From assembly GCA_951406725.2 (NCBI GenBank), contig OX597817.1:89714001-89778000 (forward strand): 64,000 nucleotides of DNA, in the 5' to 3' direction. The position numbers were made by a program, and so were the translations under genes. Shown here one piece after another: positions 1-64,000 of the stretch. The notes beneath the pieces are model-generated. The model was not told the origin of the DNA. It worked only from the letters and a program-made list of their open reading frames with translations, and did not search any database. How positions within the stretch are numbered: the stretch's first letter is position 1; each line of letters opens with the position of its first letter. Source of the stretch: Octopus vulgaris. Taxonomy: Eukaryota.

Positions 1-503
1 TAATAAAACAATCCGATCTCCCTCTTTTTCCTTTCCGGCCTCTTCTTCTTTCCTAACAATTCCACCAAACTCTCACTCGTAAATTTTTGACCTCTTCTTT
101 TTCTTTTATTTCTCATTCAACTCTTCAAAATTTTCTTTTCTTTTTATTTCTCATTACATCTCTTCAAAATTTTCTTCTGCATAAATGCTTACGCATGGGT
201 GCACCATTGTACTAATTTACTGTAAACAGTAAAAAGACCCCAGTTTAATATCCTCAAAGACTCTTACTTTAAAGTCAGCATCCATCTTACAATAAATCCC
301 CCTCTCTCCCTCTCATTTTCTTTATTCTTAACAATTTTGGACAATTCCCTACTCACAAATATTTTACCCCTTCCTTCACATTTCTTACTTACTGACCAGC
401 TTATTTCTTCAAACATTTGTTTTCTTTTTCATCTTTTCTTTGTTTTTTTACTTTTTATTTTTCTACTGTGTTCTTCCGGCTACGCCACTCATTTCAAATT
501 ATA

Positions 504-897
504 TCTATTTCTTTATTGCCCACATGGGGCTAAACATAGAGAAGACAAACAAGGACAAACAAAGGGATTAAGTCGATTACATTGACTCCAGTGCGTAACA
601 AGTACTTATTTAATCGACCCCGAAAGGATGAAAAGCAAAGTCGACTTCTGCGGAATTTGAACTAAGAACGTAACGGCAAACGAAATACCTATTTCTTTAC
701 TACCCACAAGGGGCTAAACACAGAGAGGACAAACAAGGACAGACAAACGGATTAAGTCGATTATATCGACCTCAGTGCGTAATTGATACTTATTTAATCG
801 ACCCCGAAAGGATGAAAAGCAAAGTCGACCTCTGCGGAATTTGAACTCAGAACGTAGCGGCTGACGAAATACCGCTAAACATTTCGCCCGGCGTGTT
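504..897 (-). mobile_element. Dimeric tRNA-derived SINE carrying a Nin/Deu-like central domain
   Basis: Two ~185-bp tandem units. Each has the reverse complement of B-box-like GAGTTCAAATTCCGC and of (G)CCTTTCATCCTTTCGGGGTCGATTAAATAAGTAC. Same family as 37458-37860 and 59449-59864. Confidence 0.8.
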
Positions 898-1732
898 CGG
901 CAAGTAAACTTCCTTAATGACAATGTGACTTTCATGTAATTAATGTATCTTCAGTCTGATGAATATTTAGCTGCGTATCCTCCGTTGAGTAATTATTGGA
1001 TCTTTTCTGTTTGGTTGCCAATTTTCAGTCTCTTCGATTCCTGCTCGAATTGATTTCATATTCTCTATAATGATGTGGTTTTATATGTTAATCACTTCTT
1101 TGAAATTCATTTTCGCAATAAATCAATAAATAAAGTGTTATCAACTTTTAAAGTGTGCAAATTTTGGGTAATTTTAGCCAATAGTAAGCCAGAGATACAT
1201 CCTTGCCTGTTTCCATAGTAACAAGCCAAGAACGAAAACTCATTTGTCTGCGATAAAGCATGTGTTAACAAGTATTCCCACTCATTCAGGTGGTCGTTAA
1301 ATGTGCTAAAAATAACAGTCAAATAGGCCTTAGATCACGCACCCAAAAGTTTTATGTTTTAGGTTTGGATAATCACATAAATTCCCGTCTGTAGAATACA
1401 AATTCGCAAAAGTTTTCTGAAAATTCCAAAAAATAAATATTTTATCAGGAGTTACATAGCATGCATAAAGCAGAATTTGATTTCTTTAAAGCTGACATGT
1501 GCTGTCATGCACAAAATAACAGCTTCCAAATCTTGTTTTCTGACTGGGTAAAAAAGTTTAAACTTCTATAACTTTTTTACGAAAATTTTCTGGAAAAAGT
1601 GAAATATCTCCTAAAATTCAGCTTGAAAAACTACATTAATGTATCAAATTTGAAAATTTTCAATAAACTGAATTTGGCAGCCAAATATATATATATATAT
1701 ATATATGCGTGTGTGTTGTGAGTGTATACATA

Positions 1733-1938
1733 CAGTAATTCCTCGACTATCACGGTTGTTACGTTCTAAATTCCACCGCGATATGTGAAAATCTGTGAAG
1801 TAGAAACAGTACTGTACTGTATATTTTAAAAAAATATATTTATTCTATCATAAATGCAAAACAACACCACGGAGGAATCAACGTAAGCTTAAATAATAAA
1901 CCGCGATAGATGACCTGCGATAAGGCGAGGGATTACTA
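1733..1938. mobile_element. Tigger/pogo-type MITE
   Basis: Imperfect TIRs cagtaattcctcgactatcacgg and ctgcgataaggcgagggattacta, TA flanks, ~205 bp, non-coding. Confidence 0.75.
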
Positions 1939-1939
1939 T

Positions 1940-2107
1940 ATACATACATACATACATACATTCATACATACATACATACATACATACATACATACATACA
2001 TACATACATACATACATACATACATACACATATACATATACCTTTGTGTATATGCATTTATATATACATATATATACCTACACATGCACATCTAGCTATC
2101 TATCTAC

Positions 2108-2148
<41 letters not shown>

Positions 2149-2184
2149 GATCGATCGATCGATCTATCTATCTATCTATCTATC

Positions 2185-2266
<82 letters not shown>
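1940..2266. repeat. Compound microsatellite (TACA)n / (TATC)n / (GATA)n
   Basis: Directly visible tandem tetranucleotides. Confidence 0.95.
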
Positions 2267-2960
2267 CAATCTCAAGCTATTTTTCTCTTGGTCTCTGAGG
2301 TTATAAAATCTATAAAGAGAAGTAAATGTTCTGTAACAAACAAATGGTACCGGATGCAGCCCTGGCGGTGTTGTCGCATATTGTGGTAAAGGGAGGGAGT
2401 TAATCTCCCACCTACATTTCTCTCTCTGTTTGCCGCAGATATTTGAGATCTTAAGATCAGAAAGAATGTTCAAGAAAGAATAGTCGTTAATCCCAGATGA
2501 CTCTAACGCCGCTTGCTGAAAAAGTTAATTACTAATCAAGCTGCAATATTTATTAGCCTTATTGCCTTCTATTTTCATGTGCGCCGACGAAACATAGATG
2601 GCGCTGTCGGCAATACACGATCTGGCAAATGAGAAAAACTAGTCTGCGGTTAACCCATGTATGAGGGAAGCTCTTTCCTCAGTTTAACTCACTCTTGGAA
2701 ACACCAGGGAAAGGGCTGTGACGCTGTTCTGTCTCCCCTAAGTAAACCATAAAATACCAAATTGGAGCCATCCACATTAGTATTGTTGTTATGTTATGCG
2801 GTGTTCATGTCCTTTTAGGTCCTGTGTTCAAACCCCGCGAAGGTCAAATTTGCTTTACAACCTTCAAGGGTCGATGAAATAGTAAGCGATCCTATGGTGT
2901 TGATTTAATAGCCACGACACATACCATTAGCACTAATATTCATGTGCCTATATTACATAC

Positions 2961-3012
<52 letters not shown>

Positions 3013-3565
3013 GAGTGAGAGAGCAGTTCATGCCATCAAAGTGACACTGGGGTAAAATATACGAAGCCAAATATACCCATCATGACTACCCGTCTGATGA
3101 GGGTACACCAGGCACATGCATCACAACCATATGTGCGCGACATGGTGATCTCATATCAAGATAAACAGCACATGACCTTGCAGGTGGGGCCCAGTTAGAA
3201 TTTTCTTCAAGTTGAGTAGCCCATCCTGCTCAAAAGGTCCCTGATTAAGGGTTGTTTAAGGATGTTGAACGAAACACCCATGTTTCCAGAGGTGAATTAT
3301 TCAAACCCCAAAGAATCCCTCTCAACACATGGCTATGATACTCCCCCACTACTACTGCTCGTGATCAGAGATGCACATATTGTCAGCCACTAAGGGACAT
3401 GCTCAACTGGTTAAGGTCAAACAACTGACAAGCAAATCTGTGGTATTGAGCAGAATATTTGCTGTAGCCCATCTTTTATACCAAGACAAAACAATGTACA
3501 TGATAACACTTCCAATCAGTTAAGATCAGAAGCCACGAGAGCTACTGCCTGATACTGCATCAGGG

Positions 3566-3566
<1 letters not shown>
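3013..3566 (-). mobile_element. Non-coding interspersed repeat embedded in an (ATT)n tract
   Basis: Flanked on both sides by (ATT)n. A homologous partial copy in the opposite orientation at ~55677-56040 also abuts (AAT)n. Confidence 0.7.
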
Positions 3567-3616
<50 letters not shown>

Positions 3617-3696
3617 GTTATTGTTATTGTTGTTGTTGTTGTTGCTGTTGTTGTTGTTGTTATTATTACTATTATTACGATTTTTTAATTTGCAGG

Positions 3697-3866
3697 ATTA
3701 ATATTGCTCTCAAATTTTGGTACAAGGCCGGAAACATCGGGAGAGGGGATTAAGTCGAATACACCGAACCCTAGTATTCTACTGGTACTTATTTTATTGA
3801 TTCCCGAAAGGATGAAAGGTCGACTTCGGTGGCGTTTGAACTCAGAACGTAAGGACAGACGATTTG
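3697..3866 (-). mobile_element. Degenerate monomeric SINE (Nin/Deu-domain family)
   Basis: cccgaaaggatgaaaggtcgacttcggtggcgtttgaactcagaacg matches the family at 504-897. Confidence 0.7.
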
Positions 3867-4249
3867 CATGATTAATATTGTTAACATCTTTTACATCCTC
3901 CTCCTCTTCCTTCTCGTCATCATCATTATCATCATCACCCCCATCACCAGCTCTGCAGTGATTGTCATTATCAGTTTTAATAGTAACTAAATAGGATTGC
4001 ATATATGGTAAAAAGACCACCATATATATACACAACACGCAAACACACACATGCATCCCAAAATATTTATATATTTTTATGTGTATGTGCCAAGTTGTGA
4101 ATACATACATACATACATATGTACACATGCACACATACATATTACTCACAGACACACAGACGCCCATGTGCGCGCTCATGTAGATATATATTTAATTGTA
4201 TCTCTCTATTTATCTCTTTCTCTCTCTTTATTTATATATATGTATCAAT

Positions 4250-4889
4250 CCTGCTAGAAAGAGGAGTTAAAACCACCAATAACACTGAAAAATACAATAG
4301 AGAATCAACAGTAGTCGGGCGACCAGGTTAAAGAATTTTTGACATACCTATATAATTCAATGCGATATGTGTTGGTAATATGGATATACTTGGATCATGA
4401 TTTCTGGTTCTGGCAAAAAGCCTTACCTTCATCAGCAAGTCTTACCGATTGAAAAATTTCGAACTCGTCACGTTGAAGTCTGCCGGCGTTATGAATTATT
4501 TTGCTCCAAAATCAGAACAGCTTCAGTGTAAATATACTAATAAAGAATAAATATTCAGAAGTGAATATTTATATAGATATCATTATTGTTATTATTATCT
4601 GCAGTAATATAAATAGTTGACAATAACAGCAAGAATAATATAGGTGGTTGCAGGCCTTAATTAGCATTAGATAGCTATAGAATTAAAATTTATATCAATC
4701 ATACAGGCGCACAAGGCGCCTACCTGCTAGAAAGAGAAGTTAAAACACTCATTTAAACCACAAATAACACTGAAAAATACGACAGAAAAATCAACAGTAG
4801 CCAGGCAAACGGGTTAAAGAATTTTTAGTATACCTATATAGTTCGATGCTATATATTTTGGTATTTGGATAAATTTGGATTATGATTTA
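4250..4889 (-). mobile_element. PLE terminal-repeat or retrozyme-like partial tandem repeat
   Basis: A ~155-bp direct repeat (4250-4404 vs ~4722-4889) with ~470-bp periodicity. The first unit contains an HHR. The second is cut off by a mariner insertion just at the HHR. Confidence 0.65.
4388..4440 (-). ncRNA. Minimal type-I hammerhead ribozyme
   Basis: Minus strand reads acttg-CTGATGA-a-ggt.aa.ggc.ttttt.gcc.aga.acc-a-GAAA-tcatga-TC-caagt. Stem I acttg/caagt is perfect, stem II is bipartite, and stem III (TCATGA) is palindromic. Confidence 0.75.
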
Positions 4890-5770
4890 TTGGGTCATCC
4901 TATAAATAATGTGGTTTTTTTATACCTCTTTTATTTTTGAAAATTAAGATAAACAAAATTATTTTTTGATCTAAAAAATACTCTCCTTCATTTTCTACAA
5001 TCCTCTTCCATCTATCTGGAAGACTTGCAAGGCTCCTCTTTCAAAATTCACTGCTCTATGGCAAAAAATACTACTCCAGTACTCTTTCTGATCTTGTCTT
5101 TTCATATATTTTTCTGTCCAAATGATTTTGAAGACTGCGGTATAAATGATCATCAGATGATGCAATTCCTGGCGAATATGGTGGGTAGGGCATCATTTCG
5201 AATTCAAACTGCTCCATCCTTTGGAATGTCATCCTCGCTGTATGTGGCCGAGCATTATCCTGATGGAAGAACACCTTTCATCTTGAGATGCAGGTGTCGA
5301 TAAATGACTGAATAACCAAATCCAAGCTTCTCTGCTAGTTCCTCAACAGTTTCGATTGATTTTGTTCTACTAGGGTATGCAGGACATCCTCGTCGAGCTC
5401 TACAAATCTTCTAGGATGGGGCTCGTCTTCTAGGCTATAGTTTCCGACTAGGAATTTTTGGAACCACCGTTGATACTAGCTTATGCTTATTGTCCAATCC
5501 CCATATACTGCATTAACATTCCCCGCGCTTTCCGTTCTGTTGTTGCCTTTATTGAACTCATAACGCAAAATATGTAGAATATGCTCCTTTGCCACTTCCA
5601 ATATAACTTTGAAACAATAACTGTTAAAATCGAACCGCACTCTGGTGCCAAAATTTGAAACTGATACATGATAACAGAATCTCCAGTGTCTATCAAGTCG
5701 ACTTTAGAAACGATGATTAATATATAAATTAACGTGTGACAAAAATTAAAAAAACGTAAGAATTTATTAT
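4890..5770 (-). mobile_element. Decayed mariner (DD34D) transposon
   Basis: ORF 5071-5274 has FHQDNARPHTA...PYPPYSPGIASSDDHLYRSLQNHL. TIR-like ttgggtcatcctataaataatg follows TA at 4888-4889. Confidence 0.85.
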
Positions 5771-5799
5771 AAACAAGATATGGGGTTTAAAAAGAAAGA

Positions 5800-8013
5800 G
5801 AATCCTTGTGGTTTTCGCCACTGTTTACAGTTATCTTTAAAAAGAATTTTAATGTATCACATAGATGTACTTTTTGACACTGAATCCGAATTTGTTATTC
5901 ATTTATTCCAGAAATAATTTGCAAAAATGTTACAGGTGTATTTTCAGAATTTTCAGCCAATCAGAAAACAGCGCCTTTGCTGCCGCTTCTATCATCAGGA
6001 AGAGGGGATTGGCATATCAAAACATTGCTAGAAATAACAGTCAAAACATTAAAATATACATGAATGAAGTTGTAGCAATATCGTCTCTCATTGCTATCTT
6101 CACTGTTTGAGAAGAGTATTAAGAATGACCTCGGTCGAGATTACAAACAGCTTTGGCTAGTTCAACATTGTTGTAAACACTAATTCGATTGGTTGACACG
6201 TTGGTCTCTACTACGCTCGCACCGCTGGTTATAACTTGGCGCAATTTGTCCCCGTTATTTTCGCGCCATAGTTCCAAGCAGCCAATCACAGCTTTCCATT
6301 TCTGAAGTTCACTGGGAGCCTGATGAAGCTTATAAAACAAGGTTTTTCAGAAAAATATTCGTCTTAGGTTTTCAGTCCTTCTCAGGGCGAACCTCTGACC
6401 ACAGAGCTCGTCTTAGGCTTTTAGTTCTTTTAAGAGCTAAGTCTCTGACCACACAGAGCATACTCGACCAAGTTCCAGTTCGAAGGCAGGCGACCACCAG
6501 TAATACAAGATGTTACAGATACCTCTTATAATGTTAGTGTGAAAAATCACCATGAAGAACGGTTACAAGATATCTATAACTAGAGAAAAATAACCAAGCA
6601 GAAAATAATGAAGAAGCAGCAAGAACCAATCGACAAACATCGAAGATTTAATTTGTACACGAGACAACTACAGATTCAACTATAGCGGTTAGGTGAAATT
6701 CTCGCCACGGAAAAAACGGCTACAGTAACATGTCTGGAAGTATATTCATATCAAGAGAAAGATAAACACAACGAGTGATTCAATTAATCTCAACTGCGAC
6801 ATGCAATATCCTGATATGGAACTCTTACAGTGTACCTCATAAACGGTAAATCAATTATCTGTTCTTGGGTTCTAGTTTCTTCTAAGAACTACCTTAAGCC
6901 ATCTGTTATTACCTGTTGCCAGGCCGATACCAACAATACGAACTCTGAGAATCCCATCGTCATTTCACTGGTCAGTACCTTTTTACACCTAACGAACACA
7001 CAGACACAAAAACATGCTAACGCTTACGAACTCTTAGAATCCACATGATTGTAAAATATGTAAAATAAATAATGTATATATCTTAAAAAGAAATCTTGTT
7101 GTCATTCCAAACTTATGTGTATTGCCGCTGCATGTATTATATAGTCAGTAAATAATTTATTAAGAATGGGATCGCGTGCGACTGTCACTTATACGGTACG
7201 ACCAAGCGTGATCCTATTTTTATAAAGTTAACATTAAAACATCCGCGAACAAATTAAATATTTAAAAGCTACAAACAAACAAATCACCAGAAGTTGCTAG
7301 AAATAACAGTCAAAACATTGTTTAAAACAAACATTTATTAGTTTTAAAAAATTCAAGAACGAATGTTTGCAATACACTCTAGTATTTTATGAAATAAACT
7401 AGCTGGCCCCGTACCGTAGAAAATGACGGCTAATCGTAGTATTTTAGAGATGAAACGCTGTTTGATTTTTCTTTTCAGCGCTGAATATTCACCATCCCAC
7501 TTCCATTGCACACACGCACACGCACACATACACACATACATAGACCGCACACGCACACAAATATTCACATACCTACCCTTTTACATACAAACACATATAC
7601 TCACACAGAGTTGAAGCGCTCCCTCTACCAGTTTGCCGTAACCCTTTTCTTCCTTATTCATCTATCACTCCTTCCTTTCCCATTCGTATGCTGTGACGAA
7701 GAAAAACACAAGAATATTATTATAGTAGAAGACTATCTTTCTCGTATCTCTTTCTCCTCCTTGTGCGCCTGCGTAGCATCTTTGGTTACTACAGAAACAC
7801 AGTTTTTTGGCACGTTGATGTGTAAAATACGTGCTTCTGATTGGCTAAGATACCGAAATTTTGCAAATCTTAAAGGCTAATGACTTTTTGATTATGGATT
7901 TATAGGGAAAATTAATTTCATTTTCATAATTAGTATACAAAACTTAATCCATATACCAAAATTGAAAACAATTACAACAAAACTGTAAACAGTGACGAAA
8001 ACCGAAAAGATCC
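5800..8013. mobile_element. Non-autonomous DNA transposon, Merlin-like (G(G/A)...CC termini, 8-bp TSD)
   Basis: TIRs gaatccttgtggttttcgccactgttta and taaacagtgacgaaaaccgaaaagatcc. Exact 8-bp TSD aagaaaga at 5792-5799 and 8014-8021. Confidence 0.7.
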
Positions 8014-8145
8014 AAGAAAGAAAAACATCAGAGCCAGATTAATTACTAGCTCTTCAGTAACTTCAAATATCAAATCATACATATGGAGTAACATTATAGA
8101 TTGAACTGGAAGAAGCTGTTATAATAGATGAAATCTAATATTGCC

Positions 8146-8215
<70 letters not shown>

Positions 8216-8671
8216 ACACACGCTACTACTACTAGTTCTTTTTACCGCCAATATCCTCAGTTAGTGATCTGTCTCTCTGTACCGCTTTACCGAGATCTCT
8301 CCGATTACGGATCCCTTGGATTGCATGCATTCGTTAAGCGTTAACATGATCCACTTGCTCAGGTATTCCAGAAACAGCTTATCTACCATAACTGTTCTGT
8401 GCTTTATTTATACTTTATACTTTATTTGTACCCTTTTCCTATGAAGTAAATATCCTCGAGTAAAAGCCAAAAGCTTTGCTTGTCCGACTTCCATCTATCC
8501 ATCTATATATACCTGCTGAACCAGGTACTGCTTCCAGCCACCTTGGTTAGGCAATTTCAACAGCTCATTCCCATTTGCACTTCAAGCCGAAGTTTTAGTG
8601 GTAAACCGATCTAAACACTCATTCTACATACTTATTAATATACGCTAATAGACGTACACTACTTGCATTTC

Positions 8672-8725
<54 letters not shown>

Positions 8726-8949
8726 TGAAGTATATTTGCCACTTAAATGTGACTAATCCTTAAGGGTGGATGCTACTGTAGCTTGTAGCCCCGGGAGGAC
8801 ACCTCCTCCAGCTGGCTATTGACACACTTTCTGTGCCCTATCAGTATTTCCAAAGGGAAGCCATCCCATATGATTACTCTTCAAGATGGGAATAACAGGT
8901 GGTAGCCGACTACAAGATGCATAGGAACTTTTACGAGCGCATTCATATC

Positions 8950-8950
<1 letters not shown>

Positions 8951-8980
<30 letters not shown>

Positions 8981-9096
8981 TGTATGTATGTATGTATGTA
9001 TGTATGTATGTATGTATGTATGTATGTATGTATGTATGTATGTATGTATGTATGTATGTATGTATGTATGTATGCATGCAAGTATGTATGTGTGTA

Positions 9097-9128
<32 letters not shown>
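8951..9128. repeat. (TATG)n and (TA)n microsatellite
   Basis: Directly visible. Confidence 0.95.
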
Positions 9129-9130
<2 letters not shown>

Positions 9131-9210
9131 ATTTTTTAAGTAAGGGCAAAAGGAAAAAATTTCTAATGACAAAATATGCCGAAAATAGACACAACGTCAA
9201 TAACCATGTA

Positions 9211-9336
9211 ATTTATCACTACAAGCACGCGTTTCGAAGAAAGCCGACGGAAATTTCTAAAAAAATCCCGTTATTACCATATCGGACCCAATTTCAGAGT
9301 TAGTTCATAAGAACCTTCTCTTCATCAGTGATAAAT
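9211..9336 (-). ncRNA. Degenerate type-I hammerhead with a long stem-II loop
   Basis: Minus strand reads atttatca-CTGATGA-a-gagaagg...~70 nt...ctttcttc-GAAA-cgcgtgcttg-TA-g-tgataaat. Stem I is 8 bp. Stem II and stem III are imperfect. Confidence 0.5.
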
Positions 9337-9786
9337 GCGGCAAAGAAATAAGTGAAATACTTACTTATACCCATGGAAGAAGCGAACACTAAGAAATAAT
9401 TGAAGTATGTGTGTATGTATATAAGTATGTATGTATGTATGTATGTATGTATGTATGTATGTATGTATGTATGTATGTATACTGGCCTACCCTACGTTCA
9501 TTTCCACTTGATATGTAAGTAAGCTCGTCACTCTGCGGTTTTACCAACTATATATATTTATCATAAGTTTCCAAGTCTCATTCGCATCAAATTTTTCACC
9601 TTTGTCTGACGAGATAAACATGGATCATATGCAATATTCTGTAATAGTACGCACTCATTTATATTCATGATGCATGTGTACGTTGTATTGTTGAGATAAT
9701 CGTAATGAAAAATATATCATCATACACTCACACACTCACACACTCACACACACACGCTCGCACGCACACAGACACACAGACACACA

Positions 9787-9839
<53 letters not shown>

Positions 9840-10689
9840 TGCTTTGCTAACAGCAAAATGATAGAATATTAAATTTATATTCTCCATTAAAAATGCTATC
9901 TTTAATATATTCACTTTAAATACCAAGAGTCTTTGAAAGAATTGGGAAGTTATTAACTATACCTCTATTTTCTTTTTTTTTTTCTCAGAAAAATGCTTTT
10001 TTATATTACACGCTTTTTAATTGGGTAAATTATTGAAAAAAAGGTTGTTGATTTTTTTTTCAGCGAATGTTTAATATTCTTTAACTAAAAACGTTTATTT
10101 TAAAAAAGATGTTTTATATACTGCGAACTGAATATTTACATTTACTTAAATCACTTCTTCATAAACGACGTTTCTAGTCAAGATTCTTTATCATCATTAT
10201 GATTATTTTGACTGATTTGAAGGAAATTGGCTACTATTTCTAAGTAGACGAGAAGCCACATTAAAGTTCTCGCAGTTGTGAATTTGTGCGTGTATGTAAG
10301 TAATATTAGTGGTAGAGAATTACTTTTATTATAATTTTGTCTGTGAAACATCTTCACCGAAAATTCTTCATACATAAGCGTAAGTCGTAAATGATAGTTT
10401 CAGTGAAATATTTTTATTCACAAAGAACGTTTTCATGACTTTTAAAATTTTACAATTCTTGTAAATCAGCATACATTTAAGTGAAAAATAATATATTTAT
10501 CTCACAAACAGCAACATTCACTGTTTTACTGGTGGAAGTCTAAGGAAAATATTTCACCCATCTGAAATATAAATGCATTCGTTGCCATTTCTTTTCGGTG
10601 GCGTGGAGGGAAAATATCAATTTTTACCTAAAATAAAAGCAAACACTGTGAGGGGGAGGGGTTCATGTGCGGGCGCGCCTTTGTGTCTG

Positions 10690-10890
10690 TAGTTGTCCCC
10701 CACGACCGCTTAACTGGTTTGTTTACCTCTCCATAAATTAGCAGATCGACAAAGGAGGCCGATAGAATGAGTACAAGTCTTTTAAATAAAAAGTAAATAA
10801 GTCCTGGTGTCAGTTCATACGACTATTCTTCAAGTCGCCCCAGCTGGGCCGCAGTCTAATGACTGAAACAAGTAAAAGATAAGAGATAAG
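10690..10890 (+). mobile_element. 3' part of a tRNA-derived CORE-type SINE (octopus OR-like)
   Basis: Ends gcagtctaatgactgaaacaagtaaaagat, as in the full copies at 45511-45946 and 51995-52395. Confidence 0.65.
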
Positions 10891-11194
10891 AGATACCTAA
10901 TCCGCATTTATCAACTCCATATTGTTATCAATGCTTATCACCTTTAATGCCAATCTATTTCTAACAATTTCTCACCAGATGTAAATGGAAAGCTATTTAT
11001 TTCAGAACCAATATACACTTTATACATTGCCTGCAGCTAATATGATCTATTGTGAGTACAAGGTGTATGTCATTATATATGTGCGTGTGTGTGTGTGTGC
11101 GTGTGTGTGTGTGTATTTTTTCTGTATATACATGCGTGCACACACATATATATATATAATTAATTGATGTCTAAATGTAATTATGTGTGTATGT

Positions 11195-11225
<31 letters not shown>

Positions 11226-11317
11226 GGGTGGGTGTGTACCGGTTTGTTACTATATATATCTTTTATTGTCTCCTACTCTCCTTCCACTTTAGAAATACAT
11301 ACATATATACATACCCT

Positions 11318-11370
<53 letters not shown>

Positions 11371-11372
<2 letters not shown>

Positions 11373-11875
11373 ATGGTGGTTGTCTACTCCTTATGCAGAA
11401 TCTGACCACCTCTTGTACTTATACTTTAGATCTACCATGGGTTTTTAAACTAGACAATGTATTGAAAAGACACCCACATAGATTGCATATCTAATTTGAA
11501 CCACCAAGAGCTGCAATTAAGTTCTGATATTTGTGGATCTTAAAAATATCTTTTGAGGCCTCCGTTAGATTTGCAGACCTTATAATATGCACAGCATTGA
11601 AAGGTGTGCACAGATATATAGGACCTTCTCGATCGTAACATCTTTAAATTTCTCTTGAGTCTTGCATGCGTTATCCTAGCCTCTTCAAACACTTTCACTC
11701 CACTCTACACTTTTGTTTGCCATCCAGCTCGATTTAAATAAAGTGACACCTACAGACGCATGGACATCTGTGTTTGGAGTAAAAAAGAACTCCATTTAAT
11801 GTTTAAAATGCGATGAAGGCATTTTTGGTGGACTTGTTCTAACAATTTGAAATGTCTTCCACAAAACGTCTATAT
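11371..11875 (-). mobile_element. RTE-like LINE 3' fragment (ORF2 C-terminus with C2H2-like zinc fingers)
   Basis: Manual translation gives V*SGVKVFEEARITHARLKRNLK, KVCKSNGGLKR..KIHK and ICNLCGCLFNTLSSLKTHGRS. The 3' end runs into a (TG)n/(TATG)n tail. Confidence 0.65.
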
Positions 11876-12401
11876 TAGTAGTTGCCTTGTTTCTACACTG
11901 TCCCTCCTACTTACAATACCATAACACTCACAACCACACCGCACAACATGACGACTAAAGACAGAAGGGAGAAAAAACAGATATTAACAGTGTAACACAC
12001 CCACAATAAACAAATGTGCACATACCTATGATAAGTATAAGAAATAACGATAGATATTGAAAATTTTGAAAAAACTGTATAAAGGGCACGGATACAAATG
12101 ACATACTGAGAACTAGGGTTTTTTCACACCCAGTGCTTCATTTGGTATTTAACCCAAACTGAGACCCTAGCATATGCTATTTGTCTGGCTCTGATTAGAC
12201 TTGGGAACAATAGTAGCTAAAAGGTAATTCCACACTCCTGAAAACCCCGGTGCTCCCATGCCAGGGTCCCACAACCGGAGGTAGTTTCAAGTCATACAAA
12301 GAACACGCAAACACATATACATACATATACATATACATATATATATACACACACACATATATATGTATATATATATATATATATATATACCCATACACAC
12401 A

Positions 12402-12434
<33 letters not shown>

Positions 12435-12514
12435 CACACACACACACACAATAAATTTTGTAGGAAGTGACTTATAACTAAATAATTTATAATGATTTAT
12501 AATAGAAAAAATAT

Positions 12515-12769
12515 TTGCAGCGTGGAAGGTGTTTATAAGCCATTTAAGAAACACACAAAAACCGTGCATAGCAAGGAATTTTGTCAGTGAAGCGGTCGCG
12601 GTCTCAAAGTGACGAAAATATTTTGGTAAATTAAATTTAAATGTTGAAGTGAATCTAACGGTTTTTGTGTGTTTCTTAAATGGCTTATAAACACCTTCCA
12701 CACTGCAATTGTTTTCGTTCCAGCACACGATCTCAGATCAAGCCACTTACTATGCAAGTACATCTCCGC
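12515..12769 (+). mobile_element. Non-coding fold-back element (inverted PLE-like terminal repeat) nested in the Tc1 left TIR
   Basis: Arm 12515-12565 is inverted at 12658-12708, followed by a ~60-nt unpaired tail. HHR-like motif at 12581-12629. Same family as 18820-19140. Confidence 0.75.
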
Positions 12770-13890
12770 AATAGGGAAAATGTCTATTTGAAAAATACAA
12801 GATAGACATAATTAGAGAAATTATGGTGTAAAATTCAAAAAGTAAAATCTGGCAACACTCTCACCGATGTAAACTAAGTAACAGTGTAAAGATTTATATT
12901 GAATTAACAACTATGGAAAGCCGACGTAAAGTTGATGAAAGCCTAAGTAAGCGAATGGTCACATTGAAAAAAGAAGTAATGACAATTTTTGCTATCACTA
13001 GAGACATTAAGAGATCAAAGAGTATTGTTTCAAGAATACTCAAGCATTATGAAGAAACAAGTTCGTTTATATCATTAGGAAAACGAAGTAGACCACGGAA
13101 CACAAGTGTTTGACAAGACCATGTGATTCAGAGACTGAGACCGTTTCAGTAATGCGGCAGGAATTTTTTGCAAAGTAAATCGTGATTATGGAATGAATGT
13201 GTCTCCGAAGACTGTGGCTTGTCATTTGAAGGAAGTCGGACTTCATGTCCATTCCCTCTCATCAGTATGAAGAACCGAAAAGTGAGGTTAGTCTTTGCCA
13301 ATGAGCACATACTTTGGACGGACGACAACTGGTCGCATGTATTCTTCAGTGACAAAAGCAAGTTCAATTTAGTTGGGTCTGATGGTAGACAGTACTTGAG
13401 ACATCGTAAAAGTGAAAGATTGCTGTTTAAATGCAAGAAGAAATCAGTGAAGTTTGGCGGCGGATGTTTAATGGTATGGAGAATGATCTCTGCAGCAGAT
13501 GTTGGGCTATTGATCCGGATCCGTGGTTATGTGAATGTAACCATATACAAAAAACATCATTCTGTAGCATGTTGTGCCAGCTATGAGGTCATCTCCAACT
13601 CGTCAACCAATCTTAATGCTGGATAATGCGCCATGTCACAGTGCCAAAATAGTTAAGGAGGTGTTTGAAGCTGAAAACTTTATTGTGATCCATTGGTCAG
13701 CTCGGAGCTCTGACCTTAATCCCACTGAAAATTTATGAAAGATACTTGGTGATAAGATCGGAGAGCACTGTCCTGCGAATGTGGGAAAAACTTCAGGAAG
13801 AATGAAATAAAATTACGTCGGAACACAGTGAGAAATTGGTCAAATCGTGTGGATGGGGATGTGTTGAGGTCATTCAAATTAAAGAAAAGA

Positions 13891-14169
13891 ACACATTTTA
13901 TATATTGATGTCGATTGTAAAATTTTGATTTCTTGAATTTTACGTCAAGAAATCAAAATTTTACAATCGACATCAATATATAAAATGTGTCCATTATTTT
14001 AAATAAATTTTGTAGGAAGTGACCAATAACGAAATATTTTAGAATAAAAAATGAATGTTTATTTGAAAAATACAAAATGGACAAAATTTTTCAAATAAAC
14101 ATTCATTTTTTATTGTAAAATATTTCGTTATTAGTCACTTCCTACAAAATTTATTTTAAATAATGGACA
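13891..14169. repeat. Two abutting long palindromes
   Basis: 46-bp arms at 13891-13936 and 13945-13990. ~83-bp arms at 13988-14070 and 14087-14169. Confidence 0.9.
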
Positions 14170-15026
14170 TACGTCAAAGTATATACAGTAAAAATCCCAC
14201 TCGTAAAAGTGAAGTAGAAATGTAAATATTTTAATTTTTTATTTTGTTCACTACAATATACATATTGAACTATGAGAGAAAGAAACTGCATACTATACGG
14301 TATATGCCCAAATTTAAATATTACTTATATGTATACATAAACATACACACACACTCACATAAACACAAACATACATTCATACATACATATGTGTGTGGGT
14401 TTGGGTGTTTTGTTTAGGCCCGTGACCTGGTAGTTAGAGTATTGCGTTCACGATCATATGGCTTTGTGTACGAAATCCCTGAACCATGCGATACATTGTA
14501 TTCTTTTTTGTGTGTGTATAACTATTCATATATTTTCATAGCTCTATTGTGTCTCTCTTATCGCAACATCAAGCATTCTCAGGGTAAAATTGCTTTCATG
14601 TATTACTTAAAACATAATATTCAACGTATTTAATAATTTGAACTAGAGTAATATTTAACAGCCACCACCACTGCTACTACCACCAACGCCGCTACCGCCA
14701 CCATTGAGTACTCCGTAGTGATAGTCTTTACCAGCTATTTACTATGAAGGATATCGGAAATCTTAAGTACAAAATACGAGTTTGTTTATATTGTTCAATT
14801 CATTTCGTTCCGTCGGCGCATAGTTCCGTCTTAGCTATGAAAATTAATCGTAGCTCAAGCTGTTATAAACAGTAGACCAGTGTGCACGATTTTCCTTTTC
14901 CGTTGCATAGATGCGAATTAAACGTATGAAACATTAATTATCGTCAGCAGCAATTTCAGTTAGGTAATTATTATAATATCTACAAATATAGATTCTGTAA
15001 TTACCAGAATTTTAAAATATACTATT

Positions 15027-15092
<66 letters not shown>

Positions 15093-15573
15093 AAACACAC
15101 ACATATGGCAGGAATAAAGCTAATATTAGGCTGAGTTGTACAGTATAATATACATCTATTTAGATAATATTTTGTATGGCCTAAGAGATTGGGCACTGCG
15201 TTGTATCCTTGAGCAAGGCACTTCATTTCAAACAGTTCGATTCAACACAGTTATGAGTATCAGCTGGGTGCTGGTGTAGCCCACACTCAAGTTGGCTATC
15301 CCATTAAAGATGTTCACCTTGGACAAGAGATAGGAGTTTAAAAGAGTGTTTATATTTGGTCCCGACAGCATAAACCGCTAAAACATCTAGCGAAAGTATG
15401 GTACGAGCTGCCGAGCATATTCACATATGAGTGAAACTTGATTGTACTGTAATCTTTCGTTATATTCCTACAATTAGTTTTGCCATAGCAAAACTCTTCC
15501 ATTAATGTTTCGAAATTTATCTTCTTGCATGCATAGCTAACTAGCTAGCTAGCTAGCTAGCTAGCTAGATAGC

Positions 15574-15650
<77 letters not shown>

Positions 15651-15651
<1 letters not shown>

Positions 15652-15922
15652 TGTTTCTTTATTAGCCACACAGGGCTGCACACAGACAGGTAGGGCTTTT
15701 CTTTTGGGGGTAAAAAAAGGGGGTTGGTTTTTGATCAAAAGGGATCGTAAAAGGAAAGAAAGAGGACAAAAGAAAGGGGAGGATTTTAAAAAAAGGGGGG
15801 GAGGGGAGAGGAAAAAAAGTTGATCAATAGGGATCGTAATCACAGAAATGTCAATATGAAGTGTAAAGGGGAGGACAGGTGAGGTTTACCCGTGGAAGGA
15901 AAAGACCACGGTAACCTTGGTC

Positions 15923-15924
<2 letters not shown>
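15651..15924 (-). mobile_element. 5'-truncated Tx1/L1-clade LINE 3' UTR in a (GATA)n tract
   Basis: Shares the 3' end (rc ...gtgtggctaataaagaaacat-atct) with the copies at 15996 and 16991. Confidence 0.7.
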
Positions 15925-15995
<71 letters not shown>

Positions 15996-15996
<1 letters not shown>

Positions 15997-16733
15997 TGTT
16001 TCTTTATTAGCCACACAGGGCTGCATACAGACGGGACAGATTACAAACTAGAGCTTTTCTTTTTGGGGAAAAAAAAGAGGTGGGGGTAGGTTTTCGATCA
16101 AAAGGGATCGTAAAAGGGAAAGAAGAAGAAAAAAGGAAAGAAACAAAAAAGAAAAAAGGAAAGAGAAAAAAAGGAAAAAAGGGAAAAAAAACGATCAATA
16201 GGGATTGTGTATCACAGTATCATGATGTAAAGTGTAAAGGGGGAAGCAGATAAGGTTTATCCGTGGGAAGAAAAGCCTACAGAAAAGACCACCGTAACCT
16301 CGGTCAATATTGCTACATATTACCACATTTGTTTGCAAGTAGGTAACCCTCTGTTTTAAATTTCCAGGTTCATAGGATTATGCTCAAGGTGGCTTCGTCA
16401 TTCATACGTGCCATCCTTGCTACATTCACCCATCTTTTTTTAAAACATTCGCTAGACAAAACTTGCCTCTCTACTCTCACTTTCCTTTTCAAGTGATACT
16501 TGAAGAAGATGATGAGATATTGACCAGAGAGGAAAGTGTTTGTCTCCAATCCTTTCAGACGCGTCCACTAGATACATTCTTTCGCCATAGTCACAAGAAT
16601 GATGAAAATAGCTCTTCTTTCCCGTTTGAAGGAAGGAGGCGTGACAATATTGACGATAGACTCGGCTGATAAAACGACTCGTCCCACACGTGACAGCAGT
16701 CGTTCGACATAAGCCCACAGGTCGGAAATTGTT
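15996..16733 (-). mobile_element. 5'-truncated Tx1/L1-clade LINE (ORF2 C-terminus plus 3' UTR)
   Basis: Manual translation: TISDLWAYVERLLSRVG...FIILVTMAKECI*WTRLKG...KYHLKRKVRVERQVLSSECFKKRWVNV. The AK..IW..R and F...W motifs are typical of Tx1 ORF2 ends. Flanked by (GATA)n. Confidence 0.75.
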
Positions 16734-16823
16734 AGATAGATAGATAGCTAGATACATACATACATACAAACATACATACATACATACATACATACATACA
16801 TAGACAGACAGATAGAGAGAGAG

Positions 16824-16856
<33 letters not shown>

Positions 16857-16857
16857 C

Positions 16858-16941
<84 letters not shown>

Positions 16942-16990
16942 CTAGATAGACAGACAGACAGCTAGATAGACAGACAGACAGACAGATAGA

Positions 16991-17276
16991 TAAGTTTCTT
17001 TATTGGCCACACAGGGCTGCACACAGATGGGACAAGTTACAAGGTAGAGCTTTTCTTTTGGGGGATGAAGAGAACAAAAAACAAAAGAAAAAAAGGGGTG
17101 GCGTAGGTTTTCGATCAAGAGGGATCGTAAAAGGGAAGAAAAGAACAAAAAAAAATTGAATAAAATAAATAGAATAAAAAGAAAAAAAAAGGAAAGGAAA
17201 AGGAACAAAAGGAAAGAGAAATGAAAAAAGAAGAAAAAAGGGGAAAAAAAGGGGAAGAGGAAAAAAAGAACGATCA

Positions 17277-17278
<2 letters not shown>
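16991..17278 (-). mobile_element. 5'-truncated Tx1/L1-clade LINE 3' UTR in a (GATA/GACA)n tract
   Basis: Third copy of the same 3' end, in the same orientation. Confidence 0.7.
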
Positions 17279-17353
<75 letters not shown>

Positions 17354-17567
17354 AACACTTTGACCATGTCAGATCAGTTGAATATACAAGTACGTTTCCA
17401 ATTCCCATTCTCTCTTTTTCTCTCCATCTCTATCCCATCTTTTAGAAGAAGAGTATATACACGAAACATTAGACATTTATTTCTTTTACGTCCTATTTCC
17501 TGAGCGTCAAAATAATACTTCTGTGTTTATTTTTTTATTTCAACTTTGTGTTGTAGATATATATATA

Positions 17568-18073
17568 TCTTATTATAAAAGGCAGATTTTATCTGCCTCC
17601 CTTTGGGAGTTATACAAATCTACAATATAGGATTTCTTCAATTACAATTTACCTTGCATTTTTAAGAGTACAATGCATCGCGTCATGCCAGGTCCAGTTT
17701 TTAAAATTTAAACTCCAGTTAAGCAAAATTTACAGAAAACTCACATTCTGGTGTGTGTGTCAAATGCTTTTCTTAGTCTGGTTTACAGCACACGCAAACG
17801 CACACACACAGTGGGCAACGAATAAAATGAAAGTAATTGACTTACTGTAGTGAGTGATTCTTTCACTCTGCCTCCCACTTCCTCTTTCCACACAGACACG
17901 TAAATATATAAATAAAATTGTAAGCTAACGTGCGTGTGTGTGAGTGGGTGTGTGTGGGTGTGCGCGTGGGTGTGTGTGTGTGAGGGTGCGTGTGTGTGTG
18001 TGTGTGTGTGCGTGTGCGTGAATGTGTGATAGGAAAGTTTTTTACGACGAATATAACACCTATATCCAAGTAG
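17568..18073 (+). mobile_element. Putative non-autonomous Helitron, family B
   Basis: Starts A|TCttattataaaa. The first ~245 bp are nearly identical to 19640-19885. The 3' end is uncertain. Confidence 0.5.
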
Positions 18074-18078
18074 CAGAA

Positions 18079-18452
18079 AGATAAGACAGTAAGGTGTGAT
18101 TTGAGGGAGATTTGGCTGCTATTTCTACCATGTCTAGCTGCCATGTAGGGGTCTCCCTCATAGGCTCATACATACATATATACATAGATAAGACAGTAAG
18201 GTGTGATTTGGGGGAAATTTGGCTGCTATTTCTACCAGGTCTAGCTGCCATGTTGGGGTCTCCCTCATAGGCTCATACATACATATATACATAGATAAGA
18301 CAGTAAGGTGTGATTTGGGGGAAATTTGGCTGCTATTTCTACCAGGTCTAGCTACCATGTAGAGGTCCCCCTCATTGGCTCATATATATATACATACATA
18401 AGACAGTAAGGTGTGATTTGAGGGAGATTTGGCTGCTGTTTCTACCAGGTCT
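18079..18452 (+). repeat. Minisatellite, ~107-bp unit, about 3.5 copies
   Basis: Unit agataagacagtaaggtgtgatttg...ctcataggctcatacatacatatatacat starts at ~18079, 18186, 18293 and 18396. Confidence 0.9.
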
Positions 18453-18519
18453 GTTAGGCCTTCTCATGTAAACTCAAGCTTTCTCATGCCTTCAACATAT
18501 GACCAAAGCAGAGAATGTA

Positions 18520-18735
18520 TTCTTTTATTCTTCTGCTTTTTCCAGCCATTGGTCTGTGGCCATGCTGGGGCAATGCCTTGAAGAATTGTAGTTTAATGAA
18601 TCAACTCCAGTTTTATTTTTGTAAGCATTGTACTTATTCTATCTGTTTCCTTTGTCAAACCACTAGGTGACAGGGATGTAAACAAACCAACATTCGTTGT
18701 CAAGCAGTGGTGGAGGACAATCACAAGCACAGACA
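18520..18735 (-). mobile_element. 3' part of a CORE-type SINE
   Basis: ggccatgctggggca...gtacttattctatc...gttgtcaagcagtggtgg. Confidence 0.65.
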
Positions 18736-18819
18736 CGCACACACACACACACATACATGCATACACATATACACACATACATACATACATACATATATAT
18801 ATATGTGTGTATATATATA

Positions 18820-19140
18820 TTGCAGCGTGGAAGGTGTTTGTAAGCCATTTAAGAAACACACAAAAACCGTTACATTCACTTCAACATTTAAATTTAATTT
18901 GCCAAAATATTTTCGTCGCTTTCAGACCGCGACCTGTTCACAGACAAAAATATCGTGCTAACAGGTCGCGGTCTCAAAGCGACGAAAATATTTTCACAAA
19001 TTAAATTTAAATGTTGAAGTGAATCTAACGGTTTTTGTGTGTTTCTTAAATGGCTTATAAACACCTTCAACGCTGCAACTGTTTTCGTTCCAGCACACGA
19101 TCTCAGATCAAGTCACTTGCTATGCAAGTACATCTCTGTA
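18820..19140. mobile_element. Non-coding fold-back element (inverted PLE-like terminal repeats with tail)
   Basis: 119-bp arms at 18820-18938 and 18960-19078, plus a ~60-nt tail. Inserted in (TA)n. Confidence 0.8.
18898..18948 (-). ncRNA. Variant minimal hammerhead with a G3:C8 core (GUGAACA)
   Basis: Minus strand reads tttgtct-GTGAACA-g-gtcgc.ggtctgaaa.gcgac-GAAA-atat-TT-tggcaaa. Confidence 0.55.
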
Positions 19141-19242
19141 ACTATATATATATTTATATATATATATATATATGTATATTGGTAAAAACAGTAAGATAAC
19201 AAAAGAAAGAAAGAGACCTCAATATTATGTAAATAGAGGAAA

Positions 19243-19639
19243 TCTTTATATATAAAAAGTGAGGTTTTTGTGTCTGTCTCCTACGATTTAGATTCCTAAC
19301 TACTCCCACATTTTGCGGTGCAGTTTAACCAAAACCGGGTATCTTATAGTCGTGATTCATATCGAGACCGTCTGGGTATTAGCGCGTGTCTACGATGAGT
19401 CTACGATTTTAAAAAAAATTTACCATCAATTTTTCCCATTTTTAATCCATTTTTGACATATATAAGGGAAGTAACTCTCTAAAATTTATTATTAAATCTC
19501 AGAACGTAAAAAGCTACAGTAACACCCCTCCCCCTTTGTGGTTAGCCATATTGAGATGGCTATTATACTTTACATCTCTAAAAATGCTTATATAATTATT
19601 TCCCTTACAAACCCGAGCAACGCCGGGCGATACTGCTAG
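19243..19639 (+). mobile_element. Non-autonomous Helitron, family A
   Basis: A|TC 5' end, subterminal hairpin cccg-agcaacgc-cggg, CTAG|T 3' end, no TSD. Confidence 0.85.
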
Positions 19640-20330
19640 TCTTATTATAAAAGGCAGATTTTATCTGCCTCCCTTTGTAACTTATAGAAATCTACAATAT
19701 AGGATTTCTTCAATTACAATTTACCTAGCATTTTTAAGAGTAGAATGCATCGGGTCATGCCAGGTCCAGTTTTTAAAATTTAAACTCCAATTAAGCAAAA
19801 TTTAAAGAAAACTCACATTCTGGTGTGTATGTCAAATGTTTTTCTTAATGTGGTTTACACCACACGCAAACGCACACACACACAAAGGGAGCGAATTGTT
19901 TCACTGACGCTATCACCCTTCTCCTCCTTTGTCTTTGCAAGTTTGCAGCTATTAAAGTGAAAACAGTGAATCCGACAGCGATAAAGAAAACGAATTGGTA
20001 CCTGAATGGAGTGAACATTTAAAAACTGTTTCTTTTGGTGATTTTTCTGAAGAAACTGCACCAAGCCACAGACTTTCCCAGAAGAGTAAAGCCTTAAACT
20101 ATTTCTATTTACTTTTTCGAATGAGCCCATTTGAAATCATTACGGCAGAAACGAAACGTTACGCTAAACGTAAACAAAACGAAAGAAAGGATAGTTTGTT
20201 ATTTCCCACAACCTTAAATGAAATTAAGGCCTATTTTGCCATAAATATTATTATGGGTATCAGAAAGTTACCCAGAATAACAAATTCTATCGTAAAATTT
20301 CGTTGTATACCCAATTGAATATTAGCTAAT
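19640..20330 (+). mobile_element. Putative Helitron family B copy containing a piggyBac transposase fragment
   Basis: Same 5' end as 17568. ORF 19995-20318 resembles a piggyBac N-terminal core. Confidence 0.5.
19995..20318 (+). pseudogene. piggyBac (PGBD4-like) transposase fragment
   Basis: ALNYFYLLF...IITAETKRYA...FPTTLNEIKAYFAINIIMGIRKLPRI matches the ETNRYA / T..E...F.G..I.MG...LP pattern of piggyBac transposases. Confidence 0.75.
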
Positions 20331-20389
20331 AACCCATTTTCTATAGCGATGTTTGAACAAAATTTTAATAATTTTATATATTGTTGAAT

Positions 20390-20616
20390 TTACCTGTATC
20401 TACCTGCAATTAGAGTCACTTTGTGACAAAAATTATAGTATAGAATTGGTTGAGGACATTTCATTAAATTATCTTCCAAAATTCCGTTAATATATTGATA
20501 AATAAAAAAGTTATTGTTGTTTAATGAAACCAGACTAAATTTATGATTACGTTAGAAATTAATTGAAACACATAAGGGGTGTATTTTGGTCAGAAATATA
20601 GTAACGAAAGGGTTAA
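20390..20616. mobile_element. One end of a piggyBac-type MITE
   Basis: Terminates ...aaatatagtaacgaaaGGG|TTAA. The other end was not found. Confidence 0.5.
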
Positions 20617-20724
20617 GAAAAACCAAAAAATATTTTATTCTTTATAAATGTTGTATTCAAAATAACATTTTCTTTTAAGAATGTGTATATAACAAAGTAT
20701 GTGTATATAACTACGTGACTTATA

Positions 20725-21121
20725 TCTTTATATATAAGAGTGAAGTTGTGTGTCTGTCTCCTACGATTTAGATTCCTAACTACTCCCACATTTTGCGGTG
20801 CAGTGTAACCAAAACCGGGTATCTTATAGTCGTGAGTCATATCGAGCCCTTCTGGGTATTAGCGCGCGTCTACGATGAGTCTACGATTTTAAAAAAATTA
20901 CCATCATATTTTTCCATTTTAATGCATTTTTTTCGCTATTATATAAAGGAAGTAACTCTCTAAAAATATCTACGATGTGTCAACGATTTAAAAAGAAATT
21001 TACCTTAATTTTTTTTCCATTTTTAATGCATTTTTTTCCTACTTTTTGGCTATAACTCTCTAAAAATGCTTATATAGTTATTTCCCTTACAAAACCGAGC
21101 AACGCCGGGCGATACTGCTAG
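20725..21121 (+). mobile_element. Non-autonomous Helitron, family A
   Basis: A|TC...ccgagcaacgccggg...CTAG|T. The 5' half is nearly identical to the 19243 copy. Confidence 0.85.
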
Positions 21122-21168
21122 TATATATATAAAATTTAATAACATTTATATATATATGTATATATATA

Positions 21169-21204
<36 letters not shown>

Positions 21205-21231
21205 CATTTATATATAATAATATAAAATTTA

Positions 21232-21284
<53 letters not shown>

Positions 21285-21287
21285 CAG

Positions 21288-21321
<34 letters not shown>

Positions 21322-21666
21322 ACAGTTATATATATATGTGTGTGTGTGTGTGTGTGCGTGTCTGTGTGTCTGTGCGCGCGCGCGTATCATTTAATAACAG
21401 TTGATGCAGCTCTTTGCAACTTAAAGTTTCATAAACTCCTGAAATGAATCTAGCTATTCAGGCCTGTAGAACTAAGATTTGTTCTAGGAGCCCACTAAAC
21501 ATTAAATTGCATGAAACCAAAGCAAAACTGTTATTAAATAATATATGTAACTCTTACCAAGTGTGTTGCGAGCCACTTCCTTTCGCGGTCCTGGTTATTT
21601 GCGAAACTAATAACTGTTCGCATTGTTCATGGCAATATATACTTTTCTACACTTTTTAAGGCTAAA

Positions 21667-22053
21667 TCTCTCTATATATAAACGGCAGTTTGTCTGTGCG
21701 TGTTTCTGTGTGTCTGTTTTCTCGTACCCTCACCCTGACCACGGCTTTCAACCGATTCTGATGAAACTTGACACACACATAGCCCAATGTCATAATTCAA
21801 AACTAACGCAGCGAAAATTTTGAAAAGTTAACCCCAGTTCTGAAAAAAATCGATAAATTCGACATGGGGTCGAGAATCAAAAAAAACAAACCACAGACTG
21901 TCTAGGGGACGCAACTCAACCTTTTTTACTCTCAAAAAAAAATTTACCATAATTTTTTTTCCATTTTTTTGCTATTTTTTGGCTATAACTCTCTAAAAAT
22001 GCTTTATAGTTATTTCCCTTACAAACCTGAGCAACGCCGGGCGATACTGCTAG
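21667..22053 (+). mobile_element. Non-autonomous Helitron, family A' (different 5' half, same 3' end)
   Basis: A|TCtctctatatataaacggc...gcaacgccgggcgatactgCTAG|T. Homologous copy at 34564-34949. Confidence 0.85.
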
Positions 22054-22070
22054 TTATTAATAATAATATA

Positions 22071-22305
22071 CCGTATTTGCCCGTTTACTGGACGCACCTT
22101 CGCCGCTTTGATTAGAATAACCGTGCATCACGTTGCTTAATTTTGTTTTAGATACAAGTACGCTATATCTTGTATCTCTTGTATCTCTTGTATCAAAGCT
22201 TGTTAATTAGTATAGCGACATCTATCTATATTTCACTCATATACACTCTTTAGCCTCATTGAAATCAGTTTACTTGCAGTTCCCCCCGCTCTCTCTCTCT
22301 AATTA

Positions 22306-22355
<50 letters not shown>

Positions 22356-22505
22356 GATTACTGTCTAGAGGTAATACAAACAAAATTTTTAAAAACGATT
22401 ATTTTTAATTATCTCTGTTCAATCTCCCATTGGTGGTAGTCGTATATTAGATGCAATGATGAATTTTTTTTTCAAGTTTTTTGTTGGAAAAACTGCGTCC
22501 AGTAG
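22071..22505. mobile_element. Decayed Tc1/pogo-type MITE (CCGTA terminus)
   Basis: ta|ccgtatttgcccgtttactggacgca, with a partial inverted match tgcgtccagta at ~22494-22504. Confidence 0.4.
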
Positions 22506-22544
22506 CTATCTCCAGTATTTTGTTGAGTGCTGTGTTTTTCGCAG

Positions 22545-23335
22545 TGTGTTATTAAAGGTCTAAGATGCCGCCCAAACGCCCTACAGGCTTCTGGTAGTGA
22601 ACCTAATCGCCAGAAAAAGGTAATGACGCTCCATGAGAAGGAAAAACTGCTGGATATGTTCCGAGAAGGTAAAAGTTATGCTGCAGTAGATCTCTATTAT
22701 GTTGTCGACGTAAGCACCATACGCTACATAAAGAAGAACGAGGTGGAAATCAGGATTACTGTAGCAGTACGTTTCTGTGAAAGTGCCAAAAAGATGATAG
22801 TGAGAAATAAGCACTTCGTTAGGATGGAATCTACCTTGGCATTGTGGATCAGTGACTGCAAGAAGAAAAACATCCCCTGGAGCGGCAACATCATTCGCAA
22901 GAAAGTGCGAAATTATACCAGCAGTTCGACAGAGAAGACGGAGTAGAAGGCACCGAAGAACTGCAACTAAAACCATGGACAACACCGGAACCCGTAGATT
23001 TACAAACCAGTAAGGAATAGTTTGACTGTTTCCAGAAACGGCTTAAAATAAAGTGTGCTTCCCTGCATGGAGAGAAGAGACAGCATCAGCCAACAAAAAA
23101 GCTGCCAAGAAGTACCTCGAGACCTTCAGGCAGATCATCGAGGACAAGGTTTTCAGCATGGATGAGACTGGCTTTTTCTGGAAGAAGATGCTTTCCAAAA
23201 CGTATATCATGAAGGACGAAGCCAGAGCCCCAGCATTTAAGGCACAGAATGACAGAGTGACGCTGGTTTCATAATGAAACCAGGACTTATCTACATGTCC
23301 GCGAATCTGAGGGCCTTCAAAAATAAGAATAAAAG
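22545..23335 (+). pseudogene. Tigger (TIGD1-like) pogo transposase relic
   Basis: RQKKVMTLHEK...STIRYIKKNE...MESTLALWISD (HTH-psq and CENP-B HTH), then VFSMDETGFFWKKM...APAFKAQNDRVTL. Confidence 0.85.
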
Positions 23336-23845
23336 CCATACTGGAGCGCCGCCTTTTGGTCGAAGAAATCGATCGCTGGACTTATTTTATCGGTGTCTTC
23401 TACAGAATCGTTAAGTTACGAGGACGTAAACACACCAACATCCGTTGTCAAGTGATGGTGGGAAGGGAGACAAACACAGACCAACCACATAGTTCCGGGT
23501 TCAGTGCCACTACGTGGCACCTTAGGCAACTGTCTTCTGCTATAGCCTCTGGGCGACCAAAGTCTTGTGAGTAGATTTGGTAGACGGAAACTGAAAGAAG
23601 CCCGTCGTATATATGTGTGTGTGTGTTTGTGCGTGTGTGTGTGTGTTTCTTTGTACCCCCACCATCGCTTGGCAACCGATATTGATTTGTTTACGTCCCC
23701 GTAACTTAGCAGTTCGACAAAAGGGACCGATAAAATAAGTACTAGGCTCACAAAGAATAAGTCCTGGGGTCGATTTGCTCGACTAAAGGCGGTGCTCCAG
23801 CATGGCTGAAGTCAAATGACTGAAACAAATAAAAGAGTAAAAGAA
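23336..23845 (+). mobile_element. CORE-type SINE preceded by an inverted copy of its own 3' region
   Basis: 23336-23480 is the reverse complement of ~23645-23805. 23481-23845 is a plus-strand SINE body. Confidence 0.75.
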
Positions 23846-25285
23846 CACACACACACACATATATATATAAAACACGTACGTCATACACATCACACATACA
23901 TGCACCAACATGTATAATACATGTGTATAATGCATATAACATATACTGCGTGAACAGAAACTCGTGTACCATGACACACACGTACAAACTTACACATGTA
24001 TACACACGCAAGCTTGTGTATTACTCGCTCACACGCTTATGGGTACGCACACACAAACCAATATAGCATGAAATACACATTGACATTCGTACACAGATGC
24101 ATACATACATAGACGTACAAATACGCAAACACACAAAAAAATGTACCATCAATACAAATATTCTCACACACACACAAACACACACTCACACACATACACA
24201 CAAACAAACCATGTGTCATTACATATACATGAATATACATGAATATACGCATTTAGGCGAATGCAAACGATGAAACATGTACAATCAATACAGACTTTTG
24301 CACACATACACACGAACACGTACACACGCGCGCGCGCATACATACATACTCACGCACACGCACGCATACACACACACACAAGACAGACGCATCGATGCAT
24401 GTGTATACACATGTATATGTTGTCCTCACATAAATATTTCAATGTACCGTTTCAGAAATTCCGAAATACACACACAATGGAATGTACCACTACAAACATT
24501 TACACATATACACACACATATATCCAACACGCATATACACACGTGCGCACACATAAACAAACATTATGCGCGTATATAAACACATGCACAAACCGAAACA
24601 TGCATACGCATACGCGTACATGCAAATATATATACACACATGCCATACGTTGATGAACTTACACAAGCATACACACATATACACTCACGCACACACACAT
24701 TTATATAATAGAAACACATCCAAGCAATCTGTGTACACACATGAAGACACAGAACGCACTTAGATATGTACATACATAGGCAGACACATACGCACGCGCG
24801 CATATATATTAACGCACAGACACACGTAGATACGCATGGACACACATACACAAACTCATATAAGCACACACACACACACATATACATTCAGAGAGAAACA
24901 AAGAACGAAGGTTTGGCGCGAAGACAGTTCCAGCGCTACCATTCTCAGTAATTTAGATAGACTGTACAGTTGCCATGGTAACTTAAGATGCTTCAGAGAT
25001 CTTTAGTGTCAGCGAATTACCAGTGTATATTGGTGTCTGTATCTTGGCGCGCGCGCGTGTGTGTGTGTGTGAGTGAGTGTGTGTGTGTGCGTATGTGTGT
25101 GTATAGAGCGTGTGTACAGTGTCTGTGTTCAAACATACACACAACATATATGCGTGTGTGTGAGTATGTAGAGTGCGTGTTCAGTGTTTGTGTGTCTGTA
25201 TGCATATATATATATGTATATGTATATATACTGATAGTATATATGGGTATTTTATCCCTTAGTCGGTTACTACAACCACTAACGC

Positions 25286-25324
<39 letters not shown>

Positions 25325-25473
25325 ATATATATATACATATATATACACACACATATATATATATAAACATATATGTATATGTATATACAAACATACACAT
25401 ACATATGTATGAACAGTGGGTGTTCAGTGTTTGTGTCTGTATGCACACATATGTGTATGTATATATGTGTGTG

Positions 25474-25547
<74 letters not shown>

Positions 25548-25631
25548 TTCTATATATATATATACATATACATATATATATCATATATATATATATATAC
25601 ACGTGTGTGTTTTATATATATATATGTTTTG

Positions 25632-25676
<45 letters not shown>

Positions 25677-25697
25677 TATATATATATATACATATAC

Positions 25698-25775
<78 letters not shown>

Positions 25776-26061
25776 GTACATGTGTGTATATATATGATTT
25801 TTGACTTTTTGATTTTTCCAGTTTCAGCTCATGAGCTGTGGCCATGCTGGGGCACCGCCATTTGGTTTGCTACATGATTTGCTATATATATATATATATA
25901 TGGAGAGAGAGAGAGAGAGAGAGGGAGGGAGAGAGAAACAATGTACGCATATATACACACACGTGTGTGTGTGTGTGTGTGTTATATGCGTGAGTATACA
26001 AAACGAAATATATAGATTTAGATAAAGATATGTATATACATACATACTCACACCCACACAC

Positions 26062-26110
<49 letters not shown>

Positions 26111-26245
26111 TATATACAAAACATATCTATATATGTGTATGTACTTATGTATGTTTGTATGTATGTATGTATGTATGTATGTATGTATGTATGTATGTAT
26201 GTATGTATATATGTATGTATATGTATGTATGTGTGTGTGTGTAAT
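23846..26245. repeat. Long degenerate (CA)/(TA)/(TG)/(TATG) microsatellite field
   Basis: Directly visible. Source of the many H/T/Y/I/C/V-rich ORFs. Confidence 0.9.
24969..24982. promoter_or_regulatory. RFX X-box-like palindrome GTTGCCATGGTAAC
   Basis: 13/14 match to the RFX consensus GTTGCCATGGCAAC, within a short unique island. Confidence 0.35.
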
Positions 26246-26763
26246 ATGTATAACTGGTTCTGATAAATGAGTGCTACTAGTTTCTATATACACACAGCGC
26301 TAGGCTGATGGCAATTGGTGTCTGTGTGTTGGCTACGTTGGGGTGTGTAGAGTGATCGTCTGATTGGAAGCAAGTGTCAATTGGCGCGCGCGCGCGCGGC
26401 TGTGTGTGTGTGTAAATTGTCTTGAAGTCTGTATTGTAACTCTGGTGAATGTCAGTGGCGTTGTTAACCAAGTGTTAGTATTTTGATGACGACGTTGGCG
26501 GCGTTTTATTAATGCTGTGTTGGTTTTTATTGATGATGTTGTTGTTGCTGTTATTGTTGCTGTTTAGCTTTAGGCTGACTCTGATTGATCACATTTATGT
26601 TCAATTGTCTTCTGGGCATGAGCATACCGTCATTTTCTCAGGCACAGTGTACCTCACAATGCATTCAAGCAATAGTTCTCAACCGGTGTCCAGACGACTC
26701 TTGGTGGGATCCCTATAAGATTCTGTTCTCAAAATTTACGTATAACAAATTGGTTATACTTCT

Positions 26764-26919
26764 GGCATGGCTGTGTGGTAAGAAGTTTGCTTACCAACAA
26801 CATGGTTCCTGGTTCAACCCCATTACGTGGCACTTTGGACAAGTGTCTTCTAGTATAGCCTCGGACCGACCAAAGCCCTGTGAGTAAATTTGGTTGACGG
26901 AAACTGAAAGAACCCCGTC

Positions 26920-26922
<3 letters not shown>
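26764..26922 (+). mobile_element. CORE-type SINE 5' half
   Basis: tRNA-like head tggctgtgtggtaag...ggttcaacccc, then the core actttggacaagtgtcttct. Confidence 0.75.
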
Positions 26923-26953
<31 letters not shown>

Positions 26954-27124
26954 GACAAGAAATCATTTTTGCCTCTTTTTATGGAGACAATAGGGTTTAA
27001 AGTACTGCAGAAAAGATGTGCTCAAATGAAATTGAGACAGAGACAAAAAAAAAGACACTGATTAGAGAACAAACATCAAATTCGAGTCAACGACTTTATA
27101 TATAACACCACGCTTCCATACATT

Positions 27125-27352
27125 TATTCTTTTACTCTTTTACTTGTTTCAGTCATTTGACTGCTGCCATGCTAGAGCACCACCTTTAGTCGAGCAAATC
27201 GACCCCAGGACTTATTCTGTGGATGCCTAGTACATATTCTATCGGAACTCTTTTGCCGAACCGCTAAGTTACGGGGACGTAAACACACCACTATCGGTTG
27301 TCAAGTGATGTTGGGAGGACAAATACAGACACACAAACATATAGACACATAA

Positions 27353-27399
<47 letters not shown>

Positions 27400-27525
27400 C
27401 GAGCTTCTTTCAGTTGCCGTCTACCAATTCCACTCACAAGGCTTTGGTTGGCCCGAGGCCATAGTAGAAGACACTTGCCCTAGGTGCCACGCATTGGGAA
27501 TGAACCCGGAACAATGTAGTTGGCC
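27125..27525 (-). mobile_element. CORE-type SINE
   Basis: Reverse complement of the family seen at 45511-45946. Confidence 0.8.
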
Positions 27526-27591
27526 TTCAACATATGAAGGAATACATATATAAAAGCACAGAAGGTAAAAAATATATATAAGTTTCTGCTT

Positions 27592-28073
27592 GATGGATAC
27601 CACGTCTTCTGACACCTGCTCAAAAGAGCACCAGGCTGATCATATCACAGAAAAAACTGACATTGTTTGAGGCAGATCCAGGTGATTTCCTTGAACGTTT
27701 CCTAACCCACGATGGGTTTGAGCCAGAGACAAAAAGAGAATCCATGCAGTGAGACTCCTCACCCGCTCGAAAGAAAGCCAAGCTTATTTCCTCTGGAAGG
27801 TGATGGGCTCATTTTTTTCGGATGCAAAAGGCATTGTGTTTATTGATCATATTGCAAAGAGCCACACCATCAATGAAGGGTACTTGCTGAGGCAGTTACA
27901 AAAGTCTATCAACACCAAACTGTGAGGAAAACTGACGAAAGGAGCCTTGTTTCATCATGATAATGCTCCAGCACATAAGGCTTTGGTTTCAATGGTTGCC
28001 GTGTGTGACTGTGGCTTTGAACTGGTTAATCGCCTTGCCTATTCCTCTGCATTGACCCCATCTGATTATCATC
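27592..28073 (+). pseudogene. mariner transposase relic (irritans/Himar1-like)
   Basis: Manual translation across frameshifts: WIPRLLTPAQK...FEPETKRESMQ*...DAKGIVFID...LFHHDNAPAHKA...FELVNRLAYSSALTPSDYH. Confidence 0.85.
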
Positions 28074-28129
28074 AGTGTATGGGCGAGCGCATGTGCATGT
28101 GTGTGTAAGAGCAAGCATGTGTGTGAGTA

Positions 28130-28830
28130 TGGAAGATGGATTGAACAGGCATCTGTATAAATCATTTGGATGACTTTGATTATGTCTTCCACTATTATAG
28201 CCATCCCTATTTGCGGGAGCTACATTAACTTGGACCATATTTTTAGTATTTGTGTTTGCTTGATTCAGCTTCCTATCATTTTGTATCCTGTACTTGCTAA
28301 TGCCTTTATATAATCTTAGGGTGAGCTGAATATTACTTTGTTCGCGGAAAACCTTGATAGATATTTTATTTGGCATTTTTCTCTCCCATTTATTACTGAA
28401 TGTAAAATGATTCGATTTCTTTTATTGTCATACCTTAGATTTTCGTTAGATTTATGATATGATTCGTATATACTAGTATTTAAATTAAGTGTTACATCTA
28501 GAAAATGCACTATGCAATAATTATTTTTAATAGATATAGATAATTCGAAATTTCTAAAAATATTTAAATAATCTTTTCCTATATCCCACCATTTCCACTT
28601 TACAACAATTACCTTTGAAAAAACCGCCGTTCCTTTATAGACCTCCTCCCAGATTAGGAAGCCAGAATTCCATCTGGAAAAGAATGTAAATTCCGACAAG
28701 ATCGGTGACTTGCGCTGAGTCGTTTCATCCCATTGTAATATCATAACTATTCATTCTATCCGATCTCGTTCAAAAATTATCATCAAAATTTATTTTTGTA
28801 CTCTGAGCAGCCAGCATAACTTATATGTAT
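28130..28830 (-). pseudogene. Penelope-like element reverse transcriptase relic (Naiad-type)
   Basis: YDITMG*NDSAQVTDLVGIYIL...GGGL*RNGG (degenerate FDVTMG and GLYRDDG), HFLDVTLNLNTSIYESYHKSNENLRY, and linker LFNPSS. Confidence 0.8.
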
Positions 28831-28845
28831 ATATATCGTAGAAAC

Positions 28846-29532
28846 GTTTATATATTTGTTGTGCAAGATTTTTATGTGAAGTCGTGTGTTGAAACAGATA
28901 TTGTTATATTTCGGAATGGTCATTTTGCCAGTTTAGCCAATAAAAACACACGCACTATATATTTGGTGTTACTTTGCTTCAGTGTTATTTATTTTTTACA
29001 TTAATCTTAATCTTATTTCGGCCAGAGTTTTTTCGTCACACTCCTGTGACCGCATCAGTGGTCCTTTGTTTTCTTCTTTCTTGTGTCTCTCCTTACTAAC
29101 CGTCAGCCGTTTTGTATTTCTCTTGTATGTCTTCATTTGCGCATGCTTATATCTCTATGTGCGTCTATGTTTATTTAGTGTGGGGGGGGATGCCTGTAAT
29201 ATTTGTATCTTCTGTTAGATACAAATATTACAGGCATCCCCTACACACACACACTAAATAAACAGACGCACATAGAGATATAAGCATGCGCAAATGAAGA
29301 CATACAAGAGAAATACAAAACGGCTGACGGTTAGTAAGGAGAGACACAAATAAGAAAGAAGAAAACAAAGGACCACTGATGCGGTCACAGGAGTGTGACG
29401 AAAGAACTCTGGCCGAAATAAGATTAAGATTAATGTAAAAAATAAATAACACTGAAGCAAAGTAACACCAAATATATAGTGCGTGTGTTTTTATTGGCTA
29501 AACTGGCAAAATGACCATTCCGAAATATAACA
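28846..29532. mobile_element. Giant fold-back element (~315-bp arms) with a 13-bp TSD
   Basis: Arms at 28897-29210 and 29217-29537, loop tctgtt, ~50-nt tail at 28846-28896. TSD atatcgtagaaac at 28833-28845 and 29533-29545. Confidence 0.9.
29370..29414 (+). ncRNA. Variant minimal hammerhead (A9C core); mirror copy at 29020-29064 on the minus strand
   Basis: ggacca-CTGATGC-g-gtcaca.ggag.tgtgac-GAAA-gaac-TC-tggcc. Confidence 0.5.
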
Positions 29533-29539
29533 ATATCGT

Positions 29540-29885
29540 AGAAACATTCTATACAAATGCACTGTCAGAATGATGCACACGTATAAGCATATATAGGTGA
29601 AACAGGCGACCATTTCAAGGACCGCTCTAGAAACCATATTGTATCATTTAAGAACATCTGCAGAAAACAATGTGATTTATTCGCTGACCTGATCCGGAAC
29701 CTCAAACAGAAAAGGATGCAATACAACATGACTCGTTCAGTGATACTGATTACATATCTGTACAAAACAAACTCAGAATTATGTAACCAATTCTTGGAAG
29801 AGACACTACGAATCATATTATGCAATGATAACATCATAAATAAGCACTTTGAAATTGTTCAAAAATGTAAATATGGACTTAAAAA
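29540..29885 (+). pseudogene. Penelope-like GIY-YIG endonuclease relic
   Basis: RNILYKCTV.../AYIGETGDHFKDRSRNHIVSFKN...LIRNLKQK...ELCNQFLEETLRII...IINKHFEIVQKCKY. Confidence 0.75.
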
Positions 29886-30015
29886 CTTGATTTTAGAACT
29901 TGGATCAGTCATGATATTCTATCAATAATTTACTTACATATAAATGTATTATTATTATTATTATTATTATTATCATTATTATTATTATCATTATTATTAT
30001 TATTATTATTATTAT

Positions 30016-30059
<44 letters not shown>

Positions 30060-30464
30060 TATTGATGTATCTATGTTTATACTTTATATATATATATATA
30101 TGTATTTATGTATACATACACACACACTATGTAATTTCGTAATAGTTTGTAACTGTATGAAGTTGTATGGTTAAAAGTGAAATTACCATAGAATAGAAGT
30201 ATATATCATTATGTATAAACACATATGCACTTAGGAGGTGTAAGTATAAAATTAATATTTAATATATCTCTTGTGTAGAATTTCTAGTTATTGTTTGAAT
30301 TATTGTACGTCAATTGGCATATAGCGATATGTAGAACTACGTAGGCCTGTATGAAACAAACCTTATAAGTTTACCCCATAGCATAAAATTTCTTTACAGG
30401 TATAAACTCATAGTTCTAAATGAATGGATATAAATAGACAAAAAGTATTATATGTGTGACTTCG

Positions 30465-30678
30465 AGTTTGTGTTTGTCCCCTACCACAACTTGATAACCG
30501 ATGCTGGCTTCTTGATGTCTCCGTAAGTTAGAGGTTTGGAAAGAAAGGGATCGATAGAATAACCAGCAGGCTGAGAAAGAAATAAGTACTGGGATCAATT
30601 TGTTCTACTAAACTCTTCACAGCAATGCTCCAGCATGGCCGCTGTCCTCTGACTGAAACAAGTAAAAGATAAAAGATA
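30465..30678 (+). mobile_element. CORE-type SINE 3' half
   Basis: ...gctccagcatggccgctgtcctctgactgaaacaagtaaaagat. Confidence 0.7.
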
Positions 30679-30704
30679 TATATGTATTTATGTATGTATT
30701 ACTC

Positions 30705-30920
30705 ATTTTCTCTTTTACTTGTTTGTCATTTGACTGTGACCATGTTGGAGCACCGCCTTTAATCGAACAAATCGACCCCAGGACTTATTCTTTGTAATCT
30801 TGGTACTTATTCTATCAGCCTCTTTTGACGAACAGCTAAGTTACAGGGACATAAACACACCAACATCGGTTGTCAAGCGACGGTGGGGGGAACAAACACA
30901 GACACTAAGACAGACACATA

Positions 30921-30959
<39 letters not shown>

Positions 30960-31122
30960 GACGGGCTTCTTTCAGTTTCCGTCTACCAAATCCACTCACA
31001 CGGTTTTGGTCGGCCCGGAGCTATAGTAGAAGACACTTGCTCAAGGTGCCACGCAGTGGGACTGAACACAGAACCGTGTGGTTGAAAAGCAAGCATCTTA
31101 CCACACAGCCACTCCTGCGCCT
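30705..31122 (-). mobile_element. Full-length CORE-type SINE
   Basis: Head rc aggcgcaggagtggctgtgtggtaag, B-box gttcagtccc, internal (TA)n. Confidence 0.85.
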
Positions 31123-31134
31123 AATAATAATAAT

Positions 31135-31350
31135 GGTTTCAAATCATGGCATGGGGCCAGCAATTTCGGCGGAGGTTGGTAAGTCAATTGCATCGACCCC
31201 AGTACTTATCTGCTTCTTACTTTATCGACCTCGAAACGATGGAAGGCAAAATCGACCTTGGCGGAATTTGAATTCAGAACGTAAAGTCGGACGAACACTG
31301 CATAGCATTTTGTCCGGCAGGCTAACGATTCTACTAGCATGCCACCTTAT
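31135..31350 (-). mobile_element. Degenerate Nin/Deu-domain SINE
   Basis: tcgaccttggcggaatttgaattcagaacg. Confidence 0.65.
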
Positions 31351-32419
31351 ATAAACAATAACAACAACAACAACAACAAAACTATATTATATATTACGAT
31401 AATACATTCTATATATTATAATATATTTTATATATTCATATATTTCTTTATACCATCGATACAATACTACGTTTAACACCAACCACGACCATCACATCAT
31501 TATCATCATCATCATCATTATCATTACCACCACAATGATAACCCCTACGTTCATTACCATCACCATCATCAACAACTAACTCCCCACCACCACTATCGCT
31601 ATCACCAAATTTTTGTAACACCTAACCCCTTCGCCAGTGACCTTTGAGTGAATCTTTATGAACCTTTGTGACCTGCAATAATGAGGATTTAACAACTAGA
31701 GTGGTAATATGGTTCTGGCTCTGGAGAGACGGATTCTGGAGAGACGGGAAGGAGAAAACGCTGTCTAGGGACTTGTCTACATCAAATTAGTCTCAAAGTA
31801 GGGGCTACAAAAAGGCTATGTCATTAGCAAAGCGGTTCTCCCACTGGTAAATACCAGACCCCAGCGATATCTATTAATGAAAAGTGGCTGCCCGACCGGC
31901 CTCTTTATTGATTAGATGACAGGACGGAATTTTCGTCCGTGTAATTTTTTTTTTTACCCTTCGCCATGGTGTTGGGTAAGTTAAATATTTAGTCATCTTT
32001 AACAAACAGTAAAGTTGTCCTCCCCATTTTCAGTCCTCACAGCCACCATTATGAGCAACACATCATTAGGGCATCAGCATCCCCCAATCATGTGTTTCTT
32101 TTATCATCACCATTGTCTTAAATACCATCGCTCTCAGCTCAGTCATCATTACCATCACAACCACTACCACCGCAACAGCAGAGGATACTACCACCACTAT
32201 TACAACCACTGTAAAAGTCCTCTTACAATGCGGAATGGCACAGACGGTAATTCTGGGCCGTATGTCATACATTATTGTTGTTGAATCCCAGATCTGCCTT
32301 GAATGATCAATGACGGTCCAAACGTGATCAGTTCATATTTTTGTATATTTAGAACTACATTGTCCAATGTCTCCTCCACTTTATTCTCATGACCATGTTG
32401 GTAGAACTAGTTGAGCATC

Positions 32420-32641
32420 ATCAGTTACAGGCTCATTGTCGAGTCTGTGGCTGTGGAGACTACCGGTATTGTCGGCCCCCGGACCATATCTCTGCTCACC
32501 GTTATCGAGGCAGAGATGGTTGTTCGCAAGTGCGAACCCCGTGTGTCAGAGTGGCTGTTCCAGCGCATCTCCCTCGCCATCCTCTGGGGCAACGCCTTTT
32601 TCATCTTGTCTACCGGGATCGTGAAGTGGTTTGACTTATAG
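32420..32641 (+). pseudogene. C-terminal restriction-like endonuclease region of a CRE-like non-LTR retrotransposon
   Basis: VESVAVETTGIVGPRTISLL...EPRVSEWLFQRISLAILWGNAFFIL matches the P.AVET.G..G...PR...L.QR.S.AI.RGNA..I motif at the end of CRE-clade ORFs. GC-rich relative to the flanks. Confidence 0.75.
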
Positions 32642-33609
32642 GAAATTGCATGTTCCACTCCTTAGTGTAAAGTTATTGAGCACGCTGCTGTATAGCTTAT
32701 AAATACTATAGTCTCCTGGATAGACTATGCCAACACCTTACTATTACATGGCGTCCAATTATAAAAATTGTGACACCATATCTATAGTTAGTCTCACTCA
32801 CTCTGCACATAGTAACACTGGGCCCTTTACAGTTATTTTGGCTGCTGTTGTTGTTTCAGTTGTTATTGTTGTGGCTGATTCTTCTGATTCTGCTGCTGCT
32901 TTTGTTGTTGTTACTGTTGCTATTGTTGTTTTGTCGCTGTTGTTTTTGTTTAGCTCTAGGCCATCCCTCATTGAGCAACATTATGGTCAAAGACATTCCA
33001 TTCATTTCTACCACATCTTTTTCCCTATCTTTAAGGAAGGACATTATCCATTGTGTCCCTCTCTTTTCAAGACGATATGGTGCAATTCAAATGAAATTTG
33101 GCTAGTATTTCTAGCAGGCATACAGATAGCATAAATACTCTCAGATTTTCTGTTTCCCAGTTGCACTTTAGTTCTCTCACACCATCACCACTTGTAAGAA
33201 AAATATTGTTCCCCTCTTCCCGTCACCCCTCAAAGTTAAACAGAAACAGGTTAAAATTCAAGAAATTAATGACAAAACATTATTTCGATAAAACAAAATG
33301 AAATATAATTAATTTTGAATGTTTGATTTAAAATGAAAAGACAAAAATATAAAGAAAATCATGCCATAATTACAACTATTCTTACGAATGTCCATTGAAA
33401 TATTGCAATTTTAATCAGAGCCTTGAGTATTGCAGTGCGACACTAATTGAGAAAATGTAAGAGTAAAACTGGTTAATTTCACTCACAGTTCATACGTGTT
33501 TAAATGTCTTTGGTGGATTCTTTTGCTTTGTTTTCCCCAGCAAAGCCATCACAGCGTTAAAAGTACATTCAACTAAGTTTTCAATTCCATTATTTAAAAA
33601 ATTTTTTTA

Positions 33610-33692
33610 ATCTTTTCCTTGTTTCAGTCATTGGACTACAACCATGTTGGGGCAAACCCTGAAAGGTTTGGACGAACAAATTGACCCCAGCA

Positions 33693-33750
<58 letters not shown>

Positions 33751-34103
33751 TACACATATACATAAAAGTATGTATTTATTTATTTATTTATTAAACCTGG
33801 TACTTTTACTATCGGTCTTTTTTGCCGGATCGCCAGGTTACGGGAACATAAACAAACCAGCATCGATTATCAAGCGATTGTAGGAAACAAACACATACAT
33901 ACATACATACATACATACATACATACATACATACATACATACATACATACATACATACATACATGTACGTACGTATGTACGTATATACAAGCTTCTTTCA
34001 GTTTACGGCTACAAATCCATTCACATGGATCATTGCTCAAGATGCCACGCAGTGAGACTGAACCGAAAAATCATTGTTGGAAAGCAAGTTTCTTAACCAC
34101 ACC
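33610..34103 (-). mobile_element. Degenerate CORE-type SINE with expanded internal microsatellites
   Basis: cttgtttcagtcattggact...gccacgcagtgagactgaacc. Confidence 0.65.
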
Positions 34104-34563
34104 TCGACTCATCTTCGTGTTTGTCCTATAAAGAAATTAGTTTCTAGCTACAAAAAAAAACCCCTCCACTTATGGAATTTAGGTAACAGTAACTGCGAAG
34201 TATTTACTGAATTTAAGAAAAATTCTGCATTTTTTTAGTGGTCTACTAAAACATATAATTTGGATGGAAAGTGTGTGTTAGATGGTGTTATTTTTTTTTT
34301 TTTAAACTCCAGATGTTTTAGATTATCAAACTGACATTCAGCAACGTAACCAAGGACACCTAGAATTACAGGTATAAATTTAAGTTTATAATGCTGGTGG
34401 AGAAACTGCAAGCCATCCAAAATATCCTTTTCCTTACTGGTTTTATAAGAAATGCTTACACCTACAGGCTAGCTGATCTCTTTAACTATAATTAATTTTA
34501 TCATTTCTATACCAAACAACTATATCAGATTTATATGCATTTGGGGAAAGATTTTATAGGAAA

Positions 34564-34949
34564 CTAGCAGTATCGCCCGGCGTTGCTCGGGTTTGTAAGG
34601 GAAATAACTATAAAGCATTTTTAGAGAGTTATAGCCAAAAAAATAGCAAAAAATGGGAAAAAAAATTATGGTAAATTTATTTTTGAGAGTTAAAAAGGTG
34701 GAGTTGCGTCTCCTAGACAGTCTGTGGTTTGTGTTTCTAATTCTCGACCCCATGTCGAATTTATCGATTTTTTTCAGAACTGGGGGAACTTTTCAAAATT
34801 TTCGCTGCGTTAGTTTTGAATTATGACATTGGGCTATGTGTGTGTCAAGTTTCATCAGAATCGGTTGAAAGCCGTGGTCAGGGTGAGGGTACAACCTAAC
34901 AGACACACAGAAACACACACAGACAAACTGCCGTTTATATAGAGAGAGA
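34564..34949 (-). mobile_element. Non-autonomous Helitron, family A'
   Basis: Reverse-complement homolog of 21667-22053. Abuts another Helitron-like 3' hairpin (cccggcgttgcccgg) at 34950-34977. Confidence 0.85.
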
Positions 34950-35404
34950 TTAGCAGAGATACCCGGCGTTGCCCGGCTACATTCAATTGAAGAATTAGAC
35001 TTTTCTGTTATATATACATGGATACACACACACATATATGTATATTAATATAAATACATGAAAGTACATGCTGCCGATTTCTTGTGTAATATTTTTCTCA
35101 GACATGTGATGTAATAAATATTTTTGGTCATATCTTGAGATAATGATTTTACAGCATCCTTTGTTAATCTTTTGTTGAAATTTCTGTTATTGACTTTGGC
35201 GACTAGGGGTGCTTCAGAATATTCTGGGTGGGTACTAATTTAGAATTTCGAAATAAGTGTATCACTGTAAACCTGGAGGTGCACAATTGAATAGTGAGGG
35301 GGCAGTGCCATCTAGTGCACCCCTTAAGCAACGGGCATGAATTGATGTAGTTTACTGCAATGATATTATTGTTAATTTCATCCTTTCGGCGTCGATGAAA
35401 CAAT

Positions 35405-35848
35405 CATCAGTTGAACCCTAGGGTCGATGTAATCGATGAGTTCCCCATCTCTAAAATTTCAAGCCTTGTACCTGTAGTAGAAAGGATTGTTATTATTGTT
35501 GCTAAGGCGGTGAGCGTGCCAAAGAAAGTGCTTAGCGGCATTTCATCCATCTTTATTCGGCTGAGGTCGTCTTTGCCTTTCGTCCTTTCCGGTTCGATAA
35601 AATAAGTACCTTTGAGCACTGGGATAGATGTAATCGACTTGCCTATCCCTTTGTGCTGAAATTTAAAATCATTATTATCATTATTATTGTTATTGTCGTC
35701 ACGTTCTGAGTTCAAATTCTGCCGAGATCACCTTACCTTTCATCCATTCGGAGTCGATAAAATAAGTACCAGTTGAGTATTGGAGTCGATGCAATCGACT
35801 TATCCGCTTTCCACAAATTGCTGGCCTTGTACAAAATTTGAAATCATT
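35405..35848 (+). mobile_element. Cluster of three degenerate Nin/Deu-domain SINE fragments
   Basis: Repeated gtcgataaaataagtacc and gtcgatgtaatcgac motifs. Confidence 0.65.
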
Positions 35849-36182
35849 ATTATTGTTGTTGTTGTTATTTAACCCCAGGTCAACTCTGACTAAACAGACC
35901 TTTGGTAAAAGACATTACAGTCATCACCATTCTATCATTTTTCAAATAAAATATATCTAGGACTCCATTATTCAATTTATGCACTTTGTTTTCCCTCGTT
36001 TAACATGGTAAGGTGTGATTTGATATATATTCAGCTACTATTTCTAGAAAGAGGATCGACCAAATGAGCTGACCATAATGTTTAAGTCGGTTTTTGGATA
36101 GTTGCTGCTGATGCTACCGCTGCTGAAGCCTGTCATTGCTGCTACTCTTGCAACTATTGCTGATGTTGCTGTTATAGTTATT

Positions 36183-36213
<31 letters not shown>

Positions 36214-37037
36214 ATGGGGGTAGGGGGGGTCTTCCTGTGGTGACCGTGGCGTTACTGCTGTCGCTTTAGTTATTGTTGCCTGTCACTGCTGCTGCTATTG
36301 CCGTTGTTGTTGCTGCTTATCTTTTTTTTTCTTTTTTTTCTTTTTGTTGTTGCTGTTAGCTTATTGATAGAAATGATAAATTAGTCTGGTTGATTAATTG
36401 TTTTGCTTTTCTGTTTTTTTTCCGTAGGTGTAAGATTTGTGGTGGAGAAAGAAGTGAAAGATGAACAAGCAAGCAGTCTAGATTGGTTTCGTGAAGCGTC
36501 GAAAGATATTTTAATTTGTTAAACCCAAGCAACGAACAACACATTCTGCTGTCTCGTTACATCTTCTCTTCCTTCCTCTGTCTCCTAAATATAGCTTTCT
36601 GGTTTTCTGGAACATAAAGACACTAACATTAACAAGCTTACAAAGGAGACTCTTCGCAGTTGCTCGAAAAAGCAATCAGATTCCCATAAACCTATTTTAC
36701 TGCTTTAAAAAACACAAGGACACATATAGGTACTAGGTACACAAAATTATGAGATAGAGCTAAAGCGCATTTCATCATGGGTCTGCTCAAGACATAAGTC
36801 TCATCTCAACTGCAACGTAGATCAGGCTATATGTTTATAAAGGTAGCGTTGTACTACAAAGTTTCTTGTTCATCCCTACTCCGTCGCACCTTAGGCAAGT
36901 ATTATTCTATCCTAGCCTCAGGTTAGCCACAGAATTATAAATGAAATTCATCGTTGCGCTAGGCTTCGGAAAAAAATAACTTTTCATCACGTTGTAATTA
37001 ATACTATCTGTTCAAGTGAAATGGAGTGTTAATATTC

Positions 37038-37430
37038 TTTTCTACTCTAGGTACAAGGCCCGAAATTTAGGGGGAGGGTGCGAGTCGATTAGATCGACTC
37101 CAGTACGCAACTGGTACTTAACGACTCCGAAAGGATGAAAGGCAAAGTCGACCTCGGCAGAATTTGAACTCAGGATATGAAGACGGACGAAATACCTATT
37201 TCTTTACTACCCACAAGGGGCTAAACATAGAGAGGACAAACAAGGACAGACAAACGGATTAAGTCGATTATATCGACCCCAGTGTGTAACTGGTACTTAT
37301 TTAATCGACCCCGAAAGGATGAAAGGCAAAGTCGACGTCGGCGGAATTTGAACTCAGAACGTAGCGGCAGACGAAATACCGCTAAGAATTTGGCCCAGCG
37401 TGCTAACGTTTCTGCCAGCTCACCGCCTTG
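37038..37430 (-). mobile_element. Dimeric Nin/Deu-domain SINE with TSD
   Basis: Flanked by aatggagtgttaatatt and aatggagagttaatatt. Confidence 0.8.
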
Positions 37431-37457
37431 AATGGAGAGTTAATATTACGAGTTGTT

Positions 37458-38858
37458 AAGGCGGCGAGCTGGCAGAATCGTTAGCACGTCGGACGGAATT
37501 CTTAGCGGTATTTCGTCTGCCGTTACGTTCTGAGTTCAAATTCTGCCGAGGTCGACTTTGCCTTTCATTCTTTCAGGGTCGATAAATTAAGTACCAGTTA
37601 CGCACTGGGGTCAATATAATCGACTTAATCCCTTTGTCTATCCTTGTTTGTCCACTCCATGTTTAGCCCCTTGTGGGTAGTAAAGAAATACGCTACGTTC
37701 TGAGTTCAAATTCCGCCGAGGTCGACTTTGCCTTTCAGCCTTTCGGGGTCAATAAATTAAGTACCTGTTATGCACTGGGGTCGATGTAATCGACTAATCC
37801 CTCTGTCTGTCCTTGTTTGTCCCCTCTATGTCTAGCCTCTTGTGGGCAATAAAGAAATAAGAATCGTTAACACGCCGGGTAAAATGCTTAGTGGCATTTC
37901 ATCCATTTTTACGTTCTGGGTGAAGGTGCATAGCTTAATAGTTAGGGTATTCGGTTCACGATCGTTTGGTCGAAAGTTCGATTCCCGCCGGTGCGTTGTG
38001 TCCTTGAAAAAGACACTTTATTTCAGATTGCTCCAGTTCACTCAGCTGGCAAAAATGAGTTGTATCTGTATTTCAAAGAGCCAGCCTTGTCACATTGTGT
38101 CACGCTGAATCTTCCTGAGAACTACCTTAAGGGTTCGCGTGTCTGCGGAGTGCTCAGCCACTTACACGTTAATTTTATGAGCAGGCCGTTCCGTTGAATG
38201 GATCAACTGGAACTCTCGTCGTCGTAACCGACGGAGCACCAGGTTAGGGGTTACGTTCTGAGTCCAAATTCCATCGAGGTTGACTTTACCTTTCATCCTT
38301 TCAAGATTGATAGATTAAGTACCACTCAAGTACTGGGGTCGACCTAATCAACTTCCCCCTTCCCCAGATGTTACTGGCCTTGTGCCAAAAATTTGAAACC
38401 AATATTATGAGTTGTTAAGGCGGCGAGCTGGCAGAATTGCTAACACACCGGGCGAAATGCTTAATGACATTTCGTCCGTCTTCAAGTTCTGAGTTCAAAT
38501 TCCACGAAGGTCGACTTCGTCTTTTATCCTTTCGGAGTCGATAAAATAAGTACCGGTTGAACACTGAAATCAAGATAATCGACTAATTCCCAGCCCTGAA
38601 ATTGCTGGACTTGTACCAAACTTTGAAATCAATATTACTAGTTGTTGAGGCGGTCAGCTGGTAGAGTTGTTGGCACACCGGGCAAAGTGTTTAGCGGCAT
38701 TTCGTCCGTCTTTACGTTCTGAGCTCAAAAGATTTTCGCCGAAGTTCACTTTGCCATTAATTCTTTCGAGGTCGATAAAATAAGTATCCGTTGAGCACTG
38801 GGGTTCGATGCAATCAACTTATCCCCTCCCCGAAATTGCTGGCCTTGTACCAATATTA
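37458..38858 (+). mobile_element. Head-to-tail array of Nin/Deu-domain SINEs
   Basis: Heads aggcgg(c/t)(g/c)agctgg at ~37459, ~38418 and ~38648, plus internal monomers. Confidence 0.8.
37922..38250 (+). mobile_element. tRNA-derived SINE (second family) nested in a Nin-SINE
   Basis: tRNA-like head (tagcttaatagttagg...gttcgattccc) and core gttgtgtccttgaaaaagacacttta. Flanking duplication ttacgttctg. Confidence 0.7.
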
Positions 38859-38884
38859 AAAGTGGTCGATTGAATTTAAGGTTG

Positions 38885-39745
38885 AAAATGGAAGAGGCTA
38901 TTTGTAAACAAGGGTGTTCTTATTACAAATAAAGGAAGTTTAAATTGAAGGAAAGGTTGAATATAAAGGATACAATGTGTTATGAGATGCCGTTATACGT
39001 GTCGAATTATTAGTGATAACATTGCATTGATTGACTATGTCATTAAGTCTGAAGAGTTGATGAAGTTACAATCAATATTCCTGTATATATTCCAGTAACT
39101 AGTAAAGTCGAGCTTTTTTTGTGGGTATCTGGACGCCAGGTTTTGTGAAAAAATGGTATAATATGATATAATATACTATAATATAATATATTAGTATTTT
39201 GTTAAAATTTCTAAAATATCTGGGATATAAATGAAGTGGTTTCTAAGGAGGTGGAAGACTGGTCCAGCTTTTTTATTAACAACATTTAAGATAAATAATA
39301 AACTGTACTTCATTATATTTCTTGTTCTATTTCTACTGTTAATGAGTGATAGATGCTACGTAGTAAATCACCTCTTCATGACTGCTTCTAGGGCTTCATT
39401 ATAGTATAGCTCATTATAGTATAGTTGTTTCATTAATAATTTGTATTAGCCAAGAAGTTGGAAATTCTATGCGAATTAGTCTTAACTAAATTATCAATTA
39501 TATCTTAGGATTGATTACGGACTAAGTGCATATCGTTTGATGGTTATCTTGTTTATTAAGAGGACTATAAGGTTCAACAGAGTAGTCAAGCGTTAAATCT
39601 TGGAAGTCTACCTTGTGAAAACTGGATTCAACAATGAAAGTAAATATTTGAAGAATACACGTTAGTCCTTTCTGATTTTGACAGTCCTCAATAATTTACA
39701 ATTATTCAACAGCAAGAGGCCATAATCTCAGAATAGGTCTCTTTC
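38885..39745 (-). pseudogene. Highly decayed Penelope-like RT-to-endonuclease relic
   Basis: Manual translation: LF*DYGLLLL (GLYRDDGL-like), KVDFQDLTLD, IIDNLVKTNSHRISN, YYNEALEA, FRNFNKNT, LVYK. Confidence 0.55.
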
Positions 39746-40349
39746 TAAGTGTTAGAATTTAGTGAATATACATTTCCTTCATATACTCTTTTCTATTGAT
39801 ATGCTCCTCCTTTTCTGCTTTCTCCTCTTCCTTCTTCTTCATATTCCTCTCTTTCTTTTCTTCTTTCTACCTCCTGTTTTCATAGTCTTCCTATTCTATC
39901 TCTTCTTTTTTATTCCTCATATGCAATTTACTTACAAGACGGTTGGTAACCTTATTGCTGGTCTAATATCACTAGTTGCAGTGACCAACCAATTTACTTT
40001 TTACGAGATTGGGGAGCGGTAACATAATAGATCATTTGTCAGATTTTCATCATTTTTCTCTCAAGTCCAAACCAGGAAGTATGATGTAGCAGCCATAATG
40101 AATTGTATCATCTTTCCAGCTAATATAAATGTTGTGTTCCTCCTCGTGACTCTTTTTCAAGTCACAAGACCAACCAATTTTTGTATCGTCAAACAAGACT
40201 TTGCAGAGCTAAAAAAGAAGTACTGCAGATCTAGGGTTTTTAAAAATTTTTTACTAGAGGTACACTCAGAGTATCCTGTTTGCCATATTATGTTGGGCAA
40301 ACAAGACTTTGCATGGAAATTCGGAAATTTAAGGAAATTCAAAAGTGGG

Positions 40350-40875
40350 GTATAATAGGTCACTTGCAGCGGAGGAGGGTATAATGGATCACTTAAGACA
40401 TAGCACGCAGAATTCTATAAATAGAAGAAATGAAGAACTAAAGAAGTCTTTCACACTCTACAAATAGGTGGCACTACGTTAAAGTGGTTTATCAGCATTG
40501 TTTCATGTAACTATTGATATTTACACAAAATCAATGGAGCAGTAAGATGATTGCATCGTTATTCCAAGAGGAAAAGAGAGAAAAAATGCACTAAAGAAGC
40601 AACAAAAGTCTAAGAGTGGAAAGGAAAGAAAGTCACTTGCTCCAAAATGTCAGAAAACAGGTGGTACAGAGTATAACAATAGTAATGGTGAGCATGGTAG
40701 TGCAGATGATTCAGAGGAAGAGGATGCTGAGTGTTCCATCTGCAAGAGACTTTGGAGCAGATACAAAAGCGGGGAGAACGAGGTTTGGCTACCGTGTGAC
40801 ATTTATAATGATTTAAGTGTATTCCAAGGGGAACAGATGTTAACCAAGAGTTCTGCGAAAAATGTGCAGCTTAAT
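40350..40875 (+). pseudogene. Deleted pogo-like transposase relic with a C-terminal PHD-type zinc finger
   Basis: DDSEEEDAECSICKRLWSRYKSGENEVWLPCDI...FCEKCAA* after a Lys-rich and acidic linker. Confidence 0.55.
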
Positions 40876-42279
40876 CTGGTCTCCGTGTACCGAATGGAGA
40901 CATTTTCATAGTTGATTTAACCTTACAAGTGACTGTTGTTCTGTAAATATGATTACTGTTGTTTTCTTTATTTTGATGAAGATTGAGTCTTTTTTTTTTT
41001 TACTTCAGATGTCTCACACATACTTCTTTACTGATTGTTTTCAACATTAACCTACTATTTGTTATACTATCATCCAAGTACTGCTCTGAATTTTGCTCCA
41101 TTTGTAGATGATATATTATGCCCAACCAAATATAGAAATTTCAGATTCATTCAAATATGATTATGTATGTATGAAACGCGCATTCAAAATTGCCTCTCAA
41201 TCTTCAGACGTTCTCATCAGAATCATGATGCAATTTTTGAGATTGTAATTCCATGTTAACTAATACATATTGGTTTTTATTTGACATTGTTTTCAAAATT
41301 GGAGAAAATTGACTCAATATTCCACACCCCACCCAGTGTATTTATTACTGCTAAAAGTGGAAGTATTCTTCTCTCGTTTCCTCAACAAATTTATAAACAT
41401 TTAATTATAGGTTTATGCATCTCAATGTTATCTACATTATTTATGACTTTATAGCTACCCTTCCGTATTCCTTAAAAGAATTATATATTTATGTCACTTC
41501 ACTTTACTTACAAAGAAATAAGCTACTAGGTACTGCCCCACCCCCATCAAAACACTATTAGTCACTCACTACCCTTATATACTTTCATCTACTGTTCCCT
41601 ATTTAACTAAATTCTTCTATGTTTGCCTACTGGGTGACAGGTCACGGAACATCTCAAAGCCACGCGACTTGACAACAGGTCGCCTGTCACTACATTTACG
41701 CTCCACTGACCATTCCACCTAACACCTCTCGGTCTTTGGCGTGACTTCTCTCACCCACCGCATAACCTACCACTTTTCTCTCTCCAAACATCCTACCTCA
41801 TTTTCTCTCTCCAAACATATATGCTTTGGGTCTGAATTCTCCACCTCAATTCTTTTAATCTCTTTTTCTCCCAGCCCCACTCCCTCACTTTATTACCTTC
41901 CCTTTACCTTTCTCCTCCCCCTCCTTCGCCTGCTACCGTGCACTCAATTGACACCTATACTCTCCTCTGCTACCCGCATCTCACATCTACACATATACCT
42001 TCAACACACTAACACCGTTTCCACATATACACCCACCGCCTACCCACACAATTACATCTCTCACACCTCATCTCTCCCACCATATTGCATCCTTTACACC
42101 TCACGTACAGAAGCATGTTCACAACATATACATACATACTTATTCCTAATTTCCCATCATCTTTCCCTGACGAATACTCACTAGTATTATCACACATTTT
42201 TTGCATTCACTTACACGCAACAAATACACACATGTACATACGTTCGCACACGCACTCGTTTTCTAATTCACACATGCAC

Positions 42280-42316
<37 letters not shown>

Positions 42317-42997
42317 CACGTACACTCACTCACACACATGTTTTCTCATTCAGTCACGCACCTTCTTCCTACCAGTCAATTACCACTTTGCTACTTTTAA
42401 CCTGCCACCAACTCTTTAACTCGCCAACGATACACACACACACTTCATATTCTTTTCAACTTCTTACTTCCATTTGACTTCCTTCTCCTTCCTAACGGGA
42501 TGTTCCTCCTCTTCTTTTTCCTTCCCTCCGCAAATCTACCATATTTTGCCATGCTACAAGTTCCCACTTAACGCTCTTCAGCTGTTTTTCCCTTGCAATA
42601 TTTGCCTCTAGAATTTTTCATTTTTACCATCTTTGGATTCCTAGGCTCCATCGAATGGTGTAAAAATGTTTTTAAAACACTTTTTTCTTTCTTCTGTTAT
42701 GAACTATCTAAAAACTTCCACAATCGTTAACACCTCATTTGCTTACTTTTCGCTTATAATTCCTACCTTCTAGAACTTTGCACCATTTATGTAATCTCCA
42801 CAGACTTTTCACCATTGTTATATGTATATTTTTTTACATCAATGATTTATTGTATATTATTTTTCACGGATTTCTCTTGTTTTTCACTCCTCCCTGAACA
42901 CGTCTTTCTTTCCGCTTCTTCTTCTTACCGGATTACTTCATCGTTTTTCTTTCTTTTACGCTTAAAAAATATTTTTCCTCCTTTTCTTTCCTTCCTC

Positions 42998-44135
42998 TCG
43001 AATTGTTTCCAAAGGAATTTTTATCCATTCTTCAGCTAAAACAGTCTTCAGCTCTTGTTGTGATGATGGCGGAGGATATCGAATCCTTACTTGTTTTTCT
43101 AAAATGCACCATAAATGTTCAATATCATCGATATCTGGGGACTTTGGTGGCCAGATAAGATGTTCAACTACACTAGAATGTTTCTCGTACAATTCACTAA
43201 CAACTTTAGCTGTGTGAATTGGTGCATTATTATCCTGAAAGATTGCGTTTCCCTTCGGAAACAGTTCCGCAACCATAGGATGAATTTGCTCAGATAAAAT
43301 GCTTAAATAGTCTTGACTATTAATTCTGCCATGAAGGGAAACCCTTGGGTCGGTGGATTTCCAAGATATACCCCCCCCCCCCCCGATCATCACAGATCCT
43401 CCTCCATTTTTAACAGTTGAAAGAAGGCAGTCTGGGTCAAATGCTTCTTTTGGCTACTCCACACGTATTGTCGGCCGGTTGTGGGAAATACGGTAAAGGG
43501 TGACTCGGCCGAGAAAATAACATTCTTCCACTACTCTAGGGACCGATTCAATAGGTTTTTACTCCACTCTAAACGCTTTGCAACGTTTATTTTTGAAAGT
43601 AGTGGTTTTCTGACTGCAGCCCTCCCGTGAAATCCGACTTTGTGCAGCTCCCGGCGAACAGGTTTTGTGGAAACTGGGTTCTTGAGGTGGTCATTAAGCT
43701 CTACAGTAATTCCAGAAGCTGTACTTTTGAGATGCTTTTAACAATTCGCGTAAGAGTCTGAAAGTTTTGGTTTTATACCGGAGTTTTGTTTCGACGAGGA
43801 GGGTTTTTCCTCTTTCTCGAAGACTCTCCATACTTTCGAGACAGTACATCTTGATACACCAAACATTTCGGCTGTTTTCGCTACGCTAGCGCCTGCCATA
43901 CGAGCACCAACAATTTGACCGCTTTGAAAGTCCAATAGATCAATCATTTTAATGAATTTTGATTACCGTTTTCTGATGATATCTGAAAAGAAACAGCAAT
44001 TTTAGCAAAACATATTAAGCAACACAAATAATAAATCAAAAACATAAAAATAAACAAGCTTTTGATGGTTTTATAGACAATTCAAAATTATTATGCTATG
44101 ATGCTAGGTGTTTCCATTATTTTGTCCAGCCCCTG
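42998..44135 (-). mobile_element. 3'-truncated Tc1 (DD34E) transposon
   Basis: ORFs 43738-43947 (GQIVGARMAGASV...GVSRCTVSKV) and 42962-43393 (FQDNNAPIH...WPPKSPDIDDIEHLW). TIR rc TA|caggggctggacaaaataatggaaacac. Confidence 0.9.
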
Positions 44136-44917
44136 TATACATATATATATGTTATGTGTGTATGTATGTATATACATGCATACATATATATATATGTATA
44201 TACATACATACATATATATATATGTATATACATACATACATATATATATATGTATATACATACATATATATATATGTATATACATACATACATATATATA
44301 TATGTATATACATACATACATATATATATATGTATATACATACATACATATATATATGTATATACATACATACATATATATATGTATATACATACATACA
44401 TATATATATGTATATACATACATATATATATGTATATACATACATATATATATATGTATATACATACATATATATATATGTATATACATACATATATATA
44501 TATGTGTGTATATATACATATATATATGTGTATATACATACATATATATATATGTATATACATACATATATATATATATGTATATACATACATATATATA
44601 TATGTATATACATGCATATATATATATGTATATACATACATATATATATATGTATATACATGCATACATATATATGTATATACATGCATACATATATATG
44701 TATATACATGCATACATATATATGTATATACATGCATACATATATATGTATATACATGCATACATATATATGTATATACATGCATACATATATATGTATA
44801 TACATGCATACATATATATGTATATACATGCATACATATATATGTATATACATACATACATATATATGTATATACATACATATATATATGTATATACAGA
44901 CAGACAGACAGATAGAC

Positions 44918-44990
<73 letters not shown>

Positions 44991-45005
44991 TAGATATAGA
45001 TATAT
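44136..45005. repeat. Higher-order (TA/TACA/TATG) minisatellite followed by (GATA)n
   Basis: Units of ~20-26 bp, including a homogeneous 24-bp block (tatacatgcatacatatatatgta) at ~44650-44850. Confidence 0.9.
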
Positions 45006-45204
45006 AGGCTGTGTGGTAAGAAGCTTGGGGTTCGGCAAAAGTAACCGATAGAATAAGTACTAGGCTTACCAAGAATAAGTCCTGGGGTCGATTTGTTCGA
45101 CTAAAAGCAGTGCTCCAGCAGGCCTCAGTCAAATGACTGAAACAAGTAAAAGAATAAAAGAACATACGTACACACACACACACACACATAAATATATATA
45201 TCGC

Positions 45205-45432
45205 TAGATTGTCGGTTCGATTCCTTGACCGGGCGGCGTGTTGTGTTTTTGAGCAAAAGCCTTCATTTGACGTTGCTCAAGGCCCCCTTTCGATCGGGGA
45301 CGGGGGGATGTTATCCTGCTCGCCTAGCCAGCAGTGTGGTGTCATTTGAAGAGGAGAATAAAGCAAAAGCGCATTGTGACCAGCGATGTGTAACAACATC
45401 TGATAGACTGGTCAGTCACGTGATCACGTGAT
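45205..45432 (+). mobile_element. tRNA-derived SINE (third family) ending cacgtgatcacgtgata
   Basis: B-box ggttcgattcc. The 3' end is shared with 53495-53826. Confidence 0.7.
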
Positions 45433-45510
45433 ATGTATATATATATATGTGTGTGTGTGTGTGTGCGCGTGCGTATGTATGTGTGCATGTATGTATGTGC
45501 ACATATACCC

Positions 45511-45946
45511 AGGCGCAGGAGTGGTTGTGAGGTAAGTAGCTTGCTTAGCATCCACATACTTCCGAGTTAAGTCCCACTGCGTGACACCTTGGGCAACTGT
45601 CTTCTACTATAGCTTTGGGCCGACCAAAGCCCTTGTAAATGTATTTTGTGGACGGAAACTGAAAGAAGCCCATCGTTTATATATGTGTGTGTCTGTGTGT
45701 GTGTGTGTGTATGTATTTGTTTCTGTGCGTGTGTGTGTGTGTTTGTGTACGTGTGTGTCTGTTTGTCCCCCACCATCGCTTGACAACCGATTCTGGTGTG
45801 TTTACGCCCTGTAACTCAGCGGTTCGGCAAAAGAGACAGATAGAATAAGTACCAAGATTACAAAGAATAAGTCCGGGGTCGATCAGTTCCACTAAATGCG
45901 GTGCTCCAGTATGGCCGCAGTCGAATAACTGAAACAAGTAAAAGAA
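45511..45946 (+). mobile_element. Full-length CORE-type SINE
   Basis: tRNA-like head, core gacaccttgggcaactgtcttct, internal (TG)n, tail ctgaaacaagtaaaag. Confidence 0.85.
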
Positions 45947-46399
45947 TTCATACATGCATACATGCAAGCATACATACATAGAATAGAATTTAGGTAGACG
46001 CAAAGAAAGAAACAATACACATCAGACACAAGAGTCAAATGTCGACCGGAAAGAGAGAAAAAAAATGAATGAAAAGTTATAATCAAAATGATAGACGCAT
46101 GAAGAAATAGAGCGTAACACTTGTGCGTTTACTAATTAGCTAATTTATAATTACTTCTTATGTATGTATGTATGTTTGTTTATACTTACACACACACATC
46201 CACATACACGCACACATATATGTATGTGCGCGTGTATATGCATATTTACACCCACACACCCACGCCCCATATATATACGTATGAATATATATACATATGA
46301 AGGAATATATATATATACACACATATTTATGTACGTATGTATATATACATAGATAATACATACACACACACACACACATATGTATGTATGTATGTATAC

Positions 46400-46437
<38 letters not shown>

Positions 46438-46734
46438 TCTTAGGGAATAATTAAGTATTCCAGGTTGTCAGGACATTTAGTATTTTACACTTTACTAATG
46501 CAATGTAAACAGTATCATTTATAATATTACAAATTTGGGATTTTACCAATAGAACCGCAATTCCTCTTTCAGGATATCCTTATTGTATGGAATACACATA
46601 GAAAATTGTATCCAATAAAATAATATAAGCATTTAAAAAAACCTACCATAAAATACAATAAAATTATTTAAAAAAATATTTGAAAAATATATATTACTTA
46701 GCTATTATTAGTCAGTGGGGAAAGAAAATATTTT

Positions 46735-46826
46735 TAATCAACGCTACACATGTTTCTGCGCTGGTGGTGTGTTTATCAAGGCTATACCTAATGCATAAAT
46801 CCACCAGTGCGTCCTCAGGTTATTTA
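46735..46826 (-). ncRNA. Minimal type-I hammerhead ribozyme in the PLE terminal repeat
   Basis: Minus strand reads aataac-CTGAGGA-c-gcactggtgg...ccaccagcgc-a-GAAA-catgtg-TA-gcgttgatt. Stem II pairs 9/10 bp. Stem I is imperfect. Confidence 0.65.
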
Positions 46827-47699
46827 TCTTATAGTTATTATTATTAACGGATCAAAATTAAAAATACATATTATAAGTCATATTAAATAGAATTAAGAAT
46901 ATGAATAAAAATATAATAAAAATATATAAATTTCAAATATATTTTTAAAAATTAAAAAAAGTTTAAACGTAGAAAATTTTAAAAAATTAAACACCTAAAA
47001 TTACAATACCGATATATAGAGAGAATGCTAAACCTAAGGAAACCCTCAACGATTATATTATAAACGCATCAAATCCTACAACCTATCTATATAAAAGTTA
47101 CGGGAATCAATAATTTAGTGTAAGAATTACCCCTATCTATACAAGTATAAATTACTATTTTTTATGTCAAACGTAAGTTAATAGTATTTAAAAAGATTAT
47201 TTAGTAAAAACCACTATATACGTTATAAATGTATTGGATAAAACTTGTAAAAAATCTAGTAAAAAAATTAACAAAGGAAGAATACTTATCGACATAATGT
47301 TTACTCCTTTCCTTTCCTGTGTAAATGGCTTCTCCCTCTGTCATGCGCTAAGTATTATGGGAATAACACAAATAAAATAAAATACTCTAAGACTAATAAT
47401 ATTAGAGAAGTTGAATTCAAGGGGAGATAATAACTAGAAATATGTTATACTCTTAAATCTAGCTGTAACTGGATTTTTTATAGTGTTTAAGATTTAGAGA
47501 TTTATGTTAGATTAAATGTGGCCTTTTAAGGTAATATTCTTTAATAAATGCATGGTTCCTGGTATATGAATATCTAATGCTACTATAAAATTTTATTATA
47601 ACTACATTTAACTATCTACCTCATAACTGTTCAAGAGATTACATACTGGGGTGGGGGGGTTAATTTTATATATTTTTCATTTTATTATACGTAAAGTTA

Positions 47700-47990
47700 T
47701 TCTTATGTCAGCATTCTATTCCTCTCTCTTCAATACTGTTCAGTAATACCTCTCTTAACTGGAGTATTTTCATAAACTCTGTTGTGCATAATAAGCACAT
47801 TTTATTACCTATTCTATATGATTTCGCTCTACAAATGATATTCCAATTAAGGGTATATTCTATTTTATTAAATTTCAACTCCCATGTGTATTTACTTAGA
47901 CCTGTCGAATTTATTAATTTGGGATTTTTGAAGGACTGATAATGGTTGGAAAATTCTTCTTTTAATTTCGTTCGCTGTGGATCCTATATA
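47700..47990 (-). pseudogene. Penelope-like (Naiad-type) GIY-YIG endonuclease C-terminal half
   Basis: YIGSTANEIKRRI/NHYQSFKNPKLINSTGLSKYTWELKFNKIEYTLNWNIICRAKSYRIGNKMCLLCTTEFMKIL...LLNSIEERGIEC*H, with one frameshift and one stop. Confidence 0.85.
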
Positions 47991-48197
47991 GCGTTAATTA
48001 AAATATCTTCTTTCCCCACAGACTAATAATAGGTAAGTTATAAATATTTTTCAAATAATTTTATTGTATTTTATAGTAGGTTTTTTAAATGCTTATATTA
48101 TTTTATTGGATATAACTTTCTATGTGTATTCCATACCATAAGGATATCCTGAAATAGAAGTTGCGGTTCTATTGGTAAAATAAATTTGTAATAATAC

Positions 48198-48248
<51 letters not shown>

Positions 48249-49235
48249 TGTGTGTGTGTGTACATACGTGCAGATACCTGTGTATATGTTTAAGTGCTGT
48301 TTAAATATATGTATCCATGTATACGCGAACGCCCATACCAACATGTGTGTGTATGTGGTGTTCGTACGTGTGTGCGTGCCTGCGTGTGTGTGTGTGTGTT
48401 CTTTACAATAAACAAGCGAAAGAAATGCTCAATACATAGTGCAACATATATAGTAGGGGCTTGGTGAAATAAATAGAACAAAGGCCTCGTTACCCTATAA
48501 TATCTGTCTCAGCTCGTTGTATTCGTGTTGTTACGCTTGCGATAATACAGTGGTGCCAAACTGTATCGGTCATTACTTTCTGTGTGGACCAAAATATCGG
48601 TGGTTTGCAGTAGCAAGTTTAAAATATCTGCAACAGCTGGCTGTGTGTGAAAGAGTCTGCTTCTCATGTTGAGTCCTACTGCGTGTCACCTTGGACAAGT
48701 GTCTTCCACTACAGCAGTGGTTCTCATCAAAGGTCCATATCACCTTCGGGAGTCCATATAAGATTTTGTTATTAAAATTTATATGCAATAAAACTGTGTG
48801 CAATACACAAAGTATTTTAACAAGTTTAGCAATGTTTTTTGATAATATTTGATTATAAAAATACAATAGGATTCTTTTTTAAATATCGAATGGCTATGAT
48901 GGTCCACCCAAGTAAAAAGTAATAATAGGAATGAAAGGGTTCCATAGACAGAAAAATGGCGTGTGAGTGGATTCGGTAGAAGCCCGTCGTGTGTCAAGCC
49001 GCGTGTTTGTCTTCGTCTGTCTTGGCCTTCAGCACCACCATCACGGATAGACAACTGGTGTTGATGTGTTTATGTCCCCGTAAATTTAGCGGTTCTACGA
49101 AAGGGACCAACAGAATAAATATCAGACTTTCAAAAAATAAGTAGTTGTGGATTTGTTCGACTAAACTTCTACAAGGAGGTGCCCCAGCATGGCCGCAGTC
49201 TAATGAATGAAATACATCAATGTTAAAGACCTGCG

Positions 49236-49825
49236 GGATCTTTGTGGTTTTCGTCACTGTTTACAATTTTGTTCCAATTGTCTTCAAATTTGGTATATGG
49301 GTTAAGTTTTGTAAACTAATTATGAAAATGAAATTCCCTTTTCCTATAAATCCATAATCAAAAAGTTATTAGCCATTAAAATTTGCAAAATTTGGGTATT
49401 TTAGCCAATCAGAAATAGATATTTAACATATCACCATGGCGAAAATTTCTGTTTCCATAGTAACCAAAGCAAAGAAGCACAACGTGTTGCATAGCTGATT
49501 GCAAAGAACTGTTTCCATAGTAACCAAAGATGTTGCACATGCGCACGAGGAGGAGAAGGAGATACGAGAAAGATAATTTATTTTATAAAATCCAAGTTTA
49601 ATGTTCTGACATGCCGGTGCACTCCTCCTCCCCACTGATGATGGAAGCGGCAGTGAACGTGCTGTTTTCTGATTGGCTAAAACTTTTGAAAATTATCAAA
49701 CTTTGAATACCTGTAACATTTTTGCAAAACAAATTCGGATTCAGCGTCAAGAATTACATCTATAAGATACATTAAGAGACATTTTTAAAGATAATATTAA
49801 ACAGTGACGAAAACCACAAAGGTCC
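49236..49825. mobile_element. Merlin-like MITE, internally deleted relative of 5800-8013 in the opposite orientation
   Basis: TIRs ggatctttgtggttttcgtcactgttta and taaacagtgacgaaaaccacaaaggtcc. Degenerate 8-bp TSD gacctgcg / gttctgcg. Confidence 0.75.
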
Positions 49826-49872
49826 GTTCTGCGTTTTGAAGAGGAACATTCCAGGTCTTAATTCATGAACTT

Positions 49873-50265
49873 GCGATACATACTGAAGACCTAGCTCTCT
49901 CTCTTTCTCTCGCTTCTGTCTCTCTTCTTCTCTCTCGCTCTTTCTTTCTCTCTCTTTCCCTATCTCTGTCTCTCTCGTTCTTTCTTTCTCTCTTTCACTA
50001 TCTCTGTCTCTCTCATTCTTTCTCTCTTTCTCTATCTCTGTCTCTGTCTCTTTCCCTCTCGCTCTCTGTTTCTCTTTTTCTCTGTCTCTTTCTCTTTCTC
50101 TCGTTCTCTCTTTCCCCTCTCTTTCTTCCCCATCTCTATATTTGTCTCTCTCTCTCTCTTTCTCTCTCATTCTCCCCCTTCTCTCTCTCTGTTTTGTATG
50201 TGTATATACACTCACAGAGCATGAGAGAGAGACTAAGAGTTATGTTTATGTAAACAGGCAGAGAA

Positions 50266-50337
<72 letters not shown>
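49873..50337. repeat. (CT)-rich polypyrimidine tract and (GATA)n
   Basis: Directly visible. Confidence 0.9.
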
Positions 50338-50367
50338 GATGCATACTTGCAGATTGTATCCTCTCTT

Positions 50368-51035
50368 CCGACTTTGTTTCCTCATAACTTTCATAATAAT
50401 GGATATTTTTTGATGAAATTGTCTACAAATAAGTTGCAGATGGTGTAGAATCTGATTATATCGGAATTTGTGGTGAAAATATTTTTCGGATGGGTGAGGA
50501 GAGGAGTTTCGGGAAATTCATATGAATCAGCTTTGTTTCCTCATAACTCTCAGAAAATTAGTATTTTTTTATGAAATTCTCTACAAATACTTTTGAGGTG
50601 GAATACGATTATATTGGAATTATAATTATATCGAAATGTGAAACAAATTAATGGGCACAGGCATACAAACTAACATACATCACATATATACCTACAATAT
50701 GAAACTTCGAATTTTTGAAAAAAAAAAACCCATTGTAATATGTCAGTATGTATGTGCACGCAACCACCAATTTTTTTGTTTTTCTTTCACATTAAATTCT
50801 GATATAATCGTAATGCGCACCATCTGAAAGGTATTTGTACAAAACTTTATGAAAAAATACCTATTCTTCTGAAAGTTATGAAGAAAGAAAGCCGACTCGT
50901 GAATTTTCCGAACCTCATCTGTCTTTTTCCTTTCACAGCTAATTCCGATATAATCAGAATCTACACTGTCTGAAGCGCATTTGTAGAAAATTTTATTTCG
51001 AAAATATCTATTTTTCTGAAAGTTATGAGGAAACA
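50368..51035. repeat. Two ~160-bp direct repeats followed by two inverted copies (A A - A' A')
   Basis: Unit gtttcctcataactttca...ctacaaata...gattatatcggaatt, with inverted copies aattccgatataatc...gaaagttatgaggaaac. Confidence 0.6.
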
Positions 51036-51994
51036 TTTTTTTTTTTTGTGGTGGGGAGGGGTTACAATTGTGTAGTTATGCCAAAATAGATAGAAAAAAT
51101 GCCTTTCATCCTTTCGGGATCGATTAAATAAGTACCAGTTACGCACTGGGGTCGATATAATTGAGTTAACCCGTTTGTCTGTCCTTGTTTGTCCTCTCTG
51201 TGTTTAGCCCCTTGTAGGTAGTAAAGAAATAGGTATGTTTATAAGTATGTGAAGTACGGGTAGTCAATTGGGAAAGAGATGCTTGTCATCGCTACAATTG
51301 AAAAAAACAAATACAGGAAGGAGTGAATGTTTTCAAAAAAAAAAAAAAAAAGACGAAAGTGCATTTTCAGGCATAATTTAGCATACATAAAAACGCACCA
51401 CCAGTATAGTGAATGTGTGAAGCTTGCTCTGCACTATTTGCGAACGTTTATGTTTATCAAAAGCTGGGTGCATTAGTCACCAGCGGAGTCACAAGTGTAC
51501 GAGTAAATTTATCTGAGTGCACAATGGCCAGTGAGGGTCTTCTCTGGTCACGAGTGGACAGCTATCATCATTATGTATATGAGCATAAATATATGCATGA
51601 ATGTATACGAATACATACTTACACACACACACATGTATATAAATTTTACATTTAATCCATAACAAAATATTTGTTGTTTTGGCATGAGACTCAGTAACTG
51701 TCTGTGACATATAACTTAGCTGGTTATATAGAGAACCGAGGTGTAAAGAATGATATACAGAAGGGTATGAACTTAAAAGAAGGGTAATCAATGGCTGGGA
51801 ATGGACGGTGAGGATGATATTATGAGAGCTTGTAATGGTGCTACTAAAACAGCTCCTTAAGACTCCTGAGGTTCTATATAAAATATTGTCAGTCAAATTT
51901 ATGTGCAACGGTGTGCTTATACTACTACCATACATAAAATATTTTCACAATTTTTCATACAATTCTTAATAAGATTTAATTATTAAGATGTAAT

Positions 51995-52395
51995 AGGCTC
52001 AGGCGTGGCTGTATGGTAAGGAGCTTGCTTCGTAATCGTGTGGTTCTGTGTTCAGTCCCATTGCGTGGCACCTTGGGCTAGTGTCTCCTACAATAGTCTC
52101 GGGCCGACCAAATCCTTGTGAATGGATTTGGTAGACGGAAACTGAAAGAAGCCCGTCGTATGTATAGGTGCGTGGGGTGTATCTTTGAGTCTCTGTTTGT
52201 CCTACCACCACCGCTTAAGAGCGGGTGTTGGTGTATTTATGACCCTGTACCTTAGCAGTTCGGCAAAAGAGATGGATAAAATAAGCACCAGGCTTTAAAA
52301 AAATAGGTACTGGGGTCGATTTATTTGACTGAATATTCTTCAAAGCGGAGCCCCAGCATGGCTGCAGTCTAATGACTGAAACAAGTAAAAGACAA
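51995..52395 (+). mobile_element. Full-length CORE-type SINE
   Basis: Same head, core and tail as 45511-45946. Confidence 0.85.
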
Positions 52396-53028
52396 AGGAT
52401 TAAAAAAACCGTTATAAAGATTCGTCCGAGAGAAACTGGAATCAAAAGGGGTCCATAGAAAAAAATGGTTAATAACCACTAGGTAAAGGGATGAAGATGA
52501 TGGTGAGTGTTGATGGTTGTGTACCGGGTGTTAATGATATTAGAAGGATAGTAGGGATAGATGCTCGCCCTGATGGTGTGTGTACGAAGTCATGGGGGTG
52601 CGTTTAATATCGCGGCATGTACGTTGGTTGTTTGTGCTGCTGGCTGTGTGGGTGGTGATAACGAATATGAGAACAAACGAACATGTTGACACTGGTGGGA
52701 AACAGAGTGGCAAACGAGACGAGGAGGGTTTGAATCGGCAGTAGTTCTAGCAAAATGGTTGTGGTGGTGGTGGTTGTGGTGGTTTGGTGGCAAGGATGCC
52801 AGTGTTAGCTAAGACGGTGGTAGATGTGTTCGTTTGTAGCGGGCGGGACGAGGCAATAAAACAAACAAGTGATACATGAGTTCATAAATACACAATCAAA
52901 ACGCAGCACGGTTGCCTGACATTAATAATAAAATAAGAGTGTCATACATACATACATACATGTACGTGCATTACACATGCGCACACACGTTCGCACTCAC
53001 ATATAGACACACACGTAATTACATACAT

Positions 53029-53060
<32 letters not shown>

Positions 53061-53462
53061 GTAAAAAATGAAGTTCGAAAATGCTGCTATATTATACAAT
53101 TTTTAATTTTTATATATACATTATAACATGTTTCAGTTCCTGAAATGAACCTTATCAAAAAAAGTTATATATAAAAAAAGACAGCTCATGCCGTCAAACA
53201 CAAGAAATTCATTTATAATACACAACGGAGTCAGACATCTTAGAGTTCATGTATAGTTGATATATAGTTTGAAGTAAGTTCATTCATGCTATATGTTCAA
53301 AGTGTTCGATGCAGTGGCCCACGGTGGCGATACGTATTCAATACAAAAAACAGATCAAAGTGGTGGAAAGCAGTCAATACAGAAGATTGATGTTTCCGAA
53401 AGAGCGAGGAATTCATTTTTACCTTAAGCAATTGTGATGACCCATGGTGGGTGTTCGCTGGG

Positions 53463-53494
<32 letters not shown>

Positions 53495-53495
<1 letters not shown>

Positions 53496-53826
53496 GCGCA
53501 ATTGCCCAGTGGTTAGGGCAGCGGTTTTGATTCCCAGACCGGGCGTTGTGAGTGTTTATTGAGCGAAAACACCTAAAGCTCCACTAGGCTCCGGCAGGGG
53601 GGGGGCGATCCCTGCTGTACTCTTTCTCCACAAAATAAAGAAATTTGAAAAAAATAAAGAAATTTGTACTCTTTCTCCACAACTTTCTCTCACTCTTTCT
53701 TCTGTTGGCCTGCTCACTTAGCCAGCGGGGTGGCGTCATTTGAAGGCTAAAACAAGGCGAAGCGCATTGTGACCAGCGACGTGTAGCAACATCAGATAGC
53801 CTGGTCGGTCACGTGATCACGTGATA
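53495..53826 (+). mobile_element. tRNA-derived SINE (third family)
   Basis: A-box-like ttgcccagtggttagggca. 3' end ggtcggtcacgtgatcacgtgata. Confidence 0.7.
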
Positions 53827-53832
53827 TATATA

Positions 53833-54003
53833 TAGGTGCAGGCGTGGCTGTGTGGTAAGAAGCTTGCTTCCCAACCACATAGTTCCGGGTTCAGTCCCAC
53901 TGCATGGCACCTATGCAACTATGGCACTTTCTCCTATAGCCTCGGGCCGACCAAAGTCTTGTGAGTGGATTTGGTAGAGGGAAACTGAAAGAAGCCCGTC
54001 GTA
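53833..54003 (+). mobile_element. CORE-type SINE 5' half
   Basis: aggtgcaggcgtggctgtgtggtaag...gggttcagtccc...gaaagaagcccgtcg. Confidence 0.8.
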
Positions 54004-54114
54004 TATATATAATTATATATATACGACCATTTTTTTCACAGCAGCCGCTGACCGGTTGTGCTCATCCACCTCCCACAATAAGGAGCAGTCGCCATATTCC
54101 CTTTCATGTCGGCT

Positions 54115-54197
54115 AACTCTGATGAGCGTAAAGTTATATAATTAGTTTGTTACCTAACACTCCATTGTATTCTTTACGCGAAGCCTATTGGTAAGAT
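54115..54197 (+). ncRNA. Type-I hammerhead motif (slightly decayed)
   Basis: aact-CTGATGA-gcgtaaag...ctttacgc-GAAG-cc.tatt.gg-TA-agat. Stem II is a perfect 8 bp. A15.1 is changed to G and stem I is weak. Confidence 0.55.
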
Positions 54198-54232
54198 CAA
54201 CCGTGATGAATATTTAATACTATACATTTCAG

Positions 54233-54283
<51 letters not shown>

Positions 54284-54287
<4 letters not shown>

Positions 54288-54619
54288 GGTAAAGACCCCC
54301 TTCGGTCATGAATGACCATGGGATTGCACCTAGAAAGTTACCCTCCTAGACACAAGTCCGGGCAAGGTTGTTTATGGAAGGCCAGCAGTCGCCCATGCAT
54401 ACCAGCCTCCCCTCTCCACGCCACCAGTGTTATCCAAGGGAAAGACAAAGGTCGATACAGCTTGGCACCAGTGACGTCGCAACTCATTTCTACAGCTGAG
54501 TGAACTGGAGCAACGTGAAATAAAGTGCCTTGCTCGAGGACACAACACGCAGCCCGGTCCGGGATTCGAGCTCACAACTTCACGATCGTAAGCTCGACGC
54601 TCTAACCACTGAGCCATTA
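54284..54619 (-). mobile_element. tRNA-derived SINE (second-family head and core)
   Basis: rc head tggctcagtggttagagcgtcgagcttacgatcgtgaagttgtgagctcgaatccc (A and B boxes), then core gttgtgtcctcgagcaaggcacttta. Confidence 0.8.
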
Positions 54620-55602
54620 TCCACCGGAAATATGGGTAAAAGCCTGAGCTGAGATTTTCTTCGATCTCCCCAAATTCGCTTGATCACGTCATCATAGTGG
54701 AAGGGAACTCAACGGAATGATTCTGGATATATTAAGCAGATCTCGTCTCTTATGTAACTGGGAATTCCTTCGTGAAATTCTCGAGGAAGACTTTGGCTAT
54801 GTGTCGACAAGGGGAGATTTTCCCGCTTTATTTTAAGTAAGAACGAATAGGGTGGCGTAAGATGTGGTTTTCTACTGTAAGAGAGAGTCTACAACACTTT
54901 TATCCCTGTTATATTGATGTGTCTCAAAAAATGCATGCAGCAGCTTAACAGTTCGTTCTGTCATCACTTCTTGGAAAACCGCACAATATTTTACAAAGCA
55001 TATTTGGAAAGTAAGAAGTCAAAGAATAGAAAAAAACCCAGACAACTATATTCGTAACATTAACATTTGTTAACTCTCTTTCGGGGCCTTCCTTTTTCTG
55101 CAGTTTAGTCAAATTTTCCTTCCGTTATTAATACTGTCACATCCTTGAAGAGTATGAATTTAGATACGTTTGTCTCGCATTCCTGGCTAAAACATCTGTT
55201 AATTCCCGTCAGGCCTTCCGTTAACTATGGTTATATATTTCAGGGATGAAATAGTAGGATCAAAGGCAATGTTTGACTTCGGAGAAATTTCATCTCAGAA
55301 TATAAAGACCTGAAATGAATGCCGTAAAAACTTTTGACCGACCATCTAATGATTCTACCAACCTAACGCCCTTTTTTATTTGTTTCTTACAAAGGCAAAG
55401 GCCATACGTTTTCAGGAAGGTCACTAGTCGATTATACCAAACTCAGCATTCAATTGGTGCCTTATTTGATCGATCTTTTGAGCTGGGGTAGAATGGCAAA
55501 ATTGAAATCGACGGAATTAGAACTTAGAGCGTAAATTGTCATAACTGATCACTGCAAATCATTTTTCTGATGCTCTAATAATTTTGCCAAGTCTAACACC
55601 CA

Positions 55603-55648
<46 letters not shown>

Positions 55649-55676
55649 TTAATAATAATAATAATAATAATAATAA

Positions 55677-56040
55677 ATGCCATGGCAGTAGCTCTCGTGG
55701 CTTCTCATCTTAACTAATTAGAAGTGTTATTATGTATTGATACATGTTTTTTGTTGGTGTAGAACATGGGCTACAGTAAATATTCGGCTCAATACCACAG
55801 ATTTGCTTGTTAGTTGCTTAACCTTAAGCAGTTGAGCATTCCCTTGGTGGCTGACGATAAGTGCATCTCTGTTCATGAGTAAAAGTTGTGTGGGGGGGGG
55901 GCATGTTTTGAGAGAAATTCTTTGGGGTTTGGATAATTCACCTCTAGAGACATGGATGTTTCGTTCAAAATCCTCAAGCAACCCTCATTCAGGGACCTTT
56001 TGAGCGGGATGGGCTACTCAACCTGAAGAACATTCTAACC
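55677..56040 (+). mobile_element. Partial copy of the (AAT)n-associated repeat at 3013-3566
   Basis: Reverse-complement homology, e.g. gctcaataccacagatttgcttg and gggctactcaac. Directly follows (AAT)n. Confidence 0.7.
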
Positions 56041-56449
56041 ACCGTTACCTTGACCACTAGGGCAAATACCCTCTCCTTATTTTTCTCCCTCAATTTACAG
56101 GGGTATACTCTAACTGTTCACTCAGCCCATCCATACCGCGCTCGTCCATCTTTCAACAAATATTCAGGGAAGCATCACTTGTAGAAGTTAGTAAGTGCTT
56201 GGCCAAAGAAGACGGTGCCTGTTTTCCATTTCAGTATCTTCCTGTCCGTCTCCTTTGGGCAGTACTGCTTAAAAAACATACTTTTCACATTTTCCTTTGA
56301 AGAACTCTAGAGTGAAAACCGGTTGGAATTTAATGTAAAAATATTTAACATATCTAAATGAAATAGAACATCCGTTATTTGTCTTTCAATTCATCTAAAA
56401 AGATTACAATTGTTTTAACTCCATTGTGCATTTTCATCCACTTCATTTG

Positions 56450-58530
<2,081 letters not shown>

Positions 58531-58532
58531 AT

Positions 58533-58970
58533 CAGGCGTAGCTGTGTGGTAAGAAGCTTGCTTCCCAACTACATAGTTCCTAGTTCAGTCCCACTGAGTG
58601 GCACATTGGGCAAGTAAGTGTCTTCTACTATAGCCTCGGGCCAACCAACGTCATGTGAGTGGATTTGGTAGACGGAAACTGAAAGAAGCCCGTTGTGTAT
58701 GTATATATATACATATATATGTGTGTGTGTGTCTTTGTGTCGTTGTGTTTGTATTTGTCTCCCACCACCACTACCACCCCATCGCTTGACAACTGATGCT
58801 GGTGTTTTTACGTCCCCGTAATCTAGCGGTTCGGCAAAAGAAAACGATAGAATAAGTTGCAAGCTTACAGAGAATAAGTCTTGGGGTCGATTTCTTCGAC
58901 TAAAAAGCAGTGCTCTAGCATAGCGGCAATCGAATGGCTGCAACATATAACAGAAAGGAAAAATAAAAGA
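58533..58970 (+). mobile_element. Full-length CORE-type SINE
   Basis: Same family as 45511-45946. Confidence 0.85.
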
Positions 58971-59222
58971 ACATATATACACACGCATACGTATATGAGC
59001 CTGCGCTATGGCTTAAATCCAGAAATTGGACCTGTTCTATGATTTTAATCCAGAAATTGGACCCAATTCACAATTACCGTGAAGTCGTTTTAATATTTTT
59101 CCCTTGCCTGACTACAATCCGTGTATATTTTGGAGTTTTTCGGTGGTATTTGAGTGCCTCGACGTTTTCAAGCATGTAGGAGAGAGGTTTTTTCGCCTTG
59201 CTCCCTTAAAATAATTATATAC

Positions 59223-59262
<40 letters not shown>

Positions 59263-59448
59263 ATCAATTTAATGTATAAATTACCTATAAATTTTTATTG
59301 CATCTGACTACCTGATAAAATTCATTAACGTGACTTTATCATTCTATTCTCTTATGAATTAATAAATTAAATAAAATAATATAATTAATTTTATTCATGA
59401 TCAGAATAGGATTTCCTGCGGAGTCATTTTGATAATATACACGTGGTT

Positions 59449-59864
59449 AAGGCGGCGAGCTGGCAGAAACGTTAGAACGCCGGGCGAAATGCATAGCGGT
59501 ATTTCGTCTGCCGTTACGTTCTGAGTTCAAATTCCGCCGAGGTCGACTTTGCCTTTCATCCTTTCGGGATCGACTAAATAAGTACCAGTTACGCACTGGG
59601 GTCGATATAATCGACTTAATTCGTTTGTCTGTCCTTGTTTGTCCTCTCTTTGCTTAGCCCATTGTGGGTAGTAAAGAAATAGGTATTTCGTCTGCCGCTA
59701 CGGTCTGAGTTCAAATTCCGCCGAGGTCGACTTTGCCTTTCAACCTTTCGGGGTCGATTAAATAAGTACCAGTTACGCACTGGGGTCGATGTAATCGACT
59801 TGATCTATTTGTATGTCCTTGTTTGTCCCCTCTATGTTTAGCCCTTTGTGGGCAATAAAGAATT
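59449..59864 (+). mobile_element. Dimeric Nin/Deu-domain SINE with a perfect 16-bp TSD
   Basis: TSD taatatacacgtggtt at 59433-59448 and 59865-59880. Confidence 0.9.
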
Positions 59865-59999
59865 TAATATACACGTGGTTGTCGTGAAAGAGTATAAAGC
59901 TGACTTATCTTTGATCTATACGTGCAAATATTTGTATGTAGACGTGCGAATCCGCTTTGTACGGAAATGTATAATTATTTGTATTTATATTTCCCGTGT

Positions 60000-60057
60000 A
60001 TTGTGTTGACGAAAGAAGAAAACTAGTCTTATCCAGAAATTGGACCCAATTCACAAT
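60000..60057 (+). ncRNA. Minimal type-I hammerhead (C3U, decayed stem II)
   Basis: attgtg-TTGACGA-aagaaga.aaactag.tcttatcca-GAAA-ttgg.ac.ccaa-TT-cacaat. Stem I is a perfect 6 bp and stem III is near-palindromic. Confidence 0.6.
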
Positions 60058-60201
60058 TGACGCGAAGTCTTTTTGATATTTTTTCACTCGCCCGACTACG
60101 ACCCGTGTATATTTTGGAATATTTCGGTAGTATCTGAGTGACTCGTCATTTTCAACCATGTAAGAGATAGGTCGTTTTCCGCCCTGCTCCTTTAATATAA
60201 T

Positions 60202-60348
<147 letters not shown>

Positions 60349-60405
60349 GTGTGTGTGTGTGTATATATGTGTGTGTGTGTACATATATGTATGTGTGTGT
60401 GTATA

Positions 60406-61661
60406 CAATGGTACATTAACTTACGAGTTTAACTCGTTCCGTGACGAAGGTAGGTTATTTTCTTGGAGATATTTCTTAACGTCTGGACAGAAGACCAAAT
60501 TCACCCACTCCACAGAGAATTGCCTGGTGACCCACGCCCTTGGATTTGCCCTCCACATAACCTGCAGTTTTTCTTTCAGAATCTCATGTGACTTAAAGGC
60601 TCTGGGGTTTTCCGAACGATAAACGAGCAGCGGCTTAATATTGCAGTCGCCGCTTGCATTGGCGCACAGCACAAGGGTCAGTCTCTCTTTCATGGGTTTG
60701 TGGCCTGGAATTCTTTTCTCCTTGGTATCTTCCAAAAGAGTCCTGTCTCGTAATATTTGAAGACTTATTGGCGGTTGTATCCTTCGGTTGCTTTAATTCC
60801 AGCAAAAGTTTTGAGGTAATCCTCAACTGCCTTCATATCTACTCACGCTGCCTCACCATGCCTTTTTAAAATTCTCTCGAACCAGCCCCGACCGGCTTTA
60901 AACAGTTCGCCCGATGCCTCGTCTGTACAAGTGACTGGGGTCTGCTGCAGCAAATCAGCTCGTGCCTTCTCGCAGATTATAGCCCCTGTCAACCACACCA
61001 TCAGCAGCTTCTCCATATTTTCATGGATAGATGTCCACTGTTTAGAAATTATTTTAAAGCCCTTGACTGGTATTATAGCCTTTTATCGACTCCTGCTTCA
61101 GTATGGTGCAGATCGTAGAAGTGCTACACTCGTACTGCTTCACCATGTCGACTACATGCACACCTTGGCCATGTTTTTCGATAATTTCTTTCTTTAATTC
61201 AATGCACATAGTCCGTTTCTTCTTCTTAACACTGTCCTTTGCACTCACTTTCTTCGGACCCATGGTTGGGAAAATGATGTTTTGCAAAATAATTTCAAGC
61301 ACAATTGGGTGCACAACACTGATTCTTCTGTAATTTGCAACGACTAAATAAGCATTTTACCTCCAGTCTAGCTAACGATCCACTAACGGTCTTCGCACTT
61401 GCTAACGTGCATGTCTGACTAGCTATCGATCTACTAATGATCATCGGACTCGCTAACGTGCATATCTGTCTAGCTATCGAGTGAGATACGGGACGCTGGA
61501 CGGATGTTACAGCGTTCACTCTGGCGTTCGCTAGCAGTGAATATCAGAAGCTGGCTCGCAGCTCAAACTTTAGCTCGCAACTCAAAGTAAAAATCGGCTG
61601 AGAGACGGTTGGTATCTCGAAAATTTCGTTAGTTGGGACACTCGTAATCAAGGTACGACTA
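60406..61661 (-). mobile_element. Internally deleted Tigger (TIGD1-like) transposon
   Basis: MGPKKVS...IELKKEIIEKH...STICTILKQ and PGHKPMKERLTLVLCANASGD..KPLLVYRSENPRAFK...WRANPRAWVT. Imperfect TIRs caatggtacattaacttacgag and ctcgtaatcaaggtacgacta in TA context. Confidence 0.9.
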
Positions 61662-61804
61662 TATATATATAAATACACATTGTTCACTCCACTCCGTTAT
61701 ACACACACACGCATACACACGCGCGCGCACGCACGCACACGCGCACACACACGCGCGCGCGCGCGCGCACACACACACACACACATCTATATCTATACAT
61801 AATG

Positions 61805-61985
61805 TGAGCTGGCAGAATCGTTAACACACCGGACAAAATGGTTAACGACATTATACCCCTCTTTACGTTCTGAGTTCAAATTCCGCTGATGTCGACTTTG
61901 CCTTTCATTCTTCAGGAGTCGGTAAAATATTACTGGTGTGGATAAGATCTCAACAAAACTTCAGGTCTTTTGCCTATAGTAAAAA
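61805..61985 (+). mobile_element. Degenerate Nin/Deu-domain SINE
   Basis: gagctggcagaatcgtta...gagttcaaattccgc...gcctttcattc. Confidence 0.7.
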
Positions 61986-62011
61986 GGATATATATATATA
62001 TATATAATGAG

Positions 62012-62084
<73 letters not shown>

Positions 62085-62092
62085 TAGATACA

Positions 62093-62132
<40 letters not shown>

Positions 62133-62137
<5 letters not shown>

Positions 62138-64000
62138 GAGAATTCACAAAAAAACAAAAGACGAAGACAGGTGGTATAGACAACAAACAGATGCATTAGT
62201 TTAACGCTCGGGAAGTGAAAAAGTCTTTAACGTTTCGAGCCTACGCTCTTCCACAGAAAGGAACACAGAAAGAAACAAGGAGAGAAAACAAAGAATGTGT
62301 AGTGGCTAGCGAACTATCATGGCGAATGCCGCACAGAGAGGTCACACAGGAGAGCTAGGAAGAAGGGGGAGATAATAAAGTAGTGGTTATCCCAAAACGA
62401 AGGTGCGCGTGCGTATGTATAAGAGGGTATTATGTACATGTGGAAGAGGGCTGGTGACCTTGACGTTTGCGTTTGTGCGTGTGTAGGTGTGTGGATGATG
62501 GTGTGGGGCTGAGAGGTGGTCCAGTGCTACTGTGTGCGTGGTAGTGTGATGTGGTGTTGTATGGTGTGGTGGTGTTGGGATGTGGGAGAGGTGAGAGTGG
62601 GAAAAGCGGGTGCGGGGTGAGAGCCGATGCACGGTCCACGGGACGTGCTCTGGTAAATGCGGTGTGGATAGTAGTGAGGGGATATCCACTTAGGATGAAG
62701 TGGCGTGCCATGAGTTAAGACTAAGTCTCAAAGTCATGGTCGTCACTACAGAGCCTGCGTAGACGAAGGAATTGGGAATAGGGGATGGAAAGCTTGGTGT
62801 GTTTAGGGTGAGACGAGGAACAGTTGAGGTATGAGCGTGAGTTTGTGTGTTTGTAGTGGATGGAGGTGGTGAGAGTGGACTGATGAATGCTGACCGAAAT
62901 GTCAAGAAAGGAGACAAGGGTGTCAGAAATAATGCAGGAGAAGTGGCGGGCAGGATGGATAGATTTGACAAAAGAGAGGAAGGAGTCGAGATGTTCGCGG
63001 GAGAGTGAGGTCGCACCGATACGGTCGTCAATATAACGGCCGTATAGTTCGGGAGTGGGACCAGTGAAACTTGAGAATATTTGGGCCTCAACGTAGCCAA
63101 TGAACAGATTCGCATAGTTGGGGCCCATTCTCGATTCCATGGCTACTCCCGAGATTTGGTAGTAAAAATCACCAGCGAACGAGAATCAGTTGAGTGAGAG
63201 GACAAGTTCGGCCAGACGAATGAGTGTGCATGTGTCGGGTTGGGGGTTGTGTCGAAGGTCAAGGAAATGTTGGAGTACACGCAGCCCCTCGTGGTGAGGG
63301 ATCACTGTGTAAAGGCTCTGGATGTCGAGAGTGAAGAGAAGTTTAGAGGGGCCAGGAGGGAAGGAGAAAGAGTTGAACAAACGAAGCGCATGGTTGGTGT
63401 CATGGATGTGAGAGCGGAGGGAAGCTATTAGGGGCGCAAGGACACAGTCAAGATATTGGAGATGAGTTCGGTGGGGCAGTTGCAGGCGGAGATGATGGGG
63501 CATCCAGGGTTGTTAGGTTTGTGAATTTTGGGGAGGAAGTAAATTGTGGGGTGCGAGGAGTGTGGACAATGGGGTTGTGAGGCTGGAGGCGGTGAGGGAG
63601 ACAGGAGGAGGAGATGAGGTCATGGATAGTGGAGGACACAGACTATTGGTAGCTGGGTGTGGAGCCAGCGGGCAGAGGGCATTAGAAGGAGGGGTCTTGA
63701 AGCTGGCGGAGAGCTTCCGCCTTGTAGAGGTCCGCGCGTCACACCACCAAGGCTCCACCCTTGTCGGCCGGTTTTATGATGATGTCAATGCTGCATCGGA
63801 GACATCGAGAGTTCGGCTGGGGAGATGTTCAGATGACGGGGACGCCTGGAAAAGTTAAACCGGTCAACAGCGCGCTGGCAGGCGCCCGCAAAAAGATCGA
63901 CTGCTTGGAACTGGGCAGGAGCTGGCGTCCACTGGGATGGTCGGCGGCCCAGGTCGGTGAAGCAGCCCTCCTCATTAGATGGAGGTGGAGTGTCGCGGAA
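62133..64000 (-). mobile_element. Penelope-like element (Penelope/Poseidon/Neptune-like RT), running off the window end
   Basis: DIQSLYTVIPH...GVAMESRMGPNYANLF...YGRYIDD...VSFLDISV...IHYKHTNSRSYLNCSSSHPKHTKLSIPYSQFLRLRRLCSD. Frameshifted. The 3' terminal repeat carries an HHR. Confidence 0.9.
62225..62260 (-). ncRNA. Ultra-minimal hammerhead variant (A6U core) in the PLE 3' terminal repeat
   Basis: Minus strand reads cttt-CTGTGGA-a-gagc.gtag.gctc-GAAA-cg-TT-aaag. Palindromic AACGTT stem III. Confidence 0.55.

Follow-up and report, generated by a model that had tools for sequence, protein, structure and literature searches.

Insertions of Hydra-clade Penelope-like elements (PLEs) in the genome of Octopus vulgaris begin at the predicted cut of their hammerhead ribozyme more often than random truncation gives, and we read this excess as the probable trace of a minority of templates that were cleaved by their own ribozyme in vivo and from whose end copying ran off. 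Copies that start at the cut make up 10 of 115 in families A and B, about 11 of 155 in the young family C1 and 4 of 46 in a sample of the C families, or roughly 7–9%, and about 90% of the copies reaching the site read through an intact ribozyme. The per-base excess of starts, together with template jumps at the cut, provides moderately strong, though indirect, evidence of cleavage in vivo and of cleaved RNA as a substrate. Positions relative to the cut are numbered from +1, the first base after GUA, and the window denotes the whole 64,000-nt stretch of contig OX597817.1 that was analysed.

The insertion with which we are concerned occupies positions 46434–48195 of the window and is a 5′-truncated Hydra-clade element with a head-to-head inverted arm. 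An identical ACG(TA)n string flanks both ends on the plus strand (46398–46433 and 48196–48239); the two copies differ in length (36 versus 44 nt), as microsatellite slippage would give, and look like a slipped target-site duplication within a (TA)n microsatellite. On the minus strand, the segment of the 3′ pLTR that follows the predicted cut (46434–46744, +1 to about +312) ends at the distal of two preferred 3′ ends and adjoins a type I hammerhead motif (46722–46835, outer limits approximate), an AT-rich 3′ untranslated region (approximately 46836–47670), which has no open reading frame and recurs at 81–88% in other genomic copies, and the frameshifted, 5′-truncated C-terminal half of a GIY-YIG endonuclease of Hydra type (47671–47990; YIGST…LSKYTWEL…CLLCTTE…N…C). 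The inverted pLTR arm, on the plus strand (47991–48195), extends from +1 to about +225 of the family numbering, where the proximal of the preferred 3′ ends lies, and one arm of the insertion stops at each of the two preferred ends, which in family A lie at +220–229 in 52 of 110 copies and at +310–319 in 33 of 110. Aligned to the other arm (47989–48196, plus, against 46746–46522, minus), the inverted arm gives 194 matches, 14 mismatches and 4 gaps, the alignment beginning TA|GCG. Two rare derived alleles are common to both arms; of 70 other copies, 5 have the one, 3 the other and none the pair, and the arms are therefore likely to stem from one source element and one old event. Head-to-head inverted 5′-truncated copies and the tail are PLE features already described (PMC8557442, PMC3846280), and neither the element type nor its layout is out of the ordinary.

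Two other origins for this layout were considered and rejected. A new element landing at the cut site of an older pLTR does not fit, since the upstream half of the ribozyme is absent from the far side in the window; for the ten cut-site copies of families A and B, no upstream continuation was found within 1.3 kb, bar a spurious (TA)n match in L077. A non-LTR retrozyme, a head-to-tail tandem array of short non-coding units that each hold one hammerhead, is at odds with the endonuclease ORF remnant and the inverted arm of the window copy, and no tandem copy of the element was found elsewhere within the window.

The Hydra clade of endonuclease-bearing PLEs was described by Craig et al. 2021, with Hydra-1_Obim among its elements, and the octopus elements resemble it in the C-terminal GIY-YIG domain without CCHH, the CxCX5C linker, the CxxC and CxH around E and N, the (TA)n target, the hammerhead in the 3′ pLTR, the inverted 5′-truncated copy at the 5′ end and the tail with two 3′ ends (PMC8557442). 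From the agreement of motifs, judged by eye against the supplementary alignment of that paper, the window element appears to be an ordinary Hydra-type insertion. A near-complete young element of this type, L282 (G000:C10:100765500-100774500), has two direct pLTRs 2,979 nt apart plus an inverted arm, and a 695-aa open frame with an Asn-rich stretch between the reverse transcriptase and the linker and one frameshift upstream. Its ORF carries the C-terminal GIY-YIG domain (VVYKCIV…IYIGST) with no CCHH between; the window copy lacks the GIY half, and its remnant is 52% identical to the end of the L282 endonuclease. The CxCX5C linker between reverse transcriptase and endonuclease reads CTCRDKSKC in L282 and L283 and belongs to a region absent from the window copy, and the CxxC/CxH residues around the conserved E and N read CYLCSNE…N…CRH in L282, the window motif being interrupted by a frameshift after its …N…C. 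As to two further marks of the clade, DKT in place of DKG and an RWK motif close to the N-terminus, SDKT is read by eye in the inverted ORF of L351 and SDTT in L284, and the RWK position has RIKWKA here versus RMRWKA in Hydra-1_Obim. Most sister copies end in (TA)n, the target seen on both flanks in the window. Pfam returned no match for the window endonuclease remnant or for the L282 ORF, and the endonuclease query yielded 13,660 first-look candidates in the genome.

The window ribozyme lies on the minus strand, CTGAGGA at 46818–46812 … GAAACATGTGTA^GCGTTGATT, with the cut predicted at 46745/46744. It consists of a long stem II, GAAA, a palindromic stem III (ACACGTGT in the family, ACATGTGT here), the GUA^ cut and a short stem I, and this copy is decayed, having lost pair 2 of stem I and one pair of stem III. 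Rfam gave no hammerhead match at E up to 10 within 46500–47100, and the motif was identified from its core words and family covariation; published PLE hammerhead motifs were found with custom descriptors (PMC4209133). Across the families the core elements CUGANGA, GAAA and UH occur in order with stems I, II and III, the cores being invariant and the stems being kept despite changes in sequence. Among 178 core-fitting motifs from the fetched loci, stem III is a perfect 8-nt palindrome in 134, a count to be read with the fact that the search itself forced the outer letters of this stem; ACGATCGT, ACACGTGT and ACAATTGT are the commonest forms. Stem I pair 1 is kept in 175 of the 178 and pair 2 in 167, by several pair types. 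Such conservation of pairing argues that the ribozyme is under structural selection. Beside the core, stem I has only 2–4 bp, and in family A stem II is worth −18.6 versus −10.3 kcal/mol for the stem III dimer. In its type I core, short helix I and palindromic helix III suited to dimers, the motif is like the minimal PLE hammerheads of Cervera and de la Pena 2014 and, in having an intron acceptor directly 5′ of helix I, like Penelope of D. virilis (PMC4209133). The single Hydra-1_Obim motif row that was compared (PMC8557442), on the other hand, differs from the ribozymes here, in which stem III is a long palindrome and stem II has a mismatch or a weak pair at its base.

The genome searched comprises 2.8 Gb in 227 contigs. 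Copies of families A and B were gathered by anchors 133–164 nt downstream of the cut, from the best 100 of 160 matches to one anchor and all 91 to the second, and 177 of the 194 anchored copies were kept as unbiased. A first DNA search, which gave only the best full-length matches, was left out of the counts, and 16 copies from biased routes, the segmental duplicate L166 and 9 boundaries from later insertions or deletions were dropped or corrected beforehand. Ten of the 177 copies, the window arm included, begin at −2..+1: five at +1 exactly, three at −1 and two at −2. A null model of real intact copies truncated at random and joined to real flanks (1,500 trials) expects 1.08 such starts from all other boundaries in −70..+70, or 1.57 from the downstream boundaries alone, so that the excess has P values of 2e-7 and 6e-6, respectively, or 3e-5 and 9e-4 after a 140-fold correction. 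Ends per base amount to 4.0 at the cut, 2.0 at +2..+4, 0.6 at −9..−3 and 0–0.3 further upstream. A second sample of 52 copies, drawn with a +4..+34 pattern, contributed no new cut-site ends, five at −9..−3 and one at +2..+4. When the samples are pooled, the cut has 10 ends, the palindrome zone −9..−3, which is 2.6-fold wider, has 9 (cut versus palindrome, P=0.018), +2..+4 has 7 and −50..−10 has 7. The signal in families A and B is thus a hot zone with a peak and no clean edge, and part of this zone may be structural. Further pile-ups at +5..+17 and +40..+55 reflect in part an AT-rich smear and (TA)n flanks and were not counted as signal.

The excess recurs in family C1, whose copies are 94–99% alike and whose sequence around the cut differs from that of families A and B. 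A −2..+1 pattern gave 10 matches among about 155 copies with +1..+26 exact, and one more copy, L445, which that pattern missed, came from the +1..+26 matches (best 100 of 146). An equal-width control at +2..+4 gave 3 matches that represent two events, both at +4 on a GATATC palindrome; four events were found in a control at −12..−14 and at least three at −3..−9 (L446, L378, L447). Tested against these controls, the cut stands out with P 0.009 when three upstream events are counted and with about 0.016, calculated by hand, when L377 is taken as a fourth. An unbiased sample of 99 C copies, for which the first 100 matches were taken out of at least 1,920 that fit the anchor exactly, contains four starts at the cut (three at +1 exactly and one at −2), one further start that is ambiguous between +1 and +3, three ends at −4..−7 and three at −12..−14, one of the latter being a deletion; about ten copies of this sample were given calls at +58..+87 through comparison with a spurious reference, which leaves the cut region unaffected. 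The preliminary description had asked beforehand for such an alignment of genomic copies, and its expectation is borne out in so far as ends peak at the cut in two family groups instead of falling at random; the peak nevertheless has shoulders, at +2..+4 and on the stem III palindrome (−9..−3), and the second A/B sample brought no further cut-site event.

There are 24 distinct cut-site events in all. Eleven begin precisely at +1, the letter at −1 being other than A; the remaining 13, the window's included, have A or TA at −1/−2 and may have ended 1–2 nt upstream. The share with A at −1 is no more than the flanks give (P 0.16), and the mode of the cut-site events is therefore +1. By our own count, an extra G at −1 occurs in one of the 24.

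An RNA end is best told apart from a palindrome effect at the DNA level by what the cut-site copies are joined to. Reverse transcriptases of retroelements jump at template ends, and three of the ten A/B cut-site copies are joined to sense pieces derived from RNA, compared with none of 94 other truncated copies (Fisher P 7e-4). In L215, a GC-rich sense fragment of 18S rRNA is fused at the ribozyme cut (minus strand, upstream of the pLTR by about 330 nt). The 18S call rests on a 21-nt motif that in metagenome matches was 18S in 10 of 10 loci tested, of 80 fetched, plus a 65-nt, 77% match, and Rfam did not call the short piece; on this basis L215 appears to be an rRNA chimera made by the PLE. L097 and L227 are joined to sense pieces from the 5′ part of the element's own ORF, the query in this test being in part L227's own flank. 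In L038 and L077, both arms begin at +1 and overlap by GC.

Self-priming by snap-back is possible for symmetric pairs of arms. It was rejected for the window copy, in which the partner of the inverted arm holds 1.2 kb upstream of +1 and thus cannot be the short arm's copy, and for L186 and L097, in which the partner arm extends beyond the 3′ end of the arm that starts at +1. The two-arm anatomy favours a two-primer model over self-priming for the inverted layout. Two neighbouring sequences are of note in their own right: upstream of the pLTR in L077, three repeats of (TA)n plus TTAATCA come after the short inverted arm and resemble reiterated copying of a short template, and the upstream flank of L144 contains a near-perfect hairpin of about 300 nt beyond (TA)n.

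Applied to the window, the two-primer model would run as follows. Both target strands would have been nicked, and each would have primed cDNA synthesis at one or other of the pLTR's two internal start sites. The longer cDNA would have passed an uncleaved ribozyme and come to a stop within the endonuclease region, while the shorter one would have stopped at +1, the reverse transcriptase having presumably run off an RNA whose 5′ end had been cut by the hammerhead. Repair may then have joined the 3′ ends of the two cDNAs head to head, in what would be an old insertion into a (TA)n tract.

The junction itself agrees with what the preliminary description reported, namely an inverted arm of about 200 bp that begins at the predicted cut (TA|GCG, starting at 47989) and is joined through TA to the truncated GIY-YIG ORF at its YIG codons, the remnant reading TAT ATA GGA TCC (YIGS) and being frameshifted shortly afterwards. 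Its further proposal, that this junction records the copying of a self-cleaved RNA, draws support from the population and is blurred in the copy from which it arose. The dinucleotide at 47989–47990 provides the first two letters of the Tyr codon as well as U16.1-A17 of the ribozyme, so the joint may lie anywhere from −3|−2 to −1|+1, and this junction therefore cannot on its own be assigned to a cleaved template. If TA was used for annealing, the arm cDNA ran two bases beyond the cut, contrary to what a cleaved template would yield; if TA was supplied by the partner, the arm began at +1, and it is this reading, with TA shared by coincidence, that fits cleavage. We consider it fairly likely that this particular junction came from a cleaved template, with chance truncation a plausible, if less favoured, origin for the one copy.

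For the genome-wide pattern, the main rival to cleavage is structure: reverse transcriptase might stall at the 3′ side of the folded ribozyme or of a stem III dimer, and the self-complementary stem III might aid the annealing of arms. The nine pooled A/B ends at −9..−3 and the seven at +2..+4 are what such stalling would leave, as are the scarcity of ends further upstream and the C-family junctions whose midpoint is the stem III palindrome (L447, L442, L378), and palindromes at inverted junctions, with self-priming as the proposed cause, have been reported for PLEs (PMC3846280). However, the peak at +1 lies outside the palindrome, with 11 of the 24 events exactly there, C1 has no events at +2 or +3, and in family A the stem II zone (−17..−10) gathers only 3 ends although its helix is the stronger one. 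Furthermore, the joins to 18S rRNA and ORF RNA need no self-complementarity and are seen only at the cut. We therefore regard structure in place of cleavage as rather unlikely. Chance carries still less weight, and as an account of the population it is implausible and largely refuted: a truncation that happened to be joined by TA microhomology, within a genome-wide excess that has no single cause, would suit the TA shared with the partner, the 1–1.6 such ends that background predicts in the sample and the second A/B sample with none, but three samplings in two family groups all show the excess, and we rate this reading as very improbable.

Transcription start offers a different account of the same coordinate. 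A transcription initiator is a pyrimidine-purine step, which T(−2)A(−1) fits, and +1, or the A at −1, might thus be the start site of a pLTR promoter coinciding with the ribozyme site; PLE pLTRs are reported to carry internal promoters (PMC8557442, PMC3846280), and for families A and B no start site was located. Against this, the boundary tracks the GUA^ site across families whose flanking sequences differ, A at −1 is not above flank level in the cut-site events, and the additional G at −1 that a capped RNA might give is limited to the single case. The spliced C1 copies, in addition, have their 5′ limit behind an upstream exon, at about −88. In many C1 copies, …CATAGAAG is joined directly to GTCTTGAAACC, the spliced form, and in L286 (minus strand, exon at 7052) and L352 (plus strand, exon at 317) the exon ending in CATAGAAG is found behind a GT donor some 1.17 kb upstream. 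The intron is GT..AG and about 1.1 kb long, its acceptor lies 52 nt before the ribozyme cut, and TTTTAG closes it in unspliced copies. The 5′ ends of spliced copies (L453, L454, L355, L445, L363, L404) stack at about −60 to −88, directly behind TCATTC, which we take to be an initiator-like motif. C1 transcription therefore likely starts 60–90 nt upstream of the cut and not at +1, and a start site at the cut seems to us quite improbable. Most C1 templates are likely to have carried the ribozyme uncut, and the integration of spliced as well as unspliced retrocopies suggests that intron loss and retention co-occur in one PLE family. In families A and B, eight 5′ ends (L189, L134, L119, L195, L102, L139, L176, L190) fall at +40..+46, on or near a donor-like ACAG|GTAAG (+40..+48), and could derive from intron-derived templates or merely from the adjoining TA-rich stretch.

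Returning to cleavage, it is a minority fate, probably for want of the second ribozyme copy or the protein that the palindromic stem III would require. We also lean, less firmly, towards a wider scheme in which PLE hammerheads cut germ-line transcripts and leave about 7–9% of the templates cleaved, and reverse transcriptase, having run off these, either joins a second cDNA head to head or jumps end to end onto 18S rRNA or ORF RNA; one element would then have three classes of template side by side, namely capped spliced RNA, unspliced RNA and self-cleaved RNA.

PLE hammerhead activity is weak in vitro. L1 elements provide a familiar parallel, in that twin priming, with two primers on one target, gives head-to-head inversions, and template switches yield chimeric insertions of the U6-L1 type; the octopus elements resemble them in both respects and are unlike them in that preferred internal sites of the pLTR are where both arms start and templates are switched at the ribozyme cut. 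The closest precedent, as far as the available text of Eickbush et al. 2013 goes, is the HDV-like ribozyme of R2, whose self-cleavage sets the template's 5′ end and whose 5′ junctions are variable, with chance microhomology (PMC3774820). Cleavage in R2, however, frees the element from an rRNA co-transcript and marks the full-length 5′ junction, whereas here the ribozyme is a hammerhead, cleavage is a minority fate, and its traces are found in inverted arms and template jumps. With Poseidon of Anolis carolinensis (Frangieh et al. 2024, PMC11167929), the octopus elements share two internal start sites for reverse transcription that define the tail, the presumed nicking and extension of both target strands, an AT-rich target and uncleaved RNA as the main template, with which a read-through of roughly 90% agrees. 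As reported in the sections available to us, ribozyme mutants of the anole element insert normally in vitro, cleavage being dispensable there, and no RNA-seq reads began or ended at the cut, unlike the minority of genomic copies that start at the cut here (PMC11167929). In the portions of the earlier PLE literature at hand, a 2014 paper states that there is no in vivo evidence for the hammerheads (PMC4209133), and a 2021 paper calls their function unclear and does not relate 5′ boundaries to the cut site (PMC8557442). Within the literature searched, no report was found of PLE 5′ boundaries clustering at the hammerhead cut; the Terminon paper (PMC5850863) and Lunse et al. 2017, which lay outside the scope of that search, may discuss it. 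If cleavage is indeed what the boundaries record, counting what fraction of copies start at GUA^+1 would give a cheap assay of ribozyme activity, based on sequence only, for any PLE family in any genome.

A few further observations concern the families and the surroundings of the window element. Many young C copies (L302–L444) are short head-to-head pairs; these families comprise at least six subfamilies with differing stem II sequences on one core, and several subfamilies have their own recurrent 5′ limit 52–93 nt upstream of the cut. L285 (minus strand, 5680) and L289 (plus strand, 7199) contain further hammerhead-like motifs, which belong to other families and differ in the sequences of stems I and III. 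Around the window element there are dispersed SINE-like repeats (45030–45950, 48955–49230, 51995–52400 and 53700–54010), and similar repeats interrupt sister PLE copies at their TA-rich stretch. Finally, a 163-aa frame on the minus strand at 42962–43453 reads like the catalytic part of what we take to be a Tc1-type transposase.
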